From: Treponema sp. | GTDB lineage: Bacteria > Spirochaetota > Spirochaetia > Treponematales > Treponemataceae | Reading direction: 5' to 3' | Assembly: GCA_017392945.1 (NCBI GenBank) | Contig: JAFOSK010000057.1 | Span: 13,918-77,917, forward strand | DNA length: 64,000 bases | In this document: positions 1-64,000 of the stretch, one piece after another | Layout: every line of letters begins with the position of its first letter | Position numbering within the stretch: position 1 is the first letter of the stretch | Position numbers and translations under genes: made by a program | The notes under the pieces: generated by a model | What the model was told of the DNA's origin: nothing | Databases searched by the model: none | The model's input: only the letters and a program-made list of their open reading frames with translations

Positions 1-890
1 AGCGTGCGGAAATTATGGAAAAGAAGCTTAAAATAAGTGCCAAGAAGCCGCAGAAAGTTGAAATAAGTTTTGATAACGGTAAGACATTTGAGCTTGTATC
101 AAGAGGCGAAAAATGGATGTACCGCATTGAAAATCAGGATCTTGCAGAAGGGTATCATTTTATGCTCGTTCGCGCTACAATGAAGAACGGTGAAACGGCA
201 ATTGAGCGAACGATCATCCAGATTGATAATACTGCTCCTAATATCAGACTTATTACACCTAGTCAGGGCGGACGCTATAATCAGGAACTTACGTTCAGCG
301 GACTTTCAAGTGATACTGTAGGTCTTAAGAATGTAAAACTTGCTTTGCGTAAGGGAGATAAAGCTTCTTACGAAGTACCGTCGTTTATTCAAGGATTGTA
401 TCTTGACTGGCATTTCTGGGGTGCAACTTTGTTTGATATTGGTGTAGGGCTTACGTTCTTTGATGATGCAGTAAAATTGCAGTTCCAGTGGGGACAGTTT
501 ACACAGGCGCAGAGAGAGATGTTCTCTAAGTCTGATTATCGTTACGGTGGAAATAACGTAATGGGTATTAAGATTCTTGCAAATATTGCGCAGATTCCGT
601 TCAGCTACTTCTTAGGTCATGACTGGGAATGGTTAAGCTCTTCTGTTGCGGTAGGTGCACAGTTCAGCAGATTTGATAACTCTGACAACGATAATGATGC
701 TCAGATTCTTTCTGCTTTGCTTGCACAGATAGAATTCCCTAAGGTTAAGTTCCCTAAGATGAAGATGTTCAGTTCTTTCAGCGCTTATACGGAGTTCTCC
801 CTTTGGTTTATTCCAACGGACGTTTCTGATATTGATGTAGATAGTTTTGTGCCTCAGATTTCAGAAGGTATAAGAGTTAATGTATTCTAA
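1..890 (+). CDS. C-terminal part of a large Ig-like (Big) domain surface/outer-membrane protein; 5' end lies outside the window
   Basis: Frame is open upstream of ATG15. Ig-fold-type motif 'IQIDNTAPNIRLITP...FSGLSSDTVGLKNV', then amphipathic beta-strands ending in a terminal Phe (RVNVF). Confidence 0.65.
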   Translation, partial: RAEIMEKKLKISAKKPQKVEISFDNGKTFELVSRGEKWMYRIENQDLAEGYHFMLVRATMKNGETAIERTIIQIDNTAPNIRLITPSQGGRYNQELTFSGLSSDTVGLKNVKLALRKGDKASYEVPSFIQGLYLDWHFWGATLFDIGVGLTFFDDAVKLQFQWGQFTQAQREMFSKSDYRYGGNNVMGIKILANIAQIPFSYFLGHDWEWLSSSVAVGAQFSRFDNSDNDNDAQILSALLAQIEFPKVKFPKMKMFSSFSAYTEFSLWFIPTDVSDIDVDSFVPQISEGIRVNVF

Positions 891-2013
891 GGCGGAGCAG
901 ATGAATAGGTTAAGAAGAAGAACTGTATTTATTATGCTTGCAGTTATCGGATTGTTGTGTGCAATCCCGGCAGCTGCAATCGATGCTTATGTTACTGTTG
1001 TTTACAGAAAGGTTGACATTGCGTTTATAAATAGGTCTGATTCTGAATTGGATGGAGTTCTTGGTGAGGTTAATACGGACAGAAATTATTACCTTATTGA
1101 AAATTACACCATGAAGAAAATTCGTCGGCTTGTAATTGAAGAGGAATATGAATTTGCTGTAAAAGCGGATCTTGTTGTTATTGATAACAATCTTGATAAC
1201 ATGGAAGCCGTTGAACTTTACGCTACTATTTCTGCCGCTTTGGAAAATCAGAAGGAGCAGGAACGCATACTTTTTGAGCAGAAACAGCTTGAACTTGCCC
1301 GCTTTGAGGCAGAAAAAAACAGGCAGAAAGTTGTACTTGAAAAATCTTATAGCGTGGCACAGACGCCGGAAGGTGAGACTGTTTATGTAAAGAGTAAGGA
1401 AGAAAAATTTTCTGCTATATGGTGGAAAATTGCGTTTGGTATGTTTGACGGCACATATATTCTTGATGCAGGTCATGGATATAATTCGTTCCGGTATGGA
1501 GTTTCTGTAGATTTTAACTATGAATATAATCTGGATAAAGTTCTTCTTGGTCTGGATATTACGGGGCAGGGAATTTTCCTTCCGTTTACGGGGGATGACG
1601 GTACTATACTCTGCGATTTTGAGTTTATTCCAAAAATGGGATTGCCAAAACTCAATAAGTACTTGCAGTTCAGAGCCGGAGTTGCAGGTATAATGAGCAT
1701 AGATTCTGGGGACGAATCTCAGCTTCAGGGAAATGTTTTTTCTCCTACAGTGGGAATCGGACTTAGCCGTATAAATCTCGGACGGGCGGCTTTCAGTGCA
1801 AGTGCAGATTATCTGTTCGGACATTTTGCATATTCAGGGTTGAATTTTGCAATGAATTCGGCAATGAATCTTGCGCTTCCTATAGCCGAAATGGAAAAGT
1901 TTAAAGTTGCATTTAATATTGGTGCGAAAGACACTCTGTTTGTTCGCAGTTCGGGTGTCGAAAATAGGGCAGGGTTAGTGTTGGCAATTGGAGTCGAAAA
2001 TGTTATTAAATAA
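880..2013 (+). CDS. Hypothetical exported protein: helical N-terminal domain plus probable C-terminal beta-barrel
   Basis: Signal-peptide-like N-terminus, coiled-coil segment, alternating hydrophobic strands in the C-half. Overlaps both neighbouring genes. Confidence 0.55.
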   Translation: MYSKAEQMNRLRRRTVFIMLAVIGLLCAIPAAAIDAYVTVVYRKVDIAFINRSDSELDGVLGEVNTDRNYYLIENYTMKKIRRLVIEEEYEFAVKADLVVIDNNLDNMEAVELYATISAALENQKEQERILFEQKQLELARFEAEKNRQKVVLEKSYSVAQTPEGETVYVKSKEEKFSAIWWKIAFGMFDGTYILDAGHGYNSFRYGVSVDFNYEYNLDKVLLGLDITGQGIFLPFTGDDGTILCDFEFIPKMGLPKLNKYLQFRAGVAGIMSIDSGDESQLQGNVFSPTVGIGLSRINLGRAAFSASADYLFGHFAYSGLNFAMNSAMNLALPIAEMEKFKVAFNIGAKDTLFVRSSGVENRAGLVLAIGVENVIK

Positions 2014-3436
2014 AAAAATTATTAGGTTTGTTTGTACTCTTTTGGGAATGATGATAATTTCAGCAGCGGCTTTCGCTCAGACTAGTCAGGATGCTCTGGT
2101 TCAGAAATATCTTGAAAAGGCTAATGCTGAATTTGACGATGGTAATATTGAGGGCGCATATAAGAATATCAATGCGACTCTTAATTTCTGCGTGACGAAT
2201 GGCGGTATTATTCCGGCAAATGTTCTTGTGATTACAAGAAGCATTTATACACAGCGGCTTAAGCAGATTCAGCGTAAATATAATGAGAATGCGTATATTG
2301 ATATTAAGACTAATCTTGAAGAAAAATTTCCGGCTGTAAATACTACGGAACTTTCAAAGCTTCTTAAACAGATAGCGGCTGACGTTGCGGCAACAGAAAA
2401 GGCCGAAAATAAAAAACAGCAGAAGGACTTTTTGGACAGCATCAAGTCGTCTACTAGTTCTACAAATGACGCTATTGCGGAGTTGGGAAACAAGATGGTT
2501 GATCAGGGTGAGCAGATGATGCGTCAGACTGAAGAAACCAATAAAAATATCTCAAAGATGATTGATGAAAATGTAAGGTCCAGCGAGAAGACTCAGCAGA
2601 GCATTACATTAATATTTATTGTTGTTGTAATCATTGTTGTTGTAATTCTTTTGATTGTAGGATTAATTTTGCTTATCATGCGCATAAGCGTTAAGCAGAG
2701 TCAGATGCAGCAGGCTCAGTATGCTGAAGCATTCAGGCTTTTGGCTCAGAACCAGAGTCAGACAAATCAGCTTATGATCGGCGGTATTGCAGGCCTTTAC
2801 GGATCTGATGGACTTAAATTGGCAGGAAGTTCAACCTGGAGTCAGGAAGCTTTGCCAGAGCCGGAAGATACAGAGGAAGAAAAAGAATCGCTTCGAGAAC
2901 TTGCTGTAAAATGTGAAGAGCTTGGCACAAAAATTGATCAGACAACAGGAAGAAAAAATAATTCAAAGAACGTTTCTGAACTTGTATACAAACTGGCAGT
3001 CAAGCTTGGAGTGCGTCAGCACGATGCAATGGTTTATTTCTGTGCTTCCATGGTTTATGATGCTGGATTCCTTTCTTTTGAACCAGAACTCTTGCAGGCA
3101 GAGCAGCTTACAGAAGAAGAAAGAAAAAAGATTGCGCGTCATATAGATATGGCTGAAGATCATCTTCAGTTTGTTCCAAAAAAATATTGGGAAGTGTTCT
3201 ATAATGCAGCTAAGTTCCATCATGAAAACGAAGATGGTTCTGGATATACGGGTGTAAAAGGAGATGATATTCCTAAGATTGCGAAAATTATCCGTGTTGC
3301 AGACAGTTACAATGCGCTTTCCAGCAAGCGTGCATTCCGTGGAGGAATGGATAAAGATTCTGCCGTTGAAAAACTTGAGCAGGAATCCTACTTGTACGAC
3401 AAAGATGTGCTTAATGCCCTCAAGGAGATAATCTAA
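2000..3436 (+). CDS. Membrane-anchored HD-GYP domain protein with degenerate motifs
   Basis: Signal peptide, helical domain and long TM helix, then 'MVYDAG...HHENEDGSGYTG...IPKIAKIIRVADSYNAL'. ATG2000 has GGAG upstream. Confidence 0.8.
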   Translation: MLLNKKIIRFVCTLLGMMIISAAAFAQTSQDALVQKYLEKANAEFDDGNIEGAYKNINATLNFCVTNGGIIPANVLVITRSIYTQRLKQIQRKYNENAYIDIKTNLEEKFPAVNTTELSKLLKQIAADVAATEKAENKKQQKDFLDSIKSSTSSTNDAIAELGNKMVDQGEQMMRQTEETNKNISKMIDENVRSSEKTQQSITLIFIVVVIIVVVILLIVGLILLIMRISVKQSQMQQAQYAEAFRLLAQNQSQTNQLMIGGIAGLYGSDGLKLAGSSTWSQEALPEPEDTEEEKESLRELAVKCEELGTKIDQTTGRKNNSKNVSELVYKLAVKLGVRQHDAMVYFCASMVYDAGFLSFEPELLQAEQLTEEERKKIARHIDMAEDHLQFVPKKYWEVFYNAAKFHHENEDGSGYTGVKGDDIPKIAKIIRVADSYNALSSKRAFRGGMDKDSAVEKLEQESYLYDKDVLNALKEII

Positions 3437-3509
3437 GTATGTGATCCATTGGACATGCTTTGGAATTTCTTTTTATATTGATTATTATATGAACATTTAG
3501 GAGTTCACG

Positions 3510-3547
3510 CCCGGAGATCATGAATGTGATTTCCGGGTATTTTTTTT
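3510..3547 (+). terminator. Rho-independent terminator
   Basis: CCCGGAGATCA/TGATTTCCGGG stem followed by a T-run. Confidence 0.75.
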
Positions 3548-3636
3548 AACAGAAAAATAAATCAATTTTGGTGATCTTTATGTAAAACTTTCCACATGAG
3601 TATAAACTATGTTTTTTTTTTGCCGATAAACGAAGC

Positions 3637-6030
3637 ATGAAAAAGATTGTTTTTTATGTTGTTTTTTTGATTCTAGCTTCTGATATATTTGCGAAAAGAG
3701 TAAAACCATTATATAACCTGCCGGAAAAAGAACCTGTACCGGAAATTTTGGAACGTCCCGGAGAAACAAAGAATTTTCTGGTTGGAACGTCGAAAGGTCT
3801 TTTTAAGGTAAATACAGGAAATTCTGCGGTTCCGCTTTGGGTAGACGGGGCTGTTGATCAGATATTGCGTACAGAGGTTTTTGGTGAAGATGGAAAAATC
3901 ATAGAAAACTGGTATTTCAGGACGTCTAAAGGAATTTTGTTTTCAACTGATCTGGAAACTTTTGAATACAGGAATGAGGGACTTCCGGTTCTTACGCTTA
4001 AACGTTATGACGGCACAAACACAATATTTGAAAAAGAAACCGCAAATCTTAAGGATATATGTGCAAATCCGCTTAATCCCATGCAGCTGGTTACTGCTAC
4101 AAAAGATGCAGTGTATTTAAGCCGTGACGGCGGTAAAAGCTGGAAAAATCTAGGCTCAATGAGCGGTGCAACTCCTGGCGTAAAAGCATGTGCAATAGGT
4201 TCTATGCCTGTTGTTTTTGCGGACGGCACAAAAGGAACAGAACTTGTTGTTTTTATGAGCCATCCTATATTTGGATTGAGCTATATAAAGCCGGATGCAG
4301 CGAAGCCGTCCTGGTTTGATGTTTCAAAGGGATTTGAAATGCTCCCGTCTATGACAAGCCCGGATGAAATTGCAGATATTCTGCCGGTTCTTGTAAGGGA
4401 AGATGACGGTTCAAGCTATGTTGAAATGTATTTGACCAATACTTTTATTCCTCGTGTCTATAAATTTGACTGGCCCAACCGTTGCGGCGTACAGGTTTAT
4501 AAAGGCGTAGAACCTGTTGAAACAATGGACGGACTTTATTGCGTTGATGACAAGATTGTCTTTTCTAAAAATGAAAGTGTTTCTGCTCTTGATATGAAGA
4601 CATTTGCGGTTCAATCTGAGCCGGAACAGTTTGCTTCCTGGCGTCGTGTATTTTCTGCGGTTCCGGGAAATTTGAATTCTGCATGGGTTCCGTACACAAA
4701 AACAGGATTTAAAAAAGGTCTTTGTTTGAACGAGCTTTGGCTTTTGTATCCGGGAACCGTTAATTCTGATTATGGTGCTAAAGCTGGGGGGCAGAAGTCA
4801 ATTTATGTTTCTGCATATCAATGCAGGCTTCAGGCTGGAATAGATAAGTTTAAAAAGCTTATAAAAGATAATGGACTGAATAGTCTTGTAATTGATATGA
4901 AAGATGATTACGGACTTTTAAGATATGACGCGAAAGATCCGCTTGTCGTAAAGAAAGGAAAAATAACACAGTATGCGGTTGATTTGGATCATTTTGTCTC
5001 TGAATTCAAAAAAGATAATGTATATCTGATTGCCAGAATCGTTGTCTTTAAAGACAAAAATCTTGCGAAATTCGGTGGTTCAAAATATGCTGTATGGAAT
5101 TACAATACTAACGCACCTTGGCTTGGAATAAAAGAATATGAAGATATAATTGACGAAGAGACTCAGGAAGTTACCGGCAAAAAAACAATTTATTACGATG
5201 AAAGCTGGGTGGATCCTTATTGTCCTGAAGTCTGGGAATATAATATTGCGATTGCGAAGGAACTTATTTCCCGCGGATTTGATGAAATTCAATTTGACTA
5301 TATTAGATTCCCTACAGACGGATACAATTTGAAGCAGGCTTCTTACCGATGGAAAAGTCAGGGAATGGACAAGGAGTCGGCATTGGTTTCGTTCCTGCGG
5401 TATGCGCGCGAGAATATTAAGGCTCCTATTGGAATTGACATTTACGGTGCAAACGGTTGGTATAGAAGCGGTACTCGTACTGGTCAGGATGTAGAAATGA
5501 TGGCACGATATGTTGACGTTATAGGTCCTATGTTCTACCCGAGTCATTTTGAAAATGGTTTTATGAATTATCCGCCGGTTGCTGACAGGACATACAGGAT
5601 ATATTATTATGGAACTTACAGGAATTCTGTGATCGCCCGTAACAGGGTGGTTGTGCGTCCGTGGGTTCAGACATTTTATCTTAATGTAAGTTATGACCGT
5701 CAGTACTACAACAAGGACTATGTAGTTAAGGAAGTCTTCGGAGTAAGGGACTCTGTAAATAACGGTTATATGCATTGGAATAATGCCGGAAATTACGATA
5801 TGCTTTCTCCTGATGTTGGCGAAACCGATGTCTTTATAGGAACATGCGATGAAGCTAGCGGCACATTCAGGAAGCCGGCTTTTGGAAAGGCGCAGGCTCC
5901 CAAGTATAAAGACGAAGGAATAACATGGATGGATCGTGTTTACCAGCATGGTGAATATGGTCCGGACAGAGGAGCAATGGAAACTGTTTATAATCCCTTG
6001 CTTCAGATAAATTTAGTGAATACAAAATAA
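3637..6030 (+). CDS. Exported putative glycoside hydrolase (DUF4015-like TIM barrel) with N-terminal BNR/beta-propeller region
   Basis: Signal peptide; Asp-box 'SRDGGKSW'; 'NSLVIDMKDDYG', 'IARIVVFKD', 'GFDEIQFDYIRFP', 'PMFYPSHF', 'RPWVQ'. Confidence 0.75.
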   Translation: MKKIVFYVVFLILASDIFAKRVKPLYNLPEKEPVPEILERPGETKNFLVGTSKGLFKVNTGNSAVPLWVDGAVDQILRTEVFGEDGKIIENWYFRTSKGILFSTDLETFEYRNEGLPVLTLKRYDGTNTIFEKETANLKDICANPLNPMQLVTATKDAVYLSRDGGKSWKNLGSMSGATPGVKACAIGSMPVVFADGTKGTELVVFMSHPIFGLSYIKPDAAKPSWFDVSKGFEMLPSMTSPDEIADILPVLVREDDGSSYVEMYLTNTFIPRVYKFDWPNRCGVQVYKGVEPVETMDGLYCVDDKIVFSKNESVSALDMKTFAVQSEPEQFASWRRVFSAVPGNLNSAWVPYTKTGFKKGLCLNELWLLYPGTVNSDYGAKAGGQKSIYVSAYQCRLQAGIDKFKKLIKDNGLNSLVIDMKDDYGLLRYDAKDPLVVKKGKITQYAVDLDHFVSEFKKDNVYLIARIVVFKDKNLAKFGGSKYAVWNYNTNAPWLGIKEYEDIIDEETQEVTGKKTIYYDESWVDPYCPEVWEYNIAIAKELISRGFDEIQFDYIRFPTDGYNLKQASYRWKSQGMDKESALVSFLRYARENIKAPIGIDIYGANGWYRSGTRTGQDVEMMARYVDVIGPMFYPSHFENGFMNYPPVADRTYRIYYYGTYRNSVIARNRVVVRPWVQTFYLNVSYDRQYYNKDYVVKEVFGVRDSVNNGYMHWNNAGNYDMLSPDVGETDVFIGTCDEASGTFRKPAFGKAQAPKYKDEGITWMDRVYQHGEYGPDRGAMETVYNPLLQINLVNTK

Positions 6031-6128
6031 ACCGGTTCTGAATCTGAGGTTCATTTGGCATTCGCCGTTCTTTTGAATGGTTTGTGTTTCTGGTGAAAAA
6101 AGATTTCTGAGCCGGAAAGGAAAGTAAT

Positions 6129-7520
6129 ATGCCGAATCCAAAATATGCCCCAGAAGAACCGATATGTGCTGTTGCAACTGCGCTTGCTCCGGCTGCATTG
6201 GGAATTGTACGCTGTTCAGGAAAAAACTGTATAAGTTTGTTGGGCAGCGTTTTTTCACGTCCAAAAGCTTTGGAAGAAGCCGCTGGAAATACATTGGTGT
6301 ACGGCTGGATCCGGGATGGCGAAAACCTTGTAGACGAGGTTATGGTAAGTATTTTTAGAGCTCCTAAAAGTTTTACCGGTGAAGACATGGTGGAAATCTC
6401 GTGTCACGGTGGGCCGTCTGTAGTTCTTGCAATACACAGGCTTCTTTTAAGAAGCGGATTCAGGCAGGCAGAACGAGGAGAATTTACTTTCAGGGCATTT
6501 ATAAACGGCAAAGCTGATCTTACAAAAGCAGAGGCTGTAAAGGAAATTATTGACAGCCGTACTATAGAAGGCCGTTCAAGGGCAGCAGGAAGGCTTTCTG
6601 GTGCCCTTTACGAAGAAATAGACGACATAAAAAAACTTATTACAGATACGCTGGCTTCTATTGAAGTGGAGATTGAATATCCTGAAGACGAAGAAACGAT
6701 TGCAGATTCTTTTGACAGCAAAGATCTTAAGAAAGCAGTTGAAAGATTGTCACAGCTTAGTTCCTCTTGGAAGGGCGAAAAGCTGTATCAGGATGGTGCG
6801 CGCGTAGTTTTGTGCGGAAGGACAAATGCCGGAAAATCAAGTCTTTTTAATGCGATTTTAAAAGAAGAGCGTGCAATTGTAAGCGATATAGAAGGAACTA
6901 CAAGAGACTGGATTGAAAGCTGGGTTGATTTTGATGGAATTCCAGTGCGACTTTTTGATACGGCTGGGCTTAGAGAAACAGATGATGTAATTGAAGCGCA
7001 TGGCGTTGAGCTTACTCATTCGCTTTCGGAAGATGCGGATATAATACTTTATCTTGCAGACAGTCGCTATAATATTAATACCGAGGATCTTATTTTCTTA
7101 AGATTGTGCAAAAATCCGGTTGTATTTGTATGGAACAAATGCGATCTGGCAGAAACAGAAAAATCGCTTTCTGTTCAATTTAAAGCTGAGATTCCTACTA
7201 TAAAGGCAGAATTACATATTAGTGCGAATAAAGGGGAAGGTTTTTCTGAATTGTATAAATCTGTAAGGAATATTCTTACGGCAGGGGCTTCTACAGAGAG
7301 GACTCAGGCTGGACTTGGTTCAGAAAGACAGAAAGCGGCTGTTGAAGAAGCTTTGGAAAGCGTAAGACATGCAATTACAGTTGCCGAAGAAGACTATGCA
7401 CTTGATGCTGTAGTTCAGGATCTGGAAGATGCCTTGAATTCACTTGGAGAAGTTACCGGCGAAGTTACAGCGGATGATGTTCTTGGCAGTATTTTCAGCA
7501 GGTTTTGCGTAGGTAAGTAA
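6129..7520 (+). CDS. mnmE: tRNA modification GTPase MnmE
   Basis: 'SFTGEDMVEISCHGG', 'GEFTFRAFINGK', 'GRTNAGKSSL', 'GTTRD', 'DTAGLR', 'NKCD', C-terminal 'FSRFCVGK'. Confidence 0.97.
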   Translation: MPNPKYAPEEPICAVATALAPAALGIVRCSGKNCISLLGSVFSRPKALEEAAGNTLVYGWIRDGENLVDEVMVSIFRAPKSFTGEDMVEISCHGGPSVVLAIHRLLLRSGFRQAERGEFTFRAFINGKADLTKAEAVKEIIDSRTIEGRSRAAGRLSGALYEEIDDIKKLITDTLASIEVEIEYPEDEETIADSFDSKDLKKAVERLSQLSSSWKGEKLYQDGARVVLCGRTNAGKSSLFNAILKEERAIVSDIEGTTRDWIESWVDFDGIPVRLFDTAGLRETDDVIEAHGVELTHSLSEDADIILYLADSRYNINTEDLIFLRLCKNPVVFVWNKCDLAETEKSLSVQFKAEIPTIKAELHISANKGEGFSELYKSVRNILTAGASTERTQAGLGSERQKAAVEEALESVRHAITVAEEDYALDAVVQDLEDALNSLGEVTGEVTADDVLGSIFSRFCVGK

Positions 7521-7523
7521 AAA

Positions 7524-8189
7524 ATGAATGAAGAATATATTTTTTTTGATTTGGACGGTACTCTTACAGATTCGCAGCCGGGTATTTATGATTCACTGCG
7601 GATTATGCTGGCACATTTTGGAATTAAAAAGACAGATGAAGAACTTAAGCCGTTTTTAGGGCCGGCCTTATGGGACAGCCTTCCGATGTACTGTTCTTTT
7701 ACGCATGAGCAGTGCGTAGAGGCTGTTGAAGTTTTCAGGGAGCATTATTTTAACATAGGAATTTATAACAACCGTGTTTACGACGGAATTATTCCACTTT
7801 TGGAAGAACTTAAGGCCGCAGGAAAGAAACTTGTGATTGCAACCGGGAAGCCTACCGAACAAGCTGAAATTGTAGTGGATCATTTTAATCTTGCAAAATA
7901 CTTTGATTTTGTTGCGGGAAGTTCGCTGGATAGGAGCCGTAGTAAAAAAGGGCAGGTTATTGCGTATGCACTGCAGAATCTGAATCTTGGTGAAGAGAAT
8001 CGCAGACATATTCTTATGGTTGGCGACAGAAAAAATGATATAGATGGTGCTCATGAAAATGGTTTAAAAGTTGCGGCGGTTTTGTACGGTTATGGAAATC
8101 GTGAGGAATTTGAAAATGCTGGAGCCGATTTCATAGTGGACGATGTGGCAGAGCTTAAGAATTTTTTATTCGGTCATAAGGTTCAATAA
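7524..8189 (+). CDS. HAD-IA family hydrolase (phosphoglycolate phosphatase / 5'-nucleotidase-like)
   Basis: 'FDLDGTLTDS', 'IATGK', 'MVGDRKNDIDGA'. Confidence 0.9.
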   Translation: MNEEYIFFDLDGTLTDSQPGIYDSLRIMLAHFGIKKTDEELKPFLGPALWDSLPMYCSFTHEQCVEAVEVFREHYFNIGIYNNRVYDGIIPLLEELKAAGKKLVIATGKPTEQAEIVVDHFNLAKYFDFVAGSSLDRSRSKKGQVIAYALQNLNLGEENRRHILMVGDRKNDIDGAHENGLKVAAVLYGYGNREEFENAGADFIVDDVAELKNFLFGHKVQ

Positions 8190-8224
8190 TCTTGCTGATT
8201 GCGGTCGGGGGCTGTTCATTTTGC

Positions 8225-8335
8225 AGAATCGGCTGCGCCCGGCATGGAAGGGGCACCGCAGGTGCTTGCGGAGCGAAGCGTAGCAATGAGCGTTAGCGGA
8301 ACCCTGGAACGCCGGTTACGGATCCGGTTGCGCTG
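8225..8335. repeat. GC-rich multibranched palindromic intergenic element (REP-like)
   Basis: CCGGC/GCCGG and AGGG/CCCT outer arms enclose GCACC-GCA-GGTGC, GCGAAGC and GCGTTAGCGG; GC-rich island in an AT-rich intergenic region. Confidence 0.55.
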
Positions 8336-8399
8336 AAATTTTTATTTTTGAAAAAAAACTTTAATTGTAGTTATCGCGGTTTTACATTAAAATAAAGGC

Positions 8400-9560
8400 A
8401 TGTATAATCCGATTTTGGGCGACTGGCTCATTCTTGCTCTGCTGTTTTTGAATTGCAGCCGAATTTTTTTTCTAAAATATGGAAAGATTGATACTTTAAC
8501 TATTCTTGCGCCGATTTGTATTGTACTTTCTGTTTTGCAGATTGTTGCGTGGGGAATGTATTTATATTCTTTTGCGATTCTTGCCATTTCGATTCTGGCA
8601 TTTTTAATTAATTTCAGGGCGTTTCTGCGTTTTAATTCTGGGCTTTTTGTAGATCATTATAGTACAGGGTTTAAGCTTGGTGCTATGCTTGTGATTGTTC
8701 TTACAGTTGCTGTTGGTGGTATGCTTATTTATTTCAGACCTGAAAATGTTCATCCTGCAAAATTTTCTGCGGCAATACGGAAAATCCGGGTTTCGGGGGA
8801 TTTTACGAACGGATTTTCGCGCTCGCTGCCGTTTGAATTCGCTCAGGGAGAAATTGTAATTGTTGAACCAGAAGATACTGACGGGGCAAAAAAGCAGAGC
8901 GTGATTATTTTCCCGGATAAGAATGCCGGAATATCGGATTATATGCCGCTTGCTCTCGTTCTTGCAAAAAAAGGTTATTCTGTTTTTTTAGGCGATTTTT
9001 ATGCGCGGGATGGAAAGTGGTGTCATTCTGTTGCGGATTTTAAGTTTTTCAGACGGGCAATGCTTTTGCATGAAAAAATGTTCATGCCTGAGCGTTTCGA
9101 AGCGCAGAAACAGTTTTATACGTTCAATATGGAAAAAGAATGTGCGGTTATGCTGGAAATTGTAAGGCAGGAAACGGTGCGCGCTGACGGTTTGTTTGAA
9201 CCGGTTTATATGATCGGAGACTGGATGAGCGAAATTGCATTGCCGGAATTTATTTCTGAGCACAAGGAATCTGTGTGCGGATATACGATTCTTACAGATT
9301 TTGAGGAATATAAGCTGCCGGGGTACGGTTTTGTTCAGGCATCAGATCCTCTGCTGGCCTTTAAGTTTAGGGCAGAACGGGATTCCGGCCTTAAGAACGT
9401 AGGTGAAATAGCTGATAAAATAGAAACGTTGATTCCTGAAAAGAAATTTCCGGAATCTGAGCCGAGACTAGAATCTGAATCTGATGCTGAAAATGTAGAT
9501 GCGGAAAGCGGAAAAACTGTGGAAACAGTGAATGACGGAAGAAATGCAGACGGAAATTAA
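8400..9560 (+). CDS. Hypothetical membrane protein (about 4 N-terminal TM helices, soluble domain, acidic tail)
   Basis: Hydrophobic N-terminal segments; 'YMPLALVLAKKGYSVF' is weakly reminiscent of an alpha/beta-hydrolase. Confidence 0.6.
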   Translation: MYNPILGDWLILALLFLNCSRIFFLKYGKIDTLTILAPICIVLSVLQIVAWGMYLYSFAILAISILAFLINFRAFLRFNSGLFVDHYSTGFKLGAMLVIVLTVAVGGMLIYFRPENVHPAKFSAAIRKIRVSGDFTNGFSRSLPFEFAQGEIVIVEPEDTDGAKKQSVIIFPDKNAGISDYMPLALVLAKKGYSVFLGDFYARDGKWCHSVADFKFFRRAMLLHEKMFMPERFEAQKQFYTFNMEKECAVMLEIVRQETVRADGLFEPVYMIGDWMSEIALPEFISEHKESVCGYTILTDFEEYKLPGYGFVQASDPLLAFKFRAERDSGLKNVGEIADKIETLIPEKKFPESEPRLESESDAENVDAESGKTVETVNDGRNADGN

Positions 9561-9672
9561 AAAACGGAAGCTGAAACGGAAATGGTAACTGAGACGGAAT
9601 GCCGTGGATTTTGCGGAAAAAACGGTTCTGTGGATGCTGTTTGTAAAAAAATGAAGGGCGGGTTAGAAGCAT

Positions 9673-10440
9673 ATGACTTTGAACGAACTGGATAAGTATT
9701 TCAGAAGTTTTTTGAAAATAGAAAATTTTTCAAATGATCTGGCGATAAACGGAATTCAGATAGAGAACAGTGATCCTAGAGGAAAGGAAATTAAAAAAAT
9801 TGCCTTTGCGGTAGATGCCTGTGAAGAAACTGTTGAAAAGGCTGCCTGTGCAGGAGCGGATGTGCTGTTTGTTCATCATGGATTATTCTGGGGACATTGC
9901 CAGGCAGTTACAGGTTCGCATTATAAAAGGGTTGCAGGCTTTATAAAGAATGATATTGCTCTGTATGCGTGCCATATTCCCCTGGATGCGAATGAGCCGT
10001 ACGGAAATAATTACGGACTTGCGGATCGGTTGGGATTAAAAAATCGGGAGCCGTTCGGAACATGGCGTGGTATGGTTCTTGGAATAAAGGGTGAACTGGA
10101 AAAAGAGGTTTTCTTGGAAGATCTGGCACGCATGATGCTTGAGGATGGACAAAAGCCGCTTGCGGTTCTTCCCTTCGGAAAAAAAATGATACGTACGGTC
10201 GGTGTTATTTCTGGTGGAGCTGCAGAAGACGTTGAAGATGCTGTTTCGGAAGGTTTGGATGCATACATTACAGGAGAGGCCGGGCATGAGATCTATCATT
10301 TTGTGAAGGAATCGGGTATAAATTTTATTGCTGGAGGACATTACCAGACTGAGACAATAGGGGTAAACCTTATAAAGAAAAAAGTCGAAAATGAACTAGG
10401 ACTGGAAACGGTATTTATAGATGTGCCTAGTGGTCTTTAA
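9673..10440 (+). CDS. Nif3-like dinuclear metal centre protein (YbgI family)
   Basis: 'NGIQIE', 'FAVDA', 'FVHHGLFW', 'HIPLDA', 'YITGE', 'GHYQTE'. Confidence 0.93.
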   Translation: MTLNELDKYFRSFLKIENFSNDLAINGIQIENSDPRGKEIKKIAFAVDACEETVEKAACAGADVLFVHHGLFWGHCQAVTGSHYKRVAGFIKNDIALYACHIPLDANEPYGNNYGLADRLGLKNREPFGTWRGMVLGIKGELEKEVFLEDLARMMLEDGQKPLAVLPFGKKMIRTVGVISGGAAEDVEDAVSEGLDAYITGEAGHEIYHFVKESGINFIAGGHYQTETIGVNLIKKKVENELGLETVFIDVPSGL

Positions 10441-10534
10441 AACGCAATAAGGCAGCATTGGAAAGTCGCTTTTAGTGATTTTTAATGTGCCGGATAATAA
10501 TAAAAAACAGGAATTGTTTATGAATAAGGAAATT

Positions 10535-11059
10535 ATGAATAAAAAAATGTTGATGCCGTTCATTCTTACGGTTTTTGTTGTGCTTGCTGATCAGATTACG
10601 AAATGTCTGATTGCGCATTATATTCCGCTAAATACTATTGGAAGTCAGTATTTTGGTGATTTTTTGCGTATAGTGCATGTTGCAAACACAGGGGTTGCAT
10701 TCAGTATAGGCTATTCTCTGCCGCTTGTACTAAGACGTTTATGTTTTGGAATTGTTCCGTTAATTGTAATGGTTCTTGTAATCAATGTTTATTTCCGTAA
10801 CAGGGATTTTAATTCATTGCAGAGATGGGCTATCTGCGGGATCGTTGGCGGCGGATTTGGAAATATTATAGACAGATTTTTCAGGGCAGAAGGTGTTGTA
10901 GATTTTATTGATGTGAAATTTTACGGAATTTTTGGCTTGCAGCGTTGGCCTACATTCAATGTTGCTGACATGGCTGTTGTAATCTGCGGAATCATACTTA
11001 TCATCTCTTTTGTAGTTTTGATCGGTAGTGAAAAAAAACAGAAGGATAATCAGAAATAG
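10535..11059 (+). CDS. lspA: Lipoprotein signal peptidase II
   Basis: 'DQITK', 'NTGVAFS', 'GGGFGNIIDR', 'VVDFI', 'FNVAD'. Start chosen after the AAGGA SD. Confidence 0.95.
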   Translation: MNKKMLMPFILTVFVVLADQITKCLIAHYIPLNTIGSQYFGDFLRIVHVANTGVAFSIGYSLPLVLRRLCFGIVPLIVMVLVINVYFRNRDFNSLQRWAICGIVGGGFGNIIDRFFRAEGVVDFIDVKFYGIFGLQRWPTFNVADMAVVICGIILIISFVVLIGSEKKQKDNQK

Positions 11060-11061
11060 TT

Positions 11062-11781
11062 ATGAAAAAGATTGGAATTATCGGGGCAATGGATGTTGAA
11101 GTAAATCTGCTCCTTGAAAAAATACAGAAAGACGGCGGATATAAAAAGACGGAAGCTGGTTCTCTTGCGTTTTATGAAGGTAATTTGTGCGGATGTTCTG
11201 TTGTAATTGTAAAAAGCGGAATCGGCAAGGTAAATGCAGCATTATGTGCTCAGCGTCTTATTATTCAGTTTGGCGTTGATTGCATAATAAACAGCGGTAT
11301 TGCCGGCTGCATGGCTAAAGGACTTGGTGTATTTGATTTTGCTGTTTCAACTGAAGCCGTTTATCACGATGTTGATGTTACTACCTGGGGATATAAATGC
11401 GGTCAGATTCCACAGATGAAGACCAGCGTATTTGAGGCTGACAAAAAGCTTATTGATTTTGCTAAGTCTGCTTTTGAAAAAAGCGAACTGGCGGCAAAGC
11501 ATAAGATTATGCTAGGGCGCATTGCTTCTGGTGATCAGTTTATATGTGATCCTGCCCTGAAAGCTTTGATAAAAGAAAGAATGAATCCAATTTGTGTTGA
11601 AATGGAGGGAGCCGCTATTGCTCATGCCTGCTGGCTGAATGGAATTCCATTTGTTATTCTACGCTGTATAAGCGATATGGCAGATGATAGTCAGGAATGT
11701 ACGTATGAGTTTAATGAGAAGGCTGCTGCGGAAGAAAGTTCCTGTATGCTTATGGAAATGCTGAAAGAGATGAGTGCTTAA
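11062..11781 (+). CDS. mtnN: 5'-methylthioadenosine/S-adenosylhomocysteine nucleosidase
   Basis: 'IGIIGAMDVE', 'SGIGKVNAA', 'SGDQF', 'VEMEGAAIAH', 'RCISDMAD'. Confidence 0.95.
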   Translation: MKKIGIIGAMDVEVNLLLEKIQKDGGYKKTEAGSLAFYEGNLCGCSVVIVKSGIGKVNAALCAQRLIIQFGVDCIINSGIAGCMAKGLGVFDFAVSTEAVYHDVDVTTWGYKCGQIPQMKTSVFEADKKLIDFAKSAFEKSELAAKHKIMLGRIASGDQFICDPALKALIKERMNPICVEMEGAAIAHACWLNGIPFVILRCISDMADDSQECTYEFNEKAAAEESSCMLMEMLKEMSA

Positions 11782-11938
11782 ATAAATTTATTTGCACTAT
11801 ATATTCAAATTACAGCTGAAGAATGGGGCTGGTTAATAAAGTTCAAGGGCAGAAATGTTTTTGAGGTAAAATATTTATGACGGATGAAGGATTTTATGTA
11901 GCTTGTAAAACTTTTTATTCGTTTGTTCAGGATATTGA

Positions 11939-13456
11939 ATGAATTTAATTTCAAAATTTAAGGAGACTATAAATTCCGTTCTTCCGGTAATGGCGATAGT
12001 CATTGTTCTGGGACTTACTGCGGCACCTTTGGGAGGTGGGCTCCTTGTTCGTTTTGTATTGGGCGGGCTGTTGCTGATTCTTGGACTTACGTTCTTTTTG
12101 CTCGGGGTTGACGTGGGCATTCAGCCTTTAGGCGAACAGAGTGGTGCTGCGCTTACTAGTAAAAAAAGTCTTCCTCTTCTTTTGGTTGTTTCGTTTGTAA
12201 TAGGATTTCTTGTAACAGTTGCAGAACCTGATATTCAGGTTTTTGGAGATCAGATTCATTCTGTTTTTTCTGCCGTAAACAAATCTCATATTGTGTATAT
12301 GATTGCCCTTGGCGTAGGTTTTTTTATAATGGCAGGTTTGTTTCGTACGATAGTAAGCATAAATCTTAAGCTCACCTTTCTTATATGTTACGCCGGTATT
12401 TTTGTGCTTACTTTTTTTACACCAGAGGCATTCCGCGGCATAGCGTTTGATTCTGGTGGTGCCACTACAGGTCCTATGACGGTTCCATTTATACTTGCGC
12501 TGGGCGTTGGTGTTTCCAGTGTTCGTGCAAGTGGCAGAAACAGCAATAATGCGGAAAGTTTCGGCCTTACAGGTGTTACTTCTGTGGGACCGGTTGCAGC
12601 GATGCTTGTGTATGGTATTATTCTTGCGCAATCAGGAAGTCTTGTGTCAGAGACGATTGGTAGCGGAGAACATGCTGCAAGTTCTGGCTTTAAGGTTTTT
12701 ATTGATATAATACCGGATGTGGTTCACGAATCATTTCTATCGATTGTTCCTGTTGTTCTGATGCTTTTTGTTTTTCAGATTTTTTTATTAAGGCTTCCGC
12801 CGCATAAGTTTATCCGCATTATAATAGGTATTGTGTATGCGTTTATAGGACTTACGGTTTTTTTGATTGGCGTTAAAGGTGGATTTATGGAAGCCGGTTC
12901 AAAACTTGGAATGATTTTGGGTACGAAGGCTTCTGAAATAGGCGGTTTTTGGTATTTTCTTTTGATTTTTACAGGACTTGTGCTGGGTGCTGTTGTTGTT
13001 TGCGCTGAACCAGCCGTATGGGTACTTACCGAGCAGGTTGAAAATCTTTCTGGCGGCACTATAAGGCGTAAGTTCATGATGGTTTTTTTGAGTGCAGGAG
13101 CGGCCATTGCAATCGGTCTTACCATGTGGCGCGCGCTTGCCGGGTTTAGCCTGATGAATATTCTTGTTCCGGGGTATGTCATTGCTCTTTCACTGATGAT
13201 TTTCTGTCCGTCTCTTTTTACGGGAATTGCATTTGATTCTGGGGGGGTTGCGTCAGGTCCGATAACTTCTACTTTTGTGCTTTCGTTTACTATTGGTGCA
13301 AGTCAGGCGGCTGGCGGATCTTGTGATTCTTTCGGAGTTATTGCCCTTGTTGCAATGACACCGCTTATAGCGATTCAGATTTTGGGAATTGTATATAACA
13401 TTAAGCTTAAGCATATTCAGAAAATAAAAATCGGTCAGGCAGGGGGTGAAAAATAA
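11939..13456 (+). CDS. Tandem DUF1538 membrane protein
   Basis: Two internal repeats, each with 'AEP', 'IAFDSGG(AT/VA)(T/S)GP(M/I)T' and 'SFG'; many TM helices. Confidence 0.85.
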   Translation: MNLISKFKETINSVLPVMAIVIVLGLTAAPLGGGLLVRFVLGGLLLILGLTFFLLGVDVGIQPLGEQSGAALTSKKSLPLLLVVSFVIGFLVTVAEPDIQVFGDQIHSVFSAVNKSHIVYMIALGVGFFIMAGLFRTIVSINLKLTFLICYAGIFVLTFFTPEAFRGIAFDSGGATTGPMTVPFILALGVGVSSVRASGRNSNNAESFGLTGVTSVGPVAAMLVYGIILAQSGSLVSETIGSGEHAASSGFKVFIDIIPDVVHESFLSIVPVVLMLFVFQIFLLRLPPHKFIRIIIGIVYAFIGLTVFLIGVKGGFMEAGSKLGMILGTKASEIGGFWYFLLIFTGLVLGAVVVCAEPAVWVLTEQVENLSGGTIRRKFMMVFLSAGAAIAIGLTMWRALAGFSLMNILVPGYVIALSLMIFCPSLFTGIAFDSGGVASGPITSTFVLSFTIGASQAAGGSCDSFGVIALVAMTPLIAIQILGIVYNIKLKHIQKIKIGQAGGEK

Positions 13457-14100
13457 TGTCTCCTTACAATATGATAATAGCAATCGTACCGCGTGGTTCC
13501 GCGGAACTGATAACGCATGCGGCTGTTGATGCGGGAGCTGGAGGAGGAACTGTTTCCCGTGGAAAGGGAACGGCCGCAAATTCGATTCTTCAGATTTTAG
13601 GTTTTGCAGACAGTGATAAAGATCTTGTCTACATTCTTACAGCGGCTGATAAAACTGAGCCGGTTTTGAATGCCATGAAAGATGCTGCAAGTGACAAGAA
13701 ACAGCCCTTCGGAATTATTTTTACCGTAGGCGTGAATTCTTTTATAAAAGCCGGAACTGTTTCCGGAAGGAATGAGAATATGACTGAAACTACACATCAG
13801 TTGATAACAATAATCGTAAACAAGGGGTTTGCAGATGACGCAATGGCAGCTGCAAGAAAGGCTGGCGCAGGCGGTGGAACTATCATGAATGCACGCGGAA
13901 CAGCCCGCCCAGGTGACGAAACATTCTTTGGTATGGAAATTGTTCCTGAAAAAGACATGATTGTTATAGTTGCAGAAAATTCTAAGGTTCAGCCTATTCT
14001 TGATGCAATAAAAGAACTTCCATGTCTTGCTAAACCAGGAAGCGGAATTGCTTTTGCAAGCCCTGCTGAAAATTTCACTTTGTTGGGAAAGAAGAAATAA
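13456..14100 (+). CDS. Double-domain P-II-like regulator
   Basis: Two repeats of 'IV.(R/K)G.A......A...GAGGGT....(K/R)GTA' and C-terminal 'PGSGIAF'. Coupled to the upstream gene by TAATG. Confidence 0.85.
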   Translation: MSPYNMIIAIVPRGSAELITHAAVDAGAGGGTVSRGKGTAANSILQILGFADSDKDLVYILTAADKTEPVLNAMKDAASDKKQPFGIIFTVGVNSFIKAGTVSGRNENMTETTHQLITIIVNKGFADDAMAAARKAGAGGGTIMNARGTARPGDETFFGMEIVPEKDMIVIVAENSKVQPILDAIKELPCLAKPGSGIAFASPAENFTLLGKKK

Positions 14101-15095
14101 TGTCTGTAAAAGATACGGTTTTTTCGGTTCTGAAAGATACTTCCAATGACGGGGGCTGGGTTTCTGGTCAGGAACTTGCGGATGCCTGTGGCGTTACACG
14201 GACTTCTGTATGGAAGGCAGTGAAATCACTTCAGGCTTGTGGTGCAGAAATAGAAGCCGTGACCAACAAGGGGTACAGGCTTTTGAGAACCAACATATTC
14301 AATGCTGAATCTATCCGCTCTTTTCTGGCTGATAAGTCGGTTCAGGTTGATTTTTTTGATAAGATAGATTCTACCAATACAGAAGGAAAAAGAAGAATTG
14401 TTTCTGGAGACGCAAAAAAATTACATCGCTCTGTGATTGTTGCGGCTGAGCAGACAGAAGGTCGCGGTAGGCTTGGAAGAAAATTCTATTCGCCAGTAAA
14501 TACGGGAATTTATCTTTCTATATTGTATTCTCCGGGAAAAATTTCTTCCCCTGGTTTGTTTACCGCAAATGCTGCAGTGGGGGTTTCCCGCGCTATAAAA
14601 AAAGTATACGGTGTTGAATGCGGCATAAAGTGGGTTAATGATATTTTTATAGGTGGAAAAAAAATCTGCGGGATTTTAACAGAGGGTGTTACAGATTTTG
14701 AATCAGGGATGATTGAAGCTGCGGTTATTGGAATCGGTGTAAATATTATGAATAATGCATTGCTTCCACAGGATGTTGCCGGTGGTGTTTATAGTGAATG
14801 CTCTGGGGTGGATACTAAGCGGAGCGAACTAGCGGCTGAAATTGTGAATGAGACGCTTTTAATTTTGGATGGCGGTGAATCTGCAGTAAATGAATCTATG
14901 AAAGAATATAAGGCGAGATCCATTCTTATCGGCAGGGAAATTGAGGTGACTCCCGTAATCGGGCAGGATGAAGGGAAATATTTCTGTACTCCGGTGGATA
15001 TAACAGAAGATGCAAAGCTTGTTGTTCGGCTTCCTGATGGTTCCGAAAAAATGCTTGATTGTGGAGAAGTTTCTATAAATTCTTCAAAAGTGTGA
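14100..15095 (+). CDS. birA: Bifunctional biotin-protein ligase/repressor BirA
   Basis: N-terminal HTH 'SGQELA...TRTSVWKAV', 'DSTN', 'QTEGRGRLGR', 'IKWVND', 'KICGILTE'. Confidence 0.95.
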   Translation: MSVKDTVFSVLKDTSNDGGWVSGQELADACGVTRTSVWKAVKSLQACGAEIEAVTNKGYRLLRTNIFNAESIRSFLADKSVQVDFFDKIDSTNTEGKRRIVSGDAKKLHRSVIVAAEQTEGRGRLGRKFYSPVNTGIYLSILYSPGKISSPGLFTANAAVGVSRAIKKVYGVECGIKWVNDIFIGGKKICGILTEGVTDFESGMIEAAVIGIGVNIMNNALLPQDVAGGVYSECSGVDTKRSELAAEIVNETLLILDGGESAVNESMKEYKARSILIGREIEVTPVIGQDEGKYFCTPVDITEDAKLVVRLPDGSEKMLDCGEVSINSSKV

Positions 15096-15101
15096 TATAA
15101 T
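15093..15101 (+). promoter_or_regulatory. Extended -10 sigma70 promoter (TGaTATAAT) for the 15122 gene
   Basis: Perfect TGnTATAAT overlapping the birA stop codon, about 20 nt before ATG15122 (GGAG SD). Confidence 0.6.
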
Positions 15102-15121
15102 GGTTTAAATATGGAGTTGTT

Positions 15122-16819
15122 ATGAGTGACGATTTTGCTTCCCAGATAGATGCATTATTGGCAGACGTAAAAGATGAATCTAGTCGTACCGGAACAGTGG
15201 ATGCGGGTTCTGCACGTTCAGGCATGAATTCTTTTTCAATGACAGGTGCAGAAGAAAAAAAGGGTAATGGTGTTCCTGTAAATAAATCAGTACATACAGT
15301 AGATCTTAGCGTAAAATCATTCCCAGAGGTAACGGAGCTTACTTCGGAATTTCCAACCGATATATTTGATGACAAATCTTATTATAAAACTGCTCTTACT
15401 GGCGAAAATCAGTCGGCACAGCGTCTTCATCAGGTTCTTTCTAAGTATTTAACTTGTCAGGATCCTAAGGACAGGACTGTATTCCGCCAGCAGATTATTT
15501 CTGCATATTGGGAACTTGTGCGTGGTATGGCTCCTAAGATGGCAGATGTGAATCTTCCTAAGCCTAAGCGTATGCTTTTGCGTTTTGGAGTTCTGCTTCC
15601 TTCTTTGTTCCGGCCTGAACAGAAGCAGTTTTTTTCTAAGATTTTTTATGAAAACCGCCTTGGTGAGCCAATTTTTTATGTTGATGAATGGTTCATGGAA
15701 ATTGCATCTGGACGTCTTTCTAACTCTATGACTGACGAAAAGAGAACTCCTCATAAAGCTGCAACGCCGGAAGAAGCTGCAAGCATGGAACAGACAAGAT
15801 TACAGCAGCTTCAGCAGAAGAATTCCGGTAAACTGCAGAGTGCGGAAAATATTCTTAACATAAAAGAAAACGAACGGACGATGCTGGAAGTTGAGCTAAA
15901 AGATAGAATTGAAATCCTTTGTACTCATAATCCGATTATCGGAAGTGAACCTCATACACAGCCTTATACAGATACACAGCAGAGACTTTTTGCTGAAATT
16001 ACGGACAGATTGCACCGGCTTTCTAAAAACGGAAAGGAACTTGCCCGATGTCTTAAAGATTATGAAGAAGCAAAGGGGGTATATGCAAGCGTAGAAAGCA
16101 AGCTTACTGGTGCACCTCAGACTCAGGCTGCTGATACGACTGCAGTAAATACAGAATATGAAACAGTCCGTCAGATGGCAAAGATGACTGTTGGTCGTCA
16201 GGGAAACCAGTTCCCTCTGTTTACACGGGAATTTTATCATTGTATGGAAAAAGGAACTGGAACCCGTGAAAATGTTATGGAAATCCTTCGCTGGGTCGAA
16301 TCATTGGATCCGGGTGCATTCTGCCGTGTTCATAAAAATATTCCGAATAGGATTCCGCCTTATGTTCTCCTTTTGCCGACTTATGGTGACCGCGGATTCT
16401 GTTGGGAACCGTTTGACCGATATAACCGCGTAACCAGCCGAGGACGAATTGTAATTCCTATGTATCCGCGTGATTTGAAAATTGCGGTTCTTACAGCTGT
16501 TGCAGACCTTCGCTGGCAGGTTGCAAAGGAAAAGGCTTCGTATTATTGGATGGAAGAAGGTCTAACCGGGCAGTATTATCAGTATATTGACCGCCAAAAA
16601 CTTAAGGGAGATCTTAAGGCATTCTTTATTGAAGATTATGTTTTGTGGATGACAAAGGAAGCGAATGGTGTTCAACGTCTTGATAAAGAAGTCCGCGGAA
16701 TTTTCTGGAGAAATATGCCGTATCCTGATGAACTTAAGCAGGAACTTCGTAAGCGAAGTCTTGTTTACGATGAGCTTTGTATCAAAGATAATAACCGAGC
16801 AATGAGCGACGGATATTGA
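15122..16819 (+). CDS. Conserved hypothetical cytoplasmic protein with a coiled coil
   Basis: 565-aa ORF with typical codon usage and a conserved-looking C-terminal domain ('LLPTYGDRGFCWE', 'LRWQVAKE', 'FIEDYVLW'). Confidence 0.75.
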   Translation: MSDDFASQIDALLADVKDESSRTGTVDAGSARSGMNSFSMTGAEEKKGNGVPVNKSVHTVDLSVKSFPEVTELTSEFPTDIFDDKSYYKTALTGENQSAQRLHQVLSKYLTCQDPKDRTVFRQQIISAYWELVRGMAPKMADVNLPKPKRMLLRFGVLLPSLFRPEQKQFFSKIFYENRLGEPIFYVDEWFMEIASGRLSNSMTDEKRTPHKAATPEEAASMEQTRLQQLQQKNSGKLQSAENILNIKENERTMLEVELKDRIEILCTHNPIIGSEPHTQPYTDTQQRLFAEITDRLHRLSKNGKELARCLKDYEEAKGVYASVESKLTGAPQTQAADTTAVNTEYETVRQMAKMTVGRQGNQFPLFTREFYHCMEKGTGTRENVMEILRWVESLDPGAFCRVHKNIPNRIPPYVLLLPTYGDRGFCWEPFDRYNRVTSRGRIVIPMYPRDLKIAVLTAVADLRWQVAKEKASYYWMEEGLTGQYYQYIDRQKLKGDLKAFFIEDYVLWMTKEANGVQRLDKEVRGIFWRNMPYPDELKQELRKRSLVYDELCIKDNNRAMSDGY

Positions 16820-16841
16820 TAAAACGCTTGGAAAATCACTG

Positions 16842-17663
16842 TTACAAGGTACAGACCTGAGGACAGCCGAAAACAGGATGATTGAAAATCCTGAATTCTG
16901 CATTATAGACAGCCGAAAGATTTTTTTCTGTAAGGATGAGCTCAGGCGTATTTTGAATTGGCGGAGATTTTTTTGGCAGAAGAATTATTTCATCCGCAAA
17001 TCTTGATGCGATATTCAGATCGTGGATCGAAATTAGGATTCCGTGGTTCTGCTGCTTTGCAATTTTTTTTAAAAGTGAAAGAAGAACTGGTTCATAGGAG
17101 ATGTCAAGTCCGGCGCATGGTTCGTCCAATAGCATGAAAGCTGGTTTTTGTGCTACGGTGCGTGCAATACGCACTTTTTGGAATTCTCCGCCGGAAAGGC
17201 TGAAAGTACTTCGGTCCAGCAGATCAGAGATGTTCAAAAGTTTCGCAGATTCTTTTACGATTTCATAGTCGCTTTCTGTGTAGTCTGTTCCAGAATGTGC
17301 AAATCTTCCTGTAAGGATTGTTTCAAAAACACTGGTTTCCCATGCGCTGTGTTCGCTTTGCCCCATGAATCCTATTTGTTTTGCTGTTTCGAGCCGGTTC
17401 AATCTGTTGATAAAAATTTTATCAGTTTCACACGAACCTTGTATGAAAGGAAGACTTTTTGCTGATTTAATCTGTAAAGAGCTGTTTTTTTTCCCTTCAA
17501 GTCCCGCAAGCAGAGTCATTAAGGTTGATTTTCCGCTTCCGTTTGGACCTGCAAGGCATACAAGTTTTCCTTGTTCTATTTTTACTGTTACGTTCTCTAA
17601 TACGTTTGAGTTTTTATTTTTGTTCTTATAAAATGCATTTAATTCTTCACATTTGAGGATCAT
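16842..17663 (-). CDS. Iron-siderophore/cobalamin ABC transporter ATP-binding subunit
   Basis: 'GPNGSGKST', 'LSGGEFQKVRIAR', 'LLDEP', 'HDLNIA'. Confidence 0.92.
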   Translation of the reverse strand: MILKCEELNAFYKNKNKNSNVLENVTVKIEQGKLVCLAGPNGSGKSTLMTLLAGLEGKKNSSLQIKSAKSLPFIQGSCETDKIFINRLNRLETAKQIGFMGQSEHSAWETSVFETILTGRFAHSGTDYTESDYEIVKESAKLLNISDLLDRSTFSLSGGEFQKVRIARTVAQKPAFMLLDEPCAGLDISYEPVLLSLLKKIAKQQNHGILISIHDLNIASRFADEIILLPKKSPPIQNTPELILTEKNLSAVYNAEFRIFNHPVFGCPQVCTL

Positions 17664-17672
17664 CGTAAACTC

Positions 17673-18680
17673 CTATCTTTTGTTAGAGCTGGAAAAAATC
17701 AGGGAGACAAAGAATGGCGCTCCAAGGAGGGAAGTTATAATTCCTGTTGGGAGTTCTGCCGGAGAGATCGCGGTTCTGGCAATTGTGTCGCTGATAATAA
17801 GTAAAATTGCACCAAAAATCATGGAAACGCTTATAAGAGATTTTCCTTTTGTACCAATAAAATGACGTACGATGTGTGGCGCAATAAGACCGACAAAGTT
17901 TATTGTACCTCCGGCACATACTGCGGCACTTACGGCAAGAGATGCGGAAATTAAAATCATTGTGCGCAGACGTTTTGTTTCAAGCCCCAATGACTGGGCT
18001 GTGCGTTCTCCTCCAGAGAGCAGATCCAGTTTGTTTGAGCAGAATATCAGCAGTGCAAGGGAAATGACTGCCGGCGCAATTACAAAACGAACTTCTGTCC
18101 AGCCACGGCCGTTAAAGCTGCCTAAAATCCAGTAGTAAAGTCCGTTTACCTGGCGGATTCTGGTCATAAGTATAATAGATGTAACGGCCGCATAGAACGT
18201 GCCTAACGCAGTTCCGCACAAAAGAAGTGTAATTCCGCTGCCAGTTCCGTTTTGTTTTTGTGAAATAATTATGATTATTATTCCGGCAAGGATTGCGCCG
18301 ACAAATGCAAATACGTTTATCGGACTTAATGTGCCGAACAGAATACTTGAAATACCAGCGGCTTGCGCTGTTACGGCGCCCAAAGTGGCTCCGCTTGAAA
18401 TGCCCATTATCCCTGGTTCTGCAAGGGAATTTCTGAAGTACATCTGAAAAGCGGCACCTGATGCAGAAAGCAAGGCTCCTGCGGTAAGGGCAAGAATTGT
18501 GCGGGGAAGCCTGAGAGAAAATATGATTGTATGAGAAAGGCTTTTTGAGTTTGTAAATGCTTCGACAAGTTGTGTTGGGGTCAGTTTTTGTGAGCCAAGC
18601 AGCAGGGAAGCTGAAAAAGTTAATGCGAGCAGCAGAAATGCAGCTCCTGTAAAAATAATCTCTTTTGTCTTTTTATTCAT
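17673..18680 (-). CDS. FecCD/BtuC-family ABC permease
   Basis: 'LRLPR', 'RNSLAEPGIMGISSGA', 'FVGLIAPH', 'ELPTGIITSLLGAPFF'. Confidence 0.93.
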   Translation of the reverse strand: MNKKTKEIIFTGAAFLLLALTFSASLLLGSQKLTPTQLVEAFTNSKSLSHTIIFSLRLPRTILALTAGALLSASGAAFQMYFRNSLAEPGIMGISSGATLGAVTAQAAGISSILFGTLSPINVFAFVGAILAGIIIIIISQKQNGTGSGITLLLCGTALGTFYAAVTSIILMTRIRQVNGLYYWILGSFNGRGWTEVRFVIAPAVISLALLIFCSNKLDLLSGGERTAQSLGLETKRLRTMILISASLAVSAAVCAGGTINFVGLIAPHIVRHFIGTKGKSLISVSMIFGAILLIISDTIARTAISPAELPTGIITSLLGAPFFVSLIFSSSNKR

Positions 18681-19521
18681 GAAGAGCCTTTGCAATGACT
18701 TCTGCAGTTTCTGCTATGCGAGGGCTCGGCCGGGAAACCAGGTCCGAATCCATTTCAAAAATCCTGTTGTTTTTTACGGCAGGAATTTCTTTCCATCCTT
18801 CACGTTTCTTTACGGATTTTATTCCGTCGCTTACATGATCTGGTATTATGATTACTTCCGGTTTTGCAGAAAAGATTTTTTCTTCACTTACGATCGGATA
18901 TGCTTGGGCAATTTCACTGAAAATATTCTTTCCGCCGGCATATTCAATAAGTTCGTTTATAAAAGAATCTTTTCCTACGCTCATATAAGGCGGATTCCAG
19001 ACTTCCCAATAAACAGAGACTGGTTCCGTGTTTTCGTATTTCTTTCTTAAATCATTAAGTTCCTGTTCAATTCCAGCGGTCAGTTTTTTTGCTTTTTCGA
19101 AATGTCCTGTAATCTTTCCTATTTCCAGAATTTCTTCGATTACAGATTCTACAGAATTTGCATTTGAAATATAGTACGAAATTCCGTTTTGTTTTAAAAG
19201 AGGTAAAAGATGATCATGCATTCCTTCTGCAAGATAGACAAAATCGGGATTGAAAGAAAGGACTGTCTCCAGGCTGATAATTTTTCCGTCGAATCCGCCG
19301 GCACTTGGAAGCTTGGAAACTTCTGGTGGATAATCACAGAAGTCGGTTCTTGCAGCAAGCTGATCCATTGCATCCAGTGCACAGATAATTTCCGTTCCGG
19401 CCGGAGAAAGAGAAACAATTCGTTCCGGGATTTTTGTGTTTGCCTGCTTTTCTTTTGTGCATCCTGAAAAAACAAAACTTACAGAAATTAACAGGAATGT
19501 TGCCGCAATTTTTTTAATCAT
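18673..19521 (-). CDS. BtuF/YvrC-like ABC substrate-binding lipoprotein
   Basis: Lipobox 'FSGC', 'RIVSLSPAGTEII', 'DYP', 'GGKNIF', 'PAVKNNRI', 'RPSPR'. Confidence 0.9.
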   Translation of the reverse strand: MIKKIAATFLLISVSFVFSGCTKEKQANTKIPERIVSLSPAGTEIICALDAMDQLAARTDFCDYPPEVSKLPSAGGFDGKIISLETVLSFNPDFVYLAEGMHDHLLPLLKQNGISYYISNANSVESVIEEILEIGKITGHFEKAKKLTAGIEQELNDLRKKYENTEPVSVYWEVWNPPYMSVGKDSFINELIEYAGGKNIFSEIAQAYPIVSEEKIFSAKPEVIIIPDHVSDGIKSVKKREGWKEIPAVKNNRIFEMDSDLVSRPSPRIAETAEVIAKALHE

Positions 19522-19689
19522 TATGAGCCGCCTGAATCAAAGTCTTTTTTGAATTTAGGACGATAGAAATGGTATTGTCAATAAGAAGAGGGTAAAATAT
19601 CTTTGAAAACGCGTTATAAAGTTTTAAGTATTATAAGATTAGTGCACAAAAAAGCAACTTCAACCAAAAAAATGTGCTACAATATCCGC

Positions 19690-21192
19690 ATGGAAAGAAA
19701 TCTAGCTATACCGTTATACGCAAACGAAGATACCTGCGGGTATTTTCCAGAAAAACAAGCGAGAATTCTTTATACTGATCACAAGATTTTTTGTGGAAAA
19801 AATGGTTTTTCTCTGCCTGAAAAGATTTGGTTCAATATGCTTTTGGAAAAAGGATTCCGGCGGAGTGGCAGGGTTTATTATACAAATGAATGTCAGGGAT
19901 GCCATGAATGTACTCCGATACGTATTCATGTTAAAGAGTTTGCCGCGTCAAAAAGTCAGCGCGTTGTTTTCAGAAAAAATTCAGATGTTACAGTTAAACT
20001 TCAGAAGAATCCGGAAACTTTTGTTTCAGAAAGAAAGATTTTTTTATTCAGGGAATATGATTATTATCATAACGGGCGGCGCAAATCCCTTGAAGAGACC
20101 AAAGAAACATTGTACTCAATTAACAGCGGCTATAGTGGCGTCTGGAATATGGAATTCTATTTGAGCGGTGAGCTTATAGCTGTCAGTATTCTGGATTATG
20201 GTGAAGATGAATTCGGACGACCAGTTTCATTGTCGTCAAATTATTTTTATTATGATATTTCTTCTCCTGTACTAAAAAGAAGTCCTGGAGTTTTCAGTGT
20301 TTTAAAAGAAATCGAACTTTGCCGCGAACTTGGAATTGAATATTATTATCTTGGTTTGTATCTTCCTAATTGTCGCAAAATGAATTATAAGTCTAATTAC
20401 AAACCGTATGAATTGTATTTGCAGGGTGAATGGGCTGGTAATGTAACAGATATTGAATCATATATAAACGAAGATTTTGTAATAAAATTTCCTAAGCCGG
20501 GGAATTTGCATGATGCACCGGATGTATGTTGTGCCACGGAAGATATGTCGGTTCAACTCTTGTATTCTGCGTATATGCAGGGCATTTTTCCATGGTTTAA
20601 TGAAGATGAAGGTCAGCCGGTTATCTGGTATTGTCCCGAAAAAAGATTTGTGCTTGAACCAAATCGGGTTCACGTTTCAAAATCCCTGAAAAAATTCCTT
20701 AAGAAAAATCCGTATACTTATACATTTGATACATGTTTTGAAGTTGTCATGCAGAATTGTGCTGAACAGGAACGTAAAGGGCAGAATGGAACCTGGATTG
20801 GTAAAAAGATTTTAAAAGCATATTCTGATTTTCACAGAGCTGGCTATGTTCACAGCGTTGAAGTCTGGTATAACGGAAAACTTGTAGGTGGATTTTACGG
20901 CGAACTGATTGGCAGCGTGTTTTTTGGAGAGTCAATGTTTACGATAGAAGATAACAGTTCAAAATCTGCCTTTGTGTTGTTTGCGCAGGCATTTGCAGAA
21001 GCCGGTGGTACTTTAATAGACTGTCAGGTCTATACAGAGAACATGGAACGTTATGGTGCACATGAAATTTCCAGGGAGGAATTTATTGCCCGGCTTGAAA
21101 GCGGCTTGAATAAGAAAATTGGATTTGACGCTGTGAAATCAGAATTTATAAAAATTTCAGGAAGGTCAGAAGTCGATAAAAAACGCCGCTAA
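19690..21192 (+). CDS. aat: Fusion of arginyl-tRNA-protein transferase-like (ATE/Bpt) and Leu/Phe-tRNA-protein transferase (Aat) domains
   Basis: N-half: 'CGY', 'GFRRSG', 'CQGCHEC', 'YYYLGLY...KMNYK'. C-half: 'AYMQGIFPWF', 'HSVEVW', 'VGGFYG', 'FFGESMF', 'IDCQ'. Confidence 0.88.
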   Translation: MERNLAIPLYANEDTCGYFPEKQARILYTDHKIFCGKNGFSLPEKIWFNMLLEKGFRRSGRVYYTNECQGCHECTPIRIHVKEFAASKSQRVVFRKNSDVTVKLQKNPETFVSERKIFLFREYDYYHNGRRKSLEETKETLYSINSGYSGVWNMEFYLSGELIAVSILDYGEDEFGRPVSLSSNYFYYDISSPVLKRSPGVFSVLKEIELCRELGIEYYYLGLYLPNCRKMNYKSNYKPYELYLQGEWAGNVTDIESYINEDFVIKFPKPGNLHDAPDVCCATEDMSVQLLYSAYMQGIFPWFNEDEGQPVIWYCPEKRFVLEPNRVHVSKSLKKFLKKNPYTYTFDTCFEVVMQNCAEQERKGQNGTWIGKKILKAYSDFHRAGYVHSVEVWYNGKLVGGFYGELIGSVFFGESMFTIEDNSSKSAFVLFAQAFAEAGGTLIDCQVYTENMERYGAHEISREEFIARLESGLNKKIGFDAVKSEFIKISGRSEVDKKRR

Positions 21193-21211
21193 GTGAATCT
21201 CAGCGGCGTTT
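21181..21211. terminator. Bidirectional terminator between convergent aat and pbuX
   Basis: AAACGCCGCT/AGCGGCGTTT inverted repeat. Confidence 0.7.
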
Positions 21212-21250
21212 GATATCAGCAGATATTTTTATTCGAGCAGAAAGGTTCCT

Positions 21251-22558
21251 TTATTCGCTCTTTTCTTTTGGAAGAACAAGATCAAGGAATATTGCAAGTA
21301 CGAATACAACTGCAACGCAGTTTTCAGCAAAAATACTCTGGAAAATAGAAGGGAAGATTTTGAACATGCCTAAGCACTGTGTAAATCCCAATCCAATGGA
21401 AAGTGAAAGTGCAGCGATAGAAATGTTTCTTTCTGAATATCCGCATTTTCCGATCATCTGGAATCCTGCAAGAACTATTCGACCAAACATGATGATCGTA
21501 CAACCGCCAAGAACAGACTGAGGAATAGTCCTTAAGACTTCACCAAAGATTGGGAATATACCTGCGATGATAAGTATCACAGCGCCTGTTCCTATTGTAA
21601 ATCTGTTTACAACTTTTGTCATTGCAACAAGACCGACATTCTGACTGAACGATGTGATTGGAGAACAGCCGAAAAGACCTGCGATTGCGCTTATAAAACC
21701 GTCTGATGCAATTGAACCAGAAAGTTCCTTTGTTTCTACGCTTCTGTTAAGACCGCTTTCGCATACGGCGGATGTATCTCCTATAGTCTCTGTTGCAGAA
21801 ACAAGATATATTACAATCATCGAAAGAATTGCATTAAAGTTAAATTCCGGCTTAAAAGGAAGAATTGCAGGAAGGGATACGATTCCTGTTGTTCCGATGA
21901 TGCTGAAGTCAACTTCTCCAAGAATTATTGCAAGAATGTAACCACAGATAAGTCCGAACAGAACGGCAATTACCTTGAGGTATCCTTTAAGGAAAACCTG
22001 GAATGCAAGGCATGAAGCAAGGGTAACGGCTCCGATTATCCAGTTGTTAACTGAACCAAAATCCTGGGAACCAACTCCGCCTGCAAATGAATTTGCGCCT
22101 ACAGTAAGCAGTGAAAATCCGATTGCGGCTACTACAGTTGATGCAACTATTGGAGAAATTATTTTTATCCAATATTTTGCAAACAGTCCGAGAATGCCTT
22201 CTATTACACCGCCTACGATTACACAACCAATTACCGTTTCTATGTTGTAATTTGAACCGATAAAAAGAACCGTGTTAAGGAATGTAAAACTGATTCCCAT
22301 TACAATCGGCAGCCCGGAACCGATTTTCCAAATTGGATGAAGCTGAATCAAAGTTCCGATTCCGGCAACGATCATTGCGTTCTGAATAAGACGGATGCTT
22401 AGCGCATCATCCAGTTTGAGAACAGAAGCAATAATCATAATAGGAGTGATGTTTGCAACAAACATTGCAAGAATGTGCTGCAATCCAAGAGGAATGGCGT
22501 TTTTTAAGGGTACAAAGCCATCTAGTTTGTAAATGTTGTTTACGTTTCCATTTTTCAT
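21251..22558 (-). CDS. pbuX: Nucleobase:cation symporter-2 (xanthine/uracil permease)
   Basis: 'GLQHILAMF', 'GISFTF', 'ETIGD', 'TSFSQNVGLV'; downstream of xpt. Confidence 0.88.
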   Translation of the reverse strand: MKNGNVNNIYKLDGFVPLKNAIPLGLQHILAMFVANITPIMIIASVLKLDDALSIRLIQNAMIVAGIGTLIQLHPIWKIGSGLPIVMGISFTFLNTVLFIGSNYNIETVIGCVIVGGVIEGILGLFAKYWIKIISPIVASTVVAAIGFSLLTVGANSFAGGVGSQDFGSVNNWIIGAVTLASCLAFQVFLKGYLKVIAVLFGLICGYILAIILGEVDFSIIGTTGIVSLPAILPFKPEFNFNAILSMIVIYLVSATETIGDTSAVCESGLNRSVETKELSGSIASDGFISAIAGLFGCSPITSFSQNVGLVAMTKVVNRFTIGTGAVILIIAGIFPIFGEVLRTIPQSVLGGCTIIMFGRIVLAGFQMIGKCGYSERNISIAALSLSIGLGFTQCLGMFKIFPSIFQSIFAENCVAVVFVLAIFLDLVLPKEKSE

Positions 22559-22576
22559 ATAAGTTTCCTTAATTAT

Positions 22577-23158
22577 TTAAGAGTTTCTGAATTTAATTGA
22601 ACCGGTTGCAGGATCCATGGACTCAACAATGGCAATAGATTCCAGCTGGAAACCTTTATCTCTGATAATTTTTCCGCCTTCCTGAAAACCTTTTTCAATT
22701 GCAATACCGATTCCGACTACTTCTGCACCTGCCTGACGTACTATTTCTGTAAGACCTAAAAGGGCCGCTCCCCTGGCAAGAAAATCGTCGATGATAAGAA
22801 CCTTATCCTCTGGCTGTAAGTATTTTTTTGAAACAAATACATGGTTCAAGCAGTTATGTGTGAAAGATTCAACATCAGCTGCGTATTTATCTCCGTCAAT
22901 ATTGATGCTCTGTGTTTTTTTTGCGAAGAGAACAGGAACGTTAAAATAACGGGCAACGATACATGCAATGCCGATGCCGCTTGCTTCGATGGTAAGGATT
23001 TTTGTAATCTTTTTTCCGGCAAACCTTCTTTTTAATTCAGCACCTATCTGTTCCAAAAGTGAAATATCAATCTGGTGATTCAAAAAACTGTCTACTTTCA
23101 GTACGTTGCCTTCGCGGATAACACCGTCTTTTACAATTCGTTCTTCTAGAAAATTCAT
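22577..23158 (-). CDS. xpt: Xanthine phosphoribosyltransferase
   Basis: 'LKVDSFLNHQID', 'TIEASGI', 'IIDDFLARG', 'IEKGFQ'. Confidence 0.95.
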   Translation of the reverse strand: MNFLEERIVKDGVIREGNVLKVDSFLNHQIDISLLEQIGAELKRRFAGKKITKILTIEASGIGIACIVARYFNVPVLFAKKTQSINIDGDKYAADVESFTHNCLNHVFVSKKYLQPEDKVLIIDDFLARGAALLGLTEIVRQAGAEVVGIGIAIEKGFQEGGKIIRDKGFQLESIAIVESMDPATGSIKFRNS

Positions 23159-23196
23159 ATTTTTACTTCCGTAAATATTTTTTCAGTAGAGATTTC

Positions 23197-23895
23197 TTAA
23201 AAAGAAACTCCCTCTGCTCCGTATTCCTTGTAATAAGAATCAATTGACTTCTTTATTTCTTCTGTGATGATTTTTTTGTCCCCGTTTGTGTAAAGGGCTT
23301 CTACAACGTCTGCCATAGAAACGATTGCTTTTGCCGGGAATCCGTATTTTTCTGTGATTGTATCCAAAGCAGACTTTGCTGTGTCAGCGGCTTTTTCCAT
23401 ACGGTTAAGACTTACTATTTCACCGATGATTTTGATTCCGCCTGGGGTTGATTCCTGCGCTTTGATTTTTGGATAAGTTTCCTCGATAGATTTACCGGAA
23501 GTGGTTACATCTTCAATGATTACAACGCGGTCTCCGTCCTTGATCTTATATCCAAGAAGGGCACCTTTGTCTGCTCCGTGGTCTTTTTCTTCTTTTCTGT
23601 CCGAGCAGTATTTGATTTCTTTTCCGTAGAGTTTTGAATAAGCTACGGCCGTAACTACTGCAAGCGGGATTCCTTTATAAGCTGGTCCGAAGAATACGTC
23701 GATGTCGTCTCCGAAATTATCGTGGATTGCCTTTGCGTAAAATTCGCCCAGACGTGCAAGCTGGCTTCCTGTAACGTAAGCTCCGGCATTCATAAAGAAC
23801 GGGCTTTGTCTACCGCTTTTTAATGTAAATGAACCAAATTTTAAAACCTGGCACTCAACCATAAAGTCAATGAATTCTTTCTTATACTGTTCCAT
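23197..23895 (-). CDS. pyrE: Orotate phosphoribosyltransferase
   Basis: 'FTLKSGRQSPFF', 'FGPAYKGIP', 'RKEEKDHG', 'IIEDVTTSG'. Confidence 0.96.
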   Translation of the reverse strand: MEQYKKEFIDFMVECQVLKFGSFTLKSGRQSPFFMNAGAYVTGSQLARLGEFYAKAIHDNFGDDIDVFFGPAYKGIPLAVVTAVAYSKLYGKEIKYCSDRKEEKDHGADKGALLGYKIKDGDRVVIIEDVTTSGKSIEETYPKIKAQESTPGGIKIIGEIVSLNRMEKAADTAKSALDTITEKYGFPAKAIVSMADVVEALYTNGDKKIITEEIKKSIDSYYKEYGAEGVSF

Positions 23896-23901
23896 GCACC
23901 T

Positions 23902-23930
23902 ATTTTATCGAATGGCGCATTTCTGCTCAA
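23902..23930 (-). promoter_or_regulatory. sigma70 promoter of pyrE (TTGAGC-17-TAAAAT), ending 6 nt from the ATG
   Basis: Minus strand reads ttgagc-N17-taaaat-aggtgc-ATG. Confidence 0.55.
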
Positions 23931-23988
23931 TGTTAAGTGCCAGTTTTAAAATGAAAAATGCTTACATTATGCTAATTTACAGGTTTTT

Positions 23989-24537
23989 TCAGCGTTCCAG
24001 TCCGAGAACTGTAAATACATTTGTTTCTTCATTAAGGAATCCCGAAAGCTTTACAAATTTTCCGTTAAGTTCGTTTAATGTCTGTATTGTTACAGGCTCC
24101 GGGCACTTAAGGTCTTTTTTGGCTTCCTTGCGACCAAAAGGCTCTTTATCGTTAAGTTTCTTTTTGGCTAACATCTTATCCTTCTCATTTTTACACCTTT
24201 TGTCCGGAAAGTCTTCTTCTGGCAGACCCGCTCTTCTTTTAAATTGTACTAAATTAATAACGTATGAAATTCTGTTTTCTGAGTCAAAGCGGAAAAGTTT
24301 CTGCTCTCCTTCTCCTTCAATGCGGACAGTCCCTTTTATGCAATCCGGTTTGAACTGGAATTTTTCATCTTGTATGTTACCTCTTGGTTTTCCAGGTGGC
24401 ATATCAGGACGTTTTTCTGTCATAATTGCATCACTTGAATCACTGTTTGCAGAGTTCTGTGCAAAAGCCGAAAGTCCGCCACTTGCTAAAATCATAGTGG
24501 CGCATGTAATTGATTGAATTTTTCTTTTTGCATTCAT
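23989..24537 (-). CDS. Hypothetical exported protein
   Basis: Signal peptide 'LSAFAQ'; GAGGTG SD; basic low-complexity insert. Confidence 0.65.
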   Translation of the reverse strand: MNAKRKIQSITCATMILASGGLSAFAQNSANSDSSDAIMTEKRPDMPPGKPRGNIQDEKFQFKPDCIKGTVRIEGEGEQKLFRFDSENRISYVINLVQFKRRAGLPEEDFPDKRCKNEKDKMLAKKKLNDKEPFGRKEAKKDLKCPEPVTIQTLNELNGKFVKLSGFLNEETNVFTVLGLER

Positions 24538-24643
24538 AATACACCTCTGCCATATAAAAAAATATTGAAAAAAAAGGTAACGATTTTCTGATTATTTTTT
24601 TTGATATATGTATAATGGCTGTAGGAGAGATAGGAGAAAAAAA

Positions 24644-25879
24644 TTGAAGAAGACTATATCGTTAATATTGCTTGCATTTATTCTTGTGTTTAGTGCAGCG
24701 GCAAAAGCCAAGCAGAAAGAGACTTATTCGGTTACGGTTCAGCAGGAATTTAAACTGGATAAATTCAACAGACAATTGGGCTATCAATTTATTGAAGACG
24801 GTGAAAAACTTGTGTTTGTTTTTGATGCAGATAAATGGCAGATTCAGAGACCTAAGAGGGTTTTTGTTAGCGGAACTTTTAATGGCTGGAAAAAGAAAGA
24901 TTCTGTGTGGGAACTTAGTCAGGTAAAAGAAAAACTTTTTGAACTTGAATGTGCCAGAATGGATATAGCTGTTCCGGGAAATTTTGGTTACCCAGAATTT
25001 AAATTTATTGTAGTTGAGGATGTTGAATATATTGAAACTGTCTGTGGAAAATCTTTAACACGTTACAGGGTTGAAACAACGGAACTTGATTCTATAGCAA
25101 GGCTTCCCGGATATAAAGTTGAAAATGCAACACTCATTGTTTACCCTGGAGCAGATGCAAGCCGGATTGTAGAAAATGCCGATACAGCAAGAACTGTAAA
25201 AAAACTTAAGGATTTTGATCTTTCCAATGAAGCTGATTGTGCGAAAATTTCAAACTTCAGGCAGGTACCAGGACTTTCAAATCTTTATCGTGGATACCAT
25301 CCCTATAAGATTTCAAAACCGGGGTATGATACTGAAAAAATAAGGATCAAACTTGTAAACGACTACCTTAAGAAGACCGGAATAAAAACGATAATTACAC
25401 TTTCAGGAGATGAAGCCCTTGTAGACGGAAAAGAACAGCTTCCTGTGTTCATAACAGATATCCGACGTAATAAGAGCGAGCTTTTTTTGGAACCGACTTA
25501 CAGTATGGTTTATTACCAGACGGCTGGGCGTGAGTTTTCTGACTTTATTGCACAGATAGTCCGCTATATAAACAGCCACGAAGGTCCGTATTATGTTCAT
25601 GGTCGCCTTGGAAATGACAGTACAGGCGTTGTTTGTGCCGTGCTCGCTGCTCTTTGCGGAACCAGTTGGGACGAAATCGCCGCAGATTATCAGAAGTCAA
25701 ATGAAATGGGTATAAAAGAATTCCGTGACTACAAACTGCTTCAGTATTCTTTTGAGCGGCTGGTCGGCATTCCTATGACTGAAGTCACGGATTTAAAATC
25801 CGTAATGACGCAGGTTTTTTTGGATTCAAAGTCCCTTACAAAAACGGAAATTGAGCTTTTAAATCAAAAATTAAAATAA
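24644..25879 (+). CDS. Exported CBM48/E-set domain + protein-tyrosine-phosphatase-fold protein (pseudophosphatase)
   Basis: TTG start after AGGAG; signal peptide; 'VFVSGTFNGW...EFKFIV'; 'NFR...LYRG...GIKTIITL...GPYYVHGRLGNDSTG...DYQKS'. Confidence 0.75.
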   Translation: MKKTISLILLAFILVFSAAAKAKQKETYSVTVQQEFKLDKFNRQLGYQFIEDGEKLVFVFDADKWQIQRPKRVFVSGTFNGWKKKDSVWELSQVKEKLFELECARMDIAVPGNFGYPEFKFIVVEDVEYIETVCGKSLTRYRVETTELDSIARLPGYKVENATLIVYPGADASRIVENADTARTVKKLKDFDLSNEADCAKISNFRQVPGLSNLYRGYHPYKISKPGYDTEKIRIKLVNDYLKKTGIKTIITLSGDEALVDGKEQLPVFITDIRRNKSELFLEPTYSMVYYQTAGREFSDFIAQIVRYINSHEGPYYVHGRLGNDSTGVVCAVLAALCGTSWDEIAADYQKSNEMGIKEFRDYKLLQYSFERLVGIPMTEVTDLKSVMTQVFLDSKSLTKTEIELLNQKLK

Positions 25880-26030
25880 ATTGTTCATATTTCGAGTTTT
25901 ACTATAAAATACGTGTGCTGTTAACATGGCGCACGGTATTATATTTTGACAGATATTATTCGCATTTCGTTCCATTTTTTTATTGTTTTGTGAAATCCGA
26001 TATTCAGTATAAATAGCGTTTTTAAAATAA

Positions 26031-26080
26031 AAAACTGCCTTGATACGTACGTTAAAAAGTACGGTACAACAGGCAGTTTT
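26031..26080. terminator. Long hairpin terminator between convergent genes
   Basis: AAAACTGCCT...AGGCAGTTTT with inner CGTAC/GTACG. Confidence 0.7.
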
Positions 26081-26106
26081 GTGATATTTGAAAAATTATC
26101 AGGAAC

Positions 26107-26430
26107 TTATTTCTTTGTAGCTTTTGTAACAACAACAGAGTTGTCTGCATTTGAATATGGTGCAGGAATATATTTGTCAGCCTGCCAATCATTTTCCCAT
26201 TTGTACCCATCTAAAAGATAACGGAACTGATATTCTTTATCTGCATCCAATTCAAGTTTTACAGAGAAAGAACCGTCTTTGCCTTTTTTTAACGGAGTGT
26301 CTGTGCTGCTCCAGCTGTTAAAATCACCTGCGATATTTACTGTTTTTGCCCCCTGAGCGGCTTCTGCAGAAACAGTGAAAGTTACATTACACTTTGATTT
26401 GTCTTTTGAAAAAGTCTTTTTAAGAGACAT
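26107..26430 (-). CDS. Stand-alone isoamylase early-set / CBM48 domain protein
   Basis: 'VNIAGDFNSW', 'YQFRYLLDG..WEND..AD', 'NSVV'. Confidence 0.9.
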   Translation of the reverse strand: MSLKKTFSKDKSKCNVTFTVSAEAAQGAKTVNIAGDFNSWSSTDTPLKKGKDGSFSVKLELDADKEYQFRYLLDGYKWENDWQADKYIPAPYSNADNSVVVTKATKK

Positions 26431-26782
26431 TGTACTCCTCCTTTTTGAAATACCTGTATTTTAAGGATATTAATAATTATACAACAATTTGAAAAAAATA
26501 TACAAGAAAATTGTTAAAAAACGCATAAAATATAGATTTTATCGATGTTTTAACTATAAAAAACATGGTTTTGAATGTTACGACTCACCAGAAAGTAAAT
26601 TTATATATAAGCAGAAGCTTTATCCGGACTTTAAAACATTATAATGCTTTATCTTGAGATACTTGCAGTATTTGGAGTTTTGGTATATTTTGTTTGGGTA
26701 TAGTCAGTTGGAACCGTTGATTTATCCAAATTGCAATCGGTTGGGTTTTAGGCCTGAAAATCTGCTAAATAGGAGTCTTTTT

Positions 26783-27997
26783 ATGGAAATTTTCTCTTCA
26801 AAATCAAATCATTATTTATTTACGTCTGAATCTGTTGGCGAAGGCCATCCTGATAAACTATGCGATCAGATCAGTGATGCAATTCTTGATGCATGTCTGG
26901 AACTTGATCCGGATGCACACGTTGCCTGTGAAACATTTGCTACAACAAACTTTGTTCTTATCGGCGGGGAAATAAGTTTTAGAAAGAATGCAAAACAGAA
27001 TATAAAATTCATCAAAAAAAATGCAGAAAAAATTGCTCGTCAGGTTGCAAAAGAAATTGGTTATACAAGCGCTGACTATGGGCTTGACTGTAAAAAATTT
27101 AAGTTTATGAATAGGCTGCATGCTCAGTCAGCAGATATAAATCAGGGTGTCGTAGGTGCAGGGCTGGCAGAGTTTAAAGGTCAGCAGGGTGCCGGAGATC
27201 AGGGAATGATGTTTGGATTTGCCTGCAACGAAACGCCGGCTCTTATGCCTGCACCAGTTTATTATGCACATAAAATTCTTTTAGCGGCTTCTTCTCTGCG
27301 AAAATCTGGAAAAATTAACTGGCTTCGTCCTGATGCAAAAAGTCAGGTTACAATTGAATATGAAGGAAATAAACCTCTTAGGATTGATACTGTAGTTGTT
27401 TCGCATCAGCATGATCCAGAAATAAGCTACAATGAAATAAAGAAGACTATTATTGAGCAGATAATCAAACCTGTACTTGAACCGACGGGCTTGCTTGATG
27501 AAAATACAAAGTACCACATCAATCCTACAGGAAACTTTGTTATTGGGGGACCGGACGGAGACGCTGGTCTTACAGGTCGAAAAATAATCGTTGATACTTA
27601 CGGTGGAATGGGCCGGCATGGTGGCGGAGCCTTCAGTGGAAAGGATCCTTCTAAGGTTGACCGTTCTGCGGCTTACATGGCGCGTTATATTGCAAAAAAT
27701 ATCGTGGCTGCTGACCTTGCAGACCGTGCTGAAGTTCAGTTGGCTTATGCTATTGGAGTTCCGTTCCCTGTTTCAATTATGGTAGAGACTTTTGGTACAG
27801 AAAAGGTTTCAATTTCAAAGATAGAAGCTGCTGTAAAATCTGTATTTGATTGTACTCCGGCAGGAATCAGCGAAACGCTTAATCTTCGTCGTCCTATTTA
27901 TAAGCCTACTGCAAGTTACGGTCATTTTGGCCGCAGTGAATTCCCGTGGGAACAGACTGACAAGGTTGATGCACTTAAGGCCGCTGTCCGTGGATAG
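26783..27997 (+). CDS. metK: S-adenosylmethionine synthetase
   Basis: '[13 protein letters not shown]', 'GAGDQG', '[14 protein letters not shown]', '[16 protein letters not shown]'. ATG26783 follows AGGAG. Confidence 0.98.
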
Positions 27998-28000
27998 CTT

Positions 28001-28633
28001 ATGCCGTTGCTCGGAGCTAAGGAAATAAGGGAGATTTTTGAGCGTTTTAAAGCTCAAAATCCCGAACCAAAGCCGGAATTGAATTATTATTCTCCGTACA
28101 CACTGCTGATTGCGGTTGTTTTGTCTGCGCAGACTACGGACAAGAGTGTTAATAAAGTAACGTCGCAACTGTTCAAACTTGCGGATACGCCGGAAAAAAT
28201 GTGCCTTCTTTCGCAGGAAGAAATTATAGAAATAATCCGTCCGATTGGGCTTACACAGGCAAAAAGCAAAAATATACTTGCCTTGAGCAAAAAAATAATT
28301 GAAAATTTTAATGGAAAAGTTCCTGATACGCGAGAACAATTGATGACTTTACCAGGTGTCGGACGAAAGACAGCAAATGTTGTCCTGAATGTTGTTTTTG
28401 GAAGGCATACAATGCCGGTCGATACTCATCTTTTTCGAATCTGTCCGCTTATAGGGCTTGCGGAAGGCAATACGCCGGAAAAAGTTGAAAAGAGCCTTGT
28501 TGAACGGATTCCGGACGAATATATGGAACATGCGCATCATTGGCTTATCCTTCATGGTCGTTATGTCTGTACCGCAAAAAATCCGAAGTGCAAAGAATGT
28601 CTTATATGTGATATTTGTTTGGGTGGAAAATAA
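28001..28633 (+). CDS. nth: Endonuclease III
   Basis: 'LSAQTTD', HhH 'LPGVGRKTANV', 'VDTH', C-x6-C-x2-C-x5-C. Confidence 0.97.
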   Translation: MPLLGAKEIREIFERFKAQNPEPKPELNYYSPYTLLIAVVLSAQTTDKSVNKVTSQLFKLADTPEKMCLLSQEEIIEIIRPIGLTQAKSKNILALSKKIIENFNGKVPDTREQLMTLPGVGRKTANVVLNVVFGRHTMPVDTHLFRICPLIGLAEGNTPEKVEKSLVERIPDEYMEHAHHWLILHGRYVCTAKNPKCKECLICDICLGGK

Positions 28634-28654
28634 TATTCATTCAGGAGTTTTTTT

Positions 28655-29533
28655 ATGGAAGAAAATCATGGTTTGCAGGATGCCGTAAGTTGCGCGGCTC
28701 AGAATACCTTTGGAACTATGTTTGGTTCATTATCAGACTTTTTCAAATCTCTGTTCACTTTAGAAAATCTTTTCAGGGGAGCAGGAATCTGTATTGTCTT
28801 TGTAGTGCTTGCTTTTTTGTTCATTATTGGTAAAAAGAGCATCAGCCGTATTCCTGAAGAAAAAATTGCCAAGCATCATTCATTTTTGATTCAAAAGATG
28901 ATGAAATATGCGTTCGTCATATTGGCCATTATGTGCGTTCTTAGTCTTTTTGGGGTAAAGCTTAGCGCAATATGGGGTGCAGCAGGAATTGCTGGAGTTG
29001 CGATTGGTTTTGCAGCTCAGACTTCGATGAGTAATCTTATAAGCGGTCTTTTTGTTCTTGGAGAAAAAGCTGTAAAGGTCGGCGATTTTATTGTTGCCGG
29101 TGAAGTAAGCGGTACAGTTGATTCAATTGGACTTTTGAGCATAAAAATTCATACTCGTGATAATCAGATGGTCAGAATTCCAAATTCGACTATCATAAAT
29201 TCTAATTTTCAGAATAACAGTTTTTTTCCTCAAAGAAGATTTACTTTTTCAGTTTCGGTAGATTATTCGACTGATATGGAAAAGGCCCTTGAAGCAATAA
29301 AAAACGTTCCTACTCTGTGTCCGACGGTTCTTAGTGAGCCAGAACCTTCCGCCTGGTATGATGGTTTTGGAGAGAGCGGAATAAATCTTTCGCTTGCTGT
29401 ATGGATGAATTGCAATGATCTTGTAAAAGTAAAGAATGAAGTTTATATAGCAATCAAAAAAGTATTTGATGAAAAAGGAATTTCAATTCCATTTAATAAA
29501 CTTGATGTTGAAATTGTAAAAGGAAATGTCTAG
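28655..29533 (+). CDS. mscS: Small-conductance mechanosensitive channel
   Basis: 'GIAGVAIGFAAQ', 'VGDFI', 'GTVDSI', 'IPNS', 'ISIPF'. Confidence 0.92.
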   Translation: MEENHGLQDAVSCAAQNTFGTMFGSLSDFFKSLFTLENLFRGAGICIVFVVLAFLFIIGKKSISRIPEEKIAKHHSFLIQKMMKYAFVILAIMCVLSLFGVKLSAIWGAAGIAGVAIGFAAQTSMSNLISGLFVLGEKAVKVGDFIVAGEVSGTVDSIGLLSIKIHTRDNQMVRIPNSTIINSNFQNNSFFPQRRFTFSVSVDYSTDMEKALEAIKNVPTLCPTVLSEPEPSAWYDGFGESGINLSLAVWMNCNDLVKVKNEVYIAIKKVFDEKGISIPFNKLDVEIVKGNV

Positions 29534-29574
29534 ATAGACTGCAGAAACAGATATTAAGAACCGAGGTAGGATAT

Positions 29575-30216
29575 ATGCCTTTTTTTTATAAGATTCAGGC
29601 GGAACAAGTTTTTATTGACAAAAAGGAAGCTGCCAGATATTCAGGCTGTTTTTCGACAGGAAATGTGGAAAGCAGAATGGAGTCCGACGGTTTGGTTTTT
29701 AAAATAATAGATGAGTCCTGTAAAAAAATGCAGAAAATTCTTGTTCCACAGGCAGTTTATGAAGAGTTTGATCTGTCCATTGCATATCCTGATGATGAAA
29801 AAATTCCTGAAATACGATTCGGGGGAATAAGTTTTAAAAGCTGTGACCTGGCAAAAAACTTGAAAGGTTGTAAAAAAATAATCTTGTTTGCAGCTACTGT
29901 AGGGGCTTCTGTGGATATGATGGTAAGGCGTGCTCAACAATGTGGTAGCGCAGATGCGGCAATCATGCAGGGAACCGGAGCAATGTTCATTGAATCCTTT
30001 GTTGATGAGCTTAATGAACATCTCTGCCACGATTATGAATCTAAAGGATGCAGGCTTCGTCCGCGTTTCAGTCCTGGCTATGGTGATGTTCCTCTGGAAA
30101 TTCAAAAATATTTTTTTTCACTTCTTCCATGCAGTAAAATCGGGCTTTCTCTTATGGACAGTCTTATAATGGCTCCAGAAAAATCTGTTACGGCATTTAT
30201 AGGCATTGAATTTTGA
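29575..30216 (+). CDS. Stand-alone B12-dependent methionine synthase reactivation-domain protein
   Basis: 'FAATVG', 'RFSPGYGD', 'MAPEKSVTAFIG'. Confidence 0.88.
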   Translation: MPFFYKIQAEQVFIDKKEAARYSGCFSTGNVESRMESDGLVFKIIDESCKKMQKILVPQAVYEEFDLSIAYPDDEKIPEIRFGGISFKSCDLAKNLKGCKKIILFAATVGASVDMMVRRAQQCGSADAAIMQGTGAMFIESFVDELNEHLCHDYESKGCRLRPRFSPGYGDVPLEIQKYFFSLLPCSKIGLSLMDSLIMAPEKSVTAFIGIEF

Positions 30217-30389
30217 TTTGAGCGAAGTAAGTTGATTGTGGTTAGGACTGCGGATTCTCGGGGTCAGACTGTCCAAAAGAAATGCGTTGACTCTGTTGAA
30301 ACCTTAGATAGCTTTTGAGGTTATATAGTCAGGTTCAATGTCCGTATGCAACGGACTCTTTTAGACAGTTCCGGGAAGGGGCAGAGCCA

Positions 30390-31373
30390 TTATTTTTGAT
30401 TCAGCGGAATTTTCTTTATTGTTATTTCTGCTGTTTCTTGTCTTCCTGCCAGATCACGGGCATAGACCGTGTATGTTCCTGTTTCCTTTATGTAAAAAAA
30501 ATAACTGCCTTCAAATGGTTTAATTTCTTCGCCCCTGCTCTTGAAATATGTTGATGCGCGGGATTCCTGTGCAAATTTTACTTTGTAAAGCGGGCTGACT
30601 GTGGTTATTACCGCTTCTATTTTTACGCTTCCGGCTTCAGCTTCGGAAGTTGAACTTGAAAGTTTTATTGTCATAGGGGCAAGTGCGATTATTTTGGGGG
30701 TTATCTTTTTTTGTACGGAGGGGCTTCTGTTTCCGCTAGTGTCTAAAGCCGTGAATAAGAATGTGTACTGCGTGTCGTTCTGTAAATTATTGAAGAAAGC
30801 GTATTGAGTTTCCGGGGCAATTATAATGGTCTTTGTTTTTAATGGTTCCAGGGTACGGGATTCTTCTGCGGAGACATTCGCTGCAGAGACGGTGATTTCT
30901 ATGCCGAAAAGGTCTGGGTCGGCGGGATCTTTCCATGTAAGAGAGACTGCGGAATCAAGGTTTTCGGCTTTTATATCGGTTATTTTTCCTGGTGGAATTG
31001 TATCAAGCGGAATTTGCTGAGGGAGTGTTTCTTCTTGGGTAAGATTGACTTTCTCTGGGGGTTCAGAGACGGTTTCAGTTTTTGGAAGAGGATTTTTATC
31101 GTCAGTGATATTTGAAACGGTTGCCTGCGTAAGATTTTGTTCATCAGAGGTAAGCTCCGGTTGAATTTCTGTGGAATCAGTTTTTTGTTCTTTTGCAGTC
31201 TCTGATTTTGAGGAGACCTTTAATTCATTCTGCTGTTTAATGATTTTCTGAAGCAGAGGTGTAACCGAATCAATTATGTCAATATCCGGTTCATCTGAAT
31301 GACACGAACTTGCCAGAAGTACGCATACAAAAAGAATTGTACTTGAAATTCCTGAAATAAGAATGTTTTTCAT
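30390..31373 (-). CDS. Lipoprotein with a fibronectin type III-like domain
   Basis: Lipobox 'LASSC'; 'DTIPPGKIT...VSLTWKDP.D.D...YTFLFTALDTSGNRS'. Start follows AGGAG. Confidence 0.75.
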   Translation of the reverse strand: MKNILISGISSTILFVCVLLASSCHSDEPDIDIIDSVTPLLQKIIKQQNELKVSSKSETAKEQKTDSTEIQPELTSDEQNLTQATVSNITDDKNPLPKTETVSEPPEKVNLTQEETLPQQIPLDTIPPGKITDIKAENLDSAVSLTWKDPADPDLFGIEITVSAANVSAEESRTLEPLKTKTIIIAPETQYAFFNNLQNDTQYTFLFTALDTSGNRSPSVQKKITPKIIALAPMTIKLSSSTSEAEAGSVKIEAVITTVSPLYKVKFAQESRASTYFKSRGEEIKPFEGSYFFYIKETGTYTVYARDLAGRQETAEITIKKIPLNQK

Positions 31374-31597
31374 ATTTCTCCTTATGAATTTTGTAGTTGT
31401 TGATGTGCAGGACATAATCAATTACAGCTTGCAAAAGTAATGTTTGGACAAAACTGTACTGAAAAAATCGTGGATGTAATTTTTTTTGGAATTCTTCCTG
31501 CTGTCTTATATAACGAAGAAAAATAGGTAAAAATGCATTTCTTGAAAATATTTTTTAAGAGGAGTGTTTTTCCTTAAGAATCGACGTTTCGTGTTTT

Positions 31598-32791
31598 TTA
31601 GTCTCCGGCCAGTGCCAGTACTGGATCAAGCTTTGCAGCTCTGGCGGCAGGGTTCATGCCGAAGAAAATTCCTACGAAAACAGAGAAAATAAAGGCTATT
31701 GCGCAGGACTGCCAGCTTATTGCATATGAAAGCGAACGAGCGTATTCTACTGCGATGCTTATCAAAATGCCTGAAAAACAGCCGACGGAGCCCCCGATCA
31801 GGGTTATGGCTGCAGATTCGACGAGGAACTGTCGTCTTATGTCTCCGGAGCTTGCACCAAGAGCTTTTCGGATTCCTATTTCCTGCTTGCGTTCGGTTAC
31901 GGTTACAATCATAATGTTCATTATTCCGATTCCGCCGACTATAAGTGAGATTGCGGCAATTGCACTCAGCATAACGCTCATAGTAGTGGTTATGGAATTC
32001 ATCTGTTCTATCATAGTCTGCATACTAAGGACATTTACGGAATATTCTGTTCCGGTAAGTTTGTTACAGTATTCTTCTACCGCAGTCGCAACGGAAGTGG
32101 CTTTTTCCGGGGATGTAGTCTGGATCATTATAGTGTCTGCGTTCGGATTGGGTTTTATTTTTTTTGTGTAGAATCCCAGCGGAATGAAAGCGGAATTTTT
32201 TGCATCTTCCATACCGGATGTCTGTTCATTTAAAACACCAATTACCTGAAAACTGAAAGAAACCTTGTTGTTCGTGACAAGAATATATTTTCCTTCTCCA
32301 TCGCCGGCCGGAAAAAGAGCGGTTGCAATATTGCTGCCAAGAATGATTTTTTGGCAGCCTTCTTCGTTATCTGTTACTGAAAAATAGCGTCCGTAATTAA
32401 GGCTCAGACCGTACATTTCCAGATAACCGGTTTCGATTGCGGAGCAGTTTACAGTGGAACTTGTGTCATTGTAAGAAAGCGTTGCGTTCAATGTATTTTT
32501 GTACCAGATTTTCTTAATGTTCCTAATTTGTCCGAAGAGTTCTTCCCGGAAAGATTCGTTGAACTGGATTGTTGCGGCGCTGCGCTTTCTGCGCATAAAA
32601 CCGCTGGATACACTTACAACGTCCAGTCCGCTGGAACCAAAAGTGTCTTTTATCTGCTGAGTTGAACTTTCGCCCATGCTGGTTATTACTATTACGGAAG
32701 CGACACCTATGATAACTCCGAGAAGAGAAAGAAACGTTCTGGTTTTATTGCGGCGGAAATTCTGTAATGCGTCTATAAAATCTTCGAACAT
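31598..32791 (-). CDS. MacB-family ABC permease
   Basis: 'RTFLSLLGVIIG', 'GGIGIMNIMIVTVTERKQEIGIRKALGA', 'PAARAAKLDP'. Confidence 0.93.
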   Translation of the reverse strand: MFEDFIDALQNFRRNKTRTFLSLLGVIIGVASVIVITSMGESSTQQIKDTFGSSGLDVVSVSSGFMRRKRSAATIQFNESFREELFGQIRNIKKIWYKNTLNATLSYNDTSSTVNCSAIETGYLEMYGLSLNYGRYFSVTDNEEGCQKIILGSNIATALFPAGDGEGKYILVTNNKVSFSFQVIGVLNEQTSGMEDAKNSAFIPLGFYTKKIKPNPNADTIMIQTTSPEKATSVATAVEEYCNKLTGTEYSVNVLSMQTMIEQMNSITTTMSVMLSAIAAISLIVGGIGIMNIMIVTVTERKQEIGIRKALGASSGDIRRQFLVESAAITLIGGSVGCFSGILISIAVEYARSLSYAISWQSCAIAFIFSVFVGIFFGMNPAARAAKLDPVLALAGD

Positions 32792-32853
32792 TATTCGGCC
32801 CCTGTTTTATTTGTATGTGAGATGGAGCTTTATAAGCCATCCCCTTTTAATAT

Positions 32854-33540
32854 TCATTTTATTTCATCAGATTGAATGCTTCCGTCAAGAATTCGTATGC
32901 AGCGGTCTGTGCTTGCGCCGATTTCTGGATCATGGGTGACTATTATTATGGTTGTACCCTTGCTGTTTATTTCGCGGAAAAGCTGCATAACTTGTTTTCC
33001 GGTCTTACTGTCTAGTGCGCCGGTTGGTTCATCTGCTAAAATTATGTACGGATGCGTTACCATTGCTCTTGCTATTGCGACACGCTGTTTTTGACCGCCG
33101 GAAAGTTCATAAGGTCTGTGGTTCAACCGGTCAGAAAGATTTACCTGTTCAAGAGCTTCTTTTGCTATGGCGGCACGTTCGGACCGGCGTATTCCCTGGT
33201 AGCGCAACGGAAGCATTACGTTTTCAAGTACAGAGAGACCGGGAAGCAGATGGTATTGCTGGAATACGAATCCTATGGTTTCGTTGCGCAGTTTGGTCAA
33301 TTCTTTTTCTGTCATTTCAGATGTGTTTTTTCCGCTTATTTCTACGATTCCTGAAGTAGGGCGATCAAGGCAGCCGATCATATTCATGCAAGTGGATTTT
33401 CCACTGCCGGACGGTCCCATTATGGAAAGGAATTCTCCTTTGCAGACTGTAAAATTTATTCCTCGAAGAGCATGTACGGTTTCCTCGCCCATTTTGTACA
33501 GTCTGGTTACGTCTTTCATCTTAATAACGGTTTCGTTCAT
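32854..33540 (-). CDS. MacB/LolD-family ABC ATP-binding protein
   Basis: 'GPSGSGKST', 'GFVFQ', 'LSGGQKQRVAIARA', 'ADEPTGALD'. Confidence 0.95.
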   Translation of the reverse strand: MNETVIKMKDVTRLYKMGEETVHALRGINFTVCKGEFLSIMGPSGSGKSTCMNMIGCLDRPTSGIVEISGKNTSEMTEKELTKLRNETIGFVFQQYHLLPGLSVLENVMLPLRYQGIRRSERAAIAKEALEQVNLSDRLNHRPYELSGGQKQRVAIARAMVTHPYIILADEPTGALDSKTGKQVMQLFREINSKGTTIIIVTHDPEIGASTDRCIRILDGSIQSDEIK

Positions 33541-33720
33541 ATAAATGATCCTTTCTGCTGTTGCAAAATCCCGAATCTGTTTCTAAATCTTATATTCAGT
33601 ATTAGGCTGCTGATAAGTTAATATGCGATGGCTGAGCTTATCAGCAGGCTCAATGACCATTTGTTGCAAGCTTATTAGTAAGTCCCCTAAACGGCAAAAC
33701 TTGCTAAGATCGATGCTTTA

Positions 33721-34746
33721 CTAGAATTTTCCAGGAGGAGGAGCATTCATGGGAATAGGTGAATTTTTACCTGGTCCGCCTCGCATTCTGTTAAGTCCTG
33801 ATTCTTCAGCTTTACTCTGTGCTTTCAGCATTTCCCCTCCGCTCAGTCCCTCTAGAATCTTTACATTGGTTCTTCCATATGGCTGAACTTTCACGGCAAT
33901 TCTTTTGCCAGAAGCTGTTTCTACGTATGCCTCTCGGTTTTCATAGGCAACAGCATATTTTTCTACAACAAGATTTTCTACAGGATCCGTAATCTGAATT
34001 TTTCCGGTGAAAGAATAATTCGGAAGAATTGCCTCCGGAAACTCATCTATGCGGATTTTTGCCTTTACTATTGTAGCTCCTCTGGAGGTGACTTCTCCTA
34101 TTGCTGGCCAGCTTACCACATATCCTTGTATGTCGCCGGTGTAGGCTGGAAATGAAAAATTAACTTTTTGGCCAACCTGAAGTTTTGAAACCTCCGTTTC
34201 CGGAATTTCTACTTCTGCGGTAAGGTAGTCAATATTTACAAGAGTTCCTACGGAATCTTTTGCTTCCAGGGAATCTCCGACAGAGACATCCAAAGCTGCG
34301 ATTATTCCGTCGAATGTAGCGGTTACTTTCCGGTCTTCTATTTTTCTGAGAAGAGAAAGCCGTTGCTTTTCCTGAAGCTGTAATTCTTTTTTTGAGCCTG
34401 TTATTCTAAGAGAAGCCATTTCGTAATCAAGTTTTGCAAGGTTGTATTCCTGCTCAGTTGAGTCCAATTGTATTATAATGTCTCCCTTTTTTACTTTGTC
34501 ACCTTTTTTTACATAAACGCCAAGAACTGTTCCGTCGCCTAGAGCTTGAAGAGTCTGTTCCTGTGCGGCAGAAACAGTTCCTGCAATTTCAATGCAATTT
34601 TCGTAGGTCTCTTTTTTTACCTGATACAATGTGTTTTCAAGTTTATTTTTTGTAAGTGCCCTGCGGGTTATATGAAGTCCGGTGATTATAACAATAGTTA
34701 CACAAAACAGGATCAATGTGATTTTGATTTTTGTTCGTTTGTTCAT
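33721..34746 (-). CDS. Efflux periplasmic adaptor (MacA/HlyD family)
   Basis: N-terminal TM helix, lipoyl half-motifs 'VKKGDKVKKGD' and 'TATFDGII', 'EILEGL'-like C-terminus. Confidence 0.88.
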   Translation of the reverse strand: MNKRTKIKITLILFCVTIVIITGLHITRRALTKNKLENTLYQVKKETYENCIEIAGTVSAAQEQTLQALGDGTVLGVYVKKGDKVKKGDIIIQLDSTEQEYNLAKLDYEMASLRITGSKKELQLQEKQRLSLLRKIEDRKVTATFDGIIAALDVSVGDSLEAKDSVGTLVNIDYLTAEVEIPETEVSKLQVGQKVNFSFPAYTGDIQGYVVSWPAIGEVTSRGATIVKAKIRIDEFPEAILPNYSFTGKIQITDPVENLVVEKYAVAYENREAYVETASGKRIAVKVQPYGRTNVKILEGLSGGEMLKAQSKAEESGLNRMRGGPGKNSPIPMNAPPPGKF

Positions 34747-34758
34747 ATTCTAAAATCC

Positions 34759-36222
34759 CTAATTTGAAAATTCGTAGTCCCTGCAGAACAGAAGTTTTAT
34801 TGTTGCATTGTAGATTATCATGTCAATTTGATTAAGCAAGAGCTTGATTTTATAAAGCTCTTTGTTTGCATGTGCCGTAAGGTATTCGCTTTCCTTTACT
34901 ATTCCTTCATCAAACCATTTTTTTTCGTCGCTTTCAAGTTTGTTCCAAAGTTTGAATGTTTCCTGATATGTTTTCTGCGTCCATAGAATAGATTCCAGTT
35001 CTGTCTGTTTATCTACAAGATCGGTGCTGTAGGAATCTTCTGCAGATTGAATGTCTATCAGTTCCTGTTCTTCTGTAAGGCTGTTTGATGCAAGTGTGAT
35101 TTTGCGCGTTCTGAAAGTATTTGGCTTTATGCTGGCAGAAAGCGTATATACAGGGTTGCTGTCTGATGAAATAGGAAAGTTTATACCAGCGCCTATTGTA
35201 AGTCCTCTCCAGGTTGCAGAAAGACCCGCATCCACCGTATCAGACTTATCGGAATTTGAAATTGTAGTAGTTCCTTTGTCCGTTACTGTAGTCTCTCCGG
35301 AAGAAAAGCTAGTATTGGAGTTTTTAAGAGTGTAGCCGGTTGATGCGGTAAGGGAAAAGTCTTTGTCGGCCTTGCGTTGCATTTCTGCAAGCTCATGCGT
35401 ATATTTTGAACTTTCTATTTTTTTGTAATCTTCCTTATTAAATGAAGAAAAATCTAATGGCTCAACCTTCTCTATGTCTTCTGGCAGAAAATCCTGTGGA
35501 TTCGTTCCCGGAGTATAAGGAATTCCGCATTTTGAAGCAAAAACGGCGCACTCATGCTCAAGATTATGAATCAGAGTGTTAACTTCGTGTTCATCGGAAA
35601 CAACTTTCATTTCTGCCTGCCTGTATTTTGAAGAACCCGTTGAATATCCCTTTGCTTTTATTTCATCAAAACTGATTTTGTCATCATAAAGGTCTTTTTG
35701 TTTTGAAACGATGTTACTTGCCGCTTCAAAAAGAGATTTGAGCTGGTTGTAATATTCTTTTTCTGCTTCTACAGCTCTGTTCTGAAAGTTGCGCTTTGCT
35801 TCAAGCTCTGTGCGGGCGGCTTTTTTTAAGTTGATTTTGCGGTTCAGAGCTGTTGAAGAAATTATGTCAGCTCCCAATTGAATTTTTGTGTCAGAAGAAT
35901 TGTTTTCGCTGTCAGTTATTTTTAGTGTTGAGCCAAGAGAAAGAGAAAGGTTTGAAGCTTGAGGAACTTTCATGGAAATCGAAGGCGAAACGGATGCGCT
36001 GAAATCGTTATCCTGAATCTGGAATCTTGCTGTTCCGGTTGCAAGTTCTATGGAAATACCGTTATCTATTTTTGTCTTCTTTGATGAAAGCTGTGTTTTC
36101 TGGTATTCAAGAGCAAGTCGTCTAAGTTCAAGGTCATTAAGAAGATATGATTCCAGCGTTGGTTCTGAATATAGCACTCTGCAAAGGAATAATATGCATA
36201 AAAGAATACCATTTTTTTTCAT
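34759..36222 (-). CDS. TolC-like outer-membrane efflux protein
   Basis: Signal peptide; two repeats of beta-strands plus long helices; first gene of the adaptor-ATPase-permease operon. Confidence 0.7.
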   Translation of the reverse strand: MKKNGILLCILFLCRVLYSEPTLESYLLNDLELRRLALEYQKTQLSSKKTKIDNGISIELATGTARFQIQDNDFSASVSPSISMKVPQASNLSLSLGSTLKITDSENNSSDTKIQLGADIISSTALNRKINLKKAARTELEAKRNFQNRAVEAEKEYYNQLKSLFEAASNIVSKQKDLYDDKISFDEIKAKGYSTGSSKYRQAEMKVVSDEHEVNTLIHNLEHECAVFASKCGIPYTPGTNPQDFLPEDIEKVEPLDFSSFNKEDYKKIESSKYTHELAEMQRKADKDFSLTASTGYTLKNSNTSFSSGETTVTDKGTTTISNSDKSDTVDAGLSATWRGLTIGAGINFPISSDSNPVYTLSASIKPNTFRTRKITLASNSLTEEQELIDIQSAEDSYSTDLVDKQTELESILWTQKTYQETFKLWNKLESDEKKWFDEGIVKESEYLTAHANKELYKIKLLLNQIDMIIYNATIKLLFCRDYEFSN

Positions 36223-36275
36223 ACATTAATAAAAGCATAAAATAGCTGTTGAGTAACAGTGTTTTTGCATAGATT

Positions 36276-37481
36276 TTAAAATTTCTTAAACATTGAAGAA
36301 ATTATGCTGGTAAGCTTTACAAAAATATCTGCACCGCCGGCAAACGTTCCTATAGAACTTCCTATTGATGACAGGAAAAATACCAGCAGGATTTTAAGAA
36401 GCTTGTTTTTGTAGAACCCTTTTATGCTGCCCGCATCATCTGTAAGGCTTTCAAGATCTTTTATCTGCGGTTTACAGAGGAATGTCTGCACTGCGCCAGC
36501 AACAAAGCCGACTCCTATGAATGGACAAAGAGAAGTGATTGGTGCCCCAAGTGCTGATACTAAAATTGTGAGCGGATGAGCTGCTGCAACGGCTGCTCCG
36601 AGACCGGCGAATATGCTGTTGTAAAGAATCCAGCTTAGTACCATTTTTGTTCCGATTTCTTTTCCTCCTCTTATAAAAGAAAAAGCTATAAGGGCAATTA
36701 TAAGTGCTGGAATAAGCCATGTGATTATTTTTGAAGAAAGTTTTTTCTCTGGTACGCGGTTTATTTCTTCTGTATTTGTTGAAAGTTGTCCGGCAGCAAT
36801 TTTTTTAAGAGACGACTCAACGCCTGCTAAGTGCCCTGCACCCAAAACGGCAATCATATTGTTTCCACAGGCTTCCCAAATACGGCTTGCAATAAAATGA
36901 TCGCGCTCATCTATCAGAACCTGCTTGATTGTCGGCATGGACTGAGCAAGCTCCTGCATGAGAGAATCCATTTCTGAGGATTTCTTGAGATTTTCTATTT
37001 CTTCAGAAGAGATTTCTTCTGAGCTGAAGCTGCTTGCGACAAGTGCGGCCAGCATCTGGCTTTTTCCTGATGCGGAACTTTTCGCCCATGCGCGTCGCAA
37101 CGTAATCTGAACAGGCCTGTCTGCCAGAACGGTAGGAATTCCGCTTTCTTCTGCGGTATTTAGTGCGGCAAGCATTTCTGCTCCTGGAACAACGCCTGAT
37201 TTCTGTCCTGTTCGCTTCTGGAATGCAGCCATTACAAGATTTGCAAGCAGAAGAAACCCTTCTTTCTTTCTTAGTACTTTTATGATGTCAAGTTCACGGT
37301 ATTTTTCTGGGTTTTTTAGTGAATCGCAGCGTTTTTCGTCAAGTTCAACGGCAACGCAGTCTGGTTTTTGCGCAAGAATTGCATCTTTTACTTCCTGTAC
37401 GCTTTCTGAAGAAACATGAGCAGTTCCGATCAGAGTGATCTTTCTTCCGTTAAGTTCCAATAATTTCTGAGTCTGTGACAT
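36276..37481 (-). CDS. TraB/PrgY (GumN) family protein
   Basis: 'LIGTAHVS', 'VAVELD..R', 'PGAEM', 'ADRPVQITLRR', 'LIDERD', 'VLGAGH', C-terminal TM helices. Confidence 0.92.
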   Translation of the reverse strand: MSQTQKLLELNGRKITLIGTAHVSSESVQEVKDAILAQKPDCVAVELDEKRCDSLKNPEKYRELDIIKVLRKKEGFLLLANLVMAAFQKRTGQKSGVVPGAEMLAALNTAEESGIPTVLADRPVQITLRRAWAKSSASGKSQMLAALVASSFSSEEISSEEIENLKKSSEMDSLMQELAQSMPTIKQVLIDERDHFIASRIWEACGNNMIAVLGAGHLAGVESSLKKIAAGQLSTNTEEINRVPEKKLSSKIITWLIPALIIALIAFSFIRGGKEIGTKMVLSWILYNSIFAGLGAAVAAAHPLTILVSALGAPITSLCPFIGVGFVAGAVQTFLCKPQIKDLESLTDDAGSIKGFYKNKLLKILLVFFLSSIGSSIGTFAGGADIFVKLTSIISSMFKKF

Positions 37482-37540
37482 ATTATTCCTGATTTGTTTT
37501 TTATTTTAAATGTCTGTTCGCTGGTTCAAAATCAATGACA

Positions 37541-38905
37541 TTATCTGTCTATAAGGCCCCATTCTGCAAGCCTATATTCAAAGAACATAGGACTCTGCAT
37601 TGCAGTGATTTTATTGTAGTAATCGGCCGAAACTTCTGGATGTTTTCTGATTTCGTAGTAAAGGCCAAAATAGTACATCATCTTTCCGCGCTTATTTTTG
37701 TCCGTAAGCTTTGTAAGCTCTTTTGCAATTGTGTTTTCCAAAGCTACAGGTCCCTGATCTTTATAAAGGCGGAGCAGACAGTAATCGATTGACTTAGAAA
37801 AATTCATGTCCTTTTTATTTCCATCTTTGATGAATTGTTCAGCCCATTTTTTTGCTTCGAAAGTATTATTTTCCAGAAGATAAGTTGCAACGACCATCAG
37901 TTGATATGCAGTTGAAGCACTGATTGCGTTTGCCTTTAAAAAATATTCCCTTGCATTTGCCCAATTCTGAAGGTGGAATTCTAGGATTCCGATTTCTTCA
38001 AAGGCAAAATAGTATTTTGGGTTTGTTTCTATGATTTTGTGGTAATCGTGCAACGCTTCTTCTATACGGTTTTGCTCATCATAAAGACCGGCTCTGTATG
38101 TATAGCCCAAAAAATAAGACGGATCAAGTTCGATTGCCTTTGACCACGCTTTTTCGGCTTCGTCGTATTTTCCGATCTGTCTCTGATACTGACCAAGATC
38201 CAGCCAGTAGTCACTGTTTGTCGGGTTCAATTCGATCGCTTTCTTTACATTTTTGATTGCATCAAGGTAAAGTTCGTCTTCTGCAGCAAGTTTTCCGATG
38301 TAAAGGTAAGCCTGGCTTTCATCCGGGCGGTACTTCAAAAGAGAATAAAAATTAGATTTTGATTCCTGAAGGTTTCCGAGGTAATAGTTCATCTGACCGC
38401 AACCAAAAAGAGCTTCTTCATTTGAAGGCTCGCGGACAAGCGATTTTTTGTAATAGCCAAGGGCAAGCTTGTATTTTTTTCTTAATGCCTGCTGGTTTCC
38501 AAGGATGTTGTTTGCAACCGGATTGTATGGATCCAGTGCGATAAGTTCGTTTACCGCTGCCTGAATTGCAGATTTATTGTTGCCGGCTGTTGCTATTTCT
38601 GCATTAAGTTCAAGCACTTCTTTTGTCTTGTTGCCTGAATCAATAAGTTTTTTTGTTATTATGCTTGCTTCGTTTAGTCTGTTTGCAGAAATAAGAAGCG
38701 ATGCATGAAGCAGTTTAAGGTCAATATCTTTGTCTAGTTCCGGCGGAATTGTGTCGTATAGTTTGATTGCTCCGTTTATATCATTTTTTTCAAGATGAGA
38801 CTGAAGTTTTTCTGCAAAACTTATTGTCTGTGCACTGATAGTAAAAGCTCCGCTGTTTATTACAATGGAAAAAAAGAAAGAAATAATTAAAACTTTTAAT
38901 TTCAT
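37541..38905 (-). CDS. Exported tetratricopeptide-repeat protein
   Basis: Signal peptide; several TPRs ('KAIELNP...YWLDLG', 'KAIELDP'). Confidence 0.88.
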   Translation of the reverse strand: MKLKVLIISFFFSIVINSGAFTISAQTISFAEKLQSHLEKNDINGAIKLYDTIPPELDKDIDLKLLHASLLISANRLNEASIITKKLIDSGNKTKEVLELNAEIATAGNNKSAIQAAVNELIALDPYNPVANNILGNQQALRKKYKLALGYYKKSLVREPSNEEALFGCGQMNYYLGNLQESKSNFYSLLKYRPDESQAYLYIGKLAAEDELYLDAIKNVKKAIELNPTNSDYWLDLGQYQRQIGKYDEAEKAWSKAIELDPSYFLGYTYRAGLYDEQNRIEEALHDYHKIIETNPKYYFAFEEIGILEFHLQNWANAREYFLKANAISASTAYQLMVVATYLLENNTFEAKKWAEQFIKDGNKKDMNFSKSIDYCLLRLYKDQGPVALENTIAKELTKLTDKNKRGKMMYYFGLYYEIRKHPEVSADYYNKITAMQSPMFFEYRLAEWGLIDR

Positions 38906-38967
38906 GGGTACTCCGGATTTCAATGCGGTTGAAATTCAAACCATCATTAATTAAACTATAATTTATA

Positions 38968-40740
38968 ATGTTTACACAAGTTCTAAGAAAGTCATTAACA
39001 CTACTCTTGATTTATGCTGTTCTGATTGTCGGCATTTTTATTCTTCAGTTTAAGAATGATTCTATTATTTCAGAAAAATTCGGGAATCTCCATGTATCGT
39101 TGTTGGAATCTGTTGCAGACGATAACAGTGTTTCTCTTAAGAATCGTTTTAATATTGTTTTTAACGGGATTACTTTTTCAGGAAACGAAGAAAAAAGTGC
39201 AGTTGCAAGGATTAATTCCCGTGATCAGAAGGTTGCTCTCATTTCATGGCAGAAAATTTCTCCGCTTTCATGCGTGCTTCATTTTTCAAATGATATAGAC
39301 CTTTCTTTCTCTGTAAGTGATGAAACAGCTCATTCATACCTTTTGATTGAAGTTTCAATGCCTAAGAACATCAGCTCATTCTCTGTGCCTTATGCACTTG
39401 TTTCTGGGGCAACGATTACTTCTCAATCTGATGACCGACTGCAGATTTCCAATAAAAAGTCTGATTGGGAATTTTCTGCCGGTGACATAGAATCTAACAG
39501 TGTTGTATTCACTCATAAAAAGCGGACGGCATCTTATTCTTATTATGATAAAAGCCGCTCATTCTCATTTGATCAGATTGTTTCGCTTGACAGTGCGTCT
39601 GAATTTACATATGCAGCTGTTCTTGAAAATTTCAAAGAAAATCTTATTTCATCGTTTGTGCAGATTCCTGCTGATGCTGCTGTAATCGGTGAACAGGAAG
39701 CTGTTTCTTATGTCGCTGCTATGGCAGAAAAAGGTCGTTACAACGAAGCTTTGGATGCTGTTCCGGCAGCCTTTAAAAAGAGTACGGCACGCACATTCCT
39801 GTCTGCACCATTCTTTGATACTCTTGCAAAAATTAATGAACCTTTGCAGCTGCAGCTTAAGTCTTATGATGATCTGGTGCAGCGTGCTCTTGCCGGAGAT
39901 TCCCTGGATATCTTCAATACACGCTTTATAAGTGACTATATGATGATAAACAGTAATAAGGCTGCTGTAAGAGAATTGCTGACAAAGACTGCGGCGGCCG
40001 CACTTGATTCAATGTCTGTTCAGCAGGCTTCTGCCGTGCTCTGCGTTTATGATGATCTTGCAGAAAAGAGCTCTTCTTTGGCTTCTCTGCTTTATCCGGC
40101 AGCTATCAAGTGTGTAGAAAAAATTCAGTCTTCATGTAATCTTGATGACAGTCTTCTTACGGTTGCAGAAAAGGGAACATTCCTTTCTGTCATTCAGGGC
40201 GTTATGGTGGGAGATGCACTGCTTCGCTTTGGTAAACTTATTGAAAACAGTGATTATATTGCAGGCGGACGGGTTATAGTTGGCTCTTATCTAAAGGAAA
40301 GTTCCTCGTATGATGTACGCACTTTGGGTGAGCTTTATCCGATTGCGGTTCACGGAAATTCTTATTATCCTCATTTTGAGATCCTTGCATCTGAAGGTGA
40401 GGAATGTATTTGGGCTTGGACTTGTGCAACTAATATCACTTATACAAACGATAATGCCGGAACGGTTTCTCTTGCAATTGACTTCCCGTTGTCTTATACG
40501 CATTACATTATTGTCAACGGAATAGAGCCTTTCCGCTCGATTTATATTTATGACATTGCATTCCGCTCTGATTACCGATTTGAAACGTACAATTCTTCCG
40601 GCTATATCTATCAGCCGGCGACAAAATCGCTCCTTCTAAAATCAAGGCATAAGGCAGACAGGGAAAACATTAGGCTCATCTATACCTTGGCCGCTCAGGA
40701 AAAAGCAGAGGTCGCTGAGGAAGAAGAAGCTGCCGAGTAA
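38968..40740 (+). CDS. Hypothetical membrane-anchored protein
   Basis: 590-aa ORF with an N-terminal TM helix; no recognised motif. Confidence 0.7.
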   Translation: MFTQVLRKSLTLLLIYAVLIVGIFILQFKNDSIISEKFGNLHVSLLESVADDNSVSLKNRFNIVFNGITFSGNEEKSAVARINSRDQKVALISWQKISPLSCVLHFSNDIDLSFSVSDETAHSYLLIEVSMPKNISSFSVPYALVSGATITSQSDDRLQISNKKSDWEFSAGDIESNSVVFTHKKRTASYSYYDKSRSFSFDQIVSLDSASEFTYAAVLENFKENLISSFVQIPADAAVIGEQEAVSYVAAMAEKGRYNEALDAVPAAFKKSTARTFLSAPFFDTLAKINEPLQLQLKSYDDLVQRALAGDSLDIFNTRFISDYMMINSNKAAVRELLTKTAAAALDSMSVQQASAVLCVYDDLAEKSSSLASLLYPAAIKCVEKIQSSCNLDDSLLTVAEKGTFLSVIQGVMVGDALLRFGKLIENSDYIAGGRVIVGSYLKESSSYDVRTLGELYPIAVHGNSYYPHFEILASEGEECIWAWTCATNITYTNDNAGTVSLAIDFPLSYTHYIIVNGIEPFRSIYIYDIAFRSDYRFETYNSSGYIYQPATKSLLLKSRHKADRENIRLIYTLAAQEKAEVAEEEEAAE

Positions 40741-40763
40741 ACTGTATTTTAGCTTGAACGGGG

Positions 40764-40805
40764 AGTTTTGATATTTCGGTAAAAGATTTTATGAATATCA
40801 AAACT
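40764..40805. terminator. Hairpin between convergent genes (probable bidirectional terminator)
   Basis: AGTTTTGATATT/AATATCAAAACT. Confidence 0.55.
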
Positions 40806-40816
40806 TGATTTTCATG

Positions 40817-43171
40817 CTATTTAGAATAAATTGCGGCATACTGTTCCATTAGCTCATCAAATTCCTGGTCGTTGTCCGCCGTGATTGCGCAGGCATAGTA
40901 CAATGCGATTACAGATTCCGTTGTAAGGTATCCCATAGGCACTGCGCCTTCACGCCAGATTCCATGTGCCGTTACATATTGGGAAAAATCCAGGCTGATT
41001 TTCTGCTGGCTTGTACAGTAAAAGCGGATTCCGCGGCGGTTTCCTGCCAGAAGCATGTTCTTTAAAGAAAAGTCGCTGTCTGAAATATTTCCAGCTCCAA
41101 TTCCGTACATTTCCAAAAATATAGAGTGTACTGGTGAGTATTTGAGTATGTCTTTATATAAATCGCTTCTGAATCCAGGATAAAGTCGGCACATGAACAT
41201 GCGGTTGGAAGCTTCTACCAGCATTCTGCTGAGTACGTCTTTGTCCAATTCGCCGGTGCCGTTAAATGCATTTGAAATCGGCCCGCTTTCAGTATATTTT
41301 GGTTCTTCCAGATTCCAGTTGCAGAAACTTCCTGGGCGATCGAAATGCAGGTTCAGAGGTGAAAGAATTTTATCTCCGAATACAACATATACGCCGTTCT
41401 TCTTTTCTGCGGCTGTTTCTATGGCAAGTCTCAAGTTTGTTTCGGCTTCCATAGATTCCGAAGGCAAGGTTGAAGAGGCGGTAAGTACAATCGGAACTTC
41501 TGAATCTGCAAACAGCCAGTATAAAAGAGCCGCGGTATAGGAAAGCGTGTAGGTTCCATGAGTAACGACAATTCCACTGGCTGTTCCGGCATTTATGCGC
41601 AGTGCTATTTCGGAGATTAAATCAGCCCAATTGGAAGGTTCCAGCTCTTCGCTAAGATATTGCCCTGCGGACGTAAATTGAATCGGTATATCAGGGGCTA
41701 TGCGTTCGGCCATTATTTTTAGTTCAGAAGCGTCTCCACTGGAAATTGTGCCATCGTTGTGCCGTATTGCAGAAATTGCTCCGCCTGTAGTTATTACGTA
41801 AATCACGCTTATATTAAGTTCTTCCTTAAGAAGACTTTTTACAATCTGAGGGACGGCTTTTCCGCTGGTTTCCTTCATTACAAGGCCTGTAAGGAATTCA
41901 AGCGGTGGCATTTCTCCGTTCTTAAGGATTTTGCACTGTTCCGGATTTTCCTGAATTACTTTTTTGATAAACGGAAGAAGTTCCTTTTCGCTGCTCATTT
42001 CGCTTATGTTCAGGGTTTTCATCAGTTTTTCAGGGGAATGTCCGGTTTCAAAAGTCGCACGAAGCAGTTTTTTTGCGGTTGCACTGTGAATGTCGCTTGA
42101 ATCAAGTTTTTTTATGATCCAAGCAAAATTTGTTTCGGTTATCTTTGATTTTTTGATTGAAAGACCGGATTTATTTAAAAGTCTGGTAAGTTCACTTGCT
42201 ATCCAGTGAGCCGTATTAAGCGGATTTGTTCCTAGCGCGCAAGTATTTTCAAAGAAGTCTGCGCGTTCTTTTGTGTCGCACAAAAATTCTGCTCTCAGAC
42301 GGCTTACTCCGTATTGTTTTTTGAATCTCTGACGGCGCGCTTCTGGTAGTTCAAATTTTGTATCAGCGAATTTTTTTTCTGCGATTTCAAGATTTATTGT
42401 CTGCGGCGGGTTCAGATGTTCAAAGCGGGTTCTGTTTATCTGGCGTTCTTGAAAAGTTTCCGTACAGGATTTTGCTTCGTTCCAGAGTCTGCTTTCGCTT
42501 GGAATTTTTTCGCCGGCTGTAATCATGTTTTCCTGACGGGTAAGTTCGTGATTAACTGCTTTTCGTGCAAAATTAAAAGAATTGAGATTGCGGAGTTTTA
42601 CGTAATAATCAGGATGATTCGGGTATTTTGAAAGAGCGACATAAGCATTGCATCTTATGGTTCCGTCTCTGAACGAGTCGTTTGCGATGTTCAGGTATTG
42701 CGTAAGCCGCCGCAATTCTTCTAGAAAAATGTGTACTTCTTCTCCAAGCTCAAAGCTTGGCTGTGTGCGGATTCGTATGCTCGGGTTTCCTGCGCAGGAA
42801 TAGTCCATCCTTGTTGTCCCGTTTGCGTGGGTAAGCCGTCCAAGGTCTTCTTCAATCCTTACTTCTTCAATATGTATTGTCTTCTGGTGACTGTGGAACA
42901 TAAGGTTCAGCTTTCCGCCTTCGGCAATTTTTACGGAATATCCTGTAAGGTCTTTTCCGCTTTCCTGCTTTGAAACAAGGTTTGTGATGTGTTCTACGTC
43001 TGATATTGTAGAAATTTTGCATTCTAGTGCTTTTGCAAGAATGTATACCTGCTGAAGTACCTGCTCATTTATGCAGATTTTGTGATTTTTTTCGTTTGTG
43101 TAAAAAACTGATTCTACGGCCGGCAGTTGAATTCTTACTTCTACATAAACAAATGACTGGTACATACTCAC
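40817..43171 (-). CDS. GatB/YqeY-like domain fused to an L-asparaginase (GatD-like) domain; both halves degenerate
   Basis: GatB-like: 'IEEDLG', 'RNLNSF', 'ELPEARRQRF...YG', 'FLTGLVMKETSGKA.P'. Asparaginase-like: 'ITTGGAIS', 'VVTHGTYTLSYTA', 'PIVLTAS', 'LYPG', 'YGIGAG', 'LTTES'. Confidence 0.85.
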   Translation of the reverse strand: MSMYQSFVYVEVRIQLPAVESVFYTNEKNHKICINEQVLQQVYILAKALECKISTISDVEHITNLVSKQESGKDLTGYSVKIAEGGKLNLMFHSHQKTIHIEEVRIEEDLGRLTHANGTTRMDYSCAGNPSIRIRTQPSFELGEEVHIFLEELRRLTQYLNIANDSFRDGTIRCNAYVALSKYPNHPDYYVKLRNLNSFNFARKAVNHELTRQENMITAGEKIPSESRLWNEAKSCTETFQERQINRTRFEHLNPPQTINLEIAEKKFADTKFELPEARRQRFKKQYGVSRLRAEFLCDTKERADFFENTCALGTNPLNTAHWIASELTRLLNKSGLSIKKSKITETNFAWIIKKLDSSDIHSATAKKLLRATFETGHSPEKLMKTLNISEMSSEKELLPFIKKVIQENPEQCKILKNGEMPPLEFLTGLVMKETSGKAVPQIVKSLLKEELNISVIYVITTGGAISAIRHNDGTISSGDASELKIMAERIAPDIPIQFTSAGQYLSEELEPSNWADLISEIALRINAGTASGIVVTHGTYTLSYTAALLYWLFADSEVPIVLTASSTLPSESMEAETNLRLAIETAAEKKNGVYVVFGDKILSPLNLHFDRPGSFCNWNLEEPKYTESGPISNAFNGTGELDKDVLSRMLVEASNRMFMCRLYPGFRSDLYKDILKYSPVHSIFLEMYGIGAGNISDSDFSLKNMLLAGNRRGIRFYCTSQQKISLDFSQYVTAHGIWREGAVPMGYLTTESVIALYYACAITADNDQEFDELMEQYAAIYSK

Positions 43172-43311
43172 CTCTGTGCAGCATAAATTGTAAAATTTTT
43201 GTCCTGCTGCATAAAATTACTTAAAAAGTTTGAAAATTATACCGTTTTATGAAAATTTGTGATATACTTAGAAAAATTGTTGCCCGTAGCGGCGGGTGCT
43301 TAGGAGTTTTT

Positions 43312-44742
43312 GTGAACAAACATGATTTTCCAAAAATCCATTTTTATGATCAGGATTTTGTAGATATTTATAACAAGACGTGGACAATGCTCTCGGATTA
43401 TTGGATTAATCCAAAGACTGGCGAAAAAACGTCTGATGGTTATTTTATGTACCCTGTCGGAGAGAAATTAGTAATTGATCAGTTTGAGTCCATCCTCTCT
43501 TCGTTTTTCCTGGTGTATTCGAACCGCAATTACGATGCAAACTTGAACATCGATTATTTTTACAAACAGCAAGAAGAAAACGGTGCAATCCGTTGGCGTT
43601 ATGATGCGAAGACAAATGAACCAATGATTTCTCCTGATAATCCAGAAGGTGTAGGGCTTCCTTTGTTTGCATGGGCAGAATTCAATCTTTATCACAAGTC
43701 TGCAAACAAAAAACGCATAAAGGAAATTATGCCGGTTCTTCAGAAATACATTGCATGGATTGATGCAACATTCAAGCAGGAAAACGGTCTTTATGCCGTG
43801 CCGGCAACAGCAAGTACGATGTTCAATGCGCCGCGCGAAAAGGCTTATTATCCTATTGATTTTAATGCGTGCATGGCTATTAACTGTGCTCATATGTCTG
43901 CCTTGGGAGATATCCTTAATGATAAGGAACTGAGTTTCCAATATAGACGAAGTTATTTCTCTCTGAAGACACGCATTAATTCCATGATGTGGGATAATGA
44001 GACAGGTTTTTATCATGACTTGGACAAGGATTGTAATAAACTTCCGGAAAAAACAGTTGCTGGTTTCTGGGCTCTATTGGCAGAAATTCCGAGTGCTGAT
44101 AAATCTGATGCGCTCATTGCACACCTTACTAATCCGGAAACATTTGGTTCGGATCACCCTTTCCCGTCGCTTTCAGCAGACAGTCCTCTGTTCAGCAATG
44201 AAGGTGCAGGTTTTAGGGGAAGCGTTTTCCCTATGTTCAACTTTATGATTATCAAGGGACTTGAAAAATACCAGCGCTACGAGCTTGCCCGCGAATGTTC
44301 AATACGTCACTTGTATTTTGTTCTTGAAGGTCTTATGCCTACAGACGAAAAACAAAAAGGCGATGTATTTGAAGCGTATAAACCGCAGAGTGCGCAGAAA
44401 GCTGTCCTTGAAGGCGATGACAGTTTCCCAAGGGCTCATTTTCTTGCTTCAACAGGCCTTTCGACAATCGCTCTTATGATAGAGAATGTAATCGGTCTTT
44501 CTATAAGCCTTCCTCGTAAGACTGTAGACTGGATTATTCCTAACCTTGAAATAATGGGAATCGAAAATCTATCCCTTAAGAGAAACCTTATTACTATTCT
44601 GAGCAATAAGAGTCCTCGCGGATGGGAAATTCAGATGGAAAGCGAAAAACTTTATTACTTTACAATCAATATCATTGATCAGAAAAAGAAGACACTTCCT
44701 ATTCCTAGCGGAAAGTGTTCTATGCTTATTGATAAATTGTAA
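43312..44742 (+). CDS. MGH1/GH63-like (alpha/alpha)6 glycoside-hydrolase-fold protein
   Basis: 'PLFAWAE', 'IDFNA', 'MWDNETGFYHD', 'PFPSLS', 'RGSVFP', 'FEAY'. GTG start after AGGAG. Confidence 0.75.
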   Translation: MNKHDFPKIHFYDQDFVDIYNKTWTMLSDYWINPKTGEKTSDGYFMYPVGEKLVIDQFESILSSFFLVYSNRNYDANLNIDYFYKQQEENGAIRWRYDAKTNEPMISPDNPEGVGLPLFAWAEFNLYHKSANKKRIKEIMPVLQKYIAWIDATFKQENGLYAVPATASTMFNAPREKAYYPIDFNACMAINCAHMSALGDILNDKELSFQYRRSYFSLKTRINSMMWDNETGFYHDLDKDCNKLPEKTVAGFWALLAEIPSADKSDALIAHLTNPETFGSDHPFPSLSADSPLFSNEGAGFRGSVFPMFNFMIIKGLEKYQRYELARECSIRHLYFVLEGLMPTDEKQKGDVFEAYKPQSAQKAVLEGDDSFPRAHFLASTGLSTIALMIENVIGLSISLPRKTVDWIIPNLEIMGIENLSLKRNLITILSNKSPRGWEIQMESEKLYYFTINIIDQKKKTLPIPSGKCSMLIDKL

Positions 44743-44760
44743 TATTTTAAAATTAAGGAG

Positions 44761-46296
44761 ATGAGTATGGCTACTCCAGAAGCAGTTATTGAAATTGGTT
44801 CTACAGGTGTCCGCCTGCTTGTCGCCGAATTCGATTCTGAAAGAAAACGAAATGTTCTTGACCGTGCAGAAATGCCGATTTCTCTTGGAAGGGATGTGTT
44901 TACGCAAGGTTTTATAAGCCGAGAAACACAGTCCCAGTGCCTTCATATTCTCCAGCGTTATAAGGAACAGCTTGGTGGCTGGGGAATACTACCTTCTCAG
45001 ACAAATATAATTGCCACATCTGCATTCCGGGAGGCCACAAATAAAGATCCTGTAATGGATAAAATCTTTTCTTCGACAGGATTCAGGGTTCGTGTCATAG
45101 ACGGAATTGAAGAAAACCGACTTATGTATCTTGCGGTTTCAGAATGTCTTCAGGACGAAGCGCCTACATTAAGAGCAGAAAATGCCATGATTCTTGAAGT
45201 AAACGGCGGCTCAACAGAGCTTATGCTTATGAAAAAGGGTAAAATGGCAGGTGCACACAGCCTTCATCTTGGAACGGTAAGGCTTGCGCCAAAAATGAGG
45301 GGGCAGACCAGCAGCCTGGAAGATATTCAGCGCTACGTAGAAGAGTATACAATCAATGCAAAGGGGCTTTTTGAAAGTGAACTGAACATTGCAGAAACCA
45401 GTCAGTTTATTGCGGTCGGAGCGGATGCAACGCTTGCAGCAATTAATGCAGGTATGCCTATTTCTACATGGTTGTGGTCAATTGAGCGCGAGAATTTTGA
45501 CCGCTTTGTTGATGAAATCCAGCAGTATTCTGTAGATGAATGTGTTGCCCGATTTAAAATTTCCTACAACGATGCGCAGACGCTTCCTGTAAGCCTTATG
45601 ATTTACAAGATGTTCTTGCATCATACAAATGTAAAGACAATAATTGTTCCTGAAACAAACATTCGCGATGGTCTTATCATAAGCAAGACAAAAATTCCTA
45701 GCGAAGAACTTAAAAATGAATTCAACGAGCAGATTATTGCAAGTTCTGCAAACCTGCTTAAAAAATATCATGGTGACGAATCTCATGCCGAACACGTAAG
45801 GCAGAATGCGCTTAAAATCTATCAGTGTCTTGAACAGGAAATGTCGCTGGATTCGCGTTCGCGCCTGCTTCTGGAAGTTGCTTCAATCCTTCACGATATC
45901 GGCAACTTCATCAACATGAGTAACCACCATCTGCACAGTGAATACATAATCCGCCATTCAGAAATTTTTGGTCTGACCAGAACGGAAAATATTATTATTG
46001 CGACAATTGCACGCTACCACCGCGGAAAACAGCAGCCGCAGGACAGCGAACAGTTCCAGATTCTTGCGCGAAGCGAGCGAATGCAGATTCTGAAGCTTAC
46101 TGCGATTCTGCGCATTGCGGATGCCCTGGACAGAAGCCACGGTCAGACTTTAGGCGAAGTAGAAATAAAGCTGAAAAATGACAATCTTGTCATAAATTCA
46201 AAGGGAATTAAAAATCTGGCACTTGAGCGCATTGCCCTGGAAGAAAAAGGGGAATTATTCGAGTCAGTATTTGGCTATAAAATCATTCTTTTGTAG
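44761..46296 (+). CDS. ppx: Exopolyphosphatase Ppx/GppA with HD domain
   Basis: 'IEIGSTGVRL', 'ATSAFREA.N', 'EVNGGSTE', 'LGTVRL', 'LHDIG', 'RIADALDRSH'. Confidence 0.92.
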   Translation: MSMATPEAVIEIGSTGVRLLVAEFDSERKRNVLDRAEMPISLGRDVFTQGFISRETQSQCLHILQRYKEQLGGWGILPSQTNIIATSAFREATNKDPVMDKIFSSTGFRVRVIDGIEENRLMYLAVSECLQDEAPTLRAENAMILEVNGGSTELMLMKKGKMAGAHSLHLGTVRLAPKMRGQTSSLEDIQRYVEEYTINAKGLFESELNIAETSQFIAVGADATLAAINAGMPISTWLWSIERENFDRFVDEIQQYSVDECVARFKISYNDAQTLPVSLMIYKMFLHHTNVKTIIVPETNIRDGLIISKTKIPSEELKNEFNEQIIASSANLLKKYHGDESHAEHVRQNALKIYQCLEQEMSLDSRSRLLLEVASILHDIGNFINMSNHHLHSEYIIRHSEIFGLTRTENIIIATIARYHRGKQQPQDSEQFQILARSERMQILKLTAILRIADALDRSHGQTLGEVEIKLKNDNLVINSKGIKNLALERIALEEKGELFESVFGYKIILL

Positions 46297-46319
46297 TTTT
46301 TCTAAAGGGGGTTGTTCAA

Positions 46320-48440
46320 ATGGAATCAAGGTTTTTTAACAGAGAACTTTCATGGATAGAATTTAACGGACGAGTTCTTCATCAGGCTTTGCGAAAAGAA
46401 CTGCCGCTTTTGGAACGCTTGCAGTTTCTATCCATAATCACTTCAAATTTTGATGAATTTTTTCAGGTTCGCGTTGCTTCCGTAAAAAGAATGCAGTTTT
46501 CTGAGCCGGATAAGGCCGATGTTTCTGGACTTAAGCCAAAAATGGTCTTAAAGCAGATTTCTGCACGCAGTCACCAGATAATTCGAATTCAGCATGACTG
46601 CTTAAAGAATGATGTCCTGCCTGCAATGGCAAAAAAAGGCATCTGCTATGTAAAACCGGAAGATTTTTCTGCTGCACAGAGCGATTTTGCACTTAATTTC
46701 TTTTTGAATGAGGTTCTTCCGCTTCTTACCCCGCTCAGGACGGACACGGAAGTTTTTCCGCATATCGGAAACCTTACGGAAAACGTTGCTTTTTTGCTTA
46801 AGCCAATTTCGGGAATCAGAAATGCAAATGAAATCTTGAAGGGTAGTGATGATCTCCCGCGCATCTCTTTTGTACAGATTCCTTCTGGAATTCCGCAGAT
46901 TGTCTGGCTTCCTAGTGAAAATGGAAGAAAGCAGTTTGCACTTACCGAAGAAATTATTGCACAGTACGGGACTCATCTTTTTCCGGGTTTTGCAGTTGAA
47001 GAAACACTTCTCTTTAAAATTGCCCGAGACGCGGATTTTGCCGTCGATGAAGATTCCGGTCGTAATTTTGTAGATGCAATGGAAGAGGTTCTTGTTCAGC
47101 GCCAGAGTTCATTCCCTGTAATGATGGCGTGTAATCAGACAAGTGAAACAATTACAAAATTCCTTATGGAAAAAATGGAACTTTGCGAAGACGATGTTTA
47201 CCGCATTGATGGAATATTAAATCCGGGTGCCCTTATGGAATTAAGAGATATTGATGACGGCACTATGAGCTTCCCAGAATGGCAGAATTTTTATTCCGTA
47301 AATCTTCCAAGAGATGAATATTATTGGGATACACTAAAGCAGCATGATGTATTGCTCCACGTTCCGTATGAATCCTATGATCCTGTTGTAAAATTTATAA
47401 GCGATGCAGCTGACGATCCTAAAGTTCTTGCAATAAAAATGACTTTGTACAGAACAGGTAAGGATTCCCCGATTGTTGCGGCTCTTGAACGAGCAGCAAG
47501 AAACGGCAAACAGGTTGTCGTTCTTGTTGAATTAAAGGCGCGTTTTGACGAAGAAAGAAACATTGCATGGGCGAATCAGCTTGAAAATGCCGGAGTTACT
47601 GTAATATACGGACTTGTAAATCTTAAGGTTCATGCAAAAATCATTATGGTAATGCGCCGAGAAAGCGAAACAATCCGCCGCTATGCGCATCTTGCAACCG
47701 GAAATTACAATCCAAGAACGGCGAAAATCTATTCGGACCTTTCGCTGTTTACTTCAAACAATGAAATCGTAAACGATGCAACTTTGTTCTTTAACCTTGT
47801 AACCGGTTATTCAACGCTTCAGACAATGAAGCAGCTTGGCATGGCGCCGGTAACGCTTAAATCAAAAATCCTTTCTATGATTCAGAGGGAGATAGAACGA
47901 AGCGATCCTGAACATCCGGGATTGATAATGGCAAAGATGAATGCGCTTACCCACGAAGAAGTTATTGAAGCTTTGTACAAGGCAAGTCAGGCCGGCGTAA
48001 AAGTTTTGCTGAACGTACGCGGTGTCTGCATGCTTGTTCCGGGCGTAAAAGGGCTTAGTGAAAACATAAAGGTTGTTTCTATTGTCGACCGTTATCTGGA
48101 ACATTCGCGTATATTCTATTTTCAAAATGGCGGTGATGATGAGGTTTATCTTTCCAGTGCAGACTGGATGCCAAGAAATCTTGACCGTCGAATAGAACTT
48201 ATGTTCCCGATTCTTGATGAAAAGGTTTTTGAAGAAGTAAAAGAAATTCTTGATGTTTATTTTAAAGACAACGAAAATGCGCTTGCACTTTCTGAAAACG
48301 GAACCTGGTCAGAAATTCCTGTTAAGAATGATGAACAGATTTTGCGGGCTCAGGAAGTTCTTTACAAAAAATACAAGCGCCGTTCGGAATCCGCTGTAAA
48401 AACGCCTAAAATTGAATTTGAAGTCCGCAGAAAAGACTAG
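46320..48440 (+). CDS. ppk1: Polyphosphate kinase 1
   Basis: 'NRELSWIEFNGRVL', 'DEFFQVRV', 'LHVPYES', 'KMTLYRT', 'ELKARFDEE', 'KVHAK', 'RYLEHSRI', 'SADWMPRNLDRRIE'. Confidence 0.98.
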   Translation: MESRFFNRELSWIEFNGRVLHQALRKELPLLERLQFLSIITSNFDEFFQVRVASVKRMQFSEPDKADVSGLKPKMVLKQISARSHQIIRIQHDCLKNDVLPAMAKKGICYVKPEDFSAAQSDFALNFFLNEVLPLLTPLRTDTEVFPHIGNLTENVAFLLKPISGIRNANEILKGSDDLPRISFVQIPSGIPQIVWLPSENGRKQFALTEEIIAQYGTHLFPGFAVEETLLFKIARDADFAVDEDSGRNFVDAMEEVLVQRQSSFPVMMACNQTSETITKFLMEKMELCEDDVYRIDGILNPGALMELRDIDDGTMSFPEWQNFYSVNLPRDEYYWDTLKQHDVLLHVPYESYDPVVKFISDAADDPKVLAIKMTLYRTGKDSPIVAALERAARNGKQVVVLVELKARFDEERNIAWANQLENAGVTVIYGLVNLKVHAKIIMVMRRESETIRRYAHLATGNYNPRTAKIYSDLSLFTSNNEIVNDATLFFNLVTGYSTLQTMKQLGMAPVTLKSKILSMIQREIERSDPEHPGLIMAKMNALTHEEVIEALYKASQAGVKVLLNVRGVCMLVPGVKGLSENIKVVSIVDRYLEHSRIFYFQNGGDDEVYLSSADWMPRNLDRRIELMFPILDEKVFEEVKEILDVYFKDNENALALSENGTWSEIPVKNDEQILRAQEVLYKKYKRRSESAVKTPKIEFEVRRKD

Positions 48441-48471
48441 TTAGTCATAATTTTAAATTTAGGAAATTAAT

Positions 48472-48623
48472 AAAAAAATAACGGGAAGGAGAGAAATGTA
48501 TTTCAAAAACACTCATTTGTGCTGACGCGTTAGCGGCAAAGTGTATAGTTCCAAGGCACAAATGCGTGTAGCACGCTAGAGTGCGGTTTTGAAATAGGTT
48601 CCTCGACTGGTAGTTATTTTTTT
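48472..48623 (+). repeat. ~152-nt structured dispersed repeat, copy A (REPIN/MITE-like or ncRNA)
   Basis: Terminal IR AAAAAAATAAC/GTTATTTTTTT with nested stems; homologous to the reverse complement of 56184-56339. Confidence 0.8.
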
Positions 48624-48686
48624 GTTTTACTTTTTTAAATTTAGATTTTTCTGCTTTCTGTCAGATGCTTTTTTTCGGAGGTTTTT

Positions 48687-50216
48687 ATGATAACTGTAGA
48701 AACAAAAGTCCGGCTGCCATTTTTGTGGGGACGCGCTGTCTTTAAGAAAAGTTGTTGGAATCAGATTAACCTTATTGTAGGTCCTAACGGTTCTGGGAAG
48801 ACGCTTCTTGCAGAAGAAATTTCCCGTCAATTTGAAGAAAACGGCTATAGAGTTGATTTTTTGCGTTCCGAACGCCTCAATCAGGAAGAAATCCTTGCAA
48901 AATTAAAAGAAGATTTTGTGATCCGCGAAAAAATAGAGGAAGTCCTTTCGAATATGTTCGGTAAGACAATCTGCTTTGAAGAAGGTGTGGACGGCAGGTT
49001 TGTTCCGATTGTAGTAAACAAGGCCTGGGGCGTTGAATATAATCTTAAGGAAGGTGAATGTCACGGACTAAAGGAAATACTTACTCTTTTAGTTGCTCTT
49101 TATGGTTTTGGAAACCGCGTGCTTATTCTAGATGAGCCGGAACTTCACTTGCATCCTCAGTTTCAGTCGTTTTTTATGAACGAAATCCGCAAGGCCGTTG
49201 CGCAGAACCCAGAACGTATAATTTTTCTTATTACTCATTCTCCCTATTTTATTGATCTCAGATTTGCAGAAGATCTAGCTGGTGTTATTGTATGTCATGT
49301 AAACAGGGTTCCTACAAGCATTGAGCACATGAGCGAAAAAGATGAAATATTATTCAGGCGTTTTTTGCCGCGGTTCAACACGTATCACAAGCAGTTCTTT
49401 TTTAGCGATAATCAAATTTTTGTTGAAGGATATACTGATCAGCAGATGTTTACAAATCTTTTGGGATGCGTAGACAATCATTATGGTACGGCCGGTACAG
49501 GAGTAATAGATGTTGGTGGAAAAGACGAATTGGGCGTTTTCTTTAAGGTTTGTTCGCTTTTGGGAACTGACGGGCGCATTATAACTGACCTTGATTCACT
49601 TTTTGCCGGAAAATTGAGGGATGTCGTCTGCGAAGATGAACGTCCTGCGGCTTGGCTGGAAAAACAGTTTGAAAAGCAGGCTCCTTTTTATCGTCAGCTT
49701 TTTACAAAGAGGGAATTGGAAAATCCGGTGACCCTGGAAAAACTCATTTTCAAGTTGGAGTCGTATTTGATTACGGTTGGACGTTCGGTCTGCGAAATTG
49801 ATTTTTCAATAAGCCCTGAAATTGATACATTTATAGAAAAATTAAAGGCACTTTATACAAAATACGAAAAACCGGAAGGTCTTGATACCTTTAAGGCTGT
49901 GGTTCTTATGGGAATTCTTAAGCTGGAAAACCGGCTTAAGGATATTCTGCCTATTCCGCTTGCAAGTACGGTTCCGCTTATAATCAATGCGACCTGGCTT
50001 ATTCTTGCGGCCATAGAAACTGCAAGGGTTTATATTCTGCCGATGGGCTGCATAGAGCATTATTATATTCACAGCGACGTTCAGTATATGCCGATCAGCG
50101 GGAAAGACCGTCTTTTTCATAATGAATACGAAGTTATGATGAATGAAGAACAGGCTGAATTAAAGAAAGATTATGAGCCGTTAATCGAAATCCTTAAAAG
50201 AGCATGTTCAAAATAG
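48687..50216 (+). CDS. OLD-family ATP-dependent nuclease (ABC ATPase + TOPRIM)
   Basis: 'GPNGSGKT', 'LILDEPELHLHP', 'ITHSPY'; TOPRIM 'FVEGYTD', 'DVGGK', 'ITDLD'. Confidence 0.85.
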   Translation: MITVETKVRLPFLWGRAVFKKSCWNQINLIVGPNGSGKTLLAEEISRQFEENGYRVDFLRSERLNQEEILAKLKEDFVIREKIEEVLSNMFGKTICFEEGVDGRFVPIVVNKAWGVEYNLKEGECHGLKEILTLLVALYGFGNRVLILDEPELHLHPQFQSFFMNEIRKAVAQNPERIIFLITHSPYFIDLRFAEDLAGVIVCHVNRVPTSIEHMSEKDEILFRRFLPRFNTYHKQFFFSDNQIFVEGYTDQQMFTNLLGCVDNHYGTAGTGVIDVGGKDELGVFFKVCSLLGTDGRIITDLDSLFAGKLRDVVCEDERPAAWLEKQFEKQAPFYRQLFTKRELENPVTLEKLIFKLESYLITVGRSVCEIDFSISPEIDTFIEKLKALYTKYEKPEGLDTFKAVVLMGILKLENRLKDILPIPLASTVPLIINATWLILAAIETARVYILPMGCIEHYYIHSDVQYMPISGKDRLFHNEYEVMMNEEQAELKKDYEPLIEILKRACSK

Positions 50217-50228
50217 AAAAATCATCGT

Positions 50229-53200
50229 TTAACTCGGAACGTGGATTACTTCCCTTGGCTTTGAGCCATTTGCAGGGCCTACTATTCCGCGGGCTTCCAT
50301 TTCTTCTACTAGGCGGGCGGCGCGGTTGTAACCGATTTTAAGGCGTCGCTGAATGTAAGAGGCGCTTGCCTTTCCTGCCTGAATTACGATATCTAGAGCC
50401 TGCTCGTAAAGAGGATCATCTCCATCGCTGAAGAGGTTTGGAGAAGCTTCTTCGTCTTCTTCATCTTCAATAAAGATTTCATCGTCTATATATTCCGGTT
50501 CACCAAGGGTCTTTACATATGTAACGACGTTTTCTACATCGTTGTCGCTTTCAAATGTTCCCTGAATGCGCACCGGATAAGGATCAACGGCACTTGCGTA
50601 GAGCATGTCACCCTTGCCTAGAAGTTTTTCAGCTCCGACAGAATCGATGATGATATTTGAGTCTGTTCGGCTTGAAACCATGAATGCAATTCGGCTAGGA
50701 ATATTTGCCTTGATCAGACCTGTAATTACGTTTACAGACGGTCGCTGTGTTGCAAGAACAAGGTGAATTCCGACTGCTCGGCTCATTGCTGTAAGGCGGG
50801 CAACAATCGATTCAAGGTCGCGTCCGCTTGTTGCCATAAGGTCTGCAAATTCATCAATGATAACAACGATGTAAGGCAGTTTTTCTGTGGCAATATGACG
50901 TTCTTCAATTCGTTTGTTGTAGTTGGAAATGTCGCGTACACCCATTCCGTCAAGAAGTGCATATCGGCGTTCCATTTCGCAAAGGCAGTATTGAAGTGCC
51001 TGAAGAGCTTTCTTAGGCTCTGTGATTACAGGAGTCAGAAGGTGTGGAATATCATTGTAGAGTTTAAGTTCAACAACTTTTGGATCTACAAGAATCATCT
51101 TTACTTCTCTAGGTGAGCGCTTGTAAAGAATAGAAAGAATGAGCGAGTTTACACAAACGGATTTTCCGGCGCCAGTTGCACCAGCAATCAAAAGGTGAGG
51201 TGTTTTGGCAATATCGATTATCTGAGATTTTCCCAGAATGTCTTTTCCGAGGATTACAGGAACTGCCATTTTCTTGAATTCAGGGAGATCCTGCTCTATC
51301 ATTTCACGGAAAGATACGATTGAACGCTTTTTGTTCGGAATTTCAATTCCGACTGCAGCTTTTCCCGGAATTGGAGCAACTATTCGTACGCTTGAAGCGG
51401 CAAGGCTGAGCGCAATGTTATCCTGAAGCGATACGATTTTGCTGAGTTTAACGCCAGGAGCAGGTGCAAGTTCGAACATTGTAACTACAGGGCCTTTTTT
51501 AATGCCGATTACTTCTGCTTCAATTCCAAACTGATTGAGAGTGTCCTTAAGCTTTACTGCATCATTTTTTGTCTGATCGTCAATGATCCAGTACTGGTCA
51601 TCTTCGTACTGTTCAAGAAGATCTGTAGGAACAATGTACGGCTTTTTAGGTTTTGCCCTGTTGCCGAGTGGTTTTGGTTCAGTGGCAACTGTTGTGCGTG
51701 CCGGCGGTTCGGCTGTCTCTATGCCGGACATTGTGCTTGCGCTTTCAGAATCAGCCAGGCCACCATTGTCTGAATCTGCGGATTCCGGTGCAGAAGGATT
51801 CATTGCGGCATCGTATTCCGGCTGGGCAAAGCGGGAAGGCTTTTTGCCGGATTCAATCTGCTCGCGGGCGTCTTCTTCCATGTCCGCAAAAATGTCGGAA
51901 GCGATGTTGAAGGTGGAACTGGTTCGGCCGAAATCATCTTCATCAGAATCGCTGAATTCGGATTCTTCTGAAGCGGCTTCTGTTTCGTCAGAAGTTTCAG
52001 AATCTTCTTCTGCGCTTTCTGATTCCGCAAAATGTCCGTCAAAATCGTCGTCATCTTCCTGGGCGTCTACCATATCGTCAAGGAATGAACGTTTCTGTTC
52101 AATTGAACTGTCTGCGTTAACTTTATCTGCAAGAAGCTCGTCTTCTAATGCCTGCATTTTAAGGATCTCATCGTTTTTAAGGCGATCTTCTTCAGTTTCT
52201 GAGTCATAATCAGAATCTTCATCCTTTTCAAAATCAATGTCCTGATCATTCTCTACTTCTTCAATTTCATCTGCCGGCTCTTCTTCGTTCATGTCGATAT
52301 CAAAGAAATCCGGATCTAGAGAATTTTCAGTTTTTTTTTGCGTTTTTGTATCTATATATTCTGAATCAGAATACGGATTCTCTGAATTATCAAAATAACC
52401 ATCTGAATTATATGATTCTGAGCTTTCAGAAATTGTTTCATCAAAGCCGAATTCACTGTAAGGATCATCAGAATTGATAGGTTTGCGTGCCTCTGGAATT
52501 GCAGGTGTATCGAAAATATCAGATTGAGATTCTCCAGTGGTTTCATCCGCGTTTTCTGTGTTCAGTTCTGTAAAATCTACAGAATCTGTTTCTTCTGCTT
52601 TTTCTTCAGAAAAAGGTTCGGCCTGAGAGTCTTGTTCTGATTCAGTTATTCCGCTTTCTTCTTCTGCTTCTTCACCTAAAAGTGATTCTTCCTCTGATTT
52701 TGTTATTCCTGCCTGAGAAATAATTTCGTCAGTAGACGGCCATTCAATCTGCTCTTCTTCCGGCAGGTTGACCGATGAATCTTTATCATTGGAATCGCCT
52801 GCGATAAGTTCTTCGTTCAGCTTATTAAGTGCTGCGTATTCTTCTTTAGAAAGCAGCGGTTCCTGCGGGGTTTCTGCTTTTTCAGAATTTTCATCTATAC
52901 CATTGTTTTCTTTTACAGGTTCGTCAAATACATGCTCAAAAGGGTCTGGTTCTGCCGTTGTTGATTCTACCGCAATTCCAGTATCTGCTCTGGCTGCGGT
53001 TTGAATGCTGTCATTAGCAGGTTCTTCGATTCCGGCATCTTTGTTTTCAATCATTTTGGTATCAGATGGAATTTCATCTGGAAGTTCGTTTCTGTTTATT
53101 TTATTTTCATGTTCGGGTGTTTCTTGCTGCAATGTTGTGGCTGTCTTTAAATCCTCAGACGTTATGAAGTCGTCCTGTTGAAAGTCTTCGTTTTCATAAT

Positions 53201-53684
53201 TGCTGTGACCGGCAGATTTGTCGCTATGGAACAATTTATCGTTTACGCGGTCTGCAAGAATTCCGGCTGCAAGAATTTCAATGGCAGCAAGAAATCCGCC
53301 TATTGCAACAGTCAGCACGATTTTTATGCTTGTAAATTCATCTGGGTATTCAAGCATTGCCCGGCATATTTTTTCTATAATTGCGGAAGTAAAGAATGGT
53401 ACAATGGCTGTAAGAAGTCTCATTGATTTTCTTGCAGTCCAGCGAGAAGCAAAACAAGAAATTCCAGCAATAAAAAGAAATACCGGAATCAATATGCTCG
53501 AAAATCCGTACACGGAAAAAAGAATGTTGCCCAAATGAAAGGCTGCTGTATATAGAGAAGAACTGCTTCCCGGACCGTAAGAACCAAAGTCCATTGGAAG
53601 TAAAGCTAATGCAATCGAAAAGAATGCTGCTCCGAGTAATAATATAGATCCAGTTACAATGTTTGGTTTATTCGATAGTCTCAT
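50229..53684 (-). CDS. ftsK: DNA translocase FtsK
   Basis: N-terminal TM helices, long acidic linker, 'PHLLIAGATGAGKSV', 'IIDEFADLM', 'LATQRP', gamma domain 'IQRRLKIGYNRAAR'. Confidence 0.97.
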   Translation of the reverse strand: MRLSNKPNIVTGSILLLGAAFFSIALALLPMDFGSYGPGSSSSLYTAAFHLGNILFSVYGFSSILIPVFLFIAGISCFASRWTARKSMRLLTAIVPFFTSAIIEKICRAMLEYPDEFTSIKIVLTVAIGGFLAAIEILAAGILADRVNDKLFHSDKSAGHSNYENEDFQQDDFITSEDLKTATTLQQETPEHENKINRNELPDEIPSDTKMIENKDAGIEEPANDSIQTAARADTGIAVESTTAEPDPFEHVFDEPVKENNGIDENSEKAETPQEPLLSKEEYAALNKLNEELIAGDSNDKDSSVNLPEEEQIEWPSTDEIISQAGITKSEEESLLGEEAEEESGITESEQDSQAEPFSEEKAEETDSVDFTELNTENADETTGESQSDIFDTPAIPEARKPINSDDPYSEFGFDETISESSESYNSDGYFDNSENPYSDSEYIDTKTQKKTENSLDPDFFDIDMNEEEPADEIEEVENDQDIDFEKDEDSDYDSETEEDRLKNDEILKMQALEDELLADKVNADSSIEQKRSFLDDMVDAQEDDDDFDGHFAESESAEEDSETSDETEAASEESEFSDSDEDDFGRTSSTFNIASDIFADMEEDAREQIESGKKPSRFAQPEYDAAMNPSAPESADSDNGGLADSESASTMSGIETAEPPARTTVATEPKPLGNRAKPKKPYIVPTDLLEQYEDDQYWIIDDQTKNDAVKLKDTLNQFGIEAEVIGIKKGPVVTMFELAPAPGVKLSKIVSLQDNIALSLAASSVRIVAPIPGKAAVGIEIPNKKRSIVSFREMIEQDLPEFKKMAVPVILGKDILGKSQIIDIAKTPHLLIAGATGAGKSVCVNSLILSILYKRSPREVKMILVDPKVVELKLYNDIPHLLTPVITEPKKALQALQYCLCEMERRYALLDGMGVRDISNYNKRIEERHIATEKLPYIVVIIDEFADLMATSGRDLESIVARLTAMSRAVGIHLVLATQRPSVNVITGLIKANIPSRIAFMVSSRTDSNIIIDSVGAEKLLGKGDMLYASAVDPYPVRIQGTFESDNDVENVVTYVKTLGEPEYIDDEIFIEDEEDEEASPNLFSDGDDPLYEQALDIVIQAGKASASYIQRRLKIGYNRAARLVEEMEARGIVGPANGSKPREVIHVPS

Positions 53685-53803
53685 AATTCACTTATCGGAA
53701 TATAAAAAAAACTTTTTAGAAAAAAATTCAAAAGCCGAAAATATAAGAGTGGGGTAAAATCCTGTTTTTTTTTGCACAGGGCCCGTATTTTCAGGAGGAG
53801 CAT

Positions 53804-55231
53804 GTGAAGAAAATCTTTTCTGTTTTCTTTAGTTTTATGACCATTTTTGTGGCATCTTATGCAGATGAGGTGCAATTCCGTTATAACGGAGGACGAAACT
53901 ATTCTTTGGTAGAACGCACAGATTTAAGACGATATGAAAATAATCGTTATACAGGGCTTTTAAACCGCGAGGTAAGGTCTTTTATTTCAAATGATGGTGA
54001 ACTTTATGAAGGAAGTTTTTATGTTTCTCAAGATACGGTCAGGGCTTCCGCAATTGTAGGTGACATGATTCATGATTCCATTCCGTCTCGGTTCAGAATT
54101 TCTTCGGAGGGAATTCTAACTATGATAGAAGATCACGGTTATCCTTCATTCAGAAGTTTTCCTGCTTTTACGGCAAATAAAATCCGACTTGGGGATTCCT
54201 GGCAGGCTCAAGCTGTACGTGCGGTAGATCCGCTTAATAAGGGAATTGTAACAAAAATTCCGATGTACGTTCAGTATACATATACCGGTGACGAAACAGT
54301 GCGCGGCGAAGAAGTTTATGTTGTAAGTGCAAGATGGGCTACACGGTACGGTGCTAATCTTTACATGGATTTCGGAGGTGACCGCGATCTAAAACAAGCA
54401 ATGGGAAAGCACGAGGCTACTATGTATATCAGCAAGGTGACTGGTAATGCCATTGTTGTGCGTGATTCTGTTGATGAAACTTTTGTATATATTGACGGAA
54501 GAAATATTTCGTTCAGGGGTACAATTTCTCTGTTTACAGAATATCCTCCGGCGGTAGATAGAAGCAGAATAATCCGTGCGCTTCAGAGAGTTGCTGCAAT
54601 TTCTGATGAAGAAGCAGAGTTACTGACAAAAAAAGTGACTCCTGAACCGTTGCCCCTTGCAGGAAAATCGGTTGTTGCCGAAGTCCGCAGGCCGGGAAAT
54701 AATGAAAATGAGGCACGACATTCTGGCAGTTTTGAAAAGAGCGGTTATAATGGTAAACGCAGGGACAGCGCAGAAATTGCTTCTGGCCTGAACAGGGGTG
54801 TGAGCGCCGTGGACGGCAGAAACGCTGGGACTGTTGGAAAGGGGCAGAAGACCGCTGAAAGACCGATTAAGGTTGAAAATACGCCGGCCGGAATCAGGCT
54901 TACGGTGCAGAATCTTCAGTTTAAGCCGGACAGTGCGGAACTGCTTCCGGGTGAAAAATCCCGTCTTGATCAGATTGCATCGGTTTTGAGGGAGACTCCG
55001 CAGTCGCAGTTTCTAGTAGAAGGTCATACTGCTGCTACTGGAAATGAGCGCGGAGAAATGACCCTTTCTGCACAGCGAGCTCACTCAATAGCAAAAGAAC
55101 TTGCAGCCCGCGGTATTCCTTCGGAAAAATTTATCTGTAAAGGAAGCGGATCTCATAAACCGATAGCAGACAACAGTACTCAAGAAGGTAAAGCTGCAAA
55201 CCGCCGCGTAGAAATTACGATTTTGGAATAA
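53804..55231 (+). CDS. OmpA-family C-terminal domain protein (exported)
   Basis: Signal peptide; 'QFKPDSAEL', 'VEGHTA', 'LSAQRA', 'NRRVEI'. GTG start after AGGAGG. Confidence 0.88.
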   Translation: MKKIFSVFFSFMTIFVASYADEVQFRYNGGRNYSLVERTDLRRYENNRYTGLLNREVRSFISNDGELYEGSFYVSQDTVRASAIVGDMIHDSIPSRFRISSEGILTMIEDHGYPSFRSFPAFTANKIRLGDSWQAQAVRAVDPLNKGIVTKIPMYVQYTYTGDETVRGEEVYVVSARWATRYGANLYMDFGGDRDLKQAMGKHEATMYISKVTGNAIVVRDSVDETFVYIDGRNISFRGTISLFTEYPPAVDRSRIIRALQRVAAISDEEAELLTKKVTPEPLPLAGKSVVAEVRRPGNNENEARHSGSFEKSGYNGKRRDSAEIASGLNRGVSAVDGRNAGTVGKGQKTAERPIKVENTPAGIRLTVQNLQFKPDSAELLPGEKSRLDQIASVLRETPQSQFLVEGHTAATGNERGEMTLSAQRAHSIAKELAARGIPSEKFICKGSGSHKPIADNSTQEGKAANRRVEITILE

Positions 55232-55244
55232 AAGGGGAAGATGT

Positions 55245-56153
55245 ATGAATGTACACATTATTGAAATGCCTCTGGATTTTGGTGCAAGTCGTCATGGTTC
55301 TGATATGGGGCCAAGTGCAATCCGGCTTGCCGGAATTCGTCGGCGCATTGAAGGGCTTGGACATACAGTTTCAAAATATGATTGTCCGATTCAGATAGAT
55401 TCAGCTGCGTATGAGAGAGCTGGTAATCCAAAGGCAAAATACCTTGAACCGATTGTTGAAGCAACCACCGCACTTGCAGAAGAAGTTTGTGACGCAGCGG
55501 GGTGCGGGGCGTTTCCTTTGGTTTTAGGGGGAGACCATTCGGTTGCGTTGGGAAGTCTTGCCGGGATGGGCGCATTTGCAAAAATGAATAAGAAAAAGCT
55601 GGGCGTGCTTTATGTAGATGCCCACGGCGATTTTAATACACCCGAAACGACACCGACCGGCAACATTCATGGAGAATGCCTTGCCGCAAGTTGCGGTTAT
55701 GGACTACCGGAGCTGACAAATCTTTATTATGAAGGAACAAAGGTTGATCCTAAGAATGTATGCTTTGTAGGCTGCCGCGATCTGGATCCCGGCGAAAAAG
55801 AGGTAATGAGGCAAGCCGGCGTAACAGTATTTACAATGAGCGATATAGACCGCTATGGTTTTTCTGCAATACTTAAGAAGGTTATAGTTTTCTTTAAAAG
55901 CCGTGTTGATATTGTTCACGTAAGTTTTGACATGGATGTTCTTGATCCTATGTTTGCACCGGGAACTGGTATTCCTTTGCCGGCGGGACTTAGCAACCGC
56001 GAAGCTCTCCTGCTTATGGAAGAAATGGCTGAAACCAAAATGGTAAGGTCTGCGGAAATAGTAGAAGTAAATCCTGTGCTGGATATACGCAATCAGACTG
56101 CAATTCTTGCCGTGGAGCTTGCCGCGCGTCTTTTAGGGGACAAGATTTACTAG
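55245..56153 (+). CDS. rocF: Arginase
   Basis: 'GGDHS', 'DAHGDFNTP.T..TGNIHG', 'SFDMDVLDP', 'EVNP'. Confidence 0.93.
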   Translation: MNVHIIEMPLDFGASRHGSDMGPSAIRLAGIRRRIEGLGHTVSKYDCPIQIDSAAYERAGNPKAKYLEPIVEATTALAEEVCDAAGCGAFPLVLGGDHSVALGSLAGMGAFAKMNKKKLGVLYVDAHGDFNTPETTPTGNIHGECLAASCGYGLPELTNLYYEGTKVDPKNVCFVGCRDLDPGEKEVMRQAGVTVFTMSDIDRYGFSAILKKVIVFFKSRVDIVHVSFDMDVLDPMFAPGTGIPLPAGLSNREALLLMEEMAETKMVRSAEIVEVNPVLDIRNQTAILAVELAARLLGDKIY

Positions 56154-56183
56154 GCGGAATAGCGAATTAATTGTTCTGAAATG

Positions 56184-56339
56184 TAAAAAATAGCTCCCAG
56201 TCGAAAAACTGTTTTCAAAACCGCACGCTAGCGTGCTACACGCTGTTTATGGCATAGGAACTATAAACTCTGCCGCTAACGCGGCATCCATAAACAGAGT
56301 GTTTTTGAAAGCAGTTTTCCTCCTTCGCGCTATTTTTTA
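56184..56339 (-). repeat. Structured dispersed repeat, copy B (inverted relative to copy A)
   Basis: Terminal IR TAAAAAATAGC/GCTATTTTTTA; its reverse complement aligns with 48472-48623. Confidence 0.8.
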
Positions 56340-56375
56340 ATTGATTCCCCGAAATTCACCATTCTGTCTCGCTGC

Positions 56376-57119
56376 CTATACCCCAAAAATTTCGTTTCGA
56401 TGCTGTATGCCCAGTGCGTGCACGGCTTCATGCAGTGAACTAAAACTGCTTCTACCCATAAAAGCCTTAAGATCAATAGAAAAACGGTTCATTGAAAAAT
56501 GCTGGAATACAAGCAGCTTGTTCAGAATGCCCAGCCTTGTGCAGCGTTCTTTTAATTCATCGCGGTAAACATAAAAAAGTCCCTTTGTTTTTAAGTCGTT
56601 GTAACCTACTAACCAGATCTCTGCGCCAAGAACAGCCGCTATTTCAGCGGTTTTTTCTGCCATCCAAAGTTGAGTTTCTTCCAGAAGCTTTTCTGCGACA
56701 AACCCGCCGGCTTTTTTAATATATTTAAGCTGGGCCGTTTTTGCAGAATGAACAGGCGTTTTATTCAAGATGATTGCATTGCGGCGGAAGTCTATACCCA
56801 GTTCAGGATTCTTTCTGAAAAATCCTTCGCCGATCTTTCCGGCCTGGCCGACAAGATATTTTCTGTTTTTCAACAGCTGCTCGTTTTTGCCAGGATTGTC
56901 TCCAATTACAATAATCTTTATTTCATCATTCTGAGTAATGAAGTCCAGTGCAGTATTGTATACTACCGGAGTTTCGATATTGTACGATGGAGTTTTTGCT
57001 GCATCAGCCGCTGATTTCTGAAGTTCGGCAAGGTTCGAAACTGCCCCGCTCCATACAGAAATCATATTTTTAAAATCATTTCTGAATGCATCAAATGCAA
57101 GAAACTGTTTTTCTGTCAT
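56376..57119 (-). CDS. Uracil-DNA glycosylase superfamily-like protein
   Basis: 'IVIGDNPGKNE....YLVGQAG' resembles UDG motif A; 'ILN'; 'FQHFS' resembles motif B (HPS). Confidence 0.55.
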   Translation of the reverse strand: MTEKQFLAFDAFRNDFKNMISVWSGAVSNLAELQKSAADAAKTPSYNIETPVVYNTALDFITQNDEIKIIVIGDNPGKNEQLLKNRKYLVGQAGKIGEGFFRKNPELGIDFRRNAIILNKTPVHSAKTAQLKYIKKAGGFVAEKLLEETQLWMAEKTAEIAAVLGAEIWLVGYNDLKTKGLFYVYRDELKERCTRLGILNKLLVFQHFSMNRFSIDLKAFMGRSSFSSLHEAVHALGIQHRNEIFGV

Positions 57120-58024
57120 TTCATAAGTCCTTTCCAGTCAGTGGAGTGCAGAATATCGCTTACGGCTGCCCAGATTCTTCTGGTGTTTTGTGTTCCGAAA
57201 GCTTCGCTTCTTCGTATAAATCCGATGTCGTAATATCCCATTATATTTCCGGCTGGATGAATTGTAAACGTATTCTGGTAACGGCCGCTTTCCAGAACAA
57301 TCTGCGGAACAAGCCCTATTCCCAAGCCAAGCTGAGCAAGTGCAAGGATGGCTTCGTTTCCTTCTGTTTCAGCGGCAATTACAGGTTTTACGTTACGGCT
57401 TTTTGTCCATTCGTCAAAGCGGCGGCGGGCAAGTCCTGTTTTTGGCAGAATCAACGGAACCGAAGAAATTATATCTTGTGGCGAGCCGGTTACATTAAAA
57501 TTTGAATCATTTTTTGCAGCAAAAATCAGCGGACTTCTTTTAAGGCTGATCGTTTCCATGTAAGAAAGTCCGTCCTCTGGAATTGCGGCAACAGCAAGGC
57601 TTGCCCGTCCTTCTCTTACAGCCGGAATAGCACCTGCCGGATCGCCGGTTTCTATAGCAAGTTGAATTCCAGGATATTTTTCCGAGAGTTTTTTGATAAA
57701 AAGTGGTAAAATAACATAACAGGCAGTTACAGATGCATAGACATGCAAGGTACCAGAAATCTTGTTTCTGTCGCCCTTAAAGGAAGCCTGCATGTCTGAA
57801 TGACGTTCCAGAGTTTCTTTTGCAAATTCTGCAAATAATTTTCCGTTCGGAGTGAGCTCAACTTTTCGGTTTGAACGGTCAAGAAGTTCAGTCCCGTTTT
57901 CTTCTTCCAGTCGGGAGATAATGCGGCTGAGCGCAGAAGGACTTATATTGATTTCTTCTGCTGTTTTTGCGAAGTGAAGGGTTCTGCTTAATGTTACAAA
58001 GGCTTTTAATTCGTAAAGATTCAT
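57116..58024 (-). CDS. ilvY: LysR-family transcriptional regulator (IlvY-like)
   Basis: 'LHFAKTA....SPSALSR.I.RLEE', 'YASVTACY', 'ETGD', 'GNEAI...LGLGIGLVP'. Confidence 0.8.
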   Translation of the reverse strand: MNLYELKAFVTLSRTLHFAKTAEEINISPSALSRIISRLEEENGTELLDRSNRKVELTPNGKLFAEFAKETLERHSDMQASFKGDRNKISGTLHVYASVTACYVILPLFIKKLSEKYPGIQLAIETGDPAGAIPAVREGRASLAVAAIPEDGLSYMETISLKRSPLIFAAKNDSNFNVTGSPQDIISSVPLILPKTGLARRRFDEWTKSRNVKPVIAAETEGNEAILALAQLGLGIGLVPQIVLESGRYQNTFTIHPAGNIMGYYDIGFIRRSEAFGTQNTRRIWAAVSDILHSTDWKGLMK

Positions 58025-58086
58025 TGCTTTTCTGCCGATATACTATCATATAGAAAGACTTTTTGACAAATCTGGAGGATTTGGAA

Positions 58087-58914
58087 ATGAAAAAAATTGT
58101 TGGATTTTTGCTTACTTTTGCGCTTGGATTTGCTGCATTTGCCTATGATGTTACAGCGGACTATCAGATTAAAGGAAATGCAAAGACCGTAACAAGAATT
58201 GATTATGAAATCTCTTCTAAATTTGGTGAATATTTCAGAACTCCAAATTCAAAAGTTGTTTACAAATATGATGCTCGCGGAAAACTTATTGAATCATCTG
58301 CTTTCAATGCAAAAGACGTGCTTCTTAATAAAATTACAAATGTATATAATGATGATGGCCTTCTTTTGGAGCAGTCAGGGTATGATTCAGAATCAGTTCT
58401 TTCATGGAAGGCTGTGATTACTTATAAGAATGGAAAGAAAACAGATGTTTCAGAATACGGTGCAGACGGTTCTATCAGAAATAAGGTTATTTACAATTAT
58501 GATGGAAACAATCTTTCTGATGAAACTGTTTATAATTCAGACGGTGCTCTTGTTGGAAAATTAATCTACAAATATGAAGGCGGAAAACTTGCCCGCGAAT
58601 ACGAATATTTTGCAGACGGAAGCCTTGATACAGAAAAGCAGTATACGTATACATCATCTGGTAAAAAAGACAGTATCGTAACTATAAAAGCGGACGGAGA
58701 AATTGCAAAAAAAGAAGTATTCCGCTATGGGGCAAATGATATTCTTTCTGAAATTACTACTTACAGTGCGGACAATAAGACAGAAAGCCGTATGATTATA
58801 AAATTCGATGAAAAAGGAAATTTCAAGAAGATGACTAACTACACAGTTGCTAATAAATTTGGTACAACTGTAAATGAAATGTCAGCAATGACAGAAGTTT
58901 CTTACGAATACTAA
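58087..58914 (+). CDS. Exported YD-like repeat protein
   Basis: Signal peptide; recurring 'Y.YD..G.L.E...Y..DG' units. Confidence 0.7.
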   Translation: MKKIVGFLLTFALGFAAFAYDVTADYQIKGNAKTVTRIDYEISSKFGEYFRTPNSKVVYKYDARGKLIESSAFNAKDVLLNKITNVYNDDGLLLEQSGYDSESVLSWKAVITYKNGKKTDVSEYGADGSIRNKVIYNYDGNNLSDETVYNSDGALVGKLIYKYEGGKLAREYEYFADGSLDTEKQYTYTSSGKKDSIVTIKADGEIAKKEVFRYGANDILSEITTYSADNKTESRMIIKFDEKGNFKKMTNYTVANKFGTTVNEMSAMTEVSYEY

Positions 58915-58938
58915 GCGTAATTCATAAGCGAGGTTAAC

Positions 58939-60942
58939 ATGAAGACTATCGGCATCAGACAGGCGGACGGATCTTTCTATTCAATTCTAGAAGAAGAAAA
59001 TCCTGGAAAAAAGACTCTTGGTTTAACGACCGCGAAAGATAATCAGACTCGTGTTATTGTTGATTTGTACCGTTCTCATACAGGTACAATGGAAGATGCT
59101 GAATATGTGGATTCCCTTCAGATTGACAATTTGATTGCTCATGCAAAGGGAAGTTCTGAAATTAAGCTTAATATCGGTCTTGATGAGGACGGAAAACTTT
59201 CTGCTGAACTTATTGACCCGGAAACAGGTCTTACAAGTTCTGCTGATGTTACTTTGGTAAACAGAACCTTGGAAGAGCGACTTGCAGATACATCTTCTGA
59301 AGTTTCTGTATCGGATGAAAAAGTTGATCTTTCTGACCTTGATGATTTATCTCTTCCAGAATCAGATTCATCTGCAGAAAGCGGAGTAACTAAGACAGAG
59401 GATAATTCTGATGATAGCGGTGCTGCTTTTGCGGCAGGAGCTGCAGCTGGTGCAGTCGCTGGCGGACTGCTTGCCGCTGCTATGAAAAGTGAAAAATCTA
59501 GTGAAAATAATGATGCTGCGGATTCATTGGATACAACGGAAGACTCAGCAAGTGATTCTTTGGACTCGTTTGATCTCCCAGATTTTGAACAAGAATCCAG
59601 CGCAGCAGAGGGGTCGGATGATACTGTAGCTTCTGCCGGTGAGGACGCTGAGTCTGATTCAGCGGTCAGCGCAACCGACGATCTTGATATTCCTGATTTC
59701 AGTGATTTGGATTCAAGTACAGAGCTGAATGTCACAAAAGCGGCTGACGGTTCAGAAAATTCATCAGGAGATTCTCTTGATTCATTTGATCTCCCGGATT
59801 TTGAAGAAAGTTCGGATACAGCTGGCGTAACGGAATCGGCAGAACCTACATCGGCATCAGGAGATTCTCTTGATTCATTTGATCTCCCAGATTTCGAAGA
59901 AAGTTCGGATACAGCTAGCGTAACGGAATCGGCAGAACCTACCGCGGCAGCCGGAGATTCTCTTGATTCATTTGATCTCCCGGATTTCGAAGAAAGTTCG
60001 GATACAGCTGGCGTAACGGAATCGGCAGAGCCTACAGCGGCAGCCGGAGATTCTCTTGATTCATTTGATCTCCCGGATTTTGAAGAAAGTTCGGATACAG
60101 CTGGCGTAACGGAATCGGCAGAGCCTACATCGGCAGCCGGAGATTCTCTTGATTCATTTGATCTCCCAGATTTCGAAGAAAGTTCGGATACAGCAGATAG
60201 CACAGAATCCATTGAAACTCCAAAAGTGGAAGATAACAATTTTGATTTCCCTGATTTTGGTACTGATCCGGCTGATACGGCAGCGTCTACAGATCTTAAT
60301 TCTGATGATCTGTTCAGCGACACTTCATTTCTTGACAATTTTGATGATGCTGAAAATTCTGATCCTTCAGAACCGGCTCCGGATTCAACTTTGGAAATGA
60401 TGAAGCATTCCAATGCACTTAAATTTGATAATCTTTATGATAAAGAAACAATGGAAGGGGATTCTTCCGTTGAATCAGAAGAAGAGGAAGTTGTGAAAAA
60501 AACAAAAGTCCCTGTAATTATTTGTATAATCTGTGCAATCATTTGTGTAATTGCTACGCTGCTGATTCTTTTTGTAGTTCCTTCAAAATATAATCTTCTT
60601 AATAAAAAGTCTGTAGAACCAGACCCTGTAACTGTTATTGCAGAAGAGTCGGAGACCATTCCTGAACCAGAACCTGAACCAGAACCTGAGATTATAGAAT
60701 CTAAGGAAGAAGAGGTAATCGTTGTAGATGAACCAGAAAAGGTTGTTCCTGAGCCTCCGAAAGAACCGGAAGAAAAACCTGTCGATATCACTTATAAAAT
60801 TAAGTGGGGTGATACTTTGTGGGATATCGCAGACGCATATTATAAGAATCCATGGAATTATAAAAAAATAGCAAGGTACAATGGAATACGTAATCCAGAT
60901 TATATTATTTCAGGAACATATATAAAGATTCCTGCAAAATAA
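58939..60942 (+). CDS. Membrane protein: Hsp70 substrate-binding-like N-domain, acidic repeats, TM helix, C-terminal LysM
   Basis: N-terminus 'TIGI...TTAKDNQTRVIVDLY...AHAKGSSEI...LDEDGKL...DPETG'; TM 'VPVIICIICAIICVIATLLILFVV'; LysM 'YKIKWGDTLWDIA...NGIRNPDYIISG..IKIP'. Confidence 0.85.
   Translation: MKTIGIRQADGSFYSILEEENPGKKTLGLTTAKDNQTRVIVDLYRSHTGTMEDAEYVDSLQIDNLIAHAKGSSEIKLNIGLDEDGKLSAELIDPETGLTSSADVTLVNRTLEERLADTSSEVSVSDEKVDLSDLDDLSLPESDSSAESGVTKTEDNSDDSGAAFAAGAAAGAVAGGLLAAAMKSEKSSENNDAADSLDTTEDSASDSLDSFDLPDFEQESSAAEGSDDTVASAGEDAESDSAVSATDDLDIPDFSDLDSSTELNVTKAADGSENSSGDSLDSFDLPDFEESSDTAGVTESAEPTSASGDSLDSFDLPDFEESSDTASVTESAEPTAAAGDSLDSFDLPDFEESSDTAGVTESAEPTAAAGDSLDSFDLPDFEESSDTAGVTESAEPTSAAGDSLDSFDLPDFEESSDTADSTESIETPKVEDNNFDFPDFGTDPADTAASTDLNSDDLFSDTSFLDNFDDAENSDPSEPAPDSTLEMMKHSNALKFDNLYDKETMEGDSSVESEEEEVVKKTKVPVIICIICAIICVIATLLILFVVPSKYNLLNKKSVEPDPVTVIAEESETIPEPEPEPEPEIIESKEEEVIVVDEPEKVVPEPPKEPEEKPVDITYKIKWGDTLWDIADAYYKNPWNYKKIARYNGIRNPDYIISGTYIKIPAK
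59767..60195 (+). repeat. Intragenic 93-bp (31-aa) tandem repeat, about 4.6 copies
   Basis: Units start at 59767, 59860, 59953, 60046 and 60139 and encode GDSLDSFDLPDFEESSDTAGVTESAEPT(S/A)A(S/A). Confidence 0.95.
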
Positions 60943-61006
60943 CAGAACCTTATGCACTAGCCGATTGCGGATTGTTCCAAAATCGGCTATTTTGTTAAAT
61001 ACAACT

Positions 61007-63055
61007 ATGGTTTTCAAAAAGTATGCATATATTTGTCTAGGCTTATTAATTTTTCTTACAGGTTGCGGTCAGAATGGATTCGAATATTATGCCGCATTGC
61101 GCTGTCAGACAGACGGTAAGACAGAAGAAGCTAGAAGATTATTTTTGCGGGCTGTAAATACTGGTTCTCCTTATATATCACGTTTGTCACTTGAAGAATT
61201 GACTGAGACTGGGAATGTGCGCGAACGTCTTGAATCGTGTGATCGTCTTCTTTCAAAATATTCTGATGAAAAGGCAAAACTTTTAGCGTGCAGAAAGTAT
61301 TATTCTGCTGCGGAATATTCGAAATTGATTCAATGTACGAACGGCATTGATTATGAAAATTGCAGTAATAGTCTTGCGTATTACCGTCTGGATTCTATGA
61401 GAAAAAAAGGTGATTCTCGTTTTTTCAAGGAGTTTTATTCCTGGTTTACGTTGCGCCGGGTTTCTGATTTGCATTACCAGCTTTATTGCGACGTTGCAAA
61501 GGATTCTGCTCTTACTGAAATACCTGAATTTCAGCCGGTGACTGATTTCAGGGCTGACGTTTACAAACGGAATTATCTTGGGGCTTTTGAATCTTTTTCA
61601 AAATCAAAAGATGTCCTGCCTCTTTTGCCCCAGATTGTTTCTGATATGGGAAAAGTTTGCCTTTACGGAAGCGAAGCATATTACACGAATGCGCTTGCCT
61701 TTGATGCGTTTGCAAAGAAGCTATCTGGCAGGGATTCTGAATTTTACGCATGGTTTTATGCTGCCCGGCTTTATGAAAAAGCGGGTGAATATTATTCAAT
61801 CGCTGCAAGCAGATATAAGTCTGCTATGGCCGCGGCAAAATCTGATTCCTTGTATGACAATGCTTTATGGTATCTCCTTAATCTTGAATTAAAGCGTTCT
61901 ACAGACCGAGGAATTGCCTGCGTAAGAAAATATTGTTCAACGTGGCACGATCCGGATTATTTTGATGATTTCTTTGATACGCTTACCCCGCTGATGCTTT
62001 CTGAAGGAAAGTGGAACGCCTTTTATAATCTTTATAAGGAACTTGATGGTTACGCCTCTGACGAAGTTGTTGCAAAATTTGCCTATATCTACGGCCGGCT
62101 TTTGCAGGAAAGATTTGCCGTTCCTGTAGTTTCTGATACTCACGGCAGCGAATCTGCGGCGGCTTTTACGCGTGCTTTGTTAAGCGGTTCAGAAGCATAT
62201 TACAGAGTGATGGCTGTGGCTCAGCTTGGGCTTGGCGGAGAACATGCCGAAGAGATTCTCTGCTCGCGACGTTCTAAAGAAGTCTGTATTGTAGATCCCG
62301 AGGCCGAAGAACTGCTTGGCGGATATGCTGCTTTTGGATTCCCGGAAAAAATATATCCCATGTGGCAACGCCTTTTGGAAGAAAAACGTTTTATAAGCTT
62401 TGAAACAGGCCTGAGGCTGGCTCAGTTCCTTAATGAATGCGGACTCAGAAAAAATGAGTTTTACCCGCAGGCTTTGAAAATCGTTTCAAAAATGCTGTCC
62501 CTCTATCCAGAGAGAATTTCAAAGGATGCACTCATGCTGCTGTATCCGAGGAATTACAGCAATATGGTTTCTGAAAAAAGCGAAAAATATTCTGTTCCAG
62601 AAGAAATTATGTATGCTCTTATTCGCAGCGAAAGTTTTTTTGATTCACAGGCAAAAAGTACTGCCGGTGCGGTCGGTCTTTGTCAGCTTATGGAATCAAC
62701 GGCGGCGGATGTTGCACATAGATTGAAATATGGGCAATACAGTCTTACAAAACCTGTTGATAATATTGAATTCGGTACATGGTATGTTGCAAATCTGTTT
62801 GGTCGTCTGGAAAACAATTGGATGCAGACGTTCTTTTCATATAACTCGGGGATTACTGTTGTACGTCGCTGGCGTAAAACGGCCGTTATCGGTTTTAATA
62901 ATATGAAGTCTATGCCAGATGACTTGTTTTTGGAAATAATTCCGTATTCCGAAACTCGTCAATATGGACGGAAATTGATTGGTTCGGCAGCAATGTATTC
63001 GTGGCTTTACTATGACAAAGATCTTTGTGACGAAATAAATGTCCTAGTAAAATAA
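61007..63055 (+). CDS. Soluble lytic murein transglycosylase (SLT domain, TPR-like N-region), probable lipoprotein
   Basis: Lipobox 'LTGC'; 'ALIRSESFF', 'GAVGLCQLM', 'SYNSG', 'IPYSETRQY'. Confidence 0.9.
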   Translation: MVFKKYAYICLGLLIFLTGCGQNGFEYYAALRCQTDGKTEEARRLFLRAVNTGSPYISRLSLEELTETGNVRERLESCDRLLSKYSDEKAKLLACRKYYSAAEYSKLIQCTNGIDYENCSNSLAYYRLDSMRKKGDSRFFKEFYSWFTLRRVSDLHYQLYCDVAKDSALTEIPEFQPVTDFRADVYKRNYLGAFESFSKSKDVLPLLPQIVSDMGKVCLYGSEAYYTNALAFDAFAKKLSGRDSEFYAWFYAARLYEKAGEYYSIAASRYKSAMAAAKSDSLYDNALWYLLNLELKRSTDRGIACVRKYCSTWHDPDYFDDFFDTLTPLMLSEGKWNAFYNLYKELDGYASDEVVAKFAYIYGRLLQERFAVPVVSDTHGSESAAAFTRALLSGSEAYYRVMAVAQLGLGGEHAEEILCSRRSKEVCIVDPEAEELLGGYAAFGFPEKIYPMWQRLLEEKRFISFETGLRLAQFLNECGLRKNEFYPQALKIVSKMLSLYPERISKDALMLLYPRNYSNMVSEKSEKYSVPEEIMYALIRSESFFDSQAKSTAGAVGLCQLMESTAADVAHRLKYGQYSLTKPVDNIEFGTWYVANLFGRLENNWMQTFFSYNSGITVVRRWRKTAVIGFNNMKSMPDDLFLEIIPYSETRQYGRKLIGSAAMYSWLYYDKDLCDEINVLVK

Positions 63056-63169
63056 TTAAGAATATTGTACACTCAAGGCGAAGTTTTTGTTCAACCCGCA
63101 TTTATAGGGGCATCTAAAAGTCAAGCGCAAATCTGAAAGTTTGTTATTGTCTTTTTATGGGAGAATTTT

Positions 63170-63457
63170 ATGGCCGATTTGGATATTGAAGACAGAGTAA
63201 AGGAAGCAATCGAAATGTTCAGACCTCAGCTTCAGGCTGATGGTGGGGATATGGAATTTGTTTCTATTGATGAGCAGATGCGCGTTCATCTTATTTTACA
63301 AGGTGCTTGCGGAAGCTGCCCGATGGCAACGATGACACTCAAAATGGGTGTTGAACGTTATATAAAGGATGCTGTTCCAGAAATTACAGAAGTAGTTCAG
63401 GATAATGCAGCTCCTGATGCAGGATACTACGGATCTGGTTTTGATGCCGGTTTCTAA
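63170..63457 (+). CDS. NifU/NfuA C-terminal domain Fe-S carrier
   Basis: 'RPQLQADGGD', 'GACGSCP', 'TLKMGVE'. Confidence 0.93.
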   Translation: MADLDIEDRVKEAIEMFRPQLQADGGDMEFVSIDEQMRVHLILQGACGSCPMATMTLKMGVERYIKDAVPEITEVVQDNAAPDAGYYGSGFDAGF

Positions 63458-63471
63458 AATAAGGATGTAAT

Positions 63472-64000
63472 ATGAAAATAACAAAAGATACAATGGTTTC
63501 TATCCACTACATTCTACATGATGCAGAAGGAAATGAACTTGATTCGTCTTCGGGAAAAGAGCCATTGCAGTATGTACATGGAAACGGAATGCTTATTCCG
63601 GGGCTTGAAGAAATGCTTGAAGGAAAAGAACCGGGATTGAAATTCAAAGCAGTAATTGAACCAAAAGATGCATACGGTGAATATAACGATAAACTTGTTG
63701 TAGAAGTTCCTCGTGAACAGTTTGAAACCGGAACTCCTATTGAAGTAGGAATGAAATTTCAGGCTGGTACAGCTGACGGACAGGTTGTAGTTGTTCGTGT
63801 AATTGATGTAAATGATAAAATCGTAAAAGTTGATGGAAATCACGAGCTTGCAGGAAAACAGCTTACATTTGATGTAGAAATTGTAGATGTTCGCGAAGCT
63901 ACAGATGAAGAGCTTGCTTCTATGGGTGGCTGTGGAGGCTGTGGTGGACATTGCGGCGGAGGCTGTGGCGGTTGCGGTGGAGAAGACGACGGTTGTGGCT
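63472..64000 (+). CDS. slyD: FKBP-type peptidyl-prolyl isomerase SlyD; 3' end runs off the window and it is absent from the ORF track
   Basis: My translation from ATG63472: MKITKDTMVSIHY...PLQYVHGNGMLIPGLEEML...DAYGE...DGNHELAGKQLTFDVEIVDVREATDEEL, then a Gly/Cys-rich tail. Confidence 0.93.
   Translation, partial: MKITKDTMVSIHYILHDAEGNELDSSSGKEPLQYVHGNGMLIPGLEEMLEGKEPGLKFKAVIEPKDAYGEYNDKLVVEVPREQFETGTPIEVGMKFQAGTADGQVVVVRVIDVNDKIVKVDGNHELAGKQLTFDVEIVDVREATDEELASMGGCGGCGGHCGGGCGGCGGEDDGCG

Follow-up and report, generated by a model that had tools for sequence, protein, structure and literature searches.

A gene in a Treponema sp. encodes a single-chain fusion of GatB to a type I asparaginase fold, in which the active sites of both halves have been rewritten. 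We propose, with a probability of roughly 0.4, that this fusion is an asparagine-responsive, non-catalytic, tRNA-binding regulator. The first-pass annotation of the sequenced stretch (64,000 nucleotides, hereafter the window) had suggested a double pseudoenzyme put to a new use, as opposed to a copy drifting neutrally, and that view has gained support: the substitutions are shared, dN/dS is 0.04-0.12 and a canonical gatCAB lies elsewhere in the genome.

The fusion gene and its folds

Positions 40817-43171 of the window, on the minus strand, form a single open frame of 784 codons. The annotation was right that this frame is intact, but the start is most likely ATG 43165, giving 782 aa, since the GTG first taken as the start lies inside an AGAGGTG that resembles a ribosome-binding site and the database copies are of 782 aa. 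Residue numbers below refer to the 784-aa frame, with GTG 43171 as residue 1. The features are as follows.

40817..43165, minus strand: class B GatB::asparaginase fusion gene, 782 aa, ATG 43165
43169..43175, minus strand: AGAGGTG, RBS-like, 3 nt 5' of ATG 43165, including the GTG first taken as start
42356..43165, minus strand: pseudo-GatB cradle domain, residues 3-272
41813..42355, minus strand: GatB helical domain and YqeY-like tail, residues 273-453
40817..41812, minus strand: type I asparaginase-like domain, residues 454-784
43249..44742, plus strand: MGH1/GH63-like glycoside hydrolase gene, divergent, adjoining the fusion

The in-frame junction, previously placed near 41815, falls at residue 452/453 (about 41815), and all eight motif changes described earlier could be read in the translation (YVEVRIQL, RIEEDLG, PSIRI, RCN, KLRN, TGGA, HGTYT and the missing RKNYFYPD). 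Both folds were recovered by the profile and structure searches that had been recommended. Pfam matched GatB_N at residues 34-265 (E 1.9e-31), GatB_Yqey at 305-452 (E 4e-35) and Asparaginase at 457-605 (E 1e-25), with a weak match to Asparaginase_C at 659-770 (E 0.008). An AlphaFold model of the fusion (pLDDT 85) fits both folds, and pTM, which bears on the packing of the domains in the predicted structure, rose from 0.59 to 0.68 with a deeper alignment. With this model, Foldseek retrieved GatB (E 5e-38) and type I asparaginases (E 1e-17). The GatB cradle, helical domain and YqeY tail align with 3kfu at Z 32.6, and the two-domain class 1 asparaginase fold with 5ot0 at Z 27.6 over 297 residues; fold and motif order of the asparaginase half also agree with 4q0m (E 1e-37). 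In the structural search the GatB half matched nothing besides GatB/GatE, and the ESM Atlas returned clusters of the fusion's own family only.

The fusion scores below both curated GatB equivalog cut-offs (269.7 vs 338 and 252.8 vs 314.8 bits) and below those for GatD (82 vs 310 bits) and GatE (69.8 vs 456 bits), and Pfam gave no match to the GatD N-terminal domain in it. A relative of the class A described below (P0128) reaches 630.7 and 558.4 bits with the same GatB models. GatB_Yqey and Asparaginase are both present in all of the best 120 of 546 database matches. In an independent RNA library, one contig crosses the junction (41429-41915, 8 differences). RNA-library contigs from two studies cover the gene, although their strand and level are not readable and DNA is possibly included.

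Two classes of fusion and their ancestry

Of the 76 full-length fusion loci in GTDB, 44 are of class A and 31 of class B; this gene is a further member of class B. Class A has a canonical GatB site, passes the GatB cut-offs and lies in an operon of the form gatC-gatA-gatB::asn*-aspS(ND), with gatA upstream in 43/44 loci and ND-aspS downstream in 44/44; the ND-aspS reference and another copy exceed the NCBIfam cut-off. Class B loci are without gatC, gatA and ND-aspS, gatA/gatC being found at 0/31 GTDB loci and 0/20 further loci. Ten of 11 class A genomes have no GatB besides the fusion; GlnRS was found in 9 of the 11, AsnRS in 10 and AsnA in 2 (AsnB in 2/10). A canonical GatB also occurs in 9/10 class B genomes of the non-Treponemataceae type, and in 6 of 8 examined it stands unfused, with ND-aspS after it. 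The coexistence, in some genomes, of class B with a separate unfused catalytic operon suggests that the gene was duplicated and the labour divided between the copies. Two class B carriers, G303 and G341, contain GlnRS, AsnRS and AsnA, and no GatA/amidase or canonical GatB was found in them, the search of G303 being without 16 kb.

Class B forms one clade (SH-aLRT 100) on a long stem (1.04), nested within the clade of class A and unfused spirochaete GatB (SH-aLRT 99), and class S groups with the class A sequences L070/L071 (SH-aLRT 100). A topology uniting class B with the native GatB lineage of this genome in a common clade was rejected (p-AU 5.6e-6), and with it an origin of class B there. 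It seems likely that class B split by duplication from an asparagine-forming GatB carrying a predicted asparagine-sensing domain. In an unrooted tree the fused asparaginase domains form a group of their own, apart from GatD and AnsA. Scanning a metagenome collection for the deep class A' clade yielded no fusion locus.

The glycoside hydrolase gene adjoins the fusion at 36/44 class A loci, 20/31 class B GTDB loci and 20/20 further class B loci, and marks the ancestral locus of both classes. It is not lost together with the fusion, and a functional tie between the two was rejected because the hydrolase is found in 78/80 genomes searched whether the fusion is present or absent. No remnants of the fusion were detected at 10 non-carrier loci (~4.4 kb each). 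The association with ppx/ppk is one of synteny only, ppx having gone from the locus in 4/4 g5 loci.

The gene was found in 91/251 genomes of the family; a phylum-wide search, in which only a few candidates were scored for each genome, gives an underestimate, and the counts given here rest on other searches. Class B is conserved in rumen, termite and animal treponemes, T. brennaborense and T. phagedenis being among the named records. The gene is often lost (13/88 genomes of its own genus), and one copy (G117) carries a stop and a frameshift. For the whole gene, dN/dS was 0.037-0.125 in 10 pairs, the same range as for ppk; it stayed below 0.17 in each domain where it could be computed, the cradle being constrained as strongly as the other domains. 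The value below 1 looked for in the annotation was thus obtained (0.04-0.12), indicating purifying selection. The same annotation pointed to gatABC, asnS and glnS. A canonical gatCAB and AsnRS are indeed encoded in this genome, along with AsnA and AsnB; GlnRS was not found. Neither AsnA (27/28 carriers vs 19/25 non-carriers), AsnB (20/29 vs 12/28) nor GlnRS split cleanly between carriers and non-carriers. Comparison of the region upstream of asnA between 21 carriers and 20 non-carriers revealed no shared leader, and Rfam gave no match near asnA, asnB, asnS or gatA, nor anywhere in the window.

The two rewritten sites

We compared the cradle with S. aureus GatB, whose corresponding residues we take to have metal-binding and catalytic roles. 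In the fusion R13 replaces His12 (S. aureus numbering in each case), R105 His122, R133 Glu150 and N175 Asp192, with the further changes Y177 (Asn194), K192 (Glu210) and R194 (Lys212). The His/Glu/Glu Mg2+ ligands and the Asp/Glu second metal site are absent (R13, R133, N175, K192), leaving only E11 and E107 of these; E108 is also retained, as are NLNSF, R212, R228 and W230. The cradle is without RKNYFYPD, DYRYFPEPD and the 3-10 turn, and the site pocket has gone from acidic to basic in class B. Homologues share the substitutions, a point the earlier reading had asked to be checked, and they are nearly invariant (99-104 of 104 class B sequences): R13, R105, N175 and K192 occur in 104/104, R194 in 103/104, R133 in 99/104 and the retained E107 in 104/104. 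In class A, His13, Lys62, His105, Glu133, Asp175, Asn177, Glu192 and Lys194 are canonical in 42/42, and the 3-10 turn, which reads U1-A72 of the tRNA and is variable in class B, is NMEE in 41-42 of 42. Alanine at any one of the equivalent GatE residues abolishes activity (PMC2330236).

The tail has fared differently. The tRNA D-loop (elbow) pocket, as defined in PMC2811023, is retained here by sequence comparison (G429, M432, G437, A439, P441). Across class B, G429 is found in 104/104 sequences, M432 in 101, A439 in 103 and P441 in 100, so that the impression of a conserved tRNA-binding tail holds for these predicted pocket residues, kept in 100-104 of 104. Compared with GatB of the GatCAB-aspS(ND) asparagine transamidosome (Thermus/Pseudomonas type), from which class A operons indicate direct ancestry, the fusion shares the three-domain fold (the 3kfu match) and the D-loop pocket, whereas class B is without the metal ligands, RKNYFYPD (the ammonia-channel motif), DYRYFPEPD and the U1-A72 turn, and has no gatA, gatC or ND-aspS nearby. 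Solved GatBs, for their part, are without the 330-aa asparaginase-like domain.

In the asparaginase half the nucleophile threonine is gone, TGGT reading TGGA as first described, and A465 occupies its place. The first threonine is the nucleophile in type I asparaginase (PMC8256714) and in GatD (PMC2330236). An active glutaminase of the GatDE kind also has a Thr-Lys-Asp triad; at these positions the fusion has A465, H609 and Y541. The five catalytic positions (Thr, Tyr', Thr, Asp, Lys), taken from PMC8256714, read A/Y/T/Y/H here; S507-E508-E509, T540 and Y732 are retained. D541Y, which alters the Asp that binds the substrate's amino group, and K609H are confined to this gene's subclade (20/74 sequences) and argue against ordinary asparagine binding there. 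The reported HGTYT is correct for this protein but not for the family, Tyr being found in 20/74 and Asp in 53/74 Treponemataceae-type sequences. The complete T/Y/T/D/K set occurs in 8/146 relatives, all of class B (8/74 B2). In class A the nucleophile position is Ala in 40, Ser in 1 and Val in 1 (Thr in 0/42); Tyr', Thr and Asp are retained in 42/42 and Lys has become Arg in 10/42, so that Tyr', Thr, Asp and Lys occur together in 32/42, compared with 28/30 in B1. S507, E509, G539, Q722 and Q723 are invariant in 146/146, and the deep class A' clade reads HGLDT, with the second Thr lost. The nucleophile is already missing in class A, whose GatB site is intact; the two sites were altered on separate occasions.

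Fold and motif order are shared with type I L-asparaginases (Thermococcales AnsA, E. coli AnsA), and Tyr', Thr, Asp and Lys are kept in most relatives. Unlike those enzymes, the domain is always fused to GatB in the scored genomes (frames of ~790 aa or more in 34/36 class-level matches), and this subclade also lacks Asp and Lys. Among 117 ordinary relatives, the 100 readable at the motif all have Thr (100/100). This genome gave no asparaginase-fold match other than the fused domain. That the dead asparaginase also exists on its own was considered and rejected, the 3 of 120 listed short matches in the family all lying on 1-2 kb contigs and probably being fragments. The Thr-to-Ala change natural to the fusion family is at the same position as in the substrate-trapping mutants 7c8x and 5dnc, which their PDB titles describe as solved with Asn bound.

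A possible regulator, and the alternatives

Our tentative model begins with a class A ancestor in which GatCAB and ND-AspRS would usually have been the sole route to new asparagine, and in which the Thr-to-Ala asparaginase domain may have bound asparagine uncleaved and throttled that route as end-product feedback. Upon duplication, one copy (class S) would have kept catalysis and dropped the asparaginase domain, and the other (class B) would have kept that domain and the tRNA-binding body. In class B, Arg/Lys may replace the Mg2+ ions beside the retained glutamates and an aromatic residue may occupy the adenine pocket; the tRNA 3' end would sit in the cradle unactivated, with the tail gripping the elbow. 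Dimers would form through the asparaginase-like domains, and the binding of an amino acid would switch that of tRNA or of a partner. Such a sensor role would be weakest for the present subclade, given D541Y and K609H. Also counting against the model are the HGLDT of class A', the poorly conserved 3-10 turn of class B, the lack of a clean split by AsnA or AsnB and of a shared asnA leader, the frequent losses with one broken copy, and the eight class B sequences with all five asparaginase catalytic residues. HisZ and the HisRS-like domain of GCN2 are synthetase paralogues turned regulators or sensors, in which a tRNA-handling enzyme fold is likewise kept without catalysis; those, however, derive from aminoacyl-tRNA synthetases, and the fusion carries neither a kinase nor any other output domain.

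A ligand-blind tRNA chaperone or scaffold is, we think, improbable: Arg/Lys would stabilise the emptied metal site through salt bridges, the asparaginase fold would only dimerise, and the protein would protect or store tRNA(Asn/Gln) or bind a partner. D541Y and K609H, the missing second Thr of class A', the acidic E11, E107 and E108 beside the new Arg/Lys, the invariance of acceptor-cleft and tail-pocket residues and the keeping of the gene where no GatA was found would all suit it, but the five residues invariant in 146/146 exceed the apparent needs of dimerisation, and Tyr', Thr, Asp and Lys/Arg persist in the majority of class A and B1 sequences. That the rewired pocket has gained a new, metal-independent catalysis is unlikely; here Arg would grip a carboxylate and the ester of Asp-tRNA(Asn) or Glu-tRNA(Gln) would be hydrolysed (trans-editing), or a phosphorylated ligand bound. 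The pocket's acidic-to-basic change, selection on the cradle equal to that on other domains and replacements fixed to specific residues (99-104 of 104) instead of randomised are in its favour. Fixed salt bridges would nevertheless account for this invariance without catalysis, structural matches are limited to GatB/GatE, and the gene is kept in G303 and G341, where GlnRS, AsnRS and AsnA with no amidotransferase found imply no planned mischarged tRNA.

We are also doubtful of a slow or conditional asparaginase or glutaminase tuned by tRNA on the dead GatB half. The guinea-pig asparaginase T19A mutant reportedly keeps residual activity, which would favour this idea, as would the retention of Tyr', Thr, Asp and Lys in 32/42 class A and 28/30 B1 sequences, the 8/74 B2 sequences with all five residues and the lack of another asparaginase fold in this genome. 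Against it, the nucleophile is the first Thr (PMC8256714; PMC2330236 for GatD), which is found in 100/100 readable ordinary relatives, and its position in the family mixes Ala, Ser, Thr and Val; moreover, Lys is Arg in 10/42 class A sequences, and this protein is without Thr, Asp and Lys. The label 'GatDE-like' did not survive. Archaeal GatDE likewise pairs a GatB/E-type fold with a type I asparaginase fold, but an active single-chain counterpart, its asparaginase half feeding ammonia to the GatB half, is very improbable: two of three Mg ligands are Arg, where Ala at the equivalent GatE residues abolishes activity (PMC2330236), the scores fall below the GatB, GatD and GatE cut-offs, and the nucleophile is missing even in intact-GatB relatives, which draw ammonia from GatA (43/44). 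The fusion is a single chain of bacterial GatB ancestry without a GatD N-terminal domain, and the pairing is convergent with GatDE. The patchy distribution and the one broken copy might suggest a gene in decay or an artefact of assembly; this reading, which we credit hardly at all, is refuted by full-length homologues numbering in hundreds, by dN/dS and by the invariant replacements, and an independent library crosses the junction.

Overall, we tentatively envisage, in spirochaetes, end-product feedback on tRNA-dependent asparagine synthesis via a dead asparaginase on GatB, and then, in treponemes, a stand-alone, metal-free, asparagine-gated tRNA binder or a trans-editing factor with an Arg-lined site. 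Literature searches found neither the fusion itself nor any catalytically dead paralogue of GatB, and turned up no case of tRNA-dependent amidotransferases under allosteric or feedback control; to our knowledge neither such control nor such a paralogue is known. The family offers one traceable series, from an active GatB with a dead asparaginase, through duplication, to a domain-free catalytic copy and a rewired copy with the domain, and class A allows a direct test of regulation of the transamidosome by free asparagine. Databases label class B 'asparaginase' or 'GatB', so that metabolic reconstructions are probably wrong at this gene. If the proposal is true, an amidotransferase would here, for the first time, have given rise to a regulator, one that works in cells without an amidotransferase.

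Domain architecture and the rewritten GatB site

The first-pass annotation proposed that an intact reading frame joins GatB, with its YqeY tail, in-frame to an asparaginase. This is borne out by a single open frame with Pfam matches in the order GatB_N, GatB_Yqey and Asparaginase.

40817-43171, minus strand: GatB::asparaginase fusion gene, an uninterrupted single open frame
43249-44742, plus strand: MGH1/GH63-like hydrolase; 78/80 genomes searched hold one strong orthologue each (51-85% identity)
48687-50216, plus strand: AAA_21 ATPase and OLD-like TOPRIM protein (Pfam), resembling OLD/Gabija-type defence nucleases

The frame is open over the 784 aa annotated, but its start is probably ATG 43165; we keep the 784-aa residue numbering. 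Two AlphaFold models are available (pLDDT 85 and 89.5), the first of which matches a whole GatB fold and a whole type I asparaginase fold. The protein scores under the curated cut-offs for GatB, AnsA, GatD and GatE; it lies outside the functional GatB, GatDE and AnsA families, and the earlier description of it as GatDE-like is not supported. By alignment with Staphylococcus aureus GatB, His12, His122, Glu150, Asp192, Asn194, Glu210 and Lys212 are replaced by R13, R105, R133, N175, Y177, K192 and R194, in agreement with the annotated loss of metal and catalytic residues, while Glu10, Glu124 and Glu125 are retained. We take the S. aureus residues at the rewritten positions to form the Mg sites and the adenine pocket. 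In GatE, replacing any one of the three Mg ligands by alanine eliminates both the kinase and the transamidase activity (PMC2330236).

A profile search also brought up fusions whose GatB site is entirely canonical. In a GTDB scan, 250 stretches were confirmed and 80 of them, all labelled Spirochaetota, were kept: four fragments and 76 frames of at least 600 aa, comprising 44 canonical (class A), 31 rewritten (class B) and one unclear. Class A loci carry gatA (43/44) and gatC (37/44) upstream and ND-aspS, the gene of the non-discriminating AspRS, downstream (44/44), as in L098 and L130 among the L069-L154 loci and proteins P0128 and P0139. None of these genes was found beside class B in 31/31 loci, nor in 20 further loci. 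The same divergent hydrolase gene adjoins both classes; present even in reduced genomes of 1.1-1.5 Mb and missing only from two genomes outside the Spirochaetia, it is near-universal in that group. A 590-aa protein (38968-40740, plus strand), for which searches gave no Pfam or NCBIfam match, is conserved beside the fusion at many class B and some class A loci. Two class A genomes (G576 and G598, with loci L165 and L168) have a second ND-AspRS-like gene outside the operon, 36-37% identical to the operon type.

The residue comparison used 42 sequences of class A and 104 of class B; truncated L110, L118 and L132 and unclear L148 were omitted, and Treponemataceae-type rows were thinned by similarity. 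All 42 class A sequences are canonical at the eight GatB site positions. All 104 of class B carry R13, R105, N175 and K192, with an aromatic residue at position 177; R194 is found in 103 of them and R133 in 99. The pattern is one of fixation and not of decay.

The asparaginase half and tRNA contacts

The ASPARAGINASE half of the fusion changed first, ahead of the GatB half. PMC8256714 lists five catalytic residues: the nucleophilic Thr, a Tyr' that the partner subunit supplies in type I enzymes, a second Thr, Asp and Lys. They map to 465, 732, 540, 541 and 609, the Lys alignment requiring a one-residue gap. The nucleophile Thr is missing from all 42 class A sequences (Ala in 40, Ser in 1 and Val in 1). 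All 42 nevertheless retain Tyr', Thr and Asp; at the Lys position, 32 have Lys and the other 10 Arg. Thr-to-Ala asparaginase mutants crystallised with Asn, judged by entry titles, show this same residue pattern. P0138, a class A protein outside the 42, has the nucleophile Thr and lacks the second Thr. A deeper clade, class A', reads HGLDT or close variants; since a Candidatus Wallbacteria record falls in this clade, the fusion extends beyond the spirochaetes. The host gene's subclade has Tyr541 and His609 (20/74), and all five residues occur in 8/74 Treponemataceae-type class B sequences. These three patterns count against a simple non-cleaving, Asn-binding reading. The eight full-set members (L190:6992-9370, L191-L194, L198, P0098 and P0101), with GGT, HGTDT, Lys and Tyr', may represent reversion to activity. 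In an unrooted tree the fused asparaginase domains form a group separate from GatD as well as from AnsA. The metagenomic proteins P0319-P0326 and P0330 form a family in which AAA-type NTPase domains are joined to an asparaginase domain whose TGGT and HGTDT motifs look intact.

GatB recognises the D-loop through a tail pocket, reads U1-A72 through the 183-186 turn and contacts the variable loop through a Lys-rich motif (PMC2811023). Class B has lost the turn, and the Lys motif is altered already in class A. Since class B retains the tail pocket and cleft residues N195, S198, R212, R228 and W230, tRNA binding is plausible.

Distribution, selection and origin

Searches found 546 homologous proteins, with GatB_Yqey and Asparaginase on 120/120 among those listed. 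The C-terminal half matches 95/251 family genomes; four of these matches are weak, to ordinary asparaginase-sized frames, leaving 91/251 carriers. Carriage reaches 27/27, 12/12 and 18/19 in some genera and 13/88 in the host's own, and the fusion was not found in others (0/26 and 0/7 genomes). Class B homologues share the replacements almost invariantly, and whole-gene dN/dS is below 1, at 0.037-0.125 (NG86, 10 pairs, several with dS near saturation); every domain with unsaturated dS gives <0.17 (NG86). Comparison values are 0.02-0.12 for ppk and 0.025-0.06 for the hydrolase. One class B copy (L010, G117:C21) is disrupted twice, by an in-frame stop at about residue 255 and by a frameshift at about residue 590; it is either a pseudogene or a sequencing error.

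The host genome (G000; 88% complete, 4.4% contamination), a treponeme to judge from the labels of its homologues, encodes canonical gatB (contig C21), gatA and a gatC-like frame (C137), AspRS, AsnRS, GluRS, AsnA and AsnB; GlnRS was not found in this 88% complete assembly. Given these genes, the fusion, its only asparaginase-fold match, is not needed there for Asn-tRNA or Gln-tRNA synthesis. A second gatB fragment (C111:2745-3235, 97% identical), at a contig end adjoining a restriction-type helicase gene, is probably due to strain mixing.

In a quick GatB tree of 59 rows, all class B proteins form a single, long-stemmed clade (100), nested in a larger clade (99) with class A and the unfused GatBs of spirochaetes. 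The host's working GatB falls outside this larger clade, and a topology test rejected descent of class B from that lineage. Canonical GatB also occurs in 9/10 class B genomes reached via GTDB loci; in 6/8 fetched genomes it is unfused, followed by ND-aspS, at another site, and these copies cluster with L070/L071 of class A (100). Duplication followed by division of labour is the simplest reading, though the tree singles out no sister group of class B. No ND-aspS operon was found at any Treponemataceae locus fetched. Genomes G303 (one contig, all but 16 kb searched) and G341 keep class B and GlnRS, and neither GatA nor canonical GatB was found in them; class B therefore does not work as a GatCAB subunit.

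Proposed function

We favour, tentatively (probability about 0.4), an Asn-responsive tRNA-binding regulator for class B. Basic side chains would replace Mg2+ and the adenine pocket would be filled, so that tRNA might be held without processing, while the dead asparaginase dimer would report amino-acid level. A ligand-blind tRNA chaperone is a less probable alternative. No regulatory target emerged from the asnA leader or from co-occurrence of AsnA, AsnB or GlnRS with the fusion, and no functional link to the hydrolase neighbour was detected.

New catalysis such as trans-editing would fit the fixed replacements and seems unlikely; a slow amidohydrolase, to which the eight full catalytic sets are relevant, seems slightly less likely. 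An active GatDE-like enzyme is highly improbable given the sub-threshold GatD and GatE scores, and a relic equally so: replacements fixed across class B and low dN/dS led us to reject a decaying copy.

No GatB-asparaginase fusion in Treponema or spirochaetes and no GatCAB feedback was reported in the literature searched, nor did GatB residue names lead to any paper (titles and abstract openings among the matches listed; main texts, mostly outside subscription journals, whose supplements could list the architecture). GatB, fusion and spirochaete terms are absent from the main text of a bacterial asparaginase survey (PMC9500103), as is 'asparaginase' from PMC3927822. Databases give automatic names only. 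The family is real, strongly conserved and, as first suspected, apparently undescribed; so, apparently, is class A, a separate variant in which the GatB of a gatCAB-aspS(ND) operon is catalytically intact and its asparaginase domain dead.

The fusion puts known parts to a new use. Its origin is traceable, its mechanism is at present a proposal, and the regulatory hypothesis is directly testable. In class A genomes the fusion is the sole GatB in 10/11, GlnRS (9/11) and AsnRS (10/11) are common and AsnA (2/11) and AsnB (2/10) are rare. The operon is therefore likely to be their route to asparagine, a setting in which an Asn sensor makes sense, and Asn feedback could best be tested in class A.
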